A stretch of DNA of 64,000 nt from an uncultured Verrucomicrobiae bacterium (GTDB lineage: Bacteria > Verrucomicrobiota > Verrucomicrobiia > Limisphaerales > JAFGQR01). The stretch's first letter is position 1, and every line of letters begins with the position of its first letter. The notes under the pieces were generated by a model. It was not told the DNA's origin, searched no databases, and saw nothing but the letters and a program-made list of their open reading frames with translations. The position numbers and the translations under genes are program-made. Of this stretch, positions 1 through 64,000 are shown piece by piece. The stretch spans positions 32,001 to 96,000 of the forward strand of contig CAWBHS010000009.1 in assembly GCA_963788655.1 (NCBI GenBank). Reading direction: 5' to 3'.

Positions 1-563
1 GGAAAGGACCGGAGTTTGGCAACAACGGTTCGATGACCATTCGTTGGGCGTTGGCCAACGTGGATCAATGGTTGAAAAAGCTGAACCCCGAAGTCGCGGT
101 CCTGCTTTTTGGCAGCAATGACGTGGGGCAGATGGACGTGGAGGAGTATGTCGTCAAAACCCGCGAAGTCGTGCAACGCTGTCTCAAACGCGGGACCATC
201 GTGATCCTGACCACCATGCCACCACACAGCGGTCGGGTCGAAAAGTCTCGTCGGTTTGCCGCGGCCGCGCGAAAGCTGGCCGGCGAATTGCAGGTGCCAT
301 TAATTGATTACGCCGCGGAAATTCTTCAGCGCCGGCCCACCGATTGGGATGGGTCACTCCCCCAGTTCAAAACCACGCCGGGAGATGGGTATCAAGTGCC
401 GACGCTCATTTCCCGCGACGGCGTGCATCCTTCGAATCCCAAACGCTGGAGCGACGATTACTCGGATGATGGTTTGCGCCACAGCGGTTATGGCTTGCGG
501 AATTACCTGACGTTGATGGCGTATGCCGAGGTCATCACGCACGTGTTGCAGCCGGAGAAATAG
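1..563 (+). CDS. SGNH/GDSL hydrolase family protein, 5' end outside window
   Basis: Frame open from the window edge (KGPEFGNNGSMTIRW...); block III-like LLFGSNDV and catalytic DGVHP (DxxH) motif. Confidence 0.8.
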   Translation, partial: KGPEFGNNGSMTIRWALANVDQWLKKLNPEVAVLLFGSNDVGQMDVEEYVVKTREVVQRCLKRGTIVILTTMPPHSGRVEKSRRFAAAARKLAGELQVPLIDYAAEILQRRPTDWDGSLPQFKTTPGDGYQVPTLISRDGVHPSNPKRWSDDYSDDGLRHSGYGLRNYLTLMAYAEVITHVLQPEK

Positions 564-676
564 GGTGGCTTCTGCGGTAACCATCTTGGAGCGCCGATGC
601 CCTCATCCGCGTTCCAGACGTTTTGGGTGGCTGAGGCAACTTGCTGTAAAACGCGCCGAGGTTTACCGCGCCTGAA

Positions 677-1030
677 CGTGCTGCCGGCATCCTGCCGGCA
701 GATCGAACGTGACAATCGCCGACGAACTGAGGACGGATGTTGGTGCGCACTCACCGCATCCGATTCTTCCGGCGAGACGCCGAAAGCACGTTGCAGCGTG
801 CTGCCGGCATCCTGCCGGCAGATCGAACGTGACAATCGCAGACGAACTGAGAACGGATGTTGGTGCGCACTCGCCGCGTCCGATTCTTCCGGCGAGACGC
901 CGAAAGCACGTTGTAGCGTGCTGCCGGCATCCTGCCGGCAGATCGAACGTGACAATCGCCGACGAACTGAAAACGGATGTTGGTGCGCACTCGCTGCGTC
1001 CGATTCTTTCGGCGAGACGCCGAAAGCACG
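677..1030. repeat. Tandem array of 3 x 120-bp REPIN/BIME-like units (REP family A)
   Basis: CGTGCTGCCGGCATCCTGCCGGCAG at 677, 797, 917 (exact 120-bp period); each unit ends in a degenerate inverted copy TCTTCCGGCGAGACGCCGAAAGCACG. Confidence 0.9.
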
Positions 1031-1079
1031 TTGCTCCGGCTTGCTATGGCGGGAGGCAATAACGTAGCTTGGCGGTTGA

Positions 1080-2213
1080 ATGCGGCTTTTGGACCGGTAT
1101 TTGTTGCGCGAGCTCGTGGTCCCGTTCGGCTATTGTCTGAGCGGGTTTTTAATCTTTTGGATATCCTTCGATCTCGTGGCTCAACTGGAAAAGTTCCAGC
1201 AGCTCCAGCTTGCGACCTCAGAAATTGTGCAGTTTTACTGGTTCAAATCGCCCGAGTTTTTTGCCGTGGTATTGCCGGTCGCGCTCCTGCTGGCCTTACT
1301 TTACGCGCTGACCAATCACGCGCGGCACCACGAACTGACCGCCATTCGCGCGGCGGGCGTCAGCTTGTGGCGGCTGGCAATGCCGTATCTCGGCCTGGGT
1401 TTTGGACTGAGTCTGGTCTTGTTCGGAATCAATGAGATTTGGGCGCCGCGTGGGGCCGAAGCGGCCGAGCAGATCTTGCGCGGGCACTCGGAAGACGCGG
1501 GCAATGTCGCACGAACAATGGAGAGCAAATTCGGCTTCCGTAATGCCCGGGAACAACGCAACTGGTACATGGCTGCGTTTGATCTGGTGACCAGTGAGAT
1601 GCTTTACCCGCACGTTACGTGGTCGTTGCCGGACGGTTCCGTGGAGGAGATTTACGCCGATCGCGCCACTTATGAGAACGGCCATTGGGTGTTCAGCGGC
1701 GGGCGAACCAATGTGCAGGTGTTGCTCTATCCACCGGGTCGCGGCGAAATCGGGAACGTGCGCCGTTTTGCGACGAATTGCCTGCCCATGCCGCAGTTTA
1801 CGGAGAGCCCCGAAGTGATTAGGAGCGAAATCAAGGTGCAGAAAATGAGCAGCCTGCGCGAAGCCCGGCGCACGGAATTATCAATCCGCGAGATCCAGGA
1901 TTACCTGCGGTTGCACCCGGACGAGCGGGCCAAGCGCGCCATGTTGAAAACAAAGTTGTACGGCCGCATTGCCGCGCCTTGGACGTGTCTGGTGGTCGTC
2001 CTGATCGCCTTGCCGTTCGGGGCCGCGCCGGGCCGCCGCAATGTGTTCGCGGGGGTGGCCAGCAGTATCCTGATTTGTTTCAGCTATTTCGTGTTGTTGC
2101 AACTGGGTCTGGCGCTGGGCACGCGCGGCGCTCTGCCCGCCTGGCTGGCAGCGTGGGGGCCTAATTTGGTGTTCGGGCTGGGCGGGATTTACCTGGCGTG
2201 GCGCATTCGTTGA
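1080..2213 (+). CDS. LptF/LptG family LPS export ABC transporter permease
   Basis: MRLLDRYLLRE start, ELTAIRAAGVSLWRL motif, 3 TM + periplasmic domain + 3 TM, AAWGPNLVF near C-terminus. Confidence 0.9.
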   Translation: MRLLDRYLLRELVVPFGYCLSGFLIFWISFDLVAQLEKFQQLQLATSEIVQFYWFKSPEFFAVVLPVALLLALLYALTNHARHHELTAIRAAGVSLWRLAMPYLGLGFGLSLVLFGINEIWAPRGAEAAEQILRGHSEDAGNVARTMESKFGFRNAREQRNWYMAAFDLVTSEMLYPHVTWSLPDGSVEEIYADRATYENGHWVFSGGRTNVQVLLYPPGRGEIGNVRRFATNCLPMPQFTESPEVIRSEIKVQKMSSLREARRTELSIREIQDYLRLHPDERAKRAMLKTKLYGRIAAPWTCLVVVLIALPFGAAPGRRNVFAGVASSILICFSYFVLLQLGLALGTRGALPAWLAAWGPNLVFGLGGIYLAWRIR

Positions 2214-2334
2214 GAATGGAAATGTAAGGTGTGGAAGCGTTAAGTTAGAGTTAACGAAGTCTCGCTCTACCAGGATTGCGTTGGGACGTCGCGGTAGGAC
2301 ATTTGGGTGGGAATGAATCATTGACGGTTAAACA

Positions 2335-4080
2335 ATGAGTGAAGAACTGTCGCCATTGCGGGAACGGTTTGAACGGTTGAACCTGCTGTACCAGGTCAGC
2401 AATGTCATTCACTCGACGCTCGAACCCGAGGAAGCCCTGCAACTCATCGTTCGCGAAGCCGTTCGGCTGATGCGGGCCTCGAGCGGATCGGTGGCCCTGA
2501 TTAATCCCACCAACGGCTTCCTGGAAATCCAAGCCTGGGAAGGGTTGCCCGCGCATGCCGGCCGGTTGAAGCTGCGGGTCGGGGAAGGCATCACCGGCTG
2601 GGTCACCCGCCTGGGCCAACCCGCCCGCGTGGGAAACGTGCAGGCGGATCCGCGTTACGTCATGGTGCGCCCGGAAGTCCGTTCAGAAATGGCGGTGCCG
2701 TTGGCGGTGCGGGGCGAAATTTCCGGCGTCATCAACGTGGACTCGGATCGGCCCGAGGCCTTCAGTGAGAGCGATCTCGAATTGTTGGCTGAACTGGCCG
2801 TGCAAGCCGCGAAGGTCATTCAGAACACCTGGCTGTACGAACAGTTGCGGCTGAAGGCCCGGTTGTTGGAATCGTTGGTCAGCGTGGGCCAGACGATTAA
2901 TTCCACGTTGAACCTGGACGAAGCCCTCAAGGTGATTACCCGGGAAGCCTGTCACCTGATGGAAACCAAGATGTGCTCGTTGTTGCTGGTGGACGCGGAG
3001 CGCGCCGGTCTGGACCTGCGCGCGCACTTCGGCGCCGGCCAGGCGTATTTGGGAAAACCGCGTTTGAGCGTCACCGAGAGTCTGTTGGGCACGGTCGTTC
3101 GCCGCAAGAAACCATTGCAGGTGGAAAACGTGCAAACCTCGAGCCGTTACCAACACGTGGACATCGCGCAGGAGGAAGGATTGGTTTCCCTGCTCAGCGT
3201 GCCGTTGCTGTTTGCCGGCGAGGCCATCGGCACCTTGAATGTTTATTCGGGGCAACTCCATTTGTTCTCCAACGAGGAAATTCGCATCCTCTCGGCGCTG
3301 GCGGAGTTGTCGGCCATCGCCATTGAAAAGGCCCGGCTCTACGAACGCATCGTCGATATCGAGGAGCAGTTGCGGCAGAACGAAAAACTCAGCGCGCTCG
3401 GTTTGCTGGCGGCCGAAGTCGCTCACGAAATCCGCAATCCGCTCACGGTGATGAAGATGCTCTATCACTCGCTGGATTTGAATTTCCCGCTCACGGATCC
3501 GCGCGCCAAAGACGTGCAGATCATGGGGGAAAAGATGGATCAATTGAACAAGATCGTGGAACAAATCCTCGATTTCGCCCGAAGCAACGAGCCGCAAATC
3601 GCCCCCGTGGATGTCAACACCGTGCTCGAGGAGTTGAGTCTGCTCACCCGTCACAAGTTGCACCAGCAGCAAGTGGAATTCGTTAAGTATTTGGCGCCGG
3701 ACTTGCCGCCCATCCTGGCCGATGCTGCGCATTTGGAACAGGCTTTTCTCAACCTGACCTTGAATGCCGTGCAAGCCATGCCGAAAGGGGGACGGCTAAC
3801 CGTGACTACCCGCGCGGTCCAAACCGAGGACGTCGGGACCATGCTGCCACAGATTGTGATTGAATTCACTGATACGGGCGAAGGGATGACCCCCGAACGG
3901 CAAAAGCAAGCCTTTGCCTCGCTGTTAAACACCAGCAAGCAAGGCGGCACGGGTCTGGGATTGGCGATTGTGCGGCGGGTGGTGGAAGCGCATCAGGGCA
4001 CGGTGTCCATCCGTTCCCAGTCCGGCGAGGGAACCACCATCAGCATTGGCCTGCCGGTGCGAAGCAACGGGGCCGCGTAA
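2335..4080 (+). CDS. Cytoplasmic sensor histidine kinase with two GAF domains
   Basis: Two GAF repeats (GEGITGWV...SEMAVPL; SLLSVPL...GTLNVY), H-box AHEIRNPL, N-box NLTLNAVQAM, DTGEGM and GTGLGL boxes. Confidence 0.92.
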   Translation: MSEELSPLRERFERLNLLYQVSNVIHSTLEPEEALQLIVREAVRLMRASSGSVALINPTNGFLEIQAWEGLPAHAGRLKLRVGEGITGWVTRLGQPARVGNVQADPRYVMVRPEVRSEMAVPLAVRGEISGVINVDSDRPEAFSESDLELLAELAVQAAKVIQNTWLYEQLRLKARLLESLVSVGQTINSTLNLDEALKVITREACHLMETKMCSLLLVDAERAGLDLRAHFGAGQAYLGKPRLSVTESLLGTVVRRKKPLQVENVQTSSRYQHVDIAQEEGLVSLLSVPLLFAGEAIGTLNVYSGQLHLFSNEEIRILSALAELSAIAIEKARLYERIVDIEEQLRQNEKLSALGLLAAEVAHEIRNPLTVMKMLYHSLDLNFPLTDPRAKDVQIMGEKMDQLNKIVEQILDFARSNEPQIAPVDVNTVLEELSLLTRHKLHQQQVEFVKYLAPDLPPILADAAHLEQAFLNLTLNAVQAMPKGGRLTVTTRAVQTEDVGTMLPQIVIEFTDTGEGMTPERQKQAFASLLNTSKQGGTGLGLAIVRRVVEAHQGTVSIRSQSGEGTTISIGLPVRSNGAA

Positions 4081-4941
4081 CGTGCTGCCGGCATCCTGCC
4101 GGCAGTTTTGGAACGGCCGCTACGAATCAATGACCAATGCCCCAATGCCCCAATGACCAGAGAAGGACCAAGGCCCAACTCAACGGCCGAGTGCCGAAAG
4201 TAATGGCAAACGTCGCGCCAGCGTTTGGAGTGCGTGGAGCTTGCTCCCGCTTTCGCCGAACCAACGCATCACAAACGAGACAGCGGCGCCAGCAATTCTG
4301 CGACACCTTCCTGCTGCCCGAAAGCGCCGGCAAGCCGGGCGCACTCCAAACGCTGGCGCGACGTTTGGAGGCAGTAGGCGAGTCGCGCGTCGCACGCGGA
4401 TATGGAAGGACGGCGGCAGGATTTTTTATTTCGGATGCGTGGCAGGCTGGGTGTGCAAGTTGGGTCGGGGTGTCTGCGTTCGATTCTGCCGGCGAGACGC
4501 CGGCAGCACGTTGTCCAGCGTGCGGCCGGCATCCTGCCGGCAGTTTGGAACGGCGATCACAAATCAATGACCAATGTTCAATGAACCAATGACCAGAGAA
4601 GGACCAAGACCCAATGGCCAAGTGCCGAAAGCACTCGCAAACGTCGCGCCAGCGTTTGGAGTGCGTGGAGCTTGCTCCCGCTTTCGCCGAACCAACGCAT
4701 CACAAACGAGACAGCGGCGCCAGCAATTCTGCGACACCTTCCTCCTGCCCGAAAGCGCCGGCAAGCCGGACGCACTCCAAACGCTGGCGCGACGTTTGGA
4801 GGTAGTGGGCGAGTCGCGCGGCGCACGCGGATGTGGAAGGACGGCGGCGGGATTTTTTATTTCGGATGCGTGGCAGGCTGGGTGTGCAAATTTGGTCGGC
4901 TTGCCGGCATTCGTTTCTGCCGGCGAGACGCCGGCAGCACG
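4081..4941. repeat. Two tandem ~430-bp composite repeat units (REP-A termini enclosing a REP-B inverted pair)
   Basis: Units 4081-4510 and 4519-4941 share a near-identical core (431-bp offset); each has CGTGC(T/G)GCCGGCATCCTGCCGGCAG at the left end, its degenerate inverse at the right end, and an internal 27-bp perfect IR (AAACGTCGCGCCAGCGTTTGGAGTGCG, 4208-4234/4340-4366). Confidence 0.9.
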
Positions 4942-4975
4942 TTAAGGCCCCGCGCTGCCGGCCGCTTGACAAAGC

Positions 4976-6300
<1,325 letters not shown>

Positions 6301-6811
6301 AGCTATTTGTCGTTAATTTCGATCCAGAATTGCGGGTATTGCTAAAGGAATCTGCCCCCCAGTGCAAGTGGAAAAGGGAATCAAGGGAATCGGTCTGCGG
6401 CCAGGGGTGGAATGTTGAAGGTTTGAAGCGGGGAAGCCGCGAGGCGGCGGACGAGGATGATTGAAAACAGTAATACCGCGTGACAACCGGGCAAATTCAA
6501 GGCCGGAACCCGATTCCAGAAACCTGCGTCCGCGTCGTCCCGCACTCGGGCCAAACTGGCTCGGGTCGCCGTGCTTCGGCGTTCGGGCCTGCAGCACTTT
6601 GGATCTTGGATTTTGGTCTTGGCCTTAGTGTTGGCCCAGGCATGTTTCTTCTGAGTTCAGAGCCCCTGCGGCTTCAGCTTGCCTGGAAAACAAAAAAGTC
6701 GCATTTCCCGGCAACTTGGTGTATATAGCTGCCGAAATCAGCCCGTAAACAATGAAAACAGCAAGTTGTATCGCTGGGGTCATTCACCCTAACCCCCTAA
6801 GATATTGGTTT

Positions 6812-8060
6812 ATGCGTATTCTGCTTTTGGGAGCGTCGTTAATGTTTAGTGCCTACCTCGCCATTGCCACCGCGCCCCCTCCCCCAAACGACAATTGCGA
6901 CAACGCGATTCCGCTTACCCCGGCGAGCTTCCCCTTTTTGACGGAGCCCATCTATGACCTTTCCGGAGCCACCAGCGTGGGGGATCCAGAGTTTGAATGC
7001 TCGTTATTTCGGGCGCCAACCAACAGCGTGTGGTACACGTTCACGCCGGAGAACTCCGGTACGTATGCCCTGTCCACCGCCGATGGCACGGTGACCTTTA
7101 CCAACCTGGACACGGTGTTGGGAGTTTACGAAGTCACCAATGGATGCGCGGCGGTCGAGGACTTCGTGCTGGTCAACTGCAACAATGATGTCGGCGATGA
7201 GCTTCGGGCCAAGTTGTTTGCCACGCTGACCGCGGGAACCACCTATTACATTTACGTGGCTCTGTTCGAAACCTACACCTACGAAGGCGGCACCAACACG
7301 GTGCAACTCTTGATCGATCTCATCTCCCCGCCGGCCAATGATTTTTGTTCTTCGGCCGAGGTCATTCCCACCGATGCCGCTTTTCCCTACCGGACGGCGA
7401 TTCACGACATTGCCGGCGCCACGACCAATGGCAGCCCGGTTACCGTGCCGGCTTGTCAGGAAAGCGCAGTGCGGAGTGTGTGGTTCACGTTCCGTCCGTC
7501 CGCCGATGCGGAATATGATTTTTCAACCTGTTCCGAGCTGACGGAAACGCTGGTTACCGATACGGTCCTGGCGCTTTATTCGGCCCCCAACGGGTGTGAC
7601 GGAACTTTGACGGAGGTGGCCTGCAATGATGATGACGAAACCAGCACTTGCCAGGAAGAAAATCTGCAATCGTACATTTCCGCCTTTTTGAACCACGACA
7701 CCGATTATTACATCGTGATTTGGCAATGGTATGATCCGGAGTTCACCGTTATCGACGAAGTCCACCCCGGAGATTCTTTGGTGCAACTGTACGTGAACTC
7801 CGATTATGTGCCGCCCATCGCGGTGGCGATCCGGCCGGCGAAGGAAGGAGCGTATGTCCTCGATTTCGCCGGGATGGAGGGCCTGCAGGTACGAAGTTCT
7901 AGGTTCGTCAGAGATCTCATTGGACCTCCTAAATTGGGATCATGTCGCCACGTTGGGGAGTGAGAATTACGACCCGTCCACCGGACATTTTTCTTACACA
8001 GTTGATCCCAACGACCCGCTCTACTCGCCACCGCACTTCTTCCGCATCAAAGCGCTGTGA
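6812..8060 (+). CDS. Secreted protein with two PPC-like beta-sandwich repeats; one frameshift near 7880 (alternative start 6752)
   Basis: Signal peptide MRILLLGASLMFSAYLAIATA; two repeats ND(N/F)C..A...SVW(Y/F)TF.P...DTVL..Y...CN(N/D)D; C-terminus continues in ORF 7806-8060 (..FFRIKAL). Confidence 0.7.
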
Positions 8061-8109
8061 CGCTTTTGCCCGGTAATTCCAAGCCGAACCAATCCCAGGC
8101 GGACAACCG

Positions 8110-8227
8110 GTAGGACAGACGTCTCGCCTGTCCCGGATAATCGGAGAGCGTTCACTTATCTTGCTTGTCACCGAATGGCCATCGGACGGGTTTGGGTCAC
8201 TCGGGACCGCCGGGACGGCTGTCCTAC
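8110..8227. repeat. Inverted pair of GTAG-type REP elements (family C)
   Basis: GTAGGACAGACGTCTCGCCTGTCCC (8110) and degenerate inverse GGGACCGCCGGGACGGCTGTCCTAC (ending 8227); same family at 19236. Confidence 0.75.
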
Positions 8228-8326
8228 AGATGGCTGCTCGGTTGCGTTGCGGTGCGATGTCTGGTCAGGCGGTGCTTGGCGCGGCGTTTGCGTGCTGCCT
8301 GAAGGCCGGATTTCAAACTGGCAACC

Positions 8327-8770
8327 TTACGCCAAAACTGCTGCCGGCGCGGCGTCGACCTTTTCGTCGAACTCCGGCGGCAGGGGCGTGGCGTGCATGG
8401 TGCCGTCCGGTCGATAAGCCACACATACGACCGTAATCCAACCGCGGGCGGCTTCTTCAGTCGGAGCGCCATTCAGTTTGCGAAAGCGAAATTCGTAAGT
8501 GAGGGCTTTGCTGCGCTTCTGTACGACGAGCAAGTGGACCTCGACTTCGTCCTCGAACCGCAGCGGGTGCTTGTAATCGCACTTCGCGTGTACCCGCGGC
8601 CAGCCCACCTGCTCCTCGATGCCGCCCGGAGCCACCGAAAATCCCAGTGATCGGAAGAACGCGTGCTCGGCCGTTTCCATGAACCGGAAGAAATTCGAGA
8701 AATGCATGATCCCGGCCATGTCAGTCTCGGAAAACTCCACGCGCCGCGTGATTTTGAACTCGTACACCAT
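8327..8770 (-). CDS. Acyl-CoA thioesterase (YbgC/4HBT hotdog family)
   Basis: RRVEFSETDMAGIMHFSNFFRFMETAE motif; CDYKHPLRFEDEV. Confidence 0.9.
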   Translation of the reverse strand: MVYEFKITRRVEFSETDMAGIMHFSNFFRFMETAEHAFFRSLGFSVAPGGIEEQVGWPRVHAKCDYKHPLRFEDEVEVHLLVVQKRSKALTYEFRFRKLNGAPTEEAARGWITVVCVAYRPDGTMHATPLPPEFDEKVDAAPAAVLA

Positions 8771-8887
8771 GACCCAATCCTAATCGTTCGCCCGCAACTC
8801 GGTCACGGCAAATCAACGCCCGTGGGCACATACATGCCCGAGGTGAATCGATACTCTATAACGTTCGATGGTCAGCGATTAATTTGT

Positions 8888-11800
8888 TCAACCATGGCTC
8901 TTCCCCAACCGGACGGTCAATCGCACCAGCGTGCCACCATCGTTCGCAGGATCGATGGCAAAACTGCCTCCGATGTCCTCCATGCGTTTGCGCATGTTAC
9001 GCAAGCCATTCCGGCCTTTCTGTTCGCTTTGGGGATCGAGTCCGCGACCGTTGTCTTCAATTTCCAGGACACAATGATCCGGCTCCAGGCGCAGCCGCAA
9101 CCGTGCTTCGGTGGCGTGCGCGTGCCGGACGACGTTCGTCACGGCTTCCTGGGCGGCCAGGAAGACATTGTGTCGGACCTCCGGGGGAATGGGCGTCGCC
9201 GGCAATTGGGTGGGAACATCCAACCGGTAGCGCAGTCCGGCCACCGTGAGATAATCCTGAGCGTTCTTGCAGATATAATTGACCAAGCCTTCCAGGGTGT
9301 CGTTGGCGGGATTCACCGTCCACACGATTTCGTCGAGCACGCGCGTGGTGTCGCGGGCGGTTTGACAAATCTGTTGGGCGTGCGCTTCGACTTCTTCCGG
9401 CGCATCCTTGTCGCTCTCGATTAGTTCCCCCAGCATCGCCACCTGGGTCATGCTGGCCCCAAGTTGATCATGGATGTCGCGGGCAATGCGGGCGCGCTCC
9501 TGCTCCAGAGCCTCCTGTTGGCGCAACCCGGCCAATTGGCGCTGGAGTTTTTGGGTCGAGACGAAATGGACGACGGCGATAATGCTGCCCAGCAACAGCA
9601 ACACCGCCCCGCTGATAAACCACCAGGTCCGCCACACAGGCGGGACCACAGTGACGGCCAGGGAACTGCCGGCTTTGTTCCACACGCCGTCCTCGTTGGC
9701 GGCGGTGACCTGAAACACGTAGTGCCCCGGCGGCAGCTTGCTGTAATGCGCGCTCCGGATGTTGCCGGCCGGCGTCCAGGCCGTTTCGTAGCCTTCCATG
9801 CGATATTTGAAGCGCCGGGCGCGTTCCGGAGCGGCCAGGTTCAGACTGGTGTATTTGATCTCGAGGTGTTCCTTGCCCGCCGGGACGGTGACCGAATGCG
9901 GCCACCCGCCGCGCATGGCGTTGGTATTTTGCCCGACGCCATCAATCAACACTGACTCGATGATCACGGGAGGCGGATTGGTATTGGAGTGCAGTTGTGT
10001 GGGATCGACGAATGCCAGGCCGCGCGTCGTCGGGAACCAGAGCTTCCCATCACTGGTGCGACAGGCTCCCGGCTGCGAACCCAGCGTACACTCGCTGATG
10101 GGCAAACCATCCTGATGCCCGTAGGACCGGCACGGGATGAAATTGGTCTGGCCATTCGCAAAATCGTTCAACGCCTGTTTGGGCACGCGCATCAAGCCTG
10201 CACTCGAGGCAATCCACAAATACCCCTGCCCGTCTTCCAGTAGATAGCCCAGGCTGTTGTTGATGAGTCCCTCGCGGGTCGTGTAGCGAGTGAACTGGCC
10301 GTCCTGGAACCGGGCCAGGCCACTCGAGGACCCGATCCACAAAACGCCTTCGCTATCGAGGTAGAGCGAGGAAATGTTGTCGCTGGGCAGGCCATCGCTT
10401 TTGTGATACGCGGTGAACTGACCGTCGTGCAGGCGATTCAGCCCGCCCCTGACGGTACCGATCCATAGGTCTTGATCCTGATCGCCCGCAATGGCTTGAA
10501 CAATGTCTGCCGACAAGCCGTCGCGGGTCGAGTAACGCCGCCATCCACGGTCATCCCAGCGCAGTAAACCACTTCGGGTGCCGAACCAGAGCCGGCCGTG
10601 AGGATCCTGATAAATAGCTTGCACGACCTTCGGATATTCCGGCCCCGGCACGACGCGCTGGAAACGGCCATTTTCAAATTGAAACAGACCCGGCCCCGGA
10701 CTGGCCCACGTGCCCATCCAGACTTGTTGGTTCGTGTCCACAAACATGGATTTGACCGAACGGTTCAGCAGTCCCTGCTGGAAACCAAGCCATTCCACCT
10801 CACCGTTTTTCCAATGGCCCACTTCGCCGCCATTGCAGCCGACCCAGAGTCCACCCCGTTGATCCGGGCAAACCGATTGCACTGTCAGCCCAGGGGTTTC
10901 GGGCATGACGTTGAAAACGTGATGCTGGACCCGATTCAATCCACCGCCATCGGTGCCGACCCACAGGGTGCCTTCCCGGTCCATGAGCAAAGATAGAATG
11001 GAATTGTGGGACAATCCCTGGTTGGTGGTTAGGCAAGTGTGTTTTCCTTCGGCGTCGAACCAGAACAATCCATCGCCCAAAGTGCCGACAATCAAGTTGC
11101 CCTGTTGATCCTCGCAAGCGGCCGTCACCCGCTGGGCCCAGAGGTCGTTGTAGCTGGCCAATTCGCGCACCGGATGGTTGTCCTTCCACTTTTGAATTCG
11201 CCCGTTGGCCAGGCACCAGAATCCTCCCTCCCGGCTGCGCAGTAGGAAATCGAGTCGCCCCATCCTGAAGTCCTGGACCACCGGCAAATTGGGCGGGTCC
11301 ATCGCCGCCGTGGGATCAATGGCCACCAGGTGCCAATCGCTGCCAATCCATAGCAATCCGGCATCAGTGGCAATAATCGTTCGGTAGTTGGCCCGCACAT
11401 TGGCATCAAACGAAAACTGCTGGACGCGCCCGTCGCGGTACCGCCATAGCCGTCCGGTTGTGGAATAGAGCCACACCGCTCCCAGGGAATCCTCGCAGGC
11501 CGCCACCAACCGCCCGGCGGAACCATCCTGATTGCTCACCAGACTGGTGACTGTGCCGTCTTTGGCCAGGAAGATACCGGCCGTTTCGGTGCCGATCCAC
11601 AAATTGCTCCGGCTATCCTCAAACAGGCTGACAATCCAACTGCTATCCAATCCTGGCGTGTTGCCTTCGTCAAAGACCGTAAACTGAATGCCATCAAACC
11701 GCACCACTCCGCTCAGCGTGCCCAGCCACAAATAACCGTCGCGCGTTTGCGTCATCGCAATCACCGAATTCTGCGGCAATCCCGCATCCGTGTCATACAC

Positions 11801-11917
11801 GCTAATGGTGTAGGGTGCCGTCGCAGGGGCGAGGGCTGCCATTTCGCCGCACAGTCCGGCGGTTGGGCCCCCCATCAGCAGCCCGGCGATGACGACTTTC
11901 CAACTGTGTTTCAGCAT
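8888..11917 (-). CDS. Membrane sensor kinase: Reg_prop beta-propellers + Y_Y_Y domain + HisKA_3/HATPase
   Basis: Many GL..N.I..L..D..G.LWIGT repeats, YSKLPPGHYVFQVTAAN, TM helix, ERARIARDIHDQLG, EAVTNVVRHA, DNGRG, GRNGLRNM. Confidence 0.92.
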   Translation of the reverse strand: MLKHSWKVVIAGLLMGGPTAGLCGEMAALAPATAPYTISVYDTDAGLPQNSVIAMTQTRDGYLWLGTLSGVVRFDGIQFTVFDEGNTPGLDSSWIVSLFEDSRSNLWIGTETAGIFLAKDGTVTSLVSNQDGSAGRLVAACEDSLGAVWLYSTTGRLWRYRDGRVQQFSFDANVRANYRTIIATDAGLLWIGSDWHLVAIDPTAAMDPPNLPVVQDFRMGRLDFLLRSREGGFWCLANGRIQKWKDNHPVRELASYNDLWAQRVTAACEDQQGNLIVGTLGDGLFWFDAEGKHTCLTTNQGLSHNSILSLLMDREGTLWVGTDGGGLNRVQHHVFNVMPETPGLTVQSVCPDQRGGLWVGCNGGEVGHWKNGEVEWLGFQQGLLNRSVKSMFVDTNQQVWMGTWASPGPGLFQFENGRFQRVVPGPEYPKVVQAIYQDPHGRLWFGTRSGLLRWDDRGWRRYSTRDGLSADIVQAIAGDQDQDLWIGTVRGGLNRLHDGQFTAYHKSDGLPSDNISSLYLDSEGVLWIGSSSGLARFQDGQFTRYTTREGLINNSLGYLLEDGQGYLWIASSAGLMRVPKQALNDFANGQTNFIPCRSYGHQDGLPISECTLGSQPGACRTSDGKLWFPTTRGLAFVDPTQLHSNTNPPPVIIESVLIDGVGQNTNAMRGGWPHSVTVPAGKEHLEIKYTSLNLAAPERARRFKYRMEGYETAWTPAGNIRSAHYSKLPPGHYVFQVTAANEDGVWNKAGSSLAVTVVPPVWRTWWFISGAVLLLLGSIIAVVHFVSTQKLQRQLAGLRQQEALEQERARIARDIHDQLGASMTQVAMLGELIESDKDAPEEVEAHAQQICQTARDTTRVLDEIVWTVNPANDTLEGLVNYICKNAQDYLTVAGLRYRLDVPTQLPATPIPPEVRHNVFLAAQEAVTNVVRHAHATEARLRLRLEPDHCVLEIEDNGRGLDPQSEQKGRNGLRNMRKRMEDIGGSFAIDPANDGGTLVRLTVRLGKSHG

Positions 11918-11978
11918 AATGTATTATTCGGGAGACCCGGTGCCGGGGCAACCCCAATCGCCTGGGGGCCATCGTTAG

Positions 11979-12287
11979 CTTTCCTGGCACCGCCAAGCTA
12001 CCACCCACGCCCGGGCCAACATTGGTTGCGCGAAATGTCACGGTGCGTGCGACGAACACATTGCCGACGAATCCTGGGCGTCCGGCGGCAACGGCACCGC
12101 GCCGGAAATCAGGTATCCACCGTACAAGATCAACGCCCTCTGCCGGGATTGCCACAAATGGCCCAAGATGGTTAATAAGCCCGGCGACCCCTGCTCCAAA
12201 CTGTTGGGCAAACCCACTCGCAAGTGCTTCTGCACCGATTGCCACGGCCAACACCGCCTCGTGGAACGTAAGTGCAAGTGGAGGTAG
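11979..12287 (+). pseudogene. 5'-truncated multiheme c-type cytochrome (three CxxCH motifs), absent from the ORF track
   Basis: Manual translation: ...THARANIGCAKCHGACDEHIADESWASGGNGTAPEIRYPPYKINALCRDCHKW...FCTDCHGQHRLVERKCKWR*; in-frame TAG at 11976; no ATG/GTG/TTG before the first CxxCH and no signal peptide. Confidence 0.7.
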
Positions 12288-12637
12288 CGTGATCGGTTCG
12301 ACTTGTCCCTTCCATGCATCTCCTCAGCCTCATTGGTTGAGAAGGTGCGGGCACGGAGGGGGTTGCGGTTTTGCTTTCGAGTAACGAACAACCTTCCCGG
12401 GAGAGAGAACGCCGATTCAAAAAATGGCCGAACTGGACGAATTTGCCAAGCCTTGCCACCGCGGTGGCACGCGGTTCCCAAAAAAGTACGCAACTTTTAG
12501 CCGGCTCATCGTGTCTAACTATGAAATGCGTTGCGCGTCGAAGCTGAGCCTGTAGCCTGTGTTGCTCGGGCAGGCGATCGGACAACGGTGCCGCCGAAGT
12601 TTGAGAAATGTGAACAGGTTTTGAGTCTCGGTTAATC

Positions 12638-13384
12638 ATGTATTGGAAACAGCCAACGGAATTGTGTGGATTATCGACCGATCCCGAAATTAACGCGGCG
12701 ACCTGCCGGCATCGGTCGCGCGCTTTCACCCTTATCGAACTACTGGTCGTCATTGCCATCATCGCCATCCTGGCGGGAATGTTGTTGCCCGCTTTGGCCA
12801 AGGCCAAGGTGAAGGCGCAAAAGATTGCCTGTGTCAGCAACCTGCGGCAAGTGGCGATCGGCTTGCGGATGTGGTCCGACGATCATGAAGACAAGTTCCC
12901 CTGGTGGGTGCCGGTGGATGAAGGCGGCTCCCGTTCGCAGAGCGAGGCTTGGCAGCATTTTCTCATCATTTCCAACGAACTGGGCTCGCCGCAAGTGCTG
13001 CACTGTCCGGCGGACAAAGAAAAGAATTCGACTTTCAACTTTTCCAATGACCCGAACGATGGCTTTGCGGCGAAGGGCAATGCGGCGCTAAGCTACTGGT
13101 TTGCCTCGGAATCAAAGGAACAGTTGCCCAATCACCATCTGGTCGGCGACCGTAACATCCAGGGAAACCTGACTGGCCGCTGTGGCACAGGAGCAATCAC
13201 CGGCAATATCTACAACTTGTATCCGGAGGACAACGACGTGGGGTGGGACGAAACGATGCATCAGCGCGCCGGTAACATTGCCATTACGGATGGCAGCGTC
13301 CAGAATCTAAACTACGCCCAGCTCACCATCTTTCTCGAACTCACTGGAGACAACAACCTCAGTAACTGTATTCTGAAGCCCTGA
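12638..13384 (+). CDS. Prepilin-type N-terminal cleavage/methylation protein with H-X9-DG motif (DUF1559-like)
   Basis: [48 protein letters not shown]. Confidence 0.9.
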
Positions 13385-13412
13385 CAGTTTGTCCTTGTCT
13401 AACAATCTCGTG

Positions 13413-13440
13413 GTAGGAGCGCCGACATTCTTGTCGGCGC
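13413..13440 (+). repeat. Single GTAG-type REP-like hairpin between convergent genes
   Basis: GTAG-GA-GCGCCGACA-TTCT-TGTCGGCGC. Confidence 0.55.
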
Positions 13441-13659
13441 GGTCGTTTATGCTGGTTTCGAGCTCGTTCACCGTTCCACCTGATTCGACTGGTTCAATCG
13501 CTGGCTGTTGCCAGCGCTGGCGTAGGGGACCGTGCGGTTGCTCGGACTTCGCATTAAGGTGGATGATTGGCGCGCACTGCGGCGCGCACGGATTCCTGGT
13601 GGTGGCGGATTGAATCAGGCCTTGCCGTCGGGAGAGATCTATCAGATTCGCTCGGTGGA

Positions 13660-15447
13660 TTACTCGTCCAAAAATTCCAGCACCCCAAAGCGGTTGGGTT
13701 CGTGAAACGAGCCGGAGAGGGTCGGGTTCCAGGCCAGGAACGCGCGATTGGCCCGGTCACAACGGAAGAGGTTCAATCGCCAGCGCGTGCCGCCTACTGG
13801 CGGAGTGTCACTCAAAGCCGTCAACGGGATGCGCACCTCGCAGGTCCACACTTTGGCGTCGGTGTCGATTTTGACGGCCGATTCAAACCGGCTGTTCCAG
13901 GCGAAATCTTTCTCGGGCAGATTCAGGATCATCAGGTCCAGCTTCTCATTGGAGGGGGCCACTTCGAACTCGGAGTAGTGCTTCGGATTTTCCGGATCCG
14001 CGCCGATGAACGCTTCCACGACGTCGCGGTCCCACAGACTGACGCCGGGCTTGTCCACCTCAAACCGCTTCCGTTCGAACTGCGGTGGCTCGAAAGTCGT
14101 GAGCGTGGTGTAGGGACATTCGTAAGCCAGATAAAGGTAGTTGCGCGTCCAGAGGACACGAACACTGGTGGCCATATTGGGCCGGGCCGTAGCTGTGGCG
14201 GTTTCGTATTCCAGATGGGCTGGGGGTGCGACTTGCCACTCGGTTTTAGTCAAGTCGCCGTCCAGTTGGAAATCATTGGCGAGGCGACGCGCGCGCACGA
14301 CGGGGGCCGGCAGCGAACGCGCCAGCAGTTTGCGCGCATTGTCAAAGTAGATTTTGCGCAGGACGGATTCGGGCAAGTTGATGCTGTTGATGGTCCAGTC
14401 GCCTTGAATAGGAGTCATGTGTCGCCAGTTGCAGTCGCGGGTTTCCAGCCAGCGCCAATGCTTGCGGTAGAATACCTCCGCGTCTGCGTCCGTCGGCGGC
14501 GGCTCATTGCCGCTGGAACCCAGGATCAAACGGTCATACACCATGAAATCCGTGCCCAACAAAATGCGGTCTTGATACTTGAGGAACAGGCGGCGCACCT
14601 GGTCGGGATCATGCCGGCCAAGCTCCGGAATGCGTGCGGCCAGGTCGGCCATCATGTTCGGATACCGGCTCAGCGAGGCTTCCACCCAATCGAGATCCTC
14701 GGCGCAATTCGCGAAGTGGACACACACAAAGGTCGTCCGCGGGTGACGCGCAATCACGCGGTTGAGCGCTGCGAGCAAGCCTTTCCACGTTGGGTATTTG
14801 TTCGTGTCGCCGAACCACCAACTTTGGTGGTCTTTGAGTTCCTTCCAACGTTCATTGCTTTCATTGTACGGCATCCAGAAAGCCTTGGGATCGGCGACGT
14901 GGATGGACACCGGCATGCCCAATTCGCCACAACGTTCCCAGACCGGGTCCAGCTTGGGATCATCCACGGCGATGAGTTTGCCGGCCCCGTCTCGCAGGTA
15001 GAGCCCGAGGCGTTTGAATTCTTTTAGGCCCGCCGAACCCAGCCGGTGCCCTTCCTCAATCTGTTTCACCGCGCGGGCCGACCAATCAGGATCATCCCAA
15101 CCCTGGTAATTCAGGATCATGTAATGAACGAGTCGGCCGGGAAACAGCGCATCGGCGAGATGTTTGTTACGTTCGAATTCCGAAGGCCCGCCGTCCTTGC
15201 TGGGCGCCACCGTGCCCGTGCCGAGATTGACGGCCACGCCGAGCCCGACGGCGTCCATGATCCGCACCGCCCGCGCCAGGTGCTGGGTGGTGAAATCAAT
15301 GTGTTGATGGAGGTCGATCAGGCGATGTTCGGCGCGCCATTGGTCCGGCTGCGCGCGTCCATCCGCCGCCATTGCTTGGGCGACTGCCATGCCGGCGCAG
15401 CCCAGATACGCCATTGCCAATCCTGTAATGAAACCCGATGTCTGCAT
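13660..15447 (-). CDS. Secreted amidohydrolase (Amidohydro_2) fused to a CBM9-like sugar-binding domain
   Basis: Signal peptide; metal motifs IDLHQH, IHVADP, VHFAN, LLGTD; C-terminal LDGDL..EW...LWDRDVVEAFI...Y.EFEVAP...WRLNLFR. Confidence 0.8.
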   Translation of the reverse strand: MQTSGFITGLAMAYLGCAGMAVAQAMAADGRAQPDQWRAEHRLIDLHQHIDFTTQHLARAVRIMDAVGLGVAVNLGTGTVAPSKDGGPSEFERNKHLADALFPGRLVHYMILNYQGWDDPDWSARAVKQIEEGHRLGSAGLKEFKRLGLYLRDGAGKLIAVDDPKLDPVWERCGELGMPVSIHVADPKAFWMPYNESNERWKELKDHQSWWFGDTNKYPTWKGLLAALNRVIARHPRTTFVCVHFANCAEDLDWVEASLSRYPNMMADLAARIPELGRHDPDQVRRLFLKYQDRILLGTDFMVYDRLILGSSGNEPPPTDADAEVFYRKHWRWLETRDCNWRHMTPIQGDWTINSINLPESVLRKIYFDNARKLLARSLPAPVVRARRLANDFQLDGDLTKTEWQVAPPAHLEYETATATARPNMATSVRVLWTRNYLYLAYECPYTTLTTFEPPQFERKRFEVDKPGVSLWDRDVVEAFIGADPENPKHYSEFEVAPSNEKLDLMILNLPEKDFAWNSRFESAVKIDTDAKVWTCEVRIPLTALSDTPPVGGTRWRLNLFRCDRANRAFLAWNPTLSGSFHEPNRFGVLEFLDE

Positions 15448-15581
15448 AATGGTATTGTGTGCTGGGTGGAGCGTAAACCTGGTTGCGGGTAGTAGGCCAG
15501 CCGCAATATTGTCCCGATCCATTCCGGGCTTCCGCGCCGTTTCCCGCTCGCTTTTTTTGCAACCTTTGGTACCAACATTGC

Positions 15582-16661
15582 GTGCGATCTGAACTGTTAA
15601 CGAACGCCCGCCGCATCGTCATCAAGCTGGGCACCGGCGTGCTGACCAACCAACACAAGCAACCCGATCTCCTGCAGATCGAACAGTTGGTTGGGCAAAT
15701 GGCCGGCTTGCGAACGAGCGGACGCGAGTTGGTCGTCGTCTCCTCCGGGGCGGTGGGCGCCGGCATGGGCGCGTTTGGGTATAAGAAACGCCCAACGGAG
15801 CTGGCCGAGCTTCAGGCCTGCGCGGCGGTGGGCCAATCCCGCCTCATGACGTTGTACGACCATTTGTTCGCCAAGTGGCATCTCGACGTGGCGCAAGTGC
15901 TCTTGACGCATGAGGATCTCAAACACCACGACCGCCATCTCAATGCCCGCAACACGCTGGTTACTCTGCTGGACTCGCCCAACGTGGTGCCGATTGTGAA
16001 CGAGAACGACGCCGTCTCGGTCACCGAACTCAAATTCGGCGACAACGATCGGTTGTCCGCGCTGGTGGCGTGCCTGTTGCCCGCCGATCTGCTGGTGATT
16101 CTGACCAGCGTCGATGGCCTGGTTGAAAACTACGGTCAAGCCAATGCCCACACCCTGCCGGTGGTACCGTCCATCGACGAACGCATTACCCAACTGGCGG
16201 GCGGCACCCGCAGCGTTACCGCGGTGGGCGGCATGACGACCAAAGTCGAGGCCGCCAAGATCGCCATGCGCGCCGGCATTCCTCTGGTCATTGCCTGCGG
16301 CCGCAAAAAGAAAGTGCTGGCCAATGTGATCGAGGGCGGCGAAGAAGGTACTCTGTTTTTGCCGCAGCCCAACAAGCTCAAGGGGCGCAAACGCTGGATT
16401 GCGTTTTTTCATCATCCTCGAGGGGCGCTGGTGGTGGACGACGGCGCCAAGCAAGCGTTGCGCGAGTCAGGCAAGAGCCTCTTGCCGCCGGGCATCACGC
16501 GTTGCGAGGGCCAGTTTACCCAAGGCGACGTGGTGCGAATTTGTGACGCGAACGGCACCGAGTTTGCCCGCGGCATCTGCCGGTTTGGCGCCGCGGAGAT
16601 CAACGAACGGCAGCTCAAACGAGTTGAAGTGGTCCATCGCGATGACTTGGTGGTGCTGTGA
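15582..16661 (+). CDS. proB: Glutamate 5-kinase (GTG start)
   Basis: RIVIKLGTGVL, VSSGAVGAG, AAVGQ, NENDAV, FGDNDRLSALVA, GGMTTK, C-terminal PUA domain (VVHRDDLVVL). Confidence 0.95.
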   Translation: MRSELLTNARRIVIKLGTGVLTNQHKQPDLLQIEQLVGQMAGLRTSGRELVVVSSGAVGAGMGAFGYKKRPTELAELQACAAVGQSRLMTLYDHLFAKWHLDVAQVLLTHEDLKHHDRHLNARNTLVTLLDSPNVVPIVNENDAVSVTELKFGDNDRLSALVACLLPADLLVILTSVDGLVENYGQANAHTLPVVPSIDERITQLAGGTRSVTAVGGMTTKVEAAKIAMRAGIPLVIACGRKKKVLANVIEGGEEGTLFLPQPNKLKGRKRWIAFFHHPRGALVVDDGAKQALRESGKSLLPPGITRCEGQFTQGDVVRICDANGTEFARGICRFGAAEINERQLKRVEVVHRDDLVVL

Positions 16662-16717
16662 ATTTCACCGGTGGACCGGTCTCATTTTGAATCCTTAATT
16701 GATGCGTTGATTGCCTT

Positions 16718-17433
16718 ATGAAAAAACGTCCCGCCATTCAGGATTTGCTCGACGTCATGTCCCGGTTGCGCTCGCCGACTGGCTGCCCTTGGGACCGCGA
16801 GCAGGACCACCGGACCTTGCGTTTCCATGCGGTCGAGGAGGTGTATGAACTGTTGGATGCCATCGAAGCCGGCGACGATCACGAGATGGCCGAGGAACTT
16901 GGCGATCTGCTGCTCCAGGTCGTCTTCCATTGCCAATTGGCCCGCGAACGCAGCGCCTTCGATTTCGAGGCGGTGGCCCGGCACATCACTGACAAATTGA
17001 TCCGTCGGCATCCCCACGTATTTGGCGACGCCAAAGCCCGGACGGTCGGCATGGTTTGGGCTCAGTGGGAGAAGATCAAGCGGGACGGAAAAGACAAGGA
17101 ACGCGGCACGAGCGCACTTCCGCCCTGGATGGCATTCCCCGCCATTTGCCGGCGCTGTTACGCGCGGAGAAACTGGTGAAGAAAGCTTGCAAAGCCGGAT
17201 TGTTGAACGGTGAAGCGGCTCGCAAGTCAGCCCCCGCCAAATCTGCGCTCGCCCGGGACCTCTTTCGCTTGGCGGAGCAAGCGCAAGCGCGGGGCTGGTC
17301 AGCGGAAGAGTTGTTGCGCACGGAAACCAAAAAACGGGAACGCGGTCTGCGCCAGCAGGAGCGAAAACAGGCGCGTCAGCGCAAGCAGTCGAATTCCGCC
17401 AGCAAGGCGGCAAACAAATCCACCGGAACATAG
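16718..17433 (+). CDS. mazG: MazG-family nucleoside triphosphate pyrophosphohydrolase; one frameshift near 17100
   Basis: LRSPTGCPWDREQ, EEVYE, EELGDLLLQVVFH, KLIRRHPHVF, WEKIK; continues RTSALDGIPRHLPAL in ORF 17056-17433. Confidence 0.85.
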
Positions 17434-19142
17434 TGGGCCCGATGCTGGAGGGCGGATTGCCGCACGGCGGTGTCGTCGCTCACCACGAAGATGCTTCGTT
17501 CGCGGGGCTGGTGGTCGGCGAACTTCAAGTGGCCGGCAATGACCTCGTCCGCCCGGTTCTTCCCCGCGCCCCCGGAAAACTCGACGCGGACGTTCGGGCT
17601 GACCGGCAACGACTCGGTGATCGGTCCGTCAAAACACACGTTCACCTGCACCTTCGGCCGGTTGCCGGCCAGTTTTTGCACCAGGCTGATCAGGTGCTGC
17701 CGGGCATTGCCACCCGGGCGGCCCGCTTCAAAATCGACTTCGAAAATCTCCGGTAACCGGAACAGCACATTGTAACCGTCCACCAGCACCAACGCGGGGC
17801 GGTTTTGGCGCAGCACGCTGCCCAGCGACCAATGGCGGGCGCGATCCGGCACTTCCGGCGGGGCGCTGCGGTCGGTCAGGATGCTCAAGCGGCGTTGCAG
17901 CGTTTGATAAAGCAGACGCTGATCGGCCGGACGCGTCAATTCGTGACGGGCCAGGGATTCCAGAAGGTCGCCCATTGTCCGCAGCGCTTCGGAATCCGGC
18001 GCGTGATTGATTTGCCGCAGCAATCGTTCGGTGAAGTCATCCGTCGTTTCCTGGCCGGGCAGCTTCTGCTCGATCGTGGCAATTTCCGACTCCAGGTCGG
18101 CTAAAACTGTTTTCAGTTCAGGCAGCGGCGACAGGGCCGTGCGCGCGGCCACAGACAGTTGCTGCCGAACGTCGCGGAGATGATTCAGGCGGCCTTCCAA
18201 TTCCAGGCGATTGCCGGTGTGACGGTCCTGGCGGGATTGCAATTCCAAAGCGCGTTCGGCTCGGGCCAGCAAGTCCGCCTGGGGGCCGGTTTGTTGGAGC
18301 TTGAAGGACTCCAATTCCATCGCATCCGCCAGCCATTTGCGAATCTCGGCGGAGGTCTGTGCGCGCACCCCGGTGGCAATCGCCGTTTCCCGTTCGGCGG
18401 CGGTTTGTTCCAGTTGGCTTGCCAGCGCGCGACTTTCCTCGCGCCACCGCTGGGTTTCCTGTTTGAGCTTGTTGACTTTGCGTTCGAGGGCCTGCCGGGT
18501 TTCGGACGCCGTCGCTTGGGCTTCCTGGAGCTTGAGGCGGTGTTGCCGTTTCTCTTCCCGCAACTCCGCCCTCAACTTGCGAAGGGCGTCGCTCGGTTGC
18601 GCTTGTTCAGCGACATCGGGTTCCCCGGAGGATGCCGTTACGGCCAGTGGTTTTTGGATGGCGGGCGTCCGTGACATTTCCTGCAAGCCACGCCAAGTCG
18701 TTTCGGCGAAGGTCGCCAGCGTTTGGCGGGCATGGTTTTTTTCAGGGTCGGTCGTTTCGCGTTTTTCTTGGCGCGCTTGCTGGATACCGGTTTGGTGAAC
18801 CTCTTCCCGTTCATCCACCAGCAACAACACCGCCAGGTGGGCGGGGCCAAGCAGCACTGCCAGCGGTTCAATGATTTCCTTGAGCGCAGCCGGGGTCAGC
18901 GCGGCCAGGGAGGCCCGAAGCGGAAGATGTTCCGCCAGAAATGTCACCAGCCAACGCGGCAATTCCGCGCTGCCTTGAATCATCGTCGCCAAACGCTGGC
19001 GAATCAGCTTGGCCTTGGTAAAGCCACCCGGCAGCAGGGGCCCAACCCACTCGACCAGCCGCCGATCGGGGCAATCCGCAAGCAAGGACTCCAGCTTGCG
19101 GCCCACTGGTTCCGGTAGTGAAAAATGACGAATGGCAGCCAT
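17376..19142 (-). CDS. Coiled-coil protein with C-terminal NYN (YacP/Rae1-like PIN) ribonuclease domain
   Basis: LVDGYNV, VCFDG, ADEVI, VVSDD acidic PIN-type motifs; long E/Q/R/L-rich helical middle. Confidence 0.8.
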   Translation of the reverse strand: MAAIRHFSLPEPVGRKLESLLADCPDRRLVEWVGPLLPGGFTKAKLIRQRLATMIQGSAELPRWLVTFLAEHLPLRASLAALTPAALKEIIEPLAVLLGPAHLAVLLLVDEREEVHQTGIQQARQEKRETTDPEKNHARQTLATFAETTWRGLQEMSRTPAIQKPLAVTASSGEPDVAEQAQPSDALRKLRAELREEKRQHRLKLQEAQATASETRQALERKVNKLKQETQRWREESRALASQLEQTAAERETAIATGVRAQTSAEIRKWLADAMELESFKLQQTGPQADLLARAERALELQSRQDRHTGNRLELEGRLNHLRDVRQQLSVAARTALSPLPELKTVLADLESEIATIEQKLPGQETTDDFTERLLRQINHAPDSEALRTMGDLLESLARHELTRPADQRLLYQTLQRRLSILTDRSAPPEVPDRARHWSLGSVLRQNRPALVLVDGYNVLFRLPEIFEVDFEAGRPGGNARQHLISLVQKLAGNRPKVQVNVCFDGPITESLPVSPNVRVEFSGGAGKNRADEVIAGHLKFADHQPRERSIFVVSDDTAVRQSALQHRAHYVPVDLFAALLAEFDCLR

Positions 19143-19235
19143 CGATTACTGTTCCACGAGCCGCAGGTTACTCCTGCCGCGGGGAGGGATGCAATGAGAG
19201 TTGAAGCGTTGAGGTGCTTATGCCGTGACTATTCC

Positions 19236-19367
19236 GTAGGACAGGCGTCCCGCCTGTCTCGAACGACTGCCAACCATCGATTTGCCCCGCGGCGTAGGAA
19301 GTTTCGCCAGGTCACCAAAAGGTGAGGAGCTCTTGGCTATTCGAGACAGGCGAGACGCCTGTCCTAC
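19236..19367. repeat. Inverted pair of GTAG-type REP elements (family C)
   Basis: GTAGGACAGGCGTCCCGCCTGTCTCGAA ... TTCGAGACAGGCGAGACGCCTGTCCTAC. Confidence 0.85.
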
Positions 19368-19620
19368 CGCGCCGAATCGCCTCTTCGCTGCTCCAGCTAC
19401 TGAATGGATACGGTTAAGCATTGAAGCGCAATTGGAGCCAGGCTTCGGTGACGAGGCTGGGGCGGATCAAGTCAGCGTTCTGCGGGTGCCGTGGAAAACT
19501 CTGCGGACTTTGCGCGCCGTCCGCGCATGCACGATTGAACGTCGCAAGACCGGGCCAACCACGTCGTGGATCGGTTGGTTTTGAATTGGAATGTTCGTGG
19601 CGAAGGGATATTGGAATGCT

Positions 19621-20502
19621 ATGAAAACGTGGATTTGTGAAGTGTTGATCTTCGTGCTGGCGACCGTCTTGTTGGTGGCGGGGGTGCCACCGGAGGGCCG
19701 GCCGCTAAATGATTTGCAGGAAGAAATCCTGGAGGTGACCCGGGAGATCAACCAAGCTCCGCGCAACCCCGAGCTGTATATCAAACGCGCTGAGTTGCAG
19801 CGCGCCGGTTGCCAGTGGGACGCGGCGTACGTCGATATCGGACGTGCCGAGGCGCTGACCAACCAGTGGCCCATGCTGGATTTGGCCCGGGCGCGAGTGT
19901 TCTTGGACGCGCAGTGGTTCGAGAGCGCCGAAATGGCAGCGGACCGGTTCCTGGCTCGCGTGCCCAAACATGTCGAAGCCCTGACTCTGCGGGCGCGAGT
20001 GCGCGTGAAACTGCGGAAGTTCCTGGCCGCCGCTGCCGACTATTCTCGGGCCATCGACAATTCGTCTGCTCCCGCTCCGCAATTGTATCTTGAGCGCGCG
20101 CAAGCGCTGGTCGCTGCCGGAGGCGATCATCTCGCTGCCGCCGTGCAAGGGTTGGATCAGGGCATCCGTCGGTTGGGGCCAATCCTCACCTTGCAGTCGG
20201 CTGCCATCGAATTGGAGCTGAAACAGCATCGGGTGGAGGCCGCGCTGGCACGGATCGACCGGGTGCTGGCGCAGGTGCCGCGCAAGGAAGCTTGGTTGCT
20301 TCGCCGGGGCGAGATTCTCCAGCAGGCGGGGCAAAACGCCGAAGCCGCTGATTCCTTTCGAGCGGCGCTGAAGGCGTTGGATACTCTGCCGCCCGGGCGT
20401 CGCGCCGTGCCGGCCACGCAGGAATTGGAGCAGCGAATTCGCGCGGCTTTGGCGGTTGCGGACAAAACGCAGGAGAGCCGGTCGGCTGCTCCGTCCCCGT
20501 AG
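19621..20502 (+). CDS. Exported tetratricopeptide repeat protein
   Basis: Hydrophobic N-terminal segment followed by TPR-like helices (PELYIKRAEL, ALTLRARV, AWLLRRGEIL). Confidence 0.8.
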   Translation: MKTWICEVLIFVLATVLLVAGVPPEGRPLNDLQEEILEVTREINQAPRNPELYIKRAELQRAGCQWDAAYVDIGRAEALTNQWPMLDLARARVFLDAQWFESAEMAADRFLARVPKHVEALTLRARVRVKLRKFLAAAADYSRAIDNSSAPAPQLYLERAQALVAAGGDHLAAAVQGLDQGIRRLGPILTLQSAAIELELKQHRVEAALARIDRVLAQVPRKEAWLLRRGEILQQAGQNAEAADSFRAALKALDTLPPGRRAVPATQELEQRIRAALAVADKTQESRSAAPSP

Positions 20503-20895
20503 CCCGGGTGTTTCGCGGCTGGCGGATGTGAACCCAAAAGTGCGCGCTTCCACGTCCGTCATGACCACAAAACCGTTATTCACCGGCCTGCTTTCGGACG
20601 GCAGGTTGCATTAACGGGTAGAAGGTGCGTAATCTGCCCGACCACCCTTCAGGTCAGGTGATGTTTCAAGCTGGTCTTAAGCGCTTAATAGCTAATGGGT
20701 TAACGGTCTGCTTGCGGTGAGTGCCACCGGCAAATGCCAATTCAACCGGTTGCCAATCGTTTCCTTTGAAAAAAACTCTGCGGATTTGTCTGCCGCTTTG
20801 CGCATGTATTAGGCGAAAGCAAAACAATGAACCCACGTTTGAGCCATAATTTTTTGGCAGACGCGCTACGTCGCCATTGCAGTGCTAGGATTCTT

Positions 20896-23800
20896 ATGAA
20901 ACAACAGATTCGTATTCTCGGAGTTATTTTCCCGGCCATAAGGCTGCGGCGCGGCTGGACGGTGGCGTGTCTGGTCGGAATGCTTTCTTTGGTGGGCCAA
21001 GTCTGGTCAGCCAGCGTGGAGCCCGGCACCGGATATACCAACGCCTTCGACGCGCAGCCGCAAGCGGCGGATTGGGCGACGTATAGTGCCGCGGGTTCGG
21101 CATCGGACAACTACGATGCCGACGAGGACATCAACGCCAATATCACGGCCAGCTTGGTAGTCAGCCCCATCGTGTCTGACCCGGGCGATCCGCCGGAAAA
21201 GAATGGCGAGGCGATGTGGAGTTCCAGCGGGCTGTACCTGCTCACCCGGCCGACCGGCAACCAGTACACGGTCTTGATGGGCAAATTCGTAAATAACACC
21301 AAAACCAATGCCACCCAATTCACCATTGCGTACCAACTGACCTTTGCGGGTGACGGTGTGGCCGAGGACAGCGGGCATGGCACAAGGGTGTATTACAGCC
21401 GGACCGGCGAAGCGGGCAGTTGGATCAATGTGCCGTCACTGAACACGACCGAATCAGCCGACGGCACGACACCGGTGAGCGCCAGTGTGAACGTGGATTG
21501 GCCGGACGAGGCCAGTCTGTATGTGGTATGGATGGACGACAATGCTTCGGGTATGGGGGACGACGTGGCCAATGAGATCGACAATTTCTCGTTGCAGGTG
21601 ACCGGAGGGCACGCCAGTGGCTTTTGCGTGTTTACTGGACGAGCCGGCGCCGGAGGCGTTCTTCGAGATGGGCACGCCCGTAGTCAAGACCGCCGTGCGC
21701 GTCGTGAGCGGCATTGCGCCATATACCGTTGAGTATTTCACAAACAGCGGGATTGGCAACGACGTGTTCGTTTCTGCCGGAACCAGCGATACGCCACCAT
21801 ACGAAATTGAATTGGTGGACCTGGCGGCGGGATAATTACAACTTCTACGCCGTGGCCACCGACAGCGCGGAGCCGCCCGCCACCACCATTTCCGCAACGA
21901 ATAGTTTTTGAGTGGCCGATCCGTTGGCCTTACGCTGGTGGCGCCGGAGCCGGATGCTTCGTTTGACCACAGCGAGGTCAGGTGCCAGGAACGGTTACGG
22001 TGTCTGGCGGATAGCCGCCATACAGCGTGCAGTTTTTGTTGGACGGCATGGCGGATGGCGAGCCGGTTGCCGGAAGCGCCTTACGAACACGGCTTCGGAC
22101 CGCTGTTTGTCGGCGATCATACGGTTCAGGCCACAGTCCCGATACGTTGGGTTGGGGGAGCGGTTCAGTGATGCTACACCCTTCACATTACCGGGCCATT
22201 GGCGGCGATCCTGTCGCCGGAGGACGGTGTCACGTACAATTACGGCGAGGAAGTGTTGCTCAGTGCTTTTATCGGTGGGGGCACGGCGCCTTATACCGCG
22301 ACATTCTACACCAATGACCAACCGGTCGGCACCCTGGATGCGCCGCCTTTCGCGACGAATCTGGGTATTTTGGCGGCGGGCAGTTACACCAGCTACCTGC
22401 ATGCGACGGACAGTTCGCTGCCGGATGCCCAGCAAGCCGATTCACGACCACGAATATCATCACCATCCGCCTAATCCCCTGGTGGCGACGTTGACCAGTC
22501 CGAACCACGGACAGAACATCGCCACCAATGCCGGATTTATCGCCCGGGTCACCGTCACCTTAGCCCCCCCGGTGACGGTGAGGGGCGTGGAGTTTTTCCT
22601 GGATGACCAGTCGTTGGGAATGGTCAGCGAGGCGCCTTACTTGGTGGACGTGCCCAGCCTCACGTTGGGTAGCCACACGGTTTACGCCGTGGCGAGCGAC
22701 AGTTTGGACCGGACCAGCTTCACGACGACGAACGAAGTAACAGGCGTTTACGATCCGTTGGCGAATGACAACTTTGCCAATCGCATTACGCTGGTCGGTC
22801 CCGTGGCCAGCGCCGCCGGTTCCAACGTCGGCGCCTACGACCGAAAGCCGCGAGCCTACGGGCAGCTTCTTTGAAGGGCTACGGCGCGACGCTTTGGTGG
22901 ACTTGGACGGCGCCCATTAGTGGAACAGTCACCATCGACACGTTTGGCAGCAGCTTTGATACATCCTTGGGCGTCTATACCGGCGACAACGTTCGCAATT
23001 TGCGTCAGGTGGCATATAACAACAATGCTGCTGGAGAAAATAACGTGAGCCAGGTGACATTCAGTGTGCAAGAGGGAGTCGAATATCAAATCCAAGTCGG
23101 CGGTATTCGCGGCTTTGGGTGGCCCAATCAGCCGCCGCCGGCCACTGGCACGATCCTGTTGCACTTGGAAATGCCGCCGTCCGTCACGCTGACCGAACCG
23201 ACTAACAACGGCGTTTTTATGACGGGGCAGTGAAGGTGATCCTGAGCTTGCGACTGCCAGTTCGCCCCACGCGCCGGTCGACGAAGGTCGATTTCTACAG
23301 CGACGACCTGTTCCTGGGGACGGCGAGCAAGGAACCATATAGCGTAACAGTGAACAATCTTCCGCCCGGCACCAACCAATTGTATGCGGTCGTTACCGAT
23401 GGCATCGGCCTGACAGCGTCTTCCCCAACCGTCAACGTGGCGGTGTTCAACCTGGGCATGACCGTGGTGTCGCCCGCAGACGGGGCGATTCTGAATGCCA
23501 ATCCGACGACCATTCGGGCGGTGGCGGTGCTGCCTTCAGGCACCATGACGAAGGTCGAGTTTCTGGTGGATGGCGAAACGGTCGGTGAGGATGAAACCGA
23601 ACCGTATAGCATCGTGTGGAGCAGCGTGACTCCGGGCTTGCACCGGCTCAGCGCGCGCGGCACCGATGAATTGGGCAACACGTACTTATCCACTCTGGTT
23701 TGGGTGGCCGTCGCGGAGCCGCTGGTGCCGAACGGGTCTGTCTGGAAGTATCTTGACGACGGTTCCGACCAGGGCACCAACTGGATTACCGCGGACTTTG

Positions 23801-26800
23801 ACGACGGCGAATGGAGCACCGGCCCGGCCGAATTGGGTTACGGCGACGGCGACGAAGCCACCGTGGTTAGTTACGGACCGGACGAGAACAACAAATACAT
23901 TACCACCTATTTCCGCCGGGCGTTTGTGGTGGATAATCCGGCCACCTTTGCCAGTTTGACTCTCTCGCTGGAACGCGATGACGGCGGCGTGGTGTACCTC
24001 AATGGCAAGGAGGTTTTCCGCACCGACAATTTGCCGGCCGCCCCCGAGGTGATCACTTTTACCAATCTCACCAGCGGCTTTGGGATCGAAGACACCGTGG
24101 ACGTGTTCAACTTGAACGTGGCCGACCTGGTGGCCGGAACCAACGTGCTGGCGGTCGAGATTCATCAGGAATCGGGAACCAGTTCCGATATCAGTTTCAA
24201 TCTCCAGTTGGTGGGCATCCCCGAGATCATCCGCAACCAACTGCCGGTCATTCATTTCTTGAACGTGGCCGATGGCGACTGGTTCTTCACGCCGGCGCAG
24301 GTCGTTTTGGACGTGGAAGCGTCCGATCCCGATGGCACGATTACCAACCTGGCCCTGTTCCAAGGGAACACCCTGCTGGCCGAATCCACCGAAAGCCCAC
24401 TGGCGTTCCGCGTGAACGAGTTGCCGCCGGGCATTTTCCACTTCAGCGCCATGGCCAGTGATAACGGCGGGGCGATCAACACCCGCCGGATTGAGGTGAC
24501 GGTCTATGAGCGCAGCCAGGAATGGGTTGCCTACAACGATCATTACGCCGGGCCTAACACCCATCCCTACGCCACCGCGTGGAACGCCTTTGGCACCGCC
24601 GACGGCGCGCCGGGCGACGAAGGCATGCTGCGGAACATTGCCAATGGTCACCCGGTGCCGGCCTTCTTGAATATCTTCGCGCTGGGGACCATGGGTGACA
24701 GCCTCAGTGGGGCACCGCCGCCGGGCACGCCTGCCTATGAGACGTTCAACGGGTTTGTTGACTTCGGGTCGGGTGAGGTCAATCACGCCATTGTGCTGAG
24801 CCGCGACTCCGTGGTGTTCCATTTCTTCTCGGGTCTCGATCCCGACCGGCGCTACAACTTCCGGGGCACGGCTGTGGGTGGCGTGCCTGATTTCAAGAAC
24901 CGCTGGACGCTGTTCACGATTGTGGGCGCGCGGGCCTTCACGCCGGCGCACACGGACAACGTGTTAACCAGCGAAACCAGTCCCGGCGCCTTGTATCCGG
25001 ATGAAGCCGCCATGAACACGGGCGACAATTCCACCGGCGATATGGTGGGGTGGGACAATATTGCCCCCGGTGAGGATGGCACGTTTACGATCGTGTCCAC
25101 GTTGTATCAAGGGCCGGCACCGGGAAATGATCCCCCCGGGCCTTACGCGTATGCGCCGGTGGCGGTGCGCGTGGAAGAAGTGGGCGCCGTGCCCTACGTG
25201 GTGCTGACCGAGCCGACGGGCTACGACTATTACGGCTTTACCGATCTTGATCTGGCCGCCACGGCCAGTGCGGTCGAAGGGATTACGAACGTGCTGTTCC
25301 TGGCGAACGGCACCGTGATTGGCAGCGATGCCACGGCGCCATATCGCATGGTCTGGCCGGACGCGACGTTCGGGGAATTGGCGCTGACCGCCCTGGCGAT
25401 GGACGCCTCGGGCCAACGGGCCACCTCGGCGGTGGTCCACGTCGTCATCAATCCGCCGCCAACCAACACAATTGCGCCGGTCATTGCCGCAGTCGATCCC
25501 GAGCGCGGGGCCGCGCTCACCGAGTTGACGACCATAGAAGTCACTTTCAGCGAAGACGTGTACGGTGTGGCGGCGGCGGACTTGCTGATCAATGGCACGC
25601 CGGCCACTGCCGTTAGCGGATCCGGCTCCAATTACTTGTTCACTGTGACTGCGCCGGCCTACGGGAATGTGCGGATCACCTGGTCGCCCCTGCACGGGAT
25701 CGTTGACAAAGGCTATCCGACGGCGTTGCCCTTTGATCACACCGGACCGGGCGCGCGTTGGAACTATGCCATGTTGGATCGGGTGGCGCCCACCGTGGCC
25801 GTCCTGGATCCACCCCTTGGGGCCAGCCTGACGAATCTCACCCAGATCACCATCGTGTTTAGCGAACCGGTGACGGGCGTGGATGCATCTGACCTGCTGG
25901 TGCGCAATGCCCCGGCAACGGCCGTGGCCGGTTCGGGCACCACCTACACCTTTGTCTTCCCCCCGCAGGTTTACGGGCTGACGATTGTGCGATGGGCGGG
26001 CAACCACGGGATTACCGACCTGGCGACGCCGGCCAATGCCTATGTGGCGTCGCCGCCGACGTGGACGTATGTCGTCAATGCGAATTCGGTGTTGGTGCAG
26101 ACCAACAGTGATTGGCGCCTGATGCGGGGCGTTGCCGAGGCCTCCGATCCCATGGGGGCATGGCGCCAGTTCGGTTTTGATGATTCGAGTTGGGAATATC
26201 TGCAAGCCCCGATGTTCTATGGCGATCCTTACGAAACGTACAACGAGGCAGGCACGTTGCTGGGCGACATGCGCGGCCATTACTCGAGCATTTTCCTGCG
26301 CAAGGAATTCCAGGTCACGAAAGCGTTAAGCCTGACTAACATGCTGCTCAAAGCGCAGAGCGACGACGCGTTCATCGCCTGGATCAATGGGGTCGAAGTC
26401 TATCGCTCCAATGTCAGTTTGGGCGACTTGCCACACGATGCCACGGCGTCTTCCGAAGTGGCCGAAACGGCGGCCAACGGCGTGCCGACGGTCATCTACA
26501 CGCTGCCGGATCCGTTTGGTTATATGCGCGAAGGCACGAACGTGCTGGCCATCCAGGCGTTCAACTATGGGGCGACCAACGACGACTTCAATTTTGACGC
26601 CCAACTATACTGCTATCGGTACAGTCCAAGTCTGGTCACGCCGGGAGTCATTCGGGTCAGCCCGCCGGCGAGCAGCCTGTTCGCCTTGACCAATATCACG
26701 GTGACGTTCAACGAATCCGTCAGCGGTGTGGACGCGGCCGATCTTCTGGTGAACGGCGTGCCGGCTGCATCAGTCATCGGTGGCGCCAGTAACGACGTTT

Positions 26801-29800
26801 ACACCTTCAGCTTCCCGCAGCCGACGTTTGGCGCGGTGGCCATTACCTGGGCGGCCAATCACGGCATTGCTGATTTCGATGCCTCACCACGGGCGTTCAG
26901 CGGCACCACCGGGAGCGCCACTTGGCAGTATAACTTGCTCAATCCGAGCGCGCCGATTGTAACGACGCAAGTGCCGGCCGCGGGGACGACGGTCAGCAGC
27001 CTGACCGAGATCACGGTGACCTTCAACGAGCCGGTGATGGGGGTGCAAGCGGAGGACTTGCGAATCAACGGCGTGCCGGCCGGCGCCGTGAGTGGCGACG
27101 GCGCCACCTACACGTTCACCTTCGCCCCGCCAGCCTACGGTGCGGTCTTTGTGACCTGGTCTTCCACCCACACCATCACCGACACCGAAAACCCGCCGGT
27201 ACCGTTCACCTCGTCCGCCCCGGGTTCGACGTGGTCCTACACGTATTTGGATCAGATCCCGCCGGCCGTGGCGGCGCAGATGCCAACCACCAACGAAGTG
27301 GCGGCGAGCTTTACCCAAGTAACGGTGACTTTCACCGAGGCAGTGCGCGGAGTGGATGCCAGTGATCTGCTCATCAATGGTGTGCCGGCGACGGACATCA
27401 GTGGCAATGGGGCGGTCTATACCTTTAGTTTTCCGCAGCCCAATGCCTCGGTGGCCGTGATCACCTGGGCGGTTGGCCACGGCATTTATGACCAGGCGTT
27501 CCCGATCAACAATGCCTTTGACGCCACCGTGTCCAGCTCGACGTGGGCCTATCAGATCCACGACAACATTCCGCCGGAATTAGTGAGCGTGAACCCGCTG
27601 CCTGATGCGACGGTGCGGGGCTTGACGCAAATTATTGTGACGTTCAATGAAACCGTGGAGGGCGTGGATGCCACGGACTTGTTGCTCAACGGCACGCCGG
27701 CCAGCAGCGTCAGCGGTATGGACACGGATTATACGTTCCACTTTGATCAGCCCGAGCCAGGGCTGGTGCAGGTATCTTGGGCGGACCATCATGAAATCCA
27801 AGATCTGGCCTCGCCGCCCAATCCGCTGGTGGCGGAGGGGTGGACGTACCTGTTGGATACCAACGCCCCGCCGCCCACCATCACGCGCGGGCCCTATCTG
27901 CAAATTCAGACCGCCAGCAGCATTATCGTGCGCTGGCGCACGGCGGTGGCCACGGACAGCGGCGTGCGGTATGGACCGGATCCCTACAGCCGCACCAACG
28001 CGGTGAATGACTTCGCATTGACGACCGAACACATCGTCACCGTTACCAACCTGCCGGCGGACACCAAGTTCTATTACGCCATCGGCACGACGGATGGGGC
28101 AATGTTGGCGGATACGAACTACTTCTTCCGCACTGCGCCGATTCCGGGAATCAGCCGGCCGACGCGCATCTGGTTCATCAGCGACTACGGCTTCCGAAAC
28201 ACGGGTGAACGCCAGGTGCGGGATTCCTATTTCAATTACGTGGCGCCGGAGAAGCCGGCCGACGTGTGGATTACCGGTGGTGATAACGATCAGACCGACG
28301 GCTCGGATAGCCATTATTCGGATTCGGTATTTGGAACGACATACGCGTATGGCGACCTGCTGGCGCACCAAGTGATTTGGCCGACGATCGGCAACCACGA
28401 TTACCAGAGCTCGCAAGGGCAGTATTACTACGCCAACTTTAGCCTGCCCGCCAATGGCGAGGCGGGCGGGGTGGCCTCCGGCACGGAGCATTACTACTCG
28501 TATGACTACAACGACATTCACTTCGTCAGTCTCGACTCGATTGACGGCACCCTGTCACGCTCATCGGAAACCCCGATGATCGACTGGTTGCGGGAAGATT
28601 TGGCGGCTACCACGCAACGCTGGATTATTGCCTACTGGCACGGTCCGGCGTACACCAAGGGCAGTCACGATTCGGACAGCACCACCGATACCCTGGCGTG
28701 GATGACGCAGATGCGGGAGAACGTCGTGCCCGTGCTGGAATCCAATGGCGTGGATCTGGTGCTGTGCGGCCACTCGCACGTTTATGAGCGGTCCTGGTTG
28801 CTCCAAGGCCATTATGGACTGTCCACCACTTTCAGCGAAACCAACAAAGTCGATGGCGGCGACGGCAAAGTGGAAGGCGACGGCGCGTACCTCAAACCGG
28901 ACGGCACCGGCACCGTGTACGTGACCGCCGCGTTGGGCGGTGATCCGCAAAACCACACCACGGCGCAGCACCCGGCGCACCGGTTGAAGGTGACCGATGT
29001 TTTGGGTTCGTTAGTGATCGACGTGAACAGCAACCGGCTGGACCTGCAATGGCTCAATACCAGTGGCGTGACGCAGGATCATTTCACCATCGACAAAACG
29101 CCGCATGCCGCACCGCCGTCCGCTCCGAGTGGCCTGACGGGCACCAAGACGGGTTCGAGTGTCGCGCTCGCGTGGCAGAACACCCCGACCAACGAAATGG
29201 GCTTCAAGGTCGAACGCGGCACCGATGCGCTGAACTTCAGCGAGATCGCCGAAGTGGGCGCGAACCTTACCAAGTACACCGATGCCAGCGTGCCGGCCGG
29301 GACCACGTGGTTCTACCGGGTGCTGGCTTGGAATGATGCGGGCTCTTCCCCCTATCCGCCGATCATAACTGTGGGAGCCGCCGCTGCACCCATATTGGCC
29401 GAACAACCGCAGAGCCAGACCAACGTTATCGGCAGCACCGCCAGCTTCACCGTGGCGGTTGCAGGCACTGCCCCGCTCAGTTACCAATGGCGGTTTAATG
29501 GCGAATTGCTGGCGGATGCCACTAACGCCACACTTGTATTGGCCGATGTGCAACCAGCTCACGCTGGAGAATATACCGTGCGGATAACGAACGCCCAGGG
29601 CCTGGCCGACAGTGATGTGGCGACGTTGACGGTCGTCGAGGCGCCGCTGGGTGATGCGCCGGTCATCACCGCGGCGCCTCAGAACCAGGCGGTGCCCTTG
29701 GGCGGCAATGTCACCTTCCACGTAGTCGCGGAGGGCACTCCCCCGATGACGTGCCAATGGTTTGAGGATGGCGTGTTGCTGCCCGGTGAAACGTCCACCA

Positions 29801-30147
29801 GCCTGACCCTGCTCAGCGTGCAGGCCGATGTCGCCGGTCGCGAGTATGCCGCCGTGGTCTCTAACCTCTATGGGAAAGCCACCAGCGCACCACCCGCCAA
29901 GTTGACGGTGGTGTTACCGCCGGCCATTGATCCGCCGGTCATCACCGGTGACGGCACCTCGTTCACCTTCACCGTGCCGGGTGCTGCCGGAGTGAACCAG
30001 ATCGTGGAATACAAGGATCAGTTGGGCGACCAGACTCCGTGGCAGATGTGGACAAATTTTAATTCGGCGGAGTCGCTGACGATCACGGTACCGATTGATC
30101 CGGAACAGCCGGGGCGCTTCTACCGCGTGCGGGTTTCCGTTCCGTAG
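20896..30147 (+). CDS. Giant (~3,000 aa) secreted modular protein: Ig-like repeats, PPC-like domain, beta-sandwich domains, metallophosphoesterase, FN3 and Ig; 5' third broken by many frameshifts
   Basis: Signal peptide (..MLSLVGQVWSA); consecutive Ig-like fragments in ORFs 20827, 21617, 21908, 22027, 22199, 21912, 22871; intact 23230-30147 with six I/V.V.F(S/N/T)E.V.GV.A.DL..NG repeats and SDYG/GDN/GNHD/GHSH motifs. Confidence 0.8.
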
Positions 30148-30421
30148 CGCGGCGGCCACAAAGCCTTGCCATGTTTGGTGACGGCGCCGGCAGCGGAGCG
30201 TGGACATCCCCGCCCGCTACCGGCGCCCACTTTTTCGATACGGACAAGCAAGACCATCACGGACCGAGAATCTGGGGTGATCGAGCTTGTTGAATCGCAG
30301 TGGCGTTTCGGGAGTGCGCCGCATCCTTGCTGATGCCCACTTGACGGCTCTGCCGCACCGCGGCTACGCCCGGGGCTCCACCACAAGTGAATGCCGGAGT
30401 ATCCCCGCGCATCCAATAGCA

Positions 30422-32607
30422 ATGCAATCGTTTACCTTTGGTCTGACTTGTGCCTGCCTGACCGCGGCTTCCTTGTTCGCGGCGGGGCCCATTCCTCCGT
30501 TTCCGCCCGATCCCCAACAGGCGCTTGAACGCACCTGTTTTCAAACCGGCCAGGGCTGGAGCGAAATGGGGAATTTGCGCTCGGACGTGGCCATCGTTTA
30601 CGGCATCGATGCCCGCCTGCCGCAACGCATCCAAACCTGGCGCGATCGCGGGTATCGCATCCACGTGATGACCGGCGTCTCGTGGGGACAATACCAGGAT
30701 TATCTCTACGGCCGCTTCGATGGCGTGAACCATGAGGACGAGGCGCAAACCGAGCGGTCCGGGAACAAGGTCAGTCACGGCGGCGACGTGTATTACATGT
30801 GTCCGGGCGACGAATTTCGGGAAGTTCCTGTGCGTGGGGGTGCAACGCGCGCTCGACGCCGGCGCCGAGGCGATTCATCTCGAGGAACCGGAGTTCTGGG
30901 TGCGCAGCGGTTATTCCGAAGGCTTCAAACGCGAGTGGAAGAAATATTACGGCGAAGCCTGGCAGCCGCCGCACAGATCGGTCGATGCCCAATGGCGCGC
31001 TTCGAAATTGAAGTATTATCTCTACCGGCGCGCGCTGCAGCAGGTGTTTGATTACGTGCAGGCGTACAACCAAACGACCGGCCGCAAGGTCCATTGTTAC
31101 GTGCCCACCCACAGTCTGCTGAACTACGCGCATTGGCGGATCGTCAGCCCGGAGTCGAGTCTCGCACGGCTGAAGGGTTGCGACGGCTACATCGCGCAAG
31201 TATGGACCGGCACCTCGCGCACGCCGAACCGTGTATCGCGGCGAATTACGCGAACGCACGTTCGAGACGGCCTTCCTCGAATACGGCGCCATGCAAAACC
31301 TCGTTCGCTCCACGGGCCGCACCGTCTGGTATTTGAACGATCCGGTCGAGGACAATCCCAACCACGACTGGGAACGACTACCGGGTGAACTGGGAGTCCA
31401 CCATGACGGCGTCGTTGCTGCAACCGGAAGTCTGGCGATACGAAGTGGCGCCCTGGCCCGAACGCGTTTTTGGCGGCCGTTATCCCAAACGCGGCCAGCG
31501 CCGATGAGCGCGAGCCTATGCCGCCCGCCTACGCCACGGAAGTGCAGACGGTGATCAACGCGCTCAACGACATGAACCAGATCGCGCGTCGAATGGGACT
31601 GCGGCACGGAGGGCATCGGGGTGTTGGTCAGCGATTCGCTGATGTTCGAACGCGGTGAACCCACCCCCAGCGATCCGCACTTGAGCCAGATTTACGGATT
31701 GGCGTTGCCGTTCCTGAAGCGCGGCATGCCGATCACGCCGGTGCAATTGGAGAACGTGACCGTGGCCAATTATCTGCGCGGTTTTAAACTGCTCCTGTTG
31801 ACCTATCACGGCATGAAGCCGCTCAGCCCGGACGTTCATGCCGCGCTGGCGGAATGGGTCAAGCGCGGCGGGGTGCTGGTGGTGTGCGACGACGACGGCG
31901 ATCCATACAACCACGTTCGCGAATGGTGGAACAGCGATGGACGAAACTATGCCACACCGCGGGAGCATTTGTTTGAGCAACTGGGACTGGCTTCGGACAA
32001 ATACCCCGCGGCCCAATTTGCCGCGGGCGTTCCCGTGGGAAAAGGCACGGTCGCTTGGTTGCGCGAAAATCCCGCGCAATTGGCCGGGAGCGCTGACGGG
32101 GAAACGCAACTGCTGCGCACCGTCAAACAAGCGGCCGGCAAAGCTCACTTGAAGTGGCGCGAGACGAATTATCTGCTGTTGCGCCGCGGGCCGTATCTCA
32201 TTGGGGCCGGATTGGACGAGTCAATTCCGGGTGAACCGAAGCGGCTGACCGGCCGGTTGGTCAATCTGTTCGACCCGGAACTGCGGGTGCAGGAGTCGAT
32301 CACTCTGCCGCCCGGGTCGCGTCGGTTCCTTCTCGATTTGAATGCGGTGGACCACGGTCCAACGTGCGTGCTCGCCTCGGCTTGTAAAGCGTTGCCGGCC
32401 AAACATGAAACCGACAAGTTTGCGCTGACGGTTGAAGGAGTTGCCCGTACACCCGCAGTGCTTTTACTGCGAGTGCCGAAAGCTCCGAGCACAGTGACGC
32501 TGGCCGGGGAGAAACTGGATCACTTCAATTACTCGTCCGCCGATGGGCTGTTATGGATTCGTTTTCAGAACGAATCCCGCCCGCGCGAACTGGGGGTTTC
32601 CTTCTGA
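30422..32607 (+). CDS. Secreted hypothetical protein (putative TIM-barrel glycoside hydrolase plus GATase-like domain); about 5 frameshifts
   Basis: Signal peptide MQSFTFGLTCACLTAASLFA; continuous fragments incl. AIHLEEPEFW, DGYIAQVWTGT, WRYEVAPWPERVF (manual frame), LAEWVKRGGVLV. Confidence 0.55.
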
Positions 32608-32682
32608 ATTCGTCCGAGACGCCACGACACAACCATTGATGAGGGGAATACGCACCGCCTCAGCCCCGGCGTTTCATTCCAG

Positions 32683-34140
32683 TTACTGCGCCTGGATGGT
32701 CACGTTCCGCACGAACGGGTTCTGCTTCACCTCCCTGGCGGCCAACGGCTTGCCGTTCACGACGACGTTTTCAAATACCACGTTTTCTACGGTGTGCGTT
32801 TCATCGAAGCCCTGAAGTTCTACGCGCATGGGATTGGCCAGGGCCTCGATGTTTTTGAACCGTACATCATCGATGTGCCCGCGTTCGTTGTCGCGGGTCC
32901 AAAAGGCCTTGCCGATCCAAAGCGAGATCAGCCGCGGCGATTCTTCGATGCGGAGGTTTTCGAATCGGACGTGGCGGATGCGCGCCGAGTCGCAATGATA
33001 AACGCGTAACGTCCACTCGCGGCCCTTGTCATGGATCACATCGCAACTCGTGAACAACACGTCCTCGACGTTCTCCCGCAATTCCGCGCCGATGCTCAAG
33101 GCGTGCGCTACCTCGTTCCAGAGGACGCAGTTCTTGGCCACGATACGCCGCGCTTCGCCCTGACCGCGGTCAGTCTTCACCACGATCAAGTCATCCAGCG
33201 TGCGCAGGAAGCAATCTTCGACGGCCACGTCGCGACTGTTACAGATGTCGATGCCATCCGAATTGGCGCGGTAGCCGAGAATCTTCACATTCTTCACGGT
33301 CACCCGATCCGACCGACGGATGGGAATGTTCCAAGTGCTGGAATCGCGGAGGATCACGCCTTCGAGCGCAATGTCCCGGCCTTGCACGACAATCAGATTT
33401 CGCGCGTGCGTTGTGCAGCGGCTGCCATCGACAATGCCGCGTCCCCGTAAGGTGATGTTCGTTCCCTGCAACACGAACGTCGGCGAATAGGTGCGCAGCC
33501 CGCTATAACTGCTGATCCGATAGCGTTCGTCCGGCCGGATCACGCCCCGCACCACTGCCCCGCCGGCGACATACACGGTTTGGTCGTTGGTGACGACCAG
33601 GTGACTGACCTCATGGATGCCCGGCCCGAAATAGATGACGTGCGGATCGCTCGGCGCGGGGACGTTGGTTTCCGGCGGATTGGCGAACATGTGCAAAGCG
33701 CTTACCCAGTTGCCGTTCACTTCGATGGTCAGCGGCCTGGGTTCCGTGAGTTTCAGGGTCATACTTCGGCCTTGGATGGACGGTTTGAGGTTGAAGGAAG
33801 TGGGCAGTACTTTGGCGGTTTGAATGGGTTCGGGACAGGTGACCGTCAGCGTGACCGGACCTTGCATGTCGAAATAAGCGAATGAAGCTGTGGCGAAGTA
33901 ATCGGCCGAATTGGCCTTGTCATCCATGGCCTTCCAGCGGCGTGCCCTGTCGGCTGGCGCCACTTTGGCGACATACACCGGCACCGTCTGCCCCTCGGCG
34001 GTGACCGTGTAATCCTGGGACAACGTTTCGCCGTCAGGAGCTGGATAAATGCGGACGGTGCCGGCATCGGCCAGCGGCACAACACAAAACGAGACAGCAA
34101 ACGAAAACATGGCCGTGCGCAAGGAAATGACGAGTTTCAT
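32683..34140 (-). CDS. Secreted pectin-lyase-fold beta-helix enzyme (GH28-like)
   Basis: Signal peptide; YFGPGIH, LRGRGIVDG, NSDGID, DDLIVVK motifs. Confidence 0.8.
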   Translation of the reverse strand: MKLVISLRTAMFSFAVSFCVVPLADAGTVRIYPAPDGETLSQDYTVTAEGQTVPVYVAKVAPADRARRWKAMDDKANSADYFATASFAYFDMQGPVTLTVTCPEPIQTAKVLPTSFNLKPSIQGRSMTLKLTEPRPLTIEVNGNWVSALHMFANPPETNVPAPSDPHVIYFGPGIHEVSHLVVTNDQTVYVAGGAVVRGVIRPDERYRISSYSGLRTYSPTFVLQGTNITLRGRGIVDGSRCTTHARNLIVVQGRDIALEGVILRDSSTWNIPIRRSDRVTVKNVKILGYRANSDGIDICNSRDVAVEDCFLRTLDDLIVVKTDRGQGEARRIVAKNCVLWNEVAHALSIGAELRENVEDVLFTSCDVIHDKGREWTLRVYHCDSARIRHVRFENLRIEESPRLISLWIGKAFWTRDNERGHIDDVRFKNIEALANPMRVELQGFDETHTVENVVFENVVVNGKPLAAREVKQNPFVRNVTIQAQ

Positions 34141-34224
34141 GGTGACGATGATCATGCCATAAGGTCACCCGTTTACAAGGACGACGAAACCGTGGATGCC
34201 GTCCGAACGGCGAGACTCCCGTTC

Positions 34225-34706
34225 CAACGTGTTTCCGGCGTCCCGCCAGAAGAATCGGATAGCGAATGTGGTTTGAAAGTCCGGAGGACGGACCATCCGA
34301 ACGGTCCGTTCCAAACTGCCGGCAAGATGCCGGCAGCACGCTGGCAACGTGCTTCTGGCGTCTCGCTGGAAGAAACGGATACGCGAACGTGGTTTGAAAG
34401 TCCTGGAGGACTGACGATTCAAACGGCCCGTTCCAAACTGCCGGCAAGATGCCGGCAGCACGCTGGCAACGTGCTTCCGGCGTCCCGCCGGAAGAAACGG
34501 ATATGCGAACGTGGTTTGAAAGTCCTGGAGGGCTGACGATTCAAACGGCCCGTTCCAAACTGCCGGCAAGATGCCGGCAGCACGCTGGCAACGTGCTTCC
34601 GGCGTCCCGCCGGAAGAAACGGATACGCGAACGTGGTTTGAATGTCCTGGAGGGCTGACGATTCAAACGGCCCGTTCCAAACTGCCGGCAAGATGCCGGC
34701 AGCACG
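34225..34706. repeat. Tandem array of 4 x ~122-bp REPIN-like units (REP family A, opposite orientation to the 677 array)
   Basis: Units start CAACGTG at 34225, 34345, 34467, 34589 and end CTGCCGGCAAGATGCCGGCAGCACG; leftmost unit most degenerate. Confidence 0.9.
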
Positions 34707-34867
34707 CTCGCTTCTCGCCAACAGTTTTAATGATTGCCTCCGACCATCAAAAGTGCTCTACTGAGCGTCACCAAAACCTTTCCTGGCCATTTGATCTGTC
34801 TGGTTCCGGCCGTATGCGCGTCAAGTTGACGCGGCAGCGCCAAGGATTGGGGAGCGGTTGAGAGCAA

Positions 34868-36829
34868 ATGATGACTGTGAGGCAGCTTATGGAAACCTCA
34901 AGAATTCGCTTTTGGACAGGCACGGCAATCTTCGTGTTCTTTCTAGGTGGGGCACCGTTGGCACCGGCGCAAACGACTCTCCTGTTTCCTTACGATGCCA
35001 CGTGGAAATACGAAAGCTCCGGCACCGATTTGGGAACCACCTGGCGGGAACCGGGTTTTGACGATTCCACATGGGCGTCGGGTGCCGGGGTATTTTCGTG
35101 TCCCTGGTACGAATCACTTCCCTTGGAGGCGGTGGCAGCCGGAGCCGCCATCCGCACCGATTTGTCGCTGGCGGACAGTGCCGGGGAACGAATTCGCACC
35201 TATTACTTCCGCACCCGGTTTACGCTGGGGCCGACCCCGGCCAACGTCGTGTTGGTCTTTACCAATCTGGTGGATGACGGGGCGGTATTTTACGTCAACG
35301 GCCAGGAAGTTCATCGCGAGAACATGCCCTCGAATACGATTGATTATGTCACTTTCGCCACCAATGCGGTGGAAGTGAGCGAGGGGACAAGCTACTTTCG
35401 GGTCGCCCCAACCAATCTCGTCGCGGGTGAAAACGTTTTGGCGGTGGAAATTCACCAAGTCAACCTCACCAGCAATGATGTGGTCTTTGGCTTGAGGCTC
35501 GGCATGTATATGGTCGATCCGGCTACGATTGTGATGCAACCTTCCGACGTCGAAGTTGAAGCCAATCAGCCCTTCACGCTGACCGCGTCCGCCACCGGTG
35601 ACGAGTTGACGTATCAATGGCAAAAGGACGATGGCACCGGCGATTTTGTGGATATCCAATCCGCCAACGGCCCCACCCTCTCGGTATCGCTGGCCTCTCC
35701 GATTGACGCGGGCAGCTATCGGTTGCTGGTCACCAATATCCTGGGCAGCTTGACCAGCCGGGTGGCGCGGGTGCAAGTGGTGCCGGACGTGACGGGACCG
35801 GTAATTCTCTCGGCCGTCGCCCAGGCGGGTTTCCCGCCGTATCTGATCACGGTTTCATTTAACGAGAAGGTGAACTTTTTGTCCGTCCGAAACACCAATC
35901 AGTACACGATCACTGAGGCGGGAACCGGCAATATGCTGGTCGTCTCCAACGCCCAATATGCCGGCACCAGTGTCCACTTGACGGTTTCGCCGTGGAACCC
36001 TGGCTCGGAATATGTATTGACGGTCAATGACGTGCGCGACAATACGCCGGCGCGCAACGTCATTGCTCCCAATAGCGAGGTGGGAGTTGGGTTTATGCTC
36101 GCCCAACCGCTGCTGAACTTGGACCACTGGTGGCGGTGGAATGAGGCAGGGATCGACCTCGGGACCGCCTGGCGCACCAACTTGCTGGAAGGAACCGTGT
36201 ATGGCGAGGGCCAGGGTGTTTTTGGTTTTGAATTCAACACGCTTTCGCCGTGCTTGGGCGATTTGCGCACCCTCGTCTCGATCGGCCCCATGACCCATTA
36301 CTTTGTTACCGACTTCGTTGCTCCGCCCACCGTTCCAAACGCCACGCTGGAATGCCGGAGCCAGGTGGACGACGGATGCGTCTTTTATCTGAACGGCGTC
36401 GAATGCGGCCGTTACAACATGCCTGATCCTCCTGGTGAGATTGGTTATTACACATTGGCGTCCACCGGCATCGGCGATGCCCAATGTGTGACCAATACCT
36501 TTGCGGTCACCAACCTCCTGTCCGGCACGAACATTATGGCCGTCGAGATCCATCAAAGCACCCCGACGAGTAACGACGTGCTGTTCGGCTTGGAAATGAC
36601 TGGCTATTTGACCCGGACGTATCCACTGCCGGAAAGCCCGCCCCCCCGCTTGCAATTGGAACGTCAGGATGAGGACCTCCGCCTGGAATGGAACGGCGGC
36701 GGCTACGCCCTGCAAAGCGCCACCCAACTTGTTGGTCCCTGGACCGAGGTCCAGCCGGACATGAGCAACCCGTATTTGACCGCGGCGACCAACGGGGTCA
36801 GCCGCTTCTGGCGGCTGATCAAGAAGTAA
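34868..36829 (+). CDS. Secreted protein with Ig-like domains and two beta-sandwich (DLGT.WR...DDG.VFY.NG) domains
   Basis: Signal peptide ..VFFLGGAPLAPA; duplicated DLGT(T/A)WR...DDG(A/C)VFY(V/L)NG...AVEIHQ domain; YQWQKD...DAGSYRL Ig. Confidence 0.75.
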   Translation: MMTVRQLMETSRIRFWTGTAIFVFFLGGAPLAPAQTTLLFPYDATWKYESSGTDLGTTWREPGFDDSTWASGAGVFSCPWYESLPLEAVAAGAAIRTDLSLADSAGERIRTYYFRTRFTLGPTPANVVLVFTNLVDDGAVFYVNGQEVHRENMPSNTIDYVTFATNAVEVSEGTSYFRVAPTNLVAGENVLAVEIHQVNLTSNDVVFGLRLGMYMVDPATIVMQPSDVEVEANQPFTLTASATGDELTYQWQKDDGTGDFVDIQSANGPTLSVSLASPIDAGSYRLLVTNILGSLTSRVARVQVVPDVTGPVILSAVAQAGFPPYLITVSFNEKVNFLSVRNTNQYTITEAGTGNMLVVSNAQYAGTSVHLTVSPWNPGSEYVLTVNDVRDNTPARNVIAPNSEVGVGFMLAQPLLNLDHWWRWNEAGIDLGTAWRTNLLEGTVYGEGQGVFGFEFNTLSPCLGDLRTLVSIGPMTHYFVTDFVAPPTVPNATLECRSQVDDGCVFYLNGVECGRYNMPDPPGEIGYYTLASTGIGDAQCVTNTFAVTNLLSGTNIMAVEIHQSTPTSNDVLFGLEMTGYLTRTYPLPESPPPRLQLERQDEDLRLEWNGGGYALQSATQLVGPWTEVQPDMSNPYLTAATNGVSRFWRLIKK

Positions 36830-36882
36830 CGGTAAGTGGGGCGCGTATGACTAGCCTGATGATGGAGTGGCGTTCGGAGTTT

Positions 36883-37028
36883 CGCGTCAGCGTTTGGAGT
36901 GCGTCCGGCTTGCCGGCGCTTTCGACGGCAGCACGAGGGTCGAATTTTGGCGGGGCTATTGTTGTGATTTGGCCTCCCCCTGTTAATCGAAAGCGGGAGC
37001 AAGCTCCACGCACTCCAGACGCTTCGCG
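36883..37028. repeat. Inverted pair of REP family B elements
   Basis: CAGCGTTTGGAGTGCGTCCGGCTTGCCGGCGCTTT ... AAAGCGGGAGCAAGCTCCACGCACTCCAGACGCT; same family at 4208, 4639 and 45403. Confidence 0.85.
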
Positions 37029-37141
37029 GCTCACGAACGCTACAGACAAATGCACGCGCCGGGCACCGCTCCAAACGCTTTCAGTGCGGTCCTCTATGCT
37101 CGGATTTCCTTGCGTCCCTCCCCGATCAAACCCCAGCTCCT

Positions 37142-37920
37142 ATGAACTCCATGTCGAAATGCATCTTGCCTGACAAACCTGGCCGTCAAGCCGGGTTCAC
37201 CCGCCTCGAACTGCTGGTCATTATCGCCACGCTGGCCTTGCTAGCGGTGGTCACCCTTCCCGTTCTTGCTGGCTCCCGGTCACCGTCGGATCGCGTGACC
37301 TGCTTGAACAACCTGCGCCAGTTCGGTATGGCGTTGCACCAATGGGGCAATGACCACCGCGACCTGCCTCCCTGGTGGACGCCGTGGTGCGAAGGCGGCA
37401 CCCGGGTGTACAACACAGTCTGCAACGGATATCCTCCACCGTGGAATGGCTTTCAGAACAATCTTTGGTTCCAATTGGTTTGTCTGAGCAATGATCTGCC
37501 CAGCCCGCGCCTGCTGGTCTGTCCCGCCGATGTCGTGCGGGCAGCCACGGATTGGTCCGCCAATCCGGCAGGCGGTCTCCTGCATCCAAATTACCGCAAC
37601 AACGCCATCAGCTATCCGATCGGGCTTGATGCCAACAATCCTGAAATCTATCGCCCGGATTTCTTCAGCCAACCCATGGTGCTGGCGAACGACCGGAATA
37701 TGCTGACCAACGGCCTGGGGCCTGTTCTACCGGGGTCCAGAGCGCTGCCGTGGTGCAAGGTCAAAGAGCAACGGCCGCGTGGCTGAATGCCATTCACGGT
37801 CTGCTGGGCAATGTTCTGTTCACCGACGGTCGCGTGGAGTCACTTAACACGAAGCAATTACAGCAGGCCCTCAGCACCAGGAGTGATCTCATTACCGAGC
37901 ATTTCCTCTTCCCGTTCTAG
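37142..37920 (+). CDS. Prepilin-type protein with H-X9-DG motif; one frameshift near 37720
   Basis: GFTRLELLVIIATLALL, CLNNLRQ, CPAD; manual second frame IHGLLGNVLFTDGRVE...HFLFPF* ends at 37920. Confidence 0.8.
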
Positions 37921-37960
37921 TCCTTCACTGTGGCGCGCAATTAACAAGGAGTAATGGCCG

Positions 37961-40900
37961 ATGAAAACAAATACCTGTCTGATGACCGAAATCGAAAATC
38001 CGAAAGGAATCCAAAGCGCCAAGGCCGCATGGCATCAGTCCGTCGAGCTGTCCGTGAGCCTCCTGATCTGGTTGGCGGCTCTGGAAGCGGGACACGCTGC
38101 CTTGTCGGTTATACCCGCTTCCAGCCATTCCATGTCCAACGCCGTGGCCAGTGGCGGTTCGTATTTGCCAGCGTTCAGCGCCGATGGGCAGCATCTTGTG
38201 TTCATCAGTTACGCCAACAACCTGGTGACCAACGACGATCTCGGTCCCAATCTGGATGTGTTTGTATCCGACTTGGCGAACGGCATCATCACGCTCATCA
38301 GCGTCAATACCAACGGCGTTGGCGGCGGGAATGCTGATGCGCTGCTGCCCTCCATTTCGTCCAATGGCCAGTTCGTCGCCTTTGCCAGCTTTGCCAGCAA
38401 CCTGGTGCCGGACGACACCAATCAAGCCACCGACGTTTTCCTGCGCGATCTATCGGCGGCCACGACGGAACTGATCAGTGTTGACCTCGAGGGGCGCAGT
38501 CCGCCCAACATCTATCGCTACACCACCAACGGATTGTCCGGCAATCCCCGCGTCTCCGCCGATGGGCGGTGGGTGTTCTTTGATAGTGCGGCGAGCAATT
38601 TGGTCGCGTTGGCCGACGACAATCAAACCACCGACGTATTCGCCCGTGACCGGCAAACGGGCACCACCATCCTGGTAAGCGTAAACACCAACGGCACCGC
38701 TTCCGCCAACGGCACTTCGCAGCTCAGCGACATTACCCCGGATGGCCGGTTGGCGGTGTTCATCAGCACCGCCACGGACCTGGCGCCGGGGGGCAGCAAT
38801 CGGGTCGTCGAAGTCTATGTGCGCGACTTGTCTGAAGGCTCGACCATTTGCGCGAGTGACAGCCAGCCAACTAACGTAGCCAGTGATGGTCGCGATTATG
38901 TCTGTCGATCAGCGGCCATAACTCCGGATGGACGCTTTGTGGCCTACCTGGTGAGTGACGCGGTTGTGGTTCGCCGGGGTTTAAGGGGGATCGGATCCGA
39001 CGAACGACTGGCGGGTGGTGTTCGCATCCCTCGGAGACTCACCCCTCTCGCTAAGTCACGATGGCCGCTATGTAGCCTTTGAATTTCATTCCACCAATGC
39101 TCCGGTTGAGGTCAGCTCCAATAGCGTGTGCCGAATAGACTTCGAGGATTGGACCGTGTGCAGCGTGACGTTAATGTCGGATGGCGGAGCCGGAGGTGAT
39201 CCCGTTTACCTGACAAACTACTGCTGGCGCACCGACCTTGTGTATTCGAATTACGCCCACAGTCCGCTGCTCAGCGCGGATGGACAGCGCGTCTTTTTTG
39301 TAGGCGCGACGAACCGCCCGGGCGATCCGTCCACCAACGACTGGCTGTTTCATCGGCATGCGGGATTTCAGCCAGCCAGAGTCGGCGGTGACTAATCTCA
39401 TCGAGGCCCGCGGACGGGCGTCGCGTGGCCTTTGCGACTTGGGATGACCGTTTAACGGCTTACGATTTGAACCAGGCCAGCGATGTCTGTGTGGATAATC
39501 TCGAGCTTGACGATGTCCAACTGATTTCACGGCGTCAACCGGATCTGCCTGACGTGACTGGTCAGGGAATCAGCATGCTGGGTTCCGGGGCCCTGAGCGC
39601 CGATGGCCGGGTCATTGCCTTCTTGTCGTCGGACAATCTGTTGACTCCGAACGACACCAATGAGTTGGTGGATGTCATCGTGCGAGATCTCACCACCGGC
39701 AGCACCTACGCACCGGCAGGAGCGCGGATCGATATCCCTCCCAACTATTGGTTTACCAATGCCGCGTCCGCGCCAGCGGTGAGCGCGGACGGCCGAATCG
39801 TCGTCTATGGCCGGTATGGATTGCCGCGGTTCGAATGGGGACTGTATCGGTTCGTCATCGAATCAAACCAATGGGAAGTGGTGGATCGTTTTCCGTGTAG
39901 TAACGATTATGGGCCCCAGTCAACGGGACATCCTTCGGTCAGCAGTGACGGCCAGTTAGTTGCTTTTGAGACGTTGGTGACCGCAAATGCATTCGTTTGC
40001 AACAACATCGTGGAACATAACAGCGGCAGCGATATAATCCTCCGCTACTTCGCCCTGGCCACCAACTACCATCGCATCGTCAGCCACAACCTCGCTGGCA
40101 CGGCGACCGGCAACGGGGATTCCCAACGCCCCCAGATCAGCCCGGACAGCCAATGGGTGCTGTTCCAAAGTATGGCCCGGGATTTGGTCGCGAACTCCAC
40201 GCCGGCAAACGTCCATCAGTTTTACGCGTACGAATTGGCCTCCGACCAAATTCAATTGGTAAGCCAGACGCCGAACGGTGCCGGATTGCCGGACCACGCC
40301 AGCAACGCCGTGTTCAGCGCTGATGCTCGCTGGGTGGTGTTTCAAAGCGGAACGAGTTTGTATCGCTATGATTTGGGCTTCGGCCACACCAACGAACTTC
40401 TGGTCACCAACGGCATGAATCCCACCGTCAGCGCCGATGGCCGCTGGGTGGCCTTCGAGTCACTCCGGGACCAGGGATCCGGCATCAGCGACATCCGTGT
40501 CGTTGACCTTCAAACCAGCCAGACCGAACTCATCAGCGAGAACCGTTTCGGCAACGGCCCCGCGAATGATTCTTCCACCTCGCCCCTCATCAGTCCGGAT
40601 GGACGGCTGGTGGTCTTTGCCAGCCAAGCCAGCGATTTGGTGGAGCATGATGTCAACGGGCACAGCGATGTGTTTGTGCGCTTTCGCGCATCCGGCGTTA
40701 CCCTGGCGCTCAGCCACAGCATTCTGAACGACGGTACCGGCAACGGTATTTCGTCCAATCCAGTGCTCTCCGCCGATGGCCTGTACGGTGGCGTTTCAAA
40801 GTTTCGCCAGCGACCTGATCGCCGGCGATTACAACGACACGCGCGACATTTTCATCGCCCACCTGGCTGGTCCAGATTCCGACGGCGACGGGCTCGATGA

Positions 40901-41252
40901 CGATTGGGAACTGGCCTATTTCAACACGCTGGACCGAGACGGTTCGGGCGACTTCGATGCCGACGGCGCTTCCGACGGTGCAGAATTCCTCGCCGGCACC
41001 GATCCCACCAACCAAGGTTCCGTGCTGCGGGTGTTGACTGTAACCCAACCCGGCAGCGGCAGCACCACCGCCGTGTTGTGGAGCGCCGTGCCAGGACGGA
41101 CGTATCAAGTGCAGTTTAAAGATGCCATGGATGTTCCCGAATGGAGCGACCTGGCTGAGCCGGTATTCGCTTCCACCTCGACTGGTTCAAAAACCGACGA
41201 AACTTCTGCGCTGTCGCGCCAGCGTTACTACCGGGTCGTCTTGCTACCATGA
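37961..41252 (+). CDS. Secreted TolB-like (PD40/WD40) beta-propeller protein with C-terminal DSDGDG Ca-binding repeat; at least 3 frameshifts
   Basis: Many P..S.DG..V.F.S.A.NLV..D.N...DVF..D repeats across ORFs 37961, 39015, 39425, 40776; DSDGDGLDDDWELAYF...EFLAGTDP. Confidence 0.8.
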
Positions 41253-41385
41253 AGGGGCAATTGCAACCGATTATTGGCCAACAGAAACGAAAAGCAAAAG
41301 GAACTCCCGTACAGCACGGTTTGGCTGCCGTATAGGAGAGGTTTCACGAAGTGATCGTCAGGCGTGGAACAGTTGGGGGCGGCGT

Positions 41386-41581
41386 TTCCCCTCACCCTGA
41401 CCCTCTGCCCAAGGAGAGGGAAGAGCGGTCGAACCTGCTCTTGTCTTTGAGCACGTCGCGACCGTCACCGCTTGCGTTGGATACGCGCGCCGGCGACGAA
41501 GTGCGGAAAAGTGCTCGCACTCTTCGCAGGGCGTCGAACGTGCTCCCTCTCCCCAAGGGAGAGGGCTGGGGTGAGGGGGAA
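41386..41581. repeat. Solo inverted pair of the CCCCTCACCC/GGGAGAGGG repeat (family D)
   Basis: TTCCCCTCACCCTGACCCTCTGCCCAAGGAGAGGGAA (41386) and CTCCCTCTCCCCAAGGGAGAGGGCTGGGGTGAGGGGGAA (ending 41581), ~118-bp spacer; same motif flanks the DUF559 gene. Confidence 0.85.
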
Positions 41582-41710
41582 GTTGGCGTCCGCAGTTCTA
41601 TAGCGCGGCGATTCGCACCGGTGCCGGCAAACTGGCTCTGTCTTTGAGCCGTTCGTCGATTCAAGCCTCCGGCTTTGCCGGACGTCGCCGATTGACCCAG
41701 TTGCTCCAGG

Positions 41711-42964
41711 TTATTTGTCCTTCGTTTTGTACAACTGCGCCAGTTGTATCAACAGCGTTTCCAGCTTCCGGTAATATTCGTCTTCGGAGATTTGCGACTT
41801 GGTTTCGCGCAGACCGGCGATGGCTTGTTCCAATTCGTCGCGGCGGGTGCGTTGCGCGGGCGACAACTGTTGCTCCTGCGCGCTGCGGACCAGGTGAAAC
41901 TGGTGCGCCCGCAAGCCATCCACGGCGGCGTCATCCTTGGCCTTGCGGACCGCCCGGATCCCACGGAACCAATCCGCCGGCGTGCCGAGGCCGTCGCCGT
42001 TGTCGTCGAGTAAGGCATGCTCGGTGGCCAGGCGACCTTCGGTTTGGTAAAACTCCGCGGTCTGCCGCGACGCCGTCAGGAACGCTTCGAGTAACGAGGT
42101 CTGGCCGTCCTTGTCCAGGTCGCATTTAAGGTCGGCAATGGACGTGGCCAGGTACTGGCCGAAGTGCGCGAAATTCAGTTCGCTGCCGCTTCGAGTGGCG
42201 GTAACCACGACACGGTTTGAGGCCGACAACCGGTTGATGAACGGTCCGCTGGCCGAGGCCGTGTTGATGATGGCCACGGGCCGATGGAACGGTTGCAGCC
42301 ACGTGGCCAGTTCGGTGGCGGACAAATCGGGGCCGCGCAAGTTGAACTTCGCTTCGTGGCCGTCAAACGTGCCGTGCCCCATGAGCACCAGCCACAGTTC
42401 GTTGGCGCTGTCTTTCGGTTCGTTGCCCAGAATGGCTTCGAGGCGCTCGTGGTCATTCGTTTTGCCCTCAGGACCAAGGCCAACCACAAGGCACCGCGCC
42501 ATCGCCTGGGTGCAGGCTTGTGACCACTGATTGGCCCATTCGGCAAATTGTTGAGCAAACTCTTCTTCGCCGGGCGCACCGATGGTGAGGACCACGGTCG
42601 TCTGGCTGTTGGTGGCTGAGGGAGCGGCGGGCACTGCTGTTATGCCGACGGAGAGAATGAAGAGTGCGAACCGCAACCATCCCGTGAGCCGGGGGAGCGC
42701 GCCCGCCCCGGGCGCTGTGGTTGGCGCCTCGCCAACCACATTCGAGCGGCTGAGACGCCTTGAACCAATGAATGTGGCTGCGTTCGTGAGAACGCGGCTA
42801 ATTTTAAACGGAGCCACAACGCCAGCAGGACTGTTCTGGCGTTCCCCAAAAAGCGACCGGATTGCTTTCTTCTGGTGGTGCCATTTCATCGCGTTAGTCA
42901 GCCGCGTTCTCACGAACGCAGCCACGCCAACTGGATCGATGCGGCCAAAGCATACCCTTTTCAT
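41711..42964 (-). CDS. Exported caspase/legumain-fold-like protein (last gene of the MoxR operon); N-terminus contains in-frame REP sequence
   Basis: ATG at 42964 overlaps upstream TGA; signal-like WLRFALFILSVGITAVPA; LMGHG and INTASASG motifs, VVVTAT; C-terminal coiled coil. Confidence 0.6.
   Translation of the reverse strand: MKRVCFGRIDPVGVAAFVRTRLTNAMKWHHQKKAIRSLFGERQNSPAGVVAPFKISRVLTNAATFIGSRRLSRSNVVGEAPTTAPGAGALPRLTGWLRFALFILSVGITAVPAAPSATNSQTTVVLTIGAPGEEEFAQQFAEWANQWSQACTQAMARCLVVGLGPEGKTNDHERLEAILGNEPKDSANELWLVLMGHGTFDGHEAKFNLRGPDLSATELATWLQPFHRPVAIINTASASGPFINRLSASNRVVVTATRSGSELNFAHFGQYLATSIADLKCDLDKDGQTSLLEAFLTASRQTAEFYQTEGRLATEHALLDDNGDGLGTPADWFRGIRAVRKAKDDAAVDGLRAHQFHLVRSAQEQQLSPAQRTRRDELEQAIAGLRETKSQISEDEYYRKLETLLIQLAQLYKTKDK
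42700..42925. repeat. REP family E inverted pair plus an additional hairpin repeat inside the 5' part of the 41711-42964 ORF
   Basis: GTGGCTGCGTTCGTGAGAACGCGGCT (42774) / AGCCGCGTTCTCACGAACGCAGCCAC (ending 42925); hairpin TGTGGTTGGCG-CCT-CGCCAACCACA (42716-42740). Confidence 0.75.
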
Positions 42965-45336
42965 GGCACCCCTTTCCAGCGGCGCACGCCCCATTCGGCC
43001 AGCAGGCAGGCCAGCGCAAACGCGAACATGACTGGCGTGTGCCACAAGGGAAACGTCCAGGCCTCCATCACGGGCGCGTGGCGATTGGGCAGTTTGCGGG
43101 CGAACTCAGCCAAGCTGTTGGCGGTTACCATTTCGCCACCGGTTTGCCGCGCAAGGTTTTCCAGCAACGCCACGTTGGGCGTCAGCGAACGAAATTCTTC
43201 GGCGGCCAAATCAGTGCTCCAGCCGGTCGTTGCGCGGCCCACTTCGGCGCCGACGGCATTGGTCACCACCGCCGTCGCCCGATAACCGCCGGCGGCGTGT
43301 GGCACGTAGATGGCTTCGTAAACTCCTGCCTCCTGCGCCGAAGCCTCGGCCCGCAAACGAACCGTGTTCGTAGCCAGGCCGGTGGCGGAGTCGAGCAGCG
43401 TGGGCTGGACTTCAATCATCACCGCCGCATTGTCCAACGGCTGGAATTTCGGATCCTTTACCTGGACCCGGAGTCGGACCGCACTGCCGTTCTCGTCGGC
43501 GGGATGTTCGACTTGCAACTCCACCGCATTGGGTACGTCGGCAACCAGCCAACGCGCCAATTGTCGCCAGGCCTTGTCGAGATCGCGATGTTGCTCCGCG
43601 TCGTGCAGGCCCCAACGCCAGAAATCGCCGATGGTCAGCGCGGCGGTGCGGCCGCGGCCAAAGTGTTGCACCGCCAGCGCCGGAAACGTGTGCCCCGCCT
43701 CGTCGGTCGCCGTGGCGATGATGCTCGCGCCAGGCTTGACCTCGCGCAAGCGATTCATCACCTCGAATGGCGCCTGTTCCTTCAAGCGCGCCCGTTCGTC
43801 GGTTTCGTTGTCGCGCAAGCGGGCCCACGGTTGCAGCCAACCTTCGCGCGAGAGATCAAACCGCACCGGCTCGGGCGCCTTGACGGTCACGCTGGAATCC
43901 AAATACACCGGCAGCATGTCCCCAATGGGCGTGCGTTGATACTTGCCATTTTGGAAGGATTCCATCCCGCCCAACATGAGAAAACCGCCGCCGCGTTCGG
44001 AAACAAATTTCTGCAACAACGTCGCCTGGTCGGGCGCGAAGAAGTCCGCTTCCACGTCATCAACGATCACCGCATGATAGCCGTACAAATCCTCCGGTGT
44101 TCGCGGAAAACCGGCGCGCAGTTCCAGTTCGTCGCGGGTGTTCAAACGCACGAGCACCGGTTGGTCGTAGCGCTCGACGTCTTCGGGTGCCTGATTGCCA
44201 AAGCCGCGATACAACGGGTTGCTGCTTTCGCCGGCCCGTCCCCGGAAATCGAACTTCGGTTCGCGCCGGGCAACGCGGATCAAGCCGACCAGTTGAATTT
44301 GTTGATCGGCCTGGAGCGCGCGGTTGAGGAACTTGTATTCCCAATTCGGCCGGCCGCCGACGTACAGAATCCGATACGGTCCTTGCCCGCGGTCCACCGC
44401 CAACACGCGGCGGTTGTTCGCCAACGTGGCCTCGGGCGACGCGTTGGTGCGGACGAATTGATCCTGTTCATTCCGGGCCGCCACGCGCAGCCGGTAAAAG
44501 GAAAGCCCGTTTTGTTCAGGTCGGAATTGAAAGCGAAACGCGAGCTTCTCGCCGTTCTGTGGCGCGCGTTGCGTTTGCTCGCTGACTTGGTTTCCCTGCC
44601 GATCGCGCAGTTGAGCGACGATGGGTTCGCCCGCGTACCCGATGGCCGAGACGTCGGCTTGCACCGTGACCGGCGCGTCTTCGAACGAGGTTTGGCTGAC
44701 GTTGACTTGTTCCAGGGCGAGGTCCTGGTTCGGGCCGCGCTGGCCGATCACGACCGGATAAACGGGCGGCAGCCCGGACCAATCCGCCGGCGCGGAACCG
44801 AGATCGGTGGCGTTGCCGTCGGTCAGCAAAAGGATGCCGGCTAATGGTCGGCCTTGATAGCGGTCGCGTAAATTGTGCAGCGTGGTCCCCAGGGCTGTCG
44901 AACGTCCGTCGAAGTCGAGTTCTGAGAAATCCCGCGTGGCTTCCAGTCGCGAATCGAACAGGTAGCGGCGCGTTTCGAATTGTTCATCCAGTTGCGCCTG
45001 CCATCCGGATTGGGGATTGGCCAGCAATGCTTTGAGTTCCTCGCCGCGACTGCGGTTTTCGTCGCGGTCTTTGATCTGCAGGCCCTGGCTGTTGTCGGCC
45101 ACGATCGCGAACAGGTTGGCGCCGGGCCGGGCGCGTTGGCCGCTCCACAGCGGTTCTAACAGGCATAGCGCGAGAGCTGTGAGTCCAAGCATTTTGAGCG
45201 TGAGACACAGCCAGCGCCAGCCGCCTTTGGCCGGCAGGGAGCGGTAACTCCAGAACAGGAGCAGCAGGGCAGCCACCAACGCGCCGCTGGCGGGCCACAG
45301 CCAGGACCATCCTGAAAATGTCAGCGCGGCGATCAT
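42961..45336 (-). CDS. Membrane protein with vWA-like and putative glutamine amidotransferase (GATase1-like) domains
   Basis: N-terminal TMs, VADNSQGL, LLLTDGNATD, ERGGGFLMLGGMESF, QHFGRGRT, C-terminal TM LLAEWGVRRWKG. Confidence 0.75.
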   Translation of the reverse strand: MIAALTFSGWSWLWPASGALVAALLLLFWSYRSLPAKGGWRWLCLTLKMLGLTALALCLLEPLWSGQRARPGANLFAIVADNSQGLQIKDRDENRSRGEELKALLANPQSGWQAQLDEQFETRRYLFDSRLEATRDFSELDFDGRSTALGTTLHNLRDRYQGRPLAGILLLTDGNATDLGSAPADWSGLPPVYPVVIGQRGPNQDLALEQVNVSQTSFEDAPVTVQADVSAIGYAGEPIVAQLRDRQGNQVSEQTQRAPQNGEKLAFRFQFRPEQNGLSFYRLRVAARNEQDQFVRTNASPEATLANNRRVLAVDRGQGPYRILYVGGRPNWEYKFLNRALQADQQIQLVGLIRVARREPKFDFRGRAGESSNPLYRGFGNQAPEDVERYDQPVLVRLNTRDELELRAGFPRTPEDLYGYHAVIVDDVEADFFAPDQATLLQKFVSERGGGFLMLGGMESFQNGKYQRTPIGDMLPVYLDSSVTVKAPEPVRFDLSREGWLQPWARLRDNETDERARLKEQAPFEVMNRLREVKPGASIIATATDEAGHTFPALAVQHFGRGRTAALTIGDFWRWGLHDAEQHRDLDKAWRQLARWLVADVPNAVELQVEHPADENGSAVRLRVQVKDPKFQPLDNAAVMIEVQPTLLDSATGLATNTVRLRAEASAQEAGVYEAIYVPHAAGGYRATAVVTNAVGAEVGRATTGWSTDLAAEEFRSLTPNVALLENLARQTGGEMVTANSLAEFARKLPNRHAPVMEAWTFPLWHTPVMFAFALACLLAEWGVRRWKGVP

Positions 45337-45402
45337 TGGTTACTCCACTGGGCGTTGGCGGTACGTGGTGTCGTCAGAGTTGCGTGGGTCGCGCCGCGAA
45401 TG

Positions 45403-45614
45403 AAAGTGGGAGCAAGCTCCACGCACTCCAAACGCTGCGCGAGGTTTGGTCGGACCAGTGGGCAACGTCGCCCTAGCGTTTGGAGTGCGTCCGGCTTGCC
45501 GGCGCTTTTGCACCCAACGTGGCGCGACAATTTTGGCAGCAGCCGTTTTGGCTTCGGGACACACGAGTCATTCGAAAGCGGCAGAGGACTGCCGCACTCC
45601 AAGACGCTGTCGCG
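45403..45614. repeat. Cluster of three REP family B elements in an operon junction
   Basis: ..GAGCAAGCTCCACGCACTCCAAACGCT (45403-45441), AGCGTTTGGAGTGCGTCCGGCTTGCCGGCGCTTT (45476-), AAAGCGGCAGAGGACTGCCGCACTCCAAGACGCT (45575-). Confidence 0.85.
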
Positions 45615-45703
45615 CTCAACGGATGCACCGTTTGGCGCAAGACTCCGATTGCCACCGCGGGCCATTTCCCGTTTCACGAACTTCTCGATAAACGTCACGC
45701 CCG

Positions 45704-48700
45704 TCACTTGTCTTTGCCCAACTTTTCGTAATAACGGCGCACCAGTTCGGAGTAACGGGTCGGTACCGGGTCGCGGTCGATGGGCACCAGTGACTCTTTG
45801 GATTCGCGCCGGGCCAGTTCTTCGGTCAGACGCTGACGCACTTCGACGAGGGGCTTCACCACTTGCAGCCGCACCACCGCCCAATCGGGCTTCTGCTGGC
45901 CACGCTTGAACTCCTGGCGCGTCAGGCGGGCCCGTTCGCGGGCGGTGGCCACCTGGCTGCGCAACTCCGGTTGGTCGAGCATCTCTTCGACGTTGCGCAA
46001 CCGGTCGGACCATGGGCCGAAGTTGTTCCCCGTGATCGGGCCGTTGCGCCGGGTGAAGTTCTCATTGAGCCAATCCTCCACGCCATTGCGCAGCCAGCCG
46101 CCCACGTTGCCATTATTGGCGCCGCGGTTCGCGCCTGCGGAAGCCGCGCCGAGGCGGTTTCGTTGTCCGGCATTGCGTGAGCCCGCCCGATTTCCCTCGC
46201 GTTCCGAAGGCGTTGATTGATCGGCGCGCGCTTGTTCACTGCCGGGTTGTTGAGCCGACGGGTTGGACGGATTGGACCGATCCGACGGGTTGGACACTGA
46301 CCCGCCAGGCCGTTGCCCGTTCCCCTGAGCCTGCGAATTCTGGTTTTGCTGATCTGACGGCGAAGCCTGCGAAGAAGCCTGTTCGCCCTGGCGTTGCCGG
46401 GAACCATTGCCTTGCGGCGAACCGTTCTGTTGCTGGAAACCCTCGCGTTGCGCTTGGGCATTTTGGTTGGCTTGTTGGCCGTCAGCTTCATTCGGCGACT
46501 GCTGATTCTGACTCCTTGCAGAATTCTGTCGATCTTGGCGATTGGCGCGCGCGCTACGAGCGGCGGAAGCAAGTTCATTCGTTCCGCCGGCGCCGGCAAG
46601 CTCGTTGGTCTGGGCTTGTGCCATCTCCCGGTTGAGTTGCTGAACCAGGTCGTTGATCTCCTGGCGGGCCAGACGCAAGGCTTCGGTTTCATCACCGAGC
46701 ACACTTTCGGCGGCGCGCTCGACGCCTTGTTTCAATTGCCCAATTCCCGCGCGGGCGCGTTGCTCCGTTTGGCCGGCTTGCGGGAGATAGCCCTGCCGCA
46801 ACATCTCGGCGGTCCAGTCGAGCGCCTTGGCGGAATCGTCCTGCTGGCTCTGCTGGAGGCGATCGTAAAGCGAGCGCGTCAGCAAACGCTCACGCAACAG
46901 TTCGTCCTGCAAATCCCGCGGCGTCCGGGCGTCTTCCTGATTGAACTTGCGGATCGTGTCATAGAGTTGCTTGGACAACAGCGGCTCGGTGGTTTCGGCC
47001 TGCTGCGAAACTTGCGTGGCCTGGTCGAGCAAATTGGTCAGGCGTTGCGTTTGTTCGGACAGTTGGTTGAGCAACGCTTCGCGCTCCCGGGAATCGCTGA
47101 GCCGTTGCTGCCGGCTGTCCGCCAAGTTATCCAGGTTGTTGCTGACCTGCTCCTGTTGCTGCGCCAACTGGCGGGCGTCATTGCGCATCTGGCGCATGTC
47201 CTCTGCGAACTGGCTGGCGCTTTGTTGGCGCATCTCGTCGCGCGTATCCTGCAACTGCCGTTGCGCCCGCGTGCCGGCCGCCAGCGCCTGCGACACCGAC
47301 TCGCGCTCGGCGGCCTCGGCGGCCCGCTGGATGTCGTTCCGGGCCTGGTCCAGTTGCTGGCGTTGTTCGCTCATCCGCGATTGGTTTTCCGGGCGGGACA
47401 TGCGTTGCTGGAGTTCGTCCACGTCCGCCAACATTTGCTGTTCCTGCTCGCGCAACCGTTTCAAGCGACGCTGGATGTCCTCGCGTTCCTGATCGCTCTT
47501 GGCTTCCTGGAGAGCGGTCTGCAATTCCTTGAGCCGCTCGTTGAGATCGTCCTGCCGCCGCGCCAATTCCTGCAACCGGTTGATCACCTGCAATTGCTCG
47601 CGGCGCTCGGCACTTTGCGGCGGCTGCGCCTGAGCCTCGCGCTGGGTTTCGTAACGGTTTTCCTGCTCGGTCAAATCCATCTGGTTGAGCTGCTGCTGGC
47701 GGGCTTGCTGGCTGCTGCTCTGACTGCGGCTCTGGCTGTTGCGGCTGCGGACCACTTCATGTTCGCGCGCTTGTAATTTCAGCAGCGCCTGGTAGGCGGA
47801 TTGTTCGGAGGCCAGGGCCTGGGGCAAGGACGCCGGCGAATTGGTGGCGGCGGTTAAATGGTTCAGCGCCTGGTCCATTTCGTGAGTAACAGCGGTCCAG
47901 AGCGCCTGGGAACTGGGATCGGGCGTGCGTTGCTGTTGCGCGTTGGCTTGTTCGAGCGCCTGGGCTTGGGCGTCGCGCACGACGGGCGCGTCCTTGCGGT
48001 ATTGCGGCGTGACGGTTGATTCCGGCCGGCGTTGCAGCTTCCAAGTGGCGTTGATGACCTGCTTTTGCAGTTCCGCCAGCCGCGCCGTTTGACTGCCCCC
48101 CTGTTGCGATTGCTCGCCGGACTGGCTCTGGGATTGTTGGTCCGCCTGGTTTTGCTGGCCCTGGCGATAGATTTCGTCGAAGGGCCGGACTTCGCCGAAG
48201 AACATGTCGCTCATGGTCCGGCGGATTTGTCCGTCCGGGCCAATGTCATCGGCCCAGGTGAACCAGGAGATCAATTGGTCCGGCTGCGACGGCCAGGTCT
48301 TCGAGTCGCAAGAGATAATTGAAGGTGCGCTTTTCCTTGCCGGGAACCGGTTGGCCCAGTTCGATGAATTTCGTTTCTTGGCCGGCCATCGTGTAGGCCA
48401 GGCCGTATTTCTGCACGCCGAAATCATCCCAGACCGTGCCGGAGAAATTGATTTCCTCGAGCGGCGATGGCCGCCAGTCGCCACGCGGCGAGGCGAGCTT
48501 CAATTCCGGCGTGCGATTCTTCAGCACGTCGATGACAAATTGCGCGGGTACCTTGTTGGTGCGGCCTTCAGCGTCCACCAGTTGGAGTTGGTACGTCTGG
48601 CTGGTTTGCAGCGGGAATTGATTCAGTTGCGCCATGGCGCGATTGGGGGCCACGGCGAGCGGCAACACCGATTTGTCTTTGGCCACGAGTTGGGCCGAAG

Positions 48701-49640
48701 CGACGGGCTTGTTGAGTTGCAGGGCCAAATCCAGTCGCGTGCCCTCAACAGCACTGAGTCGGCGCGTGTTCTCGATGCGTTTTTTGGCCAGGCCAGTGTA
48801 ATCCGGGTATTGCAGTTCGGCATCAGCGCGTTCGAGGCGGGGATATTCAAAAACGGTCACTTTGAAATCCGGCGTGCGCTGGCCGGTGTATTCGACGTGA
48901 TACACAAAATCTTCCGCAACCTCCGGCACGTTCCCGCCAAACACCGGATCGGCCAGCGTTTTGACCAGCGGTTGACGACGACTGCTTTCCGGCGTTTGGC
49001 CGATGACCAGGTCCACGTCCGCGGGGACGGGTCCGGTGAACCGGGCCAGGACCACCAGGCTGTTACCGCGTTCGATGGTGGTGTCGCCGGGAGTCACGGA
49101 GACGCTGCTGGTTGGCACCACTGCCGGCGGGGGAATATTTGCCTTCGACACGCGCAAGCCGAAGAGCGCCGTGACGAAAAAAGCTAAGGCCACCCAATGC
49201 GCCGCCTGCGCCCAGAAAAGTCGCGAAGTCGGCACGGCAGCGGTCCACTTCCTCTGCTGGCTGTGCTCGATGGCTTCCTGCAATACCCGATGCTGGAGAT
49301 AATTGAGTTCCTGTTGATCATTGGTCTGCTGTTCGACCGCCGTCAGCAGCAACGCGTGCAGTTCGGGGTGTCGCTGCTCGATCTGCCGAGCCAGTCCGCG
49401 CACGTTCGGAGCAACACGACGACAGCGCACCGCAATGGCCAAAGCCGCAATCATGCCGGCGATAGCCAAAATCGGCAGCGTATTGGGCGAAGTCCAGCCA
49501 GTGGATCGCTGGAGGAGGACGAAGCCCAGGCCCACAGTGGCCGCAATGATCCACCATAACGCGAGGCGGCGCCAAAGTTGCAGGGTCTGGTGGCGGCGGG
49601 CCACCGGTTCGAGTTGGGATTTGAGCAGCGGGTCGATCAT
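45704..49640 (-). CDS. DUF4175-like membrane-anchored protein with long Gln-rich coiled coil; one frameshift near 48290
   Basis: N-terminal TMs, Ig-like middle (VWDDFGV), SDMFFGEVRPF, Q-rich coils, C-terminal VPTRYSELVRRYYEKL. Confidence 0.7.
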
Positions 49641-51756
49641 GATGTCACTTCTGCTACGGTTGCCGGCCGGCGGGCGAGCCAGCCAGCCAACCAGGATTCC
49701 ACGAACAACACCACTATAGCCGCAACGATCAGCCAGCGCCACAGCTTCTGATGGTTCTCCAACTCGGCGTTGAGCAGGTGCGTTTTCCGCTTGGCTGCTC
49801 GCACGGCCGCAGTCGGCGTTTGATGTTCCATTGGCACGCCCAACCGTTCCAGTTCATCGAAGGGCAGGGGAGCAGTGCGGCTTTCGGCAGCGTCGAGGTT
49901 CACGGCAAATTGTACGGGGGGTTGCACCGACGTGATGGTGTAAATGCCGGGCAGTGCGTCTGCGAAAAGTCGGATTCGTTGGAACTCAGTTGCGCCGTCG
50001 AACCATCGGGCAGACGAACGGTCCAGCCGGCATTCGTCGAATTGGCCAACGAGCGCAGCGGGATCACGTCGCCCACAAAAAACTGCGGGCGGCGGCGGCG
50101 GCGTGCCGCCGCTCAATTCGAGCAGCGAATAGAGCAGCGGAACGAATTTCGAACTGAGCGCCAATTGGCTTTCGGCCGGCGGCCAGCCCGAGGCCAGCAC
50201 GAGCAACCGGCCTTTGCCGACCGGCACTTCGAACAACGCTGCATCGCCGGTATCGAATTTCGCCAGTACCCGCGCATCCGGAATCGCATGCCGCATCTAC
50301 GCGGCGGTATTTCCAGAAATGAATCTTGGTGAAATCGCTGTAGCGCGGATCGGCGAACGGGGTCGAGCAGCGGATGTTTGAAATCAATCTCCGCCAACAT
50401 CGCGTAATTCTTTACGGTAGCTTCCTCGACGGGAATACGATCCACTTCCAGTATCCTTGCCAGGGCGGGCGCGCAGTTGGTGCCGGTGACGGAGAACAAA
50501 ACCGTTTTGCCTTCGACCATCAAACGGCGCAGCACCCCGGCTTGCGTTTCTGGCAACGGCGCGGTGGCGATCACCAGAGCTACGTTCTCCAACTCGGAAG
50601 GCTGAATTGGGTCGTCGGGTTTGTGCGCGAGGACTTCCACCGCTTGCCGGCGGGTTTCCTGAAAGGCGCGTTGCAGGAAGTAGAGCGGTTGCTTGGTATC
50701 TTCGGACGAGTCCGTTCCTAAATACAGAACCCGGTTCTGCGCGGGTTTCGGCGGGATGACGAACACGGTGTTGTCAAAATCCTCGGTGTCGCCGCGCAGC
50801 AGCAGTCGGTTCGGTGTCGAATTAGTCGGTGGTTCGGGAGCGGGCGTGACGCGCGTTTGGCCGGGCGGCACATAAACATCCACGGCGGCGCCGGCGAAGG
50901 TTTTGCCGTCGGCGCCCGCCCAGCCGATTTGGAATTGTTCGCGGTGCGAATCCGACGCGTTGCTCACCCGCACGCGCAAGGTGGGCTTGGGAGACTTGGG
51001 ATCGGCCTCGTCAGCTTCAGGGCGCAACTGGAGACCGGCATTGACCGATTGTTTGACTTTGACCGATTCGAGTGTCAGTTCGACATCGCGCGGCCACTCG
51101 TAAGCTTGTAAGGGCCCAAGCCGGCTGCCGGATTGGAGGTCGCTAATCAAGACGATTTGGCGCGGGCCAAAGGTGGGTTTGTCATCGGCTTCCTCCAGGG
51201 CTTCGGCGGCGGTGATCAGCGCCTGGCCCATCTGCGTGTCGGACCAATCCGGGGACGCCTCGGACAACCGCCCCACCGCCAGGCCGACCCGGTCTCCGAC
51301 GGACGCGGCATTCCATTGGGCGAAGGTGACCAGCCGATTGACCCGCTGGCCGAACGTAAACACCGCCACCTGGTCGCCCGGCTTGGTTTGACGCAAAATG
51401 GTTTCGGCTTTTGCCCGGGCGTCGGGCCAGAGGTTTCCGCGTCGCATGCTGGCGCTGTTGTCCACCAGCAGGACCATACGTTTGGCCGTGTTATTTGAAG
51501 CGGGATTGCTGGCGCCGGTTTTGATGAAGGGCCGCGCAAAACCGAAGGCCAGCAGCGCCAGCACGGCGCAACGCAGCAACAGCAGGAGAATGTGTTCAAG
51601 CCGGCTGCGCCGGGTGAGCCGCGGCGGACTGGGCAGTAGAAACATGAGCGAGCTGAACGCCGTGCGGTTCCGCGTGGTGCGCCGAATTAGGTGGAACACC
51701 ACCGGCAGCGCGATGGCCAATCCACCCAGCAGGAACAATGGCGCAAGAAAACTCAT
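49637..51756 (-). CDS. BatA-domain/vWA membrane protein; about 4 frameshifts in the 3' part
   Basis: MSFLAPLFLLGGLAIALPVVFHLI...FSSLMFL (BatA), MIDAS VDNSASM, LISDLQ; C-terminal LWRWLIVAAIVVLFVESWLA. Confidence 0.85.
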
Positions 51757-52706
51757 GCGGACACCTGGCGTTTGAAGCGTTTCACTTTGCGGCTCCGGTG
51801 CATGCGTTCGCGCAGGAAATCGAACAGCGCCAGTTCGAGCGGTTGGTTGGTGGCAACCCGATAATAGCCGGCGCCGAGTTTCTGGCAGGCGGCGCGAATG
51901 GCGTCGCAGTGCGCGTCGAGTTTGCGCAGATACGTTTTGCGGGTGCTGCCGGGATCAATGAAGAAATCGCGACCGGATTCCAAGTCGTAAAACATCGCGG
52001 CCTGGTCGAAGTCAAACGAAACCTCCGCCGGATCGAGCAGGTGAAAGAGCAGTACCTCGTGACCGCAAGCGGTGAGACCCAGGAGTTGTTTTTCGAGGTT
52101 TTCAATCGGCGCCAACAGGTCGGAAATCAGCACCATCAGGCCACGCTTGCGCACGATTTCCACGATCCGTTGCAGCGGCGCGGCGAGATCCGTCGCCCGA
52201 CCCCCAGCGGTCTTTTCCAAGGCCAACATCAAGTGCCGCAAATGGCCGGTGCGGTGGCGCGCGGGCAGGTAATCGCGGATTTGTTCGTCAAAGGTGAGCA
52301 GGCCGACGGCGTCGCCTTGCAGGTAAAGAAAGTAAGCCAGTGTTGCCGCCAGCGTGTTCGCGTATTGCGCCTTGGTGTAACCGGTCGAGCCATAAGTCAT
52401 CGAGCGGCTGTTGTCGGCGAGCAGGTGACAGCGCAGATTGGTTTCGTCTTCGAACTTCTTGATGAAGTAACGGTCGCTGCGGGCAAAGAGCCGCCAGTCA
52501 AGATAACGGGGATCGTCGCCGGGCGTGTATTGGCGGTATTCGGTGAACTCGACCGAAAACCCGTGATACGGGCTGCGATGGATGCCGCTCCAAAAGCCTT
52601 CGACAACCACCCGCGCGCGCAACTCGAGGTTGCGGATGCTCATCAGCGTCTGCGGATCGATGAGCGCGGACTTGGCGTGCGAAGGATGGGGCGGAGCCAT
52701 CGTCAT
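51753..52706 (-). CDS. DUF58 family protein (MoxR partner)
   Basis: GIHRSPYHGFSVEFTEYRQYTPGDDPRYLDWRLFARSDRYFIKKFEDETN; ADNSRSM; LISDL. Confidence 0.92.
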   Translation of the reverse strand: MTMAPPHPSHAKSALIDPQTLMSIRNLELRARVVVEGFWSGIHRSPYHGFSVEFTEYRQYTPGDDPRYLDWRLFARSDRYFIKKFEDETNLRCHLLADNSRSMTYGSTGYTKAQYANTLAATLAYFLYLQGDAVGLLTFDEQIRDYLPARHRTGHLRHLMLALEKTAGGRATDLAAPLQRIVEIVRKRGLMVLISDLLAPIENLEKQLLGLTACGHEVLLFHLLDPAEVSFDFDQAAMFYDLESGRDFFIDPGSTRKTYLRKLDAHCDAIRAACQKLGAGYYRVATNQPLELALFDFLRERMHRSRKVKRFKRQVSA

Positions 52707-53751
52707 GAGGCGAGCGGAGTCTTGACGGTTTCCAATAATCGTTTGGTAACGGTTTCGACGGTCACGCCTTCCGCCTCGGCCCGGTAATTGAGCAGGATGC
52801 GGTGACGTAACGCCGGGTAGGCCAGTGCCTGAATGTCTTCCAACGTCACGTGCGCCCGGCCGTGGAACAACGCTCGCGCCTTGCCCGCCAGCACCAGGAA
52901 TTGTCCGGCGCGGGTGCCGGCGCCCCAACTGACCCATTCGTTGACGAAGTCCGGCGTGCCTGCTTGCTGCGGTCGCGAGGCGGCGGCCAACCGCACGGCG
53001 TAGCGCACGACCTCCTCGGCCACGGGCACCTTGCGCACCAGTTCGTGAAACTTCAGCACGTCCTCGCCGGTGAACAGCGGTTCAATCGGCGCGGCGGGTC
53101 GAGCGGTGGTTTGCACGCACCACGGCCACTTCGTCGTCCTCGGGCAGATAATCGATCACCACGTTGAACATGAACCGATCCAGTTGGGCTTCCGGCAACG
53201 GATAGGTGCCTTCCATCTCGATGGGGTTCTGGGTGGCGAGGACAAAGAATGGTTCTTCGAGCGGATGGCGCACGCCGGCAGCGGTCACCTGATGTTCCTG
53301 CATGGCTTCCAGCAAGGCGGCCTGCGTCTTGGGCGGCGTGCGGTTGATTTCGTCGGCCAGAATCATGTTGGCGAATACCGGGCCGGGAATGAAGGCCATC
53401 TTCCGGTCCGCCGCCGGTTTCCTGAAGAATCTCAGTGCCGGTGATGTCCGCCGGCATGAGGTCGGGCGTGAACTGGATGCGCTGGAACTTCAGATGGAAT
53501 ATGCGCGCGATGGATTTCACGAGCAGCGTCTTGGCCAGGCCCGGCGCGCCGGTGATCAGGCAATGGCCGCCCGCCAACAAGGCGATGAGGATTTGCTCGA
53601 TCACGTCCCGCTGGCCAACGATGACCTTGGCCAGTTCGGCTTCGATGCGCGCGCGGCCGGCGTTGAGTTGTTCGACGGTTGCGCGGTCGGCGGCGTGGGC
53701 GGTGGAAACTGTTTTTTCCGCAACAGGATTATCAGGGGTGGTAAAGCTCAT
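52703..53751 (-). CDS. MoxR family AAA+ ATPase; 2 frameshifts (near 53410 and 53120)
   Basis: Walker [24 protein letters not shown], Walker [36 protein letters not shown]. Confidence 0.92.
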
Positions 53752-53756
53752 GGTGA

Positions 53757-54608
53757 TTAGTGGGTCATGGCGTAAAAGACGACGTTGACGGCAAGCGGGT
53801 AGGCAATCTTCTCGGAGAAGTGCTCGAAGTAATAGTGGTTGTCGCCTTCCCATTCCCAACCGTCGCCGTTGTCGGTGTTGTGGGTGGCGAACACCATGAT
53901 GCGGCCCTGGTCGTCGAAGATGGCCCGATGGTGTACTTCGTGGGCGTCGGGGCGTTCCCAGGTGACCCCCGTGTATTCGCTTTCGGTGCCGGTTTGGACG
54001 TTCGGGATCTGGCCTTTGGATTTGATGTCGAAGACGCAGTGGTAAAGCATGTTGGTCAGCGGCAGTTCGACAAAACTGCGGTCGCGAAAGACCTTCTTCA
54101 TCTGGTTCTCCATACTGTCCCATTCGCTTTCGCCCCAGAAGTCGTCGAGCCACAAAAAACCGCCGTTGAGCAGATACTTGCGCAAGGCAGCCGCTTCGTC
54201 GTCGTCGAGATAAAGGCTGCCGGGCTCGACCATGTAAATGAACGGATAGTCGGTCAGATGTTTGTCCGTGAGCCGCAGGAAGCGCCCGTTGGGATCGACT
54301 TTCAGGGCGGTCATTTGTTGCAAGCGATAGGAGAGATTGAGATCGCTGTCGGGTGCGTCGGTGTCCCAGGGTGCGCCCCGGCTGTAAGGCAGACTATCGC
54401 GCTTGATGCGGGCGAAAGTGAACACGTCCTTTTCGAAGCCGAACAGGTTGGTCCAGTTCGGCGTCTCGTAACCGTGTTGGGGAATGTCGCGCGGGGTTTG
54501 GTATTGATCGTTGTCGCGGTAATAATACCCCCGGCCATAACGGCGTTGGGCGAAGCCGCTGCTGGTGGCGAGCAGGAGGAGGAGAAGAAGTAAAGTGAGC
54601 GGTTTCAT
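53757..54608 (-). CDS. Secreted DUF4159 domain protein
   Basis: Signal peptide; [53 protein letters not shown]. Confidence 0.88.
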
Positions 54609-54623
54609 ACGTCAAAACCAATG

Positions 54624-55997
54624 GCAATCTCCGTCTTTTGTCCGTTCGCACCAAGGCCACACGATGAACTGAATGCGTCCAACATTTCAAACCAGCGGAA
54701 TGCAATTCTCCCTCTCCCCCGGGGAGAGGGCCGGGGTGAGGGGGAAGGAACCGCACCGCTACGCATGACGCTTGAAAATTGCCGAGGGCGCTCGCCGTTC
54801 AATGCGCACCGGTTGCGCAGGTCGAACGCGCCGTTCCCCCTCACCCTAACCCTCTCCCTGGGGGAGAGGGAACCGCAGGCGGACGATGCGAGAAGTTTGC
54901 AGGAAGCAACTGCAATCTCCGTCTTTTGTCCGTTCGCACCAAGGCCGCACGATGAACTGAATGCGTCCAATATTTCAAACCAGCGGAATGCAATTCTCCC
55001 TCTCCCCGCAGGAGAGGGCCGGGGTGAGGGGGAAGAGAACTTCCGACTTGCCGAACACGCCGACTTCGGCAGAATGCCGCCATGACTCCGCCCAAGTTCA
55101 CGAAGATCGCCCGCACTCTTCGTAAGCGCGACACGTGGGCTGAACAACTTCTTTGGAAGTGGCTTCGTGATCGGCGATTCTCCGCATACAAATTCCGCCG
55201 ACAGCATCCCTATCCTCCCTACATACTCGATTTCTTTTGTCTGGAAGCCTCGCTCAATATCGAACTCGACGGCGGGCAGCACGGAACGCCGGAAACCAAA
55301 AAGCGCGACATGGAACGCGATGCTTGGCTGGCGGCTCGTGGAATCAAAGTGCTTCGCTTTTGGAATGGCCGGTTGCGACGTGAAAAAGATGTCGTCCGGG
55401 ACGCCATTTGGAACGCGTTGCAGGAGCGGGCGCCCCAACCCATGCCGGAGTATTGCCGGCCGATGCAGCCAGGAGTGAAACCACGCGGAGTTTAGTGATC
55501 GCGCGCTGTTCCCCCTCACCCTAACCCTCTCCCTGAGGGAGAGGGAACAGCAGTCGAGCGATGCGAGTTGTTCGTAATTACCAGTGGCAATCTCCGCCTT
55601 TTGGCCGTTTGAACCAAGGCCGCATGATGAACCGAACCTGTCCAGCATCTCAAACCAGCAGAGTGCAATTCTCCCTCTCCCCCAGGGAGAGGGCCGGGGT
55701 GAGGGGGAAGGAGGCGTACGGCTATCCGATGCACTTGAAAATCGCTGAGGGCAATCGTTGTTCAATGCGGACCGGCTGCGCAGGTCGAACGCGCCGTTCC
55801 CCCTCGCCCTGACCCTCTCCCTCAGGGAGAGGGAACAGAAGTCGGATGATGCGAGTCGTTCGTAAAGACTAATTGCATGTCTCGCCCTTTGTCCGTTCGC
55901 ACCGAGGCCACACGATGAACTGAACGCGTTCAACATTTCCAACCAGCGGAGTCCGATTCTCCCTCTCCCCCAGGGAGAGGGCCGGGGTGAGGGGGAA
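54624..55997. repeat. 288-bp-period array of seven alternating family D palindromic repeats enclosing a DUF559 gene
   Basis: R at 54706, 54994, 55669, 55957; F at 54834, 55509, 55797; F-to-R spacers 121 bp, R-to-F spacers 87 bp except one 474-bp slot carrying the gene. Confidence 0.92.
55082..55495 (+). CDS. DUF559 (YcjD/Vsr-like PD-(D/E)XK) endonuclease
   Basis: ARTLRKRDTWAEQLLWKWLR, KFRRQHP, YILDFFC, IELDGGQH, RDAWLAARGIKVLRFWN. Confidence 0.92.
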   Translation: MTPPKFTKIARTLRKRDTWAEQLLWKWLRDRRFSAYKFRRQHPYPPYILDFFCLEASLNIELDGGQHGTPETKKRDMERDAWLAARGIKVLRFWNGRLRREKDVVRDAIWNALQERAPQPMPEYCRPMQPGVKPRGV

Positions 55998-56052
55998 GGA
56001 GACGCCTGCCCACCAGTGATAGGCACTTCACTCCGACCTGTGTGAACGGCGC

Positions 56053-58735
56053 TCATGTTTGGGGCTTGTTTTTCGCCGCGACACCGTCTTTTAGGACGGG
56101 GGCGGCCCGGTTCATTTCCAACAGTAATCGAAGCGCGGCGCGGAAGCGCGGAGCGTCTTCGAGGGCTTGCAACAGGTGGCGTTTGGCGGAATGGTCGCCG
56201 ATCTGATTGAGCAAACGCGCCAAGTTGTAATGGAGTTCCACCGGATTGGCGGGATCAAGTTTCAGCAGGGCCTGATATGCCTCGATGGCCGGTCGCGGTT
56301 CGCCCAGGGCCTCGCTGGCTTCCGCCAGGTAACGATGCGGCGGCGGCACGAGCGGATTGACGGCGAGATAACGGCGCGCATTCAGCGCTACGGCGGGCCA
56401 GTCTTTGGCGGCGGCGTCCAGTTCCATCAGGCGCAGATAGGCGTCGGTGGCGGCGGCGTCACGGGCGGCGAGTTGCTTCAGTGCCTGATGTTCGAGATTG
56501 GTTTCGTTCAGTTCCCGATGGGTCTGGGCCAGCATCCCGTACGCGTTGTCGGGGCCAAGGTAGTCCGGACATAGCTTGATGAGGGTTTCGAGCGGTGCTT
56601 TGGCTTCCTGCCATTGCCTGCCGGCAACCAACGTCTGCGCGCGATGCATCAAAGCATAGAAGTTTGTGGGATGAGCACTGGCCCACGTGGCCAATGCCTC
56701 GGGATCTAGTGCAGCGCGTTGTGGGGCAGTCGGTGCGTTTCGACGAGATTCCCCGTTCGCGCGGCCTTGGGCGAGTTGCTCCATCGGGGGCTTTTCCCAA
56801 TCGAGCGCCGGCCCCAGTGCTTTGGCGCGTTCCCGGGCAAACGCGGCGAAGTCTTTTTCCAGTGTGGCCATGGGTGCGGTGTGTGCCTCGATGGCGTGAT
56901 TGATTTCGGTGCCGTCCGCCAGGTCGTGCAATATGGCTTTCAGTTGCTCCAGGCCGAAACGCTTTACCAAAAACTCCACCACCAGCGACGATTCGTAGTA
57001 CGCCAAACTGAAGATGCTCCGGCGTGGGCGGTGCGAGAAAGGCGCTGCTCAAATCGGCAATGGGCGTCAGTCCATCATCAAGGACCATTTCCCGATACCG
57101 CGGTGTCATACGTTGGCCCCAAGTCGGATTGGTCTGGCTTTCCTCATAGACCGAAATGCCTTCGCTTAGCCAACGGGGCATTTTGTTGCGGGTCAATTGC
57201 AGCGTGACGACATGACAAAACTCGTGCCAGAGCACCGCCTGCCAATTGGCCGCGTGCGCTGATGGCGAGGCGGGACTGTTGGCAGTGATCACCCGGCCAA
57301 AGCAGACGCCGAGATAGCCGGGGTTGTCCGGCATGCCGAACGTGCGCACGCCGAAATCCTTTGGATCGGGGAAGATCTCCACCACCGTGGGCTGCTTGAT
57401 TTCGAGCCCGTATTTCGCGCACAGGTTGCTCTTGGCTTGGTCCAGCAACGCCAACGCGCGCTGCCCGTAAATGTCTGCTTCGTCCCCCTTCATCCGCACG
57501 ATGAAATCGCGGTTGGTGACGGTTTGGAACTTCTGCATGGTTTCGCGCAGGGTGACCAGGTTGTAAGCCGTGACATCGTAGCCGTCCTCATCGTGAACTT
57601 TCTCCGCCATTGCCCAACCTTCTGCTTCGTCGCCCAAACGCAGCAGGTCCTGCGCAAGTTGGGCTTTGGCGGGCAGGTAATCGGCGTCAAACGCCAGCGC
57701 CTGGCGTTGGTGCGCCGCGCCTTCAGCGAACCGGTATTTTTGCGACAGCTTTAGGCCAATCAAATACTCGACACGCGGATTGGTCTTCCAAAAGCGCAAG
57801 GCGGTTTCGCGGGCGGCTTGCTCTTTGTCCGGGTGGTTTTCCAAATGTTCGATCACCGCCTGGTAGGCCCAGGCGTCGGGGTGCCAGGGATTAACCTCGC
57901 GAATACGGTCCAGCACCTTGGTGGCGCCGGCATATTCCTCCGCGTCGATCAAATGGTCCACCATCAACAGCAGACTGGGCACGTGATTGGTGTTCTGGTT
58001 CAGCGCGGCGGCAAGTTCGCCCTGCATCTGGATCTGTTCGCTGGGCGCATAAGCGCGGGCCAGACCGTAGTGGAAGTCAGGGTCGTCAGGGAAACGCTTG
58101 AGCCCTTCGCGATACACTTTGGCGGCCAGTTCAAAGTCGTGTTTGTCTAAAGACAGTTCACCGCTGGCCAGGTAAGCCTCGCGCAAATCCGGATCCTCGC
58201 GTTTGGCCGAATCATACACCTGTTCGAGAATCAGTCGCGGATCGGCGCCCAACAGCAAGAGCGTCCGGCCAAAAGCCAGCCGGTTGACCGGATCCCGATA
58301 GGCCCAGGGGCGGGTCCGGATCAGCAGGTTGATTTGCCGCAGCATGCTCTCGGCCTCGTCGGTCTGACCGTTGCTCAAATACACTTCCCGACCCAGCAGG
58401 CGCAGCCGGATGCTCGTGGAGTATTGCTCGAGCGCATTGGTGATGGCCGACCGCGCCTCGGCATATCGGCCCAGCGTGAGCAACGTTTTGGCGCGCACCA
58501 ACCGCCAGTCCTCCTGATACCGGTCATTGCGAATCGCCTCCTCCGCCATCGCCAAAGCATTGGTGTAGTGGCCGGTACGGAACTGGTCCCAAGCGTCATC
58601 CGGATCGGCGCCGTGAACGGCGGTTGCGGCGACTCCGAGGCCGGTGACCAAAGTCAGAACGAAGGCGACGATGGCCTGCCGCCAGCAGCAAATCGCCCCG
58701 CAAGTGCGGTTTGCGTTCTGACTAATCTCGAACAT
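56053..58735 (-). CDS. Secreted TPR protein with peptidase MA (gluzincin-like) domain; one frameshift near 57005 (alternative start 58768)
   Basis: Signal peptide, many TPRs, LWHEFCHVV (HExxH) plus PRWLSEGISVYEE, AYYESSLVVEFL, C-terminal TPRs. Confidence 0.85.
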
Positions 58736-59132
58736 GCCTGTATCTAAACCCATTTGCTCTGATAACACAAGGACGGCTACCGGGAATGTTTGGCTTTCCC
58801 CGGCCCATCATCCATCGCCGGCATTCCTTCAATCTCAATCAATGTCTTCACATTGGAACGCTGTGGGATGGGCCAACGGCGATCCGATCTTGTCCGGCAG
58901 GATGTCACAATCCCGGCGCGGGTCAAACTCGGAACCCAAGGAGAGAGGATGGGGAATCCGAAGGTCGAAGGCCGAAATCCGAAAGAAATCCGAAATCCCG
59001 ATAGCAGCTCGGTTCTTATTTCTGCGACGTTTCAACTCCTCCACGGCCGCTCCGTTTCGGTTGACTGTCGCCAGCCCTCCTCGTTAGTCTGTTGGCTTGA
59101 ATTAACCAATAACAACCAGCTTCTAAGTGTGT

Positions 59133-60017
59133 ATGGCTAACAAGAAAAAAATAACGCGGCGTACGGCGATTCAAACCATGGCCGGCAGCGCCGCTGTATT
59201 GGGTGCCGCGGTGGCGAGTTCTCCGCTCGCACGGGCCGCCGATGAATCCTCGGCGAAACTCAAGGGCAACATCCATCATTCCGTTTCCAAATGGTGTTAC
59301 GGCAAGATTCCGTTGGACCGGTTTTGCCAGGAAGTCAAAGCGATGGGCCTCGAGTCCGTCGAACTGTTGGGCCCCAAAGAATGGCCCGTCGTTAAACAGC
59401 ACGGCTTGGTGTGCGCCATGTGCAATGGACCGGACAACATCGGCTACGGCTGGAACCGGGTGGACCATCACGACAAGCTCCTCGAGGGATTTGCCAAAGC
59501 CATCCCCGAGGTGGCCAGTTATGGGTTTCCCCACATCATCACTTTCTCGGGAAATCGCGGCGGTATGGATGACGAAACCGGCATCAAGAACTGTGTTCAG
59601 GGTTTGAAGCGACTCATGCCCATCGCCGAAAAGAACAAGGTGACCGTGGTCATGGAGTTGCTGAACAGCAAGGTGGACCACAAGGATTACATGGCTGACC
59701 ACACCGCCTGGGGCGCCGAAGTTTGCAAACAGGTTGGGTCCGAGCGGCTCAAGCTGCTGTACGACATCTACCACATGCAAATCATGGAAGGTGACCTCAT
59801 TCGGACCATCCGGGACTTCCATCAATACATTGCCCACTTCCACACCGGTGGCAATCCCGGCCGCAATGAAATTGACGAGACGCAAGAGATTTACTACCCC
59901 GCCGTCATGCGGGCCATCGTCAAGACTGGTTATCAAGGGTATGTTGGCCAGGAATTCGTGCCCAAGCGCGCTCCGCTGACTTCCTTGCGGCAAGCCATTC
60001 AGATCTGCGACGTTTAG
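59133..60017 (+). CDS. Tat-exported hydroxypyruvate isomerase-family (AP endonuclease 2 TIM barrel) protein
   Basis: TRRTAI twin-arginine signal; MELLNSKVDH, LLYDIYHMQIMEGD, HFHTGGNPGRNE, GQEF. Confidence 0.88.
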   Translation: MANKKKITRRTAIQTMAGSAAVLGAAVASSPLARAADESSAKLKGNIHHSVSKWCYGKIPLDRFCQEVKAMGLESVELLGPKEWPVVKQHGLVCAMCNGPDNIGYGWNRVDHHDKLLEGFAKAIPEVASYGFPHIITFSGNRGGMDDETGIKNCVQGLKRLMPIAEKNKVTVVMELLNSKVDHKDYMADHTAWGAEVCKQVGSERLKLLYDIYHMQIMEGDLIRTIRDFHQYIAHFHTGGNPGRNEIDETQEIYYPAVMRAIVKTGYQGYVGQEFVPKRAPLTSLRQAIQICDV

Positions 60018-60087
60018 CTTCGTTACAGCATGGCGGGTGTCGTTGGCTTGACCCTGTCCGGCTGAACCAAACATTTCACACTCGCAA

Positions 60088-60156
60088 TAGCCGCTGATGT
60101 CAGGAGGCGGAGCGGATTCAGAGCGCGTCGAGTCCGCCTCTTTACGTCGGCGGCTA
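60088..60156. repeat. Degenerate REP-like inverted pair
   Basis: TAGCCGCTGATGTCAGGAGGCGGA ... TCCGCCTCTTTACGTCGGCGGCTA. Confidence 0.6.
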
Positions 60157-60240
60157 AAGTTTGTCGGTGATTTAAACGCGGTGTGAAATGGCGAGCTAAC
60201 GGGCTTGCTGGGCCGGCTCGGGACTGGCTACAACTCGGGA

Positions 60241-61005
60241 GTGCAAATCGATCCTCAGGCCCCCGTTCTGGTCACCGGCTCCGCCGGTCGCATTGGACAA
60301 GCCGTCGTGTCCGCTCTGGCCGCGTGCGGTCGCCGGGTGCGCGGGTTTGACCTTCGGCCAACCCCGGGCACGGATGACTTTGTCGTTGGCAACCTGCAGG
60401 AATTGGAACCGGTGCGAAACGCAGCGGCCGGCGCAGCGGCGGTGATTCACCTTGGGGGCGTGCCGGACGATGACGATTTCCTGACCCGCCTGTTACCGGT
60501 CAATATTCTCGGCGCGCACAACGTGTTCGAGGCCGCCCGACTCAACGGCATCAAACGGGTGGTGCTGGCGAGTTCGGGTCAGGTCAACTGGTGGCAACAA
60601 CTCGAAGGCCCGTGGCCCGTTCGGCCGGACGATCCCTATACGCCTCGCCATTGGTATGCCGTGGGTAAGATTTTCCTCGAAGCCGCCGGGCGGGCTTATG
60701 CGCGCAGTTTCGGCATGACGGTGCTGGCAGTTCGGCTGGGCTGGTGTCCACGAACGCAGGCTCACTTGGACGAAGTCGGCAACAGCCCACAAGCGCCTGA
60801 CATTTACCTCAGTCCGGGTGATGCCGGCCGCTTTTTTGCCCGCGCCATCGAGGCGCCGCTGGAACCAAGTTTCGCGGCGCTTTACGTGGCGAGCCTGCCC
60901 GTCCGTCAGGCGGTATTTGACCTGCAACCTGCCAAAGATCTCCTGGCCTGGGAACCGCAAGACCAGTGGCCAACCGGCGCTACTGAGGGACTGGCAACCA
61001 CGTGA
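60241..61005 (+). CDS. NAD-dependent epimerase/dehydratase (uronate dehydrogenase-like SDR)
   Basis: VLVTGSAGRIG Rossmann motif, ASSG, YAVGK catalytic YxxxK. Confidence 0.85.
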   Translation: MQIDPQAPVLVTGSAGRIGQAVVSALAACGRRVRGFDLRPTPGTDDFVVGNLQELEPVRNAAAGAAAVIHLGGVPDDDDFLTRLLPVNILGAHNVFEAARLNGIKRVVLASSGQVNWWQQLEGPWPVRPDDPYTPRHWYAVGKIFLEAAGRAYARSFGMTVLAVRLGWCPRTQAHLDEVGNSPQAPDIYLSPGDAGRFFARAIEAPLEPSFAALYVASLPVRQAVFDLQPAKDLLAWEPQDQWPTGATEGLATT

Positions 61006-62909
61006 GTATGAGTAGTTCGGAGCGATCCTCAGTGAGACTTTGGGCGGGCTGCGGATCGGCCCTGGGCGAGTTGGCCCTGTTCATCATCGCCACCGGTTTC
61101 AAGGCGCGCTGGCTGGCCGGGGAAATGAATCTGAGCACTGTCTCCGGCGATCTGGCCAATCTGCTGCTCTTGTTGGGGGCGGGCTGGTTGGTGCTGGGTT
61201 TCCCGATACGAATCCGCCGTGGCGTCATGCTCGGCATATCCCTCACCTTGAGTGCCCTGTTGTTCGCGGATCGCGTTCACTTCCGGGCGTTCGGTGACGT
61301 GATCAGCGCGCCGGAATTCGGGCACGCGGCGCAACTTTCCGAATTCGTCAGCGGAGTGTTCCCTTACGTGTACTGGCGCGACTTCTTGCTCCTGGTGGAC
61401 ATTCCGGTGTGGATTTGGCTGTTGAGTCGTAAGCGGTCTGCGCTGCCGGAGTTCCGCCCACGAGCCGTTGTCTGGCTGAGCGGTGCGCTGGTCTGCCTGG
61501 GCGCCTACGGTTTCGTCCTGCGCGAGTTTGTCGTCGCCCTGAGCGAGGAGCACGAATCAATGGTTGCCAATCGCGCGTTTGCCGTCCGCGAGAAAGGCCT
61601 CCTGACTTACCATCTGCTCGACGTTGTGGAAACCGTGCGCATCCACCCCGAGCGGAAGGCCGTGTCAGACCGGGACCTGGCCCGAGTGCGGCAGTGGTTC
61701 GCGTCGAAGCAGCCCACAGGATCAGACCTTCTGCCCTTCGGGGTAGCCCGGGGATGCAACGTGCTGTTTCTGCAAGTTGAGTCGTTGGAGGCATTCGTCA
61801 TGGGATTGCGAATTGACGGCCAAGAGATTACGCCGCATCTGAATCAGTTGGCGCGGGAGCACTTTCATTTCAACCGGTTCTTCCCGCAAACGAGCCTGGG
61901 CAGCACTTCCGACGCGGAATTTTGTGCGCTGAATTCCCTCCTGCCGGCTGCTGAAGGCGTGGTGGCACGGCGCTATGCCGGGAACCGGTTTCACAGCCTG
62001 CCGCAAGTGCTGCACCCGCACGGCTATCACACGGCGGCCATGAGCGCATGTCATCCGAAGTTATGGAACATGGCTTGGATGCATCGCGCCTACGGCTTCG
62101 AACGGCGCTACTATTACGAGGACTTTGCCAACGGCCTCGAACACGAGTCGTTCATTCCCGACGATGTCTTTCTGACGCGGTGCCGCGAACTGTTGCGGGA
62201 ACAAGCCCGCCCCTGGTTCGCCCACGTAATGACCATCACCAGCCACACCCCGTTCACGTGGCTCCGCCCGGAACAGCGGCGGCTCCGCCTGGAAACGTTG
62301 GCGGACACGCGGCTGGCCGATTATTTGCAATCGGTGCATTTCGTCGATGCCGTGATCGGCGAATTCCTGGAAGGTTTACAGACTGATGGATTGGCTCAGC
62401 AGACGGTGATCTTTATTTATGGCGACCACCATGCTTTGCCCATGGAAGAACGCGCGCGAATTCGCACGCTCGAATCCGATCCGATCGGGCTTCGCTTGGA
62501 TGACCAGTTGCGCCGTCGCGTCCCGTTGTTGGTCATTGTGCCGGGTACGGCTCCGGGAGGCACTTGCGAGCGCATGGCCGGACAAATCGACCTGGCGCCG
62601 ACTGTGTTGCACCTGCTGGGCCTTCCAGAACGCGAAGCCCGTTTTCTCGGGCAGAACCTCTTAGGCACGGCGCCACCGCTGGTGTGCTTCCGGAACGGGA
62701 CGTTTGCCACGGCGGGACAGATGTTCCTCACCCCGGATGGCAAGTTCGAACGCGGCCATGGGGAGCCCATCGTGCCGGGGATGTCGCTCGATCCCGCGGG
62801 CGGCGCGAGGATCTATCGTGAAGTGCAGGAACGGATCTGGGTTTCGGATACGATCTTGGAATTCGACCTGATTCTGCGCCTCTTGAACGCATCGATCCAA
62901 GGACGGTAG
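61002..62909 (+). CDS. LTA synthase (LtaS)-family membrane sulfatase-fold enzyme
   Basis: N-terminal TMs then LQVESLE, ITPHLN, GSTSDAEF (catalytic Thr), TITSHTPF, YGDHH, GQIDLAPT. Confidence 0.85.
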   Translation: MSMSSSERSSVRLWAGCGSALGELALFIIATGFKARWLAGEMNLSTVSGDLANLLLLLGAGWLVLGFPIRIRRGVMLGISLTLSALLFADRVHFRAFGDVISAPEFGHAAQLSEFVSGVFPYVYWRDFLLLVDIPVWIWLLSRKRSALPEFRPRAVVWLSGALVCLGAYGFVLREFVVALSEEHESMVANRAFAVREKGLLTYHLLDVVETVRIHPERKAVSDRDLARVRQWFASKQPTGSDLLPFGVARGCNVLFLQVESLEAFVMGLRIDGQEITPHLNQLAREHFHFNRFFPQTSLGSTSDAEFCALNSLLPAAEGVVARRYAGNRFHSLPQVLHPHGYHTAAMSACHPKLWNMAWMHRAYGFERRYYYEDFANGLEHESFIPDDVFLTRCRELLREQARPWFAHVMTITSHTPFTWLRPEQRRLRLETLADTRLADYLQSVHFVDAVIGEFLEGLQTDGLAQQTVIFIYGDHHALPMEERARIRTLESDPIGLRLDDQLRRRVPLLVIVPGTAPGGTCERMAGQIDLAPTVLHLLGLPEREARFLGQNLLGTAPPLVCFRNGTFATAGQMFLTPDGKFERGHGEPIVPGMSLDPAGGARIYREVQERIWVSDTILEFDLILRLLNASIQGR

Positions 62910-62975
62910 AGCCGCGTTGCCTTAACTTGTCAACGACTCGACTTAAGAACACGGAAGCCGAGCGTCTCAGAAGAA

Positions 62976-63254
62976 TCACCACCGGAGTTTCCAACTGTAA
63001 TTCCGGCAAATCATCACAAATGACAAAACGATGATGGCAATCCAGATGAGCGGGTGAATTGACATCAAATGCCAGAATACCGGGAAACCGGTGTGTTGCA
63101 CTATGCGCTGGGGTACAAACGTCGGGTCCAAGCCCTTGGCCCAGCGCGGAAGCTGATAAAGCAGCACGGCATTGGACAATAATGCCAGCACCACGAGCAG
63201 ACTGTTTTCGAGAAACGTTGGCGGTCGCGAAACGTCCTGATCTTCCACATTCAT
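62976..63254 (-). CDS. Small hypothetical membrane protein
   Basis: 92-aa ORF with two hydrophobic segments in an AT-richer intergenic stretch; no recognised family. Confidence 0.35.
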   Translation of the reverse strand: MNVEDQDVSRPPTFLENSLLVVLALLSNAVLLYQLPRWAKGLDPTFVPQRIVQHTGFPVFWHLMSIHPLIWIAIIVLSFVMICRNYSWKLRW

Positions 63255-63392
63255 ACGGGTAGAACTTAGCCGTACCTATGCAGGAAGAAAACCACGAATC
63301 AACCATCGGAGTGGTGGGAGAAGGTCTTTCTTTTGGCCCTTGGACATTTCAATTTGGTTTGCCAGGTGGCGGGCACGGGCAAATGATGGGCC

Positions 63393-64000
63393 ATGCGAAT
63401 CATTCACCGCGTGGCTTCGATGCAACGTCTCGCCCGCCAATGGCGTCGGCAGGGAACTCGCGTTGCGTTGGTGCCCACGATGGGTTACCTGCACGCTGGC
63501 CATCTCAGCTTGATCCGCCGGGCCCGCCAAGCAGTGGGGCCGGATGGCACGGTGGTGGTCAGCATTTACGTGAACCCTACCCAATTCGGCCCGACTGAGG
63601 ATTTCGCCCGTTACCCGCGTGATTTTGCCCGCGACCGTGCGCTCTGCCGTCAGGAGGGTGCCGAGGTGATTTTTTGTCCATCTGACGCCGAAATGTATGC
63701 CGGCAAAGCCGCGGGTCAATACAGCACGTACGTGGTCGAAGAATCGCTGTCCCGCGTCATGGAAGGCGCCTCGCGCCCGACTCACTTTCGCGGCGTGACG
63801 ACAGTCGTCGCCAAGTTATTTAATCTCGTCCTGCCGGACTGCGCGGTGTTCGGAGCCAAGGATTATCAGCAGGCCGCGGTGATTCAGCGGATGGTGATGG
63901 ATCTGAATTTCTCGGTCAAAATTATCGTGGCGCCCATCGTTCGGGAGGCCGACGGACTCGCACTGAGTTCGCGCAACAAATATCTTCACGGCCCGTTGCG
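63393..64000 (+). CDS. panC: Pantoate--beta-alanine ligase, 3' end outside window (absent from the ORF track)
   Basis: Manual translation MRIIHRVASMQ...LVPTMGYLHAGHLSL...SIYVNPTQFG..EDF..YPR...SRPTHFRGVTTVVAKLFN...FGAKDYQQ...READGLALSSRNKYL. Confidence 0.95.
   Translation, partial: MRIIHRVASMQRLARQWRRQGTRVALVPTMGYLHAGHLSLIRRARQAVGPDGTVVVSIYVNPTQFGPTEDFARYPRDFARDRALCRQEGAEVIFCPSDAEMYAGKAAGQYSTYVVEESLSRVMEGASRPTHFRGVTTVVAKLFNLVLPDCAVFGAKDYQQAAVIQRMVMDLNFSVKIIVAPIVREADGLALSSRNKYLHGPL

Follow-up and report, generated by a model that had tools for sequence, protein, structure and literature searches.

The BoxC/PIT/TMECO repeats of E. coli have been known since the 1990s. Holder et al. (2015) described them, in over 260 genomes besides E. 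coli, as an intrastrand triplex motif (TM) of the form CCCTCTCCC-loop-GGGAGAGGG-(TTA or CCG)-GGGTGAGGG (PMC4666352). The triplex is reported there in vitro for the single strand and went undetected in duplex DNA or in vivo. TM loci are more rearranged between E. coli strains, and no transposase or integrase was found near E. coli TMs; the paper reports no TM-associated enzyme, its main text containing neither "endonuclease" nor "ycjD" (PMC4666352). For dispersed repeats with an enzyme of their own, the reference system is that of the REP/REPIN elements with their RAYT (Bertels and Rainey 2011, PMC3116915).

On the enzyme side, the homing endonuclease I-Bth0305I is the product of a selfish gene and works as a homodimer on a pseudopalindrome centered on its cut site (Taylor et al. 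2011, PMC3239194). Caulobacter VsrA, a DUF559 protein, has been proposed to be a mismatch-repair nuclease, functionally linked to a cytosine methyltransferase (PMC12907096). Among the listed papers naming DUF559, no link with repeats is mentioned and no assay of a small DUF559 protein was found. Here we describe a locus that brings the two together, an intact DUF559 gene occupying one slot of an array of TMs.

Results

A repeat array inserted into an operon

The window, the whole stretch of DNA analyzed, comprises 64,000 nt from an uncultured Verrucomicrobiae bacterium (GCA_963788655.1, contig CAWBHS010000009.1, positions 32,001-96,000); the source genome is a MAG of 8.96 Mb, 86% complete with 5.6% contamination. 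The features discussed below are as follows, in window coordinates.

41389..41577, no strand: isolated inverted doublet of the array repeat, elsewhere in the window (contig C9 73389-73577)
53757..54608, minus: DUF4159 gene, operon neighbor downstream (Pfam E 5.9e-46)
54605..56056, minus: stop-free frame of 483 codons, bounded by the TPR stop/ATG overlap and the DUF4159 ATG/stop overlap
54609..56052, no strand: whole inserted block, repeat array plus DUF559 cassette, 1.45 kb, between two ATGA junctions
54624..54708, no strand: truncated A interior at the left array edge, F partner missing (D1 copy 54539-54766, 69%)
54709..54746, minus: R1, type B repeat (CCG spacer), triplex motif
54747..54833, no strand: B interior, 87 nt from tail to tail (95 nt when measured from core to core, as in the genome-wide counting)
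54834..54871, plus: F1, type A repeat (TAA spacer), triplex motif
54872..54996, no strand: A interior, 125 nt; F1, A, and R2 form a REPIN-like inverted doublet
54997..55034, minus: R2, type B repeat, upstream end of the DUF559 cassette
55082..55495, plus: DUF559 (YcjD-like, Vsr-fold PD-(D/E)XK) nuclease gene, intact, 137 aa (Pfam PF04480, E 4e-33)
55509..55546, plus: F2, type A repeat, downstream end of the DUF559 cassette
55547..55671, no strand: A interior
55672..55709, minus: R3, type B repeat
55710..55796, no strand: B interior
55797..55834, plus: F3, type A repeat (TGA spacer; G for A in the tail)
55835..55959, no strand: A interior
55960..55997, minus: R4, type B repeat
56053..57006, minus: TPR/peptidase-MA-like gene, 3′ part, operon neighbor upstream (Pfam)

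The TPR, DUF4159, MoxR, DUF58, and BatA genes of the operon all lie on the minus strand, and the 3′ part of the TPR gene is continuous in relatives with the frame at 56459-58768. In the three relatives checked (G005, G026, and G016), the TPR gene abuts the DUF4159 gene with neither repeat nor insert; the two overlap by 4 bp in G005 and G026, and G005 reads ATGA there. The same ATGA stands at both edges of the block in the window (56056-56053 and 54608-54605). We conclude that the 1.45-kb block is an insertion at the ATGA junction of these two genes; a first-pass annotation of this DNA had raised the possibility that relatives lack it, and all three do.

Across the insert, the operon-sense frame contains no stops, compared with 6 to 15 in the other five frames. 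One could therefore read the 288-bp periodicity as that of a gene of the operon encoding a 483-aa repeat protein, with ATGA overlaps at both ends and with spacings, 288 and 675, that are both multiples of 3. This we consider extremely improbable. The frame is missing in all three relatives, and its units are copies of a dispersed noncoding repeat. Its translation is of low complexity, has no Pfam match, and shows a dN/dS between units (0.62 to 0.80) no different from that in other frames (0.53 to 1.03), and on these three grounds a real 483-aa protein was rejected. The stop-free frame is probably a tolerated read-through or coupling frame rather than a conserved protein.

The array consists of four R and three F copies of a hairpin-plus-tail repeat of about 40 nt, with a 288-bp period, which bears out the earlier description of seven alternating repeats, F and its approximate inverse R. 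The repeat cores are 38 nt each, and the F and R arms are 84 to 92% complementary. The F-to-R spacing is constant, as had been annotated, but it comes to 125 nt between the 38-nt cores rather than 121 bp, the earlier repeat borders being slightly longer; the R-to-F spacing is 87 nt and the one odd R-to-F slot (55035-55508) is 474 nt, both exactly as given before. Counted as direct repeats, family D1 starts at 54539, 54827, 55502, and 55790, at spacings of 288, 675, and 288. Tandem Repeats Finder did not report the array; the units are about 80 to 84% alike, and the gene interrupts them. Positions 54830-55040 fold as one long hairpin (−53.2 kcal/mol, z −6.4; none of 200 shuffled sequences reached this stability), and isolated F-A-R units elsewhere in the genome are 70 to 85% identical to the F1-A-R2 unit of the window.

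The 87-bp slots had been taken for empty, nonautonomous versions of the slot that holds the gene, a claim that is not supported. When 81 interiors, translated in six frames, were searched with hmmsearch, no DUF559 remnant was found either in interiors of this class (95 nt in the genome-wide counting) or in those of 67/103/127 nt; the best E value was 0.95. Because the 87-bp slots show no similarity to DUF559, "empty versions" can refer to their position only.

The repeat is a known motif

The repeat itself is not new: compared by sequence, it is the BoxC/PIT/TMECO TM of E. coli, present as types A and B. A 9-bp G/C-rich hairpin, CCCTCTCCC-loop-GGGAGAGGG, is followed by a third block, CCCTCACCC, the mirror of the stem. 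All parts of the published motif are found in order, with pyrimidine arm, loop, complementary purine arm, TTA/CCG spacer, and G-rich GGGTGAGGG, and the window copies match Table 1 of Holder et al. (PMC4666352). The mirror rule holds for varied stems as well, such as arm GGAGGAGAGGG with tail GGGAGAGGAGG and arm GGGGAGAGGG with tail GGGAGAGGGG. Searches of Rfam gave only subthreshold look-alikes of miRNA precursors (23 to 36 bits, against gathering scores of 71 to 168).

The motif as first annotated occurs 126 times in the 8.96-Mb genome. A fuzzy full-length TM pattern finds 174 to 176 copies, and the same pattern read backwards finds none; by spacer, 87 copies are of type A and 89 of type B. 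Of the doublets, 59 are tail-out and 15 are tail-in, and an A is paired with a B spacer in 56 of the former and all of the latter. The A spacers (TAA/TGA) and B spacers (CGG/CAG) differ by transitions only, and therefore the folded-back doublet has T.G and A.C mismatches whose position is constant; it is possible that these have a role.

TMs and cassettes also lie in frame within hsdR and hsdS on contig C37, and five of the six frames of the TM core are free of stops. A 244-bp MITE with TA at both ends carries a TM doublet in its center and is present in at least 12 copies (94 to 98% identity). At least 12 doublets have multiplied in this manner, by a route other than the one we propose below, which counts against our proposal. 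At the flanks of 44 isolated doublets, no target-site duplication was obvious by eye, only extended inverted arms. Comparison with an empty site in a genome of the same genus (G001) gave DNA-level matches confined to repeats, the genome being too diverged, so that a target-site duplication cannot be read from it. No target-site duplication was found and no mobile unit could be defined, which also counts against our proposal.

The DUF559 protein resembles a homing endonuclease

The DUF559 gene is intact and, as had been annotated, antisense to the operon, on the plus strand. Its product scores 114 bits with PF04480 (cutoff 20.6) over profile positions 3 to 108 of 109 and 97.5 bits with the NCBIfam YcjD model, under the equivalog cutoff of 218; identity with E. 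coli YcjD is 46% over the full length. The protein retains all 16 columns that are invariant among 16 relatives, D50, E61, and D63 among them, and H67 is nearly invariant in these sequences. From this conservation, it seems likely that the acidic and His residues, corresponding to a PD-(D/E)XK/Vsr-like core, are catalytic.

The protein matches the structure of N. gonorrhoeae NGO0050 (PDB 3hrl) with an E value of 9e-31, and the structures nearest to its AF2 model (pLDDT 85) are 3hrl and I-Bth0305I. The latter (3r3p; Foldseek E 3.2e-4, TM-score 0.81, probability 1.00) comes closest among structures whose activity is named, and Vsr (1vsr) ranks 12th (E 0.037). The predicted structure has the Vsr/homing-endonuclease fold with the acidic residues kept, and in the Foldseek comparison it shows the Vsr-like nuclease fold of the homing endonuclease (EDxHD/Vsr-like) class.

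Intron or intein features were not seen at the cassette, and some cassettes share the reading frame of a host gene. A scan for promoters and terminators found nothing upstream of the gene on its strand, and PADLOC gave only a weak partial DpdF match (1.7e-8). There is no obvious mobile vehicle; relatives of the gene occur in one phage record and in 42 plasmid records, most of which are of very large replicons.

Small DUF559 genes lie next to TMs

The three small DUF559 genes of this genome lie 1, 7, and 67 bp from a TM, in agreement with the suspected enrichment of repeats next to such genes. At most 0.46% of the genome is within 100 bp of a TM, and 0.0046 cubed is about 1e-7. The 12 Y1-transposase (Y1_Tnp) matches of the genome are at least 4.7 kb from the nearest TM or have none on their contig. 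One could suppose that an enzyme of that kind, a RAYT, or else the transposase of a MITE, moves the TMs, and that DUF559 is cargo or simply surroundings that TMs prefer. The 12 copies of the 244-bp MITE and the presence of the Y1_Tnp matches fit this idea, but the distance of those matches from TMs speaks against it, as do the recurrence of TM-flanked DUF559 genes in phyla with unrelated mobile-element content, the tracking of variant nucleases by variant TMs described below, and the failure of Holder et al. to find a transposase near E. coli TMs (PMC4666352). We regard it as quite improbable.

At the order level (31 genomes), a small DUF559 is present in 8 of the 10 genomes with at least 20 canonical TMs and in 2 of the 21 with fewer (Fisher one-sided p = 2e-4, among kin that are not independent). 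The co-occurrence of gene and repeat across taxa suggested by the first-pass annotation is thus seen. Two genomes lack a small DUF559 in spite of having many TMs, G021 (102 canonical TMs, 94% complete) and G030 (25 canonical TMs, 96% complete). Weak DUF559 matches in these two were considered as hidden cassettes and discarded; each forms the C-terminal domain of a large helicase-like protein, and TMs are absent from the vicinity.

The linkage extends across phyla. From 593 confirmed loci we kept 80, from Verrucomicrobiota, Chloroflexota, several Pseudomonadota classes, Myxococcota, Thermodesulfobacteriota, and others. These are the closest YcjD-like relatives, and because they were picked via one peptide pattern, the figures hold for the YcjD-like subfamily and not for all DUF559 domains. 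A canonical TM lies within 250 bp of the gene at 61 of the 80 loci, and on both sides at 39. TM density is 4.5 per kb within 150 bp of the gene and 0.14 per kb in the rest of the loci, a 33-fold difference. When a motif-agnostic detector was used, which looks for a pyrimidine-rich hairpin plus a mirror tail, 90 of 95 loci had a motif within 200 bp, and 67 had one on each side, a 37-fold excess over the rest. Small DUF559 genes are therefore tightly linked with TMs across phyla, as had been surmised from the one locus.

TM variants also track nuclease clades: on the DUF559 tree, the flanking TMs differ from clade to clade in loop, spacer, and spacing. A well-supported clade of seven has a variant TM with stem CCCTCTCCTCC/GGAGGAGAGGG and a tail, GGGAGAGGAGG, that is the exact mirror of the stem arm. 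Three of the 31 genomes encode this clade (G003, G006, and G019), and none of the others has as many copies of the variant hairpin as these (22, 11, and 23), a coincidence with a chance of 1 in 4495; G000 and G016 have 141 to 152 canonical TMs and no variant copies. The two flanking TMs have the same loop in 18 of 43 cassettes, compared with 2 of 59 ordinary doublets of this genome. The polarity of the window cassette, B upstream and A downstream, is atypical, being that of 4 of the 43; A then B is the layout of 26.

These observations make it hard to see the gene as a housekeeping one, that is, as encoding a Vsr-like mismatch-repair nuclease of the kind proposed for Caulobacter VsrA, with repeats that are regulatory or incidental. 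The predicted Vsr fold of the window protein and the functional link of the Caulobacter DUF559 protein to a cytosine methyltransferase (PMC12907096) are consistent with such a role. At this locus, no methyltransferase gene adjoins, the neighbors being repeats, TPR, and DUF4159, and linkage to a cytosine-5 methyltransferase was not seen, although the partners may be unlinked, as in Caulobacter. Moreover, the gene came with an insertion that relatives lack, the distribution of small DUF559 genes is patchy (10 of 31 genomes), TMs are 33- to 37-fold enriched near the gene with clade-specific variants, and cassettes sit in frame inside hsdR. A housekeeping role seems to us very unlikely.

A closer contender is a free-standing selfish gene of the homing type, for which TMs would be landing pads and homology arms: gene-less TM sites would be cut and repair would copy the gene in, while the TMs themselves would multiply otherwise. 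The fold is nearest to that of a true homing endonuclease, a pair of TMs encloses the gene, whether tail-in or tail-out and in either polarity, and there are one to four gene copies against tens to hundreds of TMs (in Archangium, 544 hairpins and one gene). TMs persist where there is no small DUF559, as in G021, G030, and E. coli NZRM4165, which lacks ycjD and still has 15, and they multiply within another element, the MITE; clade-to-variant matching would be expected equally. Yet with at least 170 potential landing sites per genome, more gene copies would be expected, the same-loop flanks fit ends that travel with the gene, and the near-identity of the TM core from E. coli to Verrucomicrobiota would be left unexplained. 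We consider homing without spread of the TMs rather unlikely.

In E. coli K-12, a BoxC repeat lies 167 bp past the stop codon of ycjD, the only annotated DUF559 gene in the stretch examined. BoxC counts are 20 and 25 in two chromosomes with ycjD and 2 and 15 in two without; the direction fits, but as this sets two chromosomes against two with lineage confounded, we do not count it as evidence. Use of E. coli as a clean empty site was also abandoned, ycjD-less strains having an efflux-pump island at the ycjD position. The repeat being already known, it is its pairing with the nuclease that seems to be unpublished.

Discussion

We lean, if only by a little, toward the view that the gene and its TMs form a selfish nuclease-and-cognate-repeat system, a functional counterpart of RAYT with REPINs. 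The first-pass proposal of a REPIN/RAYT-like family with its own non-HUH nuclease agrees with every comparison that it called for; its claim about empty slots is not supported. We infer that the DUF559 protein binds or cuts TMs and thereby spreads or maintains them. We imagine that each nuclease clade would recognize its own TM variant, and that the T.G/A.C mismatches, or a triplex, of the folded-back A/B doublet might serve as the recognition site. Nicking or cutting of TMs would lead to host repair and recombination, and these could copy and rearrange TMs and cassette or keep them uniform, in a process nearer to homing than to cut-and-paste of the transposase type. To our knowledge, PD-(D/E)XK hydrolases have no joining activity, and such an enzyme therefore cannot be a transposase in the RAYT sense. 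More tentatively, small YcjD-like DUF559 proteins may be the missing partner enzymes of TMs throughout bacteria, each clade with its own repeat, their cutting driving spread, homogenization, and instability.

Should the proposal hold, the orphan BoxC/PIT/TMECO repeat, previously linked to genome instability alone (PMC4666352), would gain a partner enzyme, and widespread DUF559, including the E. coli K-12 y-gene ycjD, would gain a function. One link would explain repeat and DUF559 together, and it can be tested in E. coli K-12. Partnerships of a repeat with a dedicated enzyme would then not be restricted to HUH transposases; a second one, like REPIN-RAYT and based on a hydrolytic nuclease, would be able to live in frame in genes and operons. 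The finding also matters for annotation, since the window and contigs C37 and C99 show elements that lie in operons or genes with the frame open, and such repeats risk being translated into spurious or chimeric proteins.

Comparison with known systems

With I-Bth0305I, the window protein has the Vsr-like fold in common; identity is 19%, and I-Bth0305I is multidomain and lies in a phage group I intron, whereas the DUF559 protein is a single domain of about 110 aa, encoded on its own or in the frame of a host gene and accompanied by repeats instead of an intron. YcjD, NGO0050, and Caulobacter VsrA belong to the same Pfam family as the window protein; of the three, VsrA is the one with a proposed function in the literature covered.

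The array repeat agrees with BoxC/PIT/TMECO almost base for base, the F copies of the window being type A and the R copies type B. Both occur as inverted A/B pairs in tens to hundreds of mostly intergenic copies. Here, however, the motifs are parts of larger, family-specific units (67/103/125-127-nt doublets) and of long arrays with 288- and 462-bp periods, some are in frame in genes, and one slot holds a nuclease gene. Tolerance in frame recalls the Rickettsia palindromic elements, palindromic repeats that are tolerated inside protein-coding genes as TMs and cassettes are in hsdR and hsdS. We know of no enzyme for those elements, and they are unrelated to TMs in sequence and host range.

The resemblance to REPIN-RAYT lies in the organization. 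In both, hairpin-forming inverted doublets occur at many sites (here, 59 tail-out and 15 tail-in, z −6.4), the gene for the enzyme is low in copy number and has its own repeats on either side, the repeat variant matches the enzyme clade, and many gene-less repeat copies are scattered over the genome. REPs differ between species, whereas the TM core is nearly identical across phyla, and the TM has a third, mirror block. Because the flanked gene encodes DUF559 and no Y1_Tnp match is closer than 4.7 kb to a TM, the array system is an analogue of REPIN-RAYT and not a member of it. RAYT is an HUH tyrosine transposase and the enzyme here a hydrolytic nuclease of the Vsr-fold PD-(D/E)XK type, and therefore the chemistry of spread must differ.

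Results

A nuclease gene in one long slot of a repeat array

Four features of the window are considered here:

54609 to 56052: array of seven repeat copies of about 40 nt, three forward (F) and four inverted (R)
55082 to 55495, + strand: DUF559 gene, 137 amino acids
56053 to 58768, − strand: TPR/peptidase-MA-like gene, present as two overlapping frames (56459 to 58768 and 56053 to 57006)
41389 to 41577: lone inverted doublet of this repeat (interior, 124 nt), 13 kb off the array

The F copies read TTCC-CCCTCACCC-TAA/TGA-CCCTCTCCC-loop-GGGAGAGGG-AA, and the R copies are the same unit inverted, with CCG replacing TTA. Between 38-nt cores, the gaps are 125 nt (F to R) and 87 nt (R to F), giving a period of 288 bp; the direct-repeat family D1 of the array is spaced 288, 675, and 288. 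One R-to-F slot is instead 474 nt long and holds the + strand gene, a full-length match to DUF559 (E 4e-33). All of the neighbors (BatA-like, DUF58, MoxR-type AAA, DUF4159, and TPR/peptidase-MA-like) lie on the − strand. The first-pass annotation had described this array correctly in its copies, its period, and its nuclease gene in one long slot, antisense to the operon. Its 87-bp R-to-F spacer also stands, while its 121 bp for F to R was measured as 125 nt, a mismatch arising from the choice of repeat borders.

By its sequence, the repeat is a published one, the TMECO of E. coli, that is, BoxC or PIT (PMC4666352). Table 1 of Holder et al. (2015) gives 23 TMECO sequences from MG1655, such as type B CCCTCTCCCTGTGGGAGAGGGCCGGGGTGAGGGC and type A CCCTCTCCCTGAGGGAGAGGGTTAGGGTGAGGGG; against this table, the window R copies are type B and the F copies type A. 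According to the text of that paper, they were known as BoxC repeats in the 1990s, have been named PIT elements since 2000, and are found in more than 260 genomes. The isolated single strand folds in vitro into a stable intrastrand triplex, and the triplex went undetected in duplex DNA and by in vivo footprinting. The same text links the elements with greater rearrangement between E. coli strains and describes transposases or integrases as never found near them; the main text contains neither “endonuclease” nor “ycjD.”

The array is an insertion within an open frame

The first-pass annotation had raised the question of whether relatives lack the block. In three genomes from other families of the order (G005, G026, and G016, with DUF4159 proteins 67%, 57%, and 55% identical to that of the window), the TPR gene runs straight into DUF4159 and the junction is repeat-free in all three. 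The two genes share 4 bp in G005 and G026, with ATGA at this position in the G005 sequence; in the window, ATGA stands at each end of the block. On this comparison, the repeat block is an insertion. The G005 counterparts of the two window TPR frames form one continuous frame, suggesting that the split gene beside the insert is frameshifted or misassembled.

The operon-sense frame across the insert has no stops in 484 codons, compared to 6 to 15 stops in the other five frames, and both spacings, 288 and 675, are divisible by three. A second array in the same genome (contig C99, 24785 to 26767, locus L117), with the same repeats, a 462-bp period, and four units, lies within a 660-codon stop-free frame joining family-9 and family-4 glycosyltransferase genes; here, too, one of six frames is open. 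The core repeat itself reads stop-free in five of six frames. That the window frame encodes a real repeat protein is highly improbable. Its translation is low-complexity, a search for a Pfam match to it found none, and dN/dS between units is 0.62 to 0.80, compared to 0.53 to 1.03 in other frames. We therefore read it as a frame tolerated for read-through or coupling, rather than as a selected protein.

Repeats across the genome

With a fuzzy full-length pattern, we counted 174 to 176 copies in this genome, G000 (8.96 Mb, 115 contigs, 59.6% GC); their conservation falls off fast beyond TTCC...GGGAGAGGGAAC. Most are in inverted pairs. Of these, 59 are “tail-out” doublets whose interiors measure 67, 103, or 125 to 127 nt, and 15 are “tail-in” pairs with 95 nt between motif cores, corresponding to the 87-nt slot of the first-pass annotation. 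An A-type spacer (TAA/TGA) is paired with a B-type spacer (CGG/CAG) in 56 of the 59 tail-out doublets, in all 15 tail-in pairs, and in 5 of 5 readable pairs of the E. coli table (PMC4666352, Table 1). Transitions alone separate A from B, so that folding a doublet back leaves T.G and A.C mismatches at a set distance from the hairpin.

The F-A-R unit (an F and an R copy with the F-to-R gap between them) folds into a single long hairpin (−53.2 kcal/mol, z −6.4). Since units within the array are only about 84% alike, and lone units elsewhere in the genome show 70 to 85% identity to those of the window, the array is not a recent duplication. The A/B doublets with 67-nt interiors form the center of a 244-bp MITE-like element that is bounded by TA on either end and has weak terminal inverted repeats, CTGATGAG...CTGCACAG. 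Twelve full-length copies, 94 to 98% identical, are spread over 11 contigs (e.g., contig C49, 233630 to 233873); some repeat multiplication is thus hitchhiking as the cargo of another mobile element.

Linkage of the repeat to DUF559

No more than 0.46% of G000 is 100 bp or less from a repeat. Of its four DUF559 matches, the three small ones have a repeat at a distance of 1, 7, and 67 bp, the enrichment that the first-pass annotation had led us to look for; the fourth, a weak domain match in a large frame, has its nearest repeat 79 kb away. None of 12 Y1-transposase matches in G000 has a repeat within 4.7 kb. Among 31 genomes of the order, a small DUF559 gene (E below 1e-25) is found in 8 of 10 with at least 20 canonical repeats and in 2 of 21 with fewer (Fisher one-sided p = 2e-4, a value inflated by relatedness). 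A backwards-read control pattern gave two matches over the 31 genomes together. In G021 (102 copies) and G030 (25 copies), DUF559 occurs solely at the C terminus of large proteins, and their surroundings are motif-free.

For a wider sample, we took the best 80 of at least 593 confirmed relatives, one genome per species and from the YcjD-like subfamily only. They span Verrucomicrobiota, Chloroflexota, Alpha-, Beta-, and Gammaproteobacteria, Myxococcota, Thermodesulfobacteriota, and others. Within these best 80, a canonical repeat lies no more than 250 bp from the gene at 61 loci, and on both sides at 39; it occurs 4.5 times per kb up to 150 bp from the gene versus 0.14 times per kb elsewhere in the same loci. 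A second detector, defined only by a pyrimidine-rich hairpin and a mirror tail, was run on 95 loci (those 80 and a further 15 genes from the order). At 90 loci it found the motif no farther than 200 bp away, 67 of them having it on both sides (5.3 versus 0.14 per kb); L014, L086, L087, L088, and L096 have none within that distance. The co-occurrence across taxa that the first pass had put up for testing was seen with both detectors. One Vsr-fold nuclease gene between inverted triplex motifs is a conserved cassette that travels between phyla. Eight loci labeled Bifidobacteriaceae or Bifidobacterium (L029, L051, L062 to L064, L071, L077, and L101) nest among Verrucomicrobiota on the tree; the organism labels of these MAGs look doubtful.

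The commonest layout is hairpin-tail/gene/tail-hairpin (32 of 80, canonical pattern within 150 bp), with the opposite polarity in a clade of three (both copies on contig C37 and locus L002). A full inverted doublet on one or both sides of the gene is frequent, and the window is one such case. The window cassette has the rarer B-then-A polarity (4 of 43 cassettes), a layout compatible with the gene having inverted between its inverted ends. Both gene-bracketing repeats have the same loop in 18 of 43 tail-in cassettes (loci L022 to L101), compared to 2 of 59 ordinary G000 doublets; despite the shared loops, their A and B spacers stay different.

Motif variants follow nuclease clades

On a quick maximum-likelihood tree of DUF559 (93 rows, five rows with stops left out, many forks unresolved), loop sequence, spacer type, and gene-to-repeat distance track the clades. 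One clade of seven (support 99) at first looked repeat-free but carries a variant whose stem is CCCTCTCCTCC/GGAGGAGAGGG and whose tail is GGGAGAGGAGG. The variant tail is the exact mirror of the variant stem arm, so the mirror relation covaries with the stem. Among the 31 genomes, the variant hairpin numbers 23 in G019, 22 in G003, 11 in G006, 9 in G026, and 6 in G005; of the other 26, four have 1 to 3 copies and 22 have none. G000 and G016, at 141 and 152 canonical copies, have none of the variant. The three genomes encoding variant-clade nucleases are exactly the top three in variant hairpin count, and the motif variant of a cassette matches its nuclease clade. Set beside this match, a passenger role for DUF559 is unlikely. 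Genomes holding the gene also tend to be rich in copies of the same variant that carry no gene.

Exact hairpins and DUF559 genes in further genomes
Genome, exact hairpins, DUF559 genes
Archangium, 544, 1
G032, 30, 4
G033, 13, 1
G034, 18, 2
G035, 12, 1

Cassettes within genes and in E. coli

A type I restriction-modification locus of G000 (contig C37, 1 to 13500, locus L116) holds two DUF559 cassettes and several single repeats. hsdR encloses one cassette and its two repeats: the 5′ ORF matches positions 1 to 88 of the SWI2/SNF2 ATPase profile, and the 3′ ORF carries the DUF559 domain in frame ahead of positions 110 to 216. The two parts are in different frames, with the break just before the cassette, and so the gene is frameshifted or misassembled. 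The second cassette, at the contig head, is in frame with what we take, from motifs rather than a Pfam match, to be probably the end of hsdM. Single repeats lie in frame within hsdS and near the hsdR start.

In MG1655, a type-A BoxC lies 167 bp beyond the ycjD stop, and the opposite side of the gene is BoxC-free. Of 5,426 complete E. coli genomes, 3,346 to 3,377 carry the ycjD region. The fabI-sapF interval (loci L102 and L112) has two alternatives: BoxC plus ycjD in about 62% of the 5,426 and, in the remainder, an island of a TetR regulator, an RND efflux pump, and an MFS transporter. Motif counts of 20 and 25 in two ycjD-plus genomes versus 2 and 15 in two ycjD-minus genomes come from too few genomes and are too lineage-confounded to be counted as evidence.

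The DUF559 protein

The window protein has 46% full-length identity to E. coli YcjD and keeps every column invariant in 16 relatives, D50, E61, and D63 among them. It matches PDB 3hrl (NGO0050 of Neisseria gonorrhoeae; E 9e-31), which is also the structure closest to its AlphaFold model (pLDDT 85.2). Next closest is the catalytic domain of the homing endonuclease I-Bth0305I (E 3.2e-4, TM-score 0.81), and Vsr ranks 12th. I-Bth0305I is described as a homodimer that cuts the center of a pseudopalindromic target (PMC3239194), and a survey of PD-(D/E)XK enzymes placed Vsr, DUF559, and I-Bth0305I in one group (PMC3424549). A narrower role for DUF559 in homing only is possible, if doubtful; housekeeping repair is quite unlikely.

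Discussion

We lean toward a partnership between the DUF559 nuclease and its triplex-motif repeats, analogous to that of REPINs and RAYTs. The nuclease would recognize its motif, perhaps as a duplex interrupted palindrome bound by a dimer, as with I-Bth0305I, or as a folded single strand. Vsr recognizes T:G, and by analogy the mismatches of a folded A/B doublet may be what is recognized. We imagine that the nuclease nicks or breaks DNA at motifs and that host recombination repairs them. Such repair could copy the cassette into other motif sites, homogenize the motifs, build arrays, and give rise to the instability measured by Holder et al. (PMC4666352).

Several observations count against this partnership. 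Repeat-rich G021 and G030 have no small DUF559, the window has the rarer polarity, and some copies spread inside the 244-bp element. No deletion derivative of the cassette was found among G000 repeat interiors, no target duplication at isolated G000 doublets, and no promoter upstream of the window gene.

Both the repeat and the protein family are already known. Among the open-access main texts listed, judged by listing entry, title, or abstract, we found no published link of DUF559 or ycjD with BoxC-type repeats and nothing relevant on Vsr-like proteins with repetitive extragenic palindromic sequences, on BoxC triplexes with an endonuclease in E. coli, or on intrastrand triplex repeats with a nuclease. 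As far as this search goes, their pairing seems to be what is new. Unlike the REPIN-RAYT system, the DUF559 system has a hydrolase as its enzyme, which is unable to join DNA; DUF559 and its repeats would therefore be an analogue of REPIN-RAYT, not a member.
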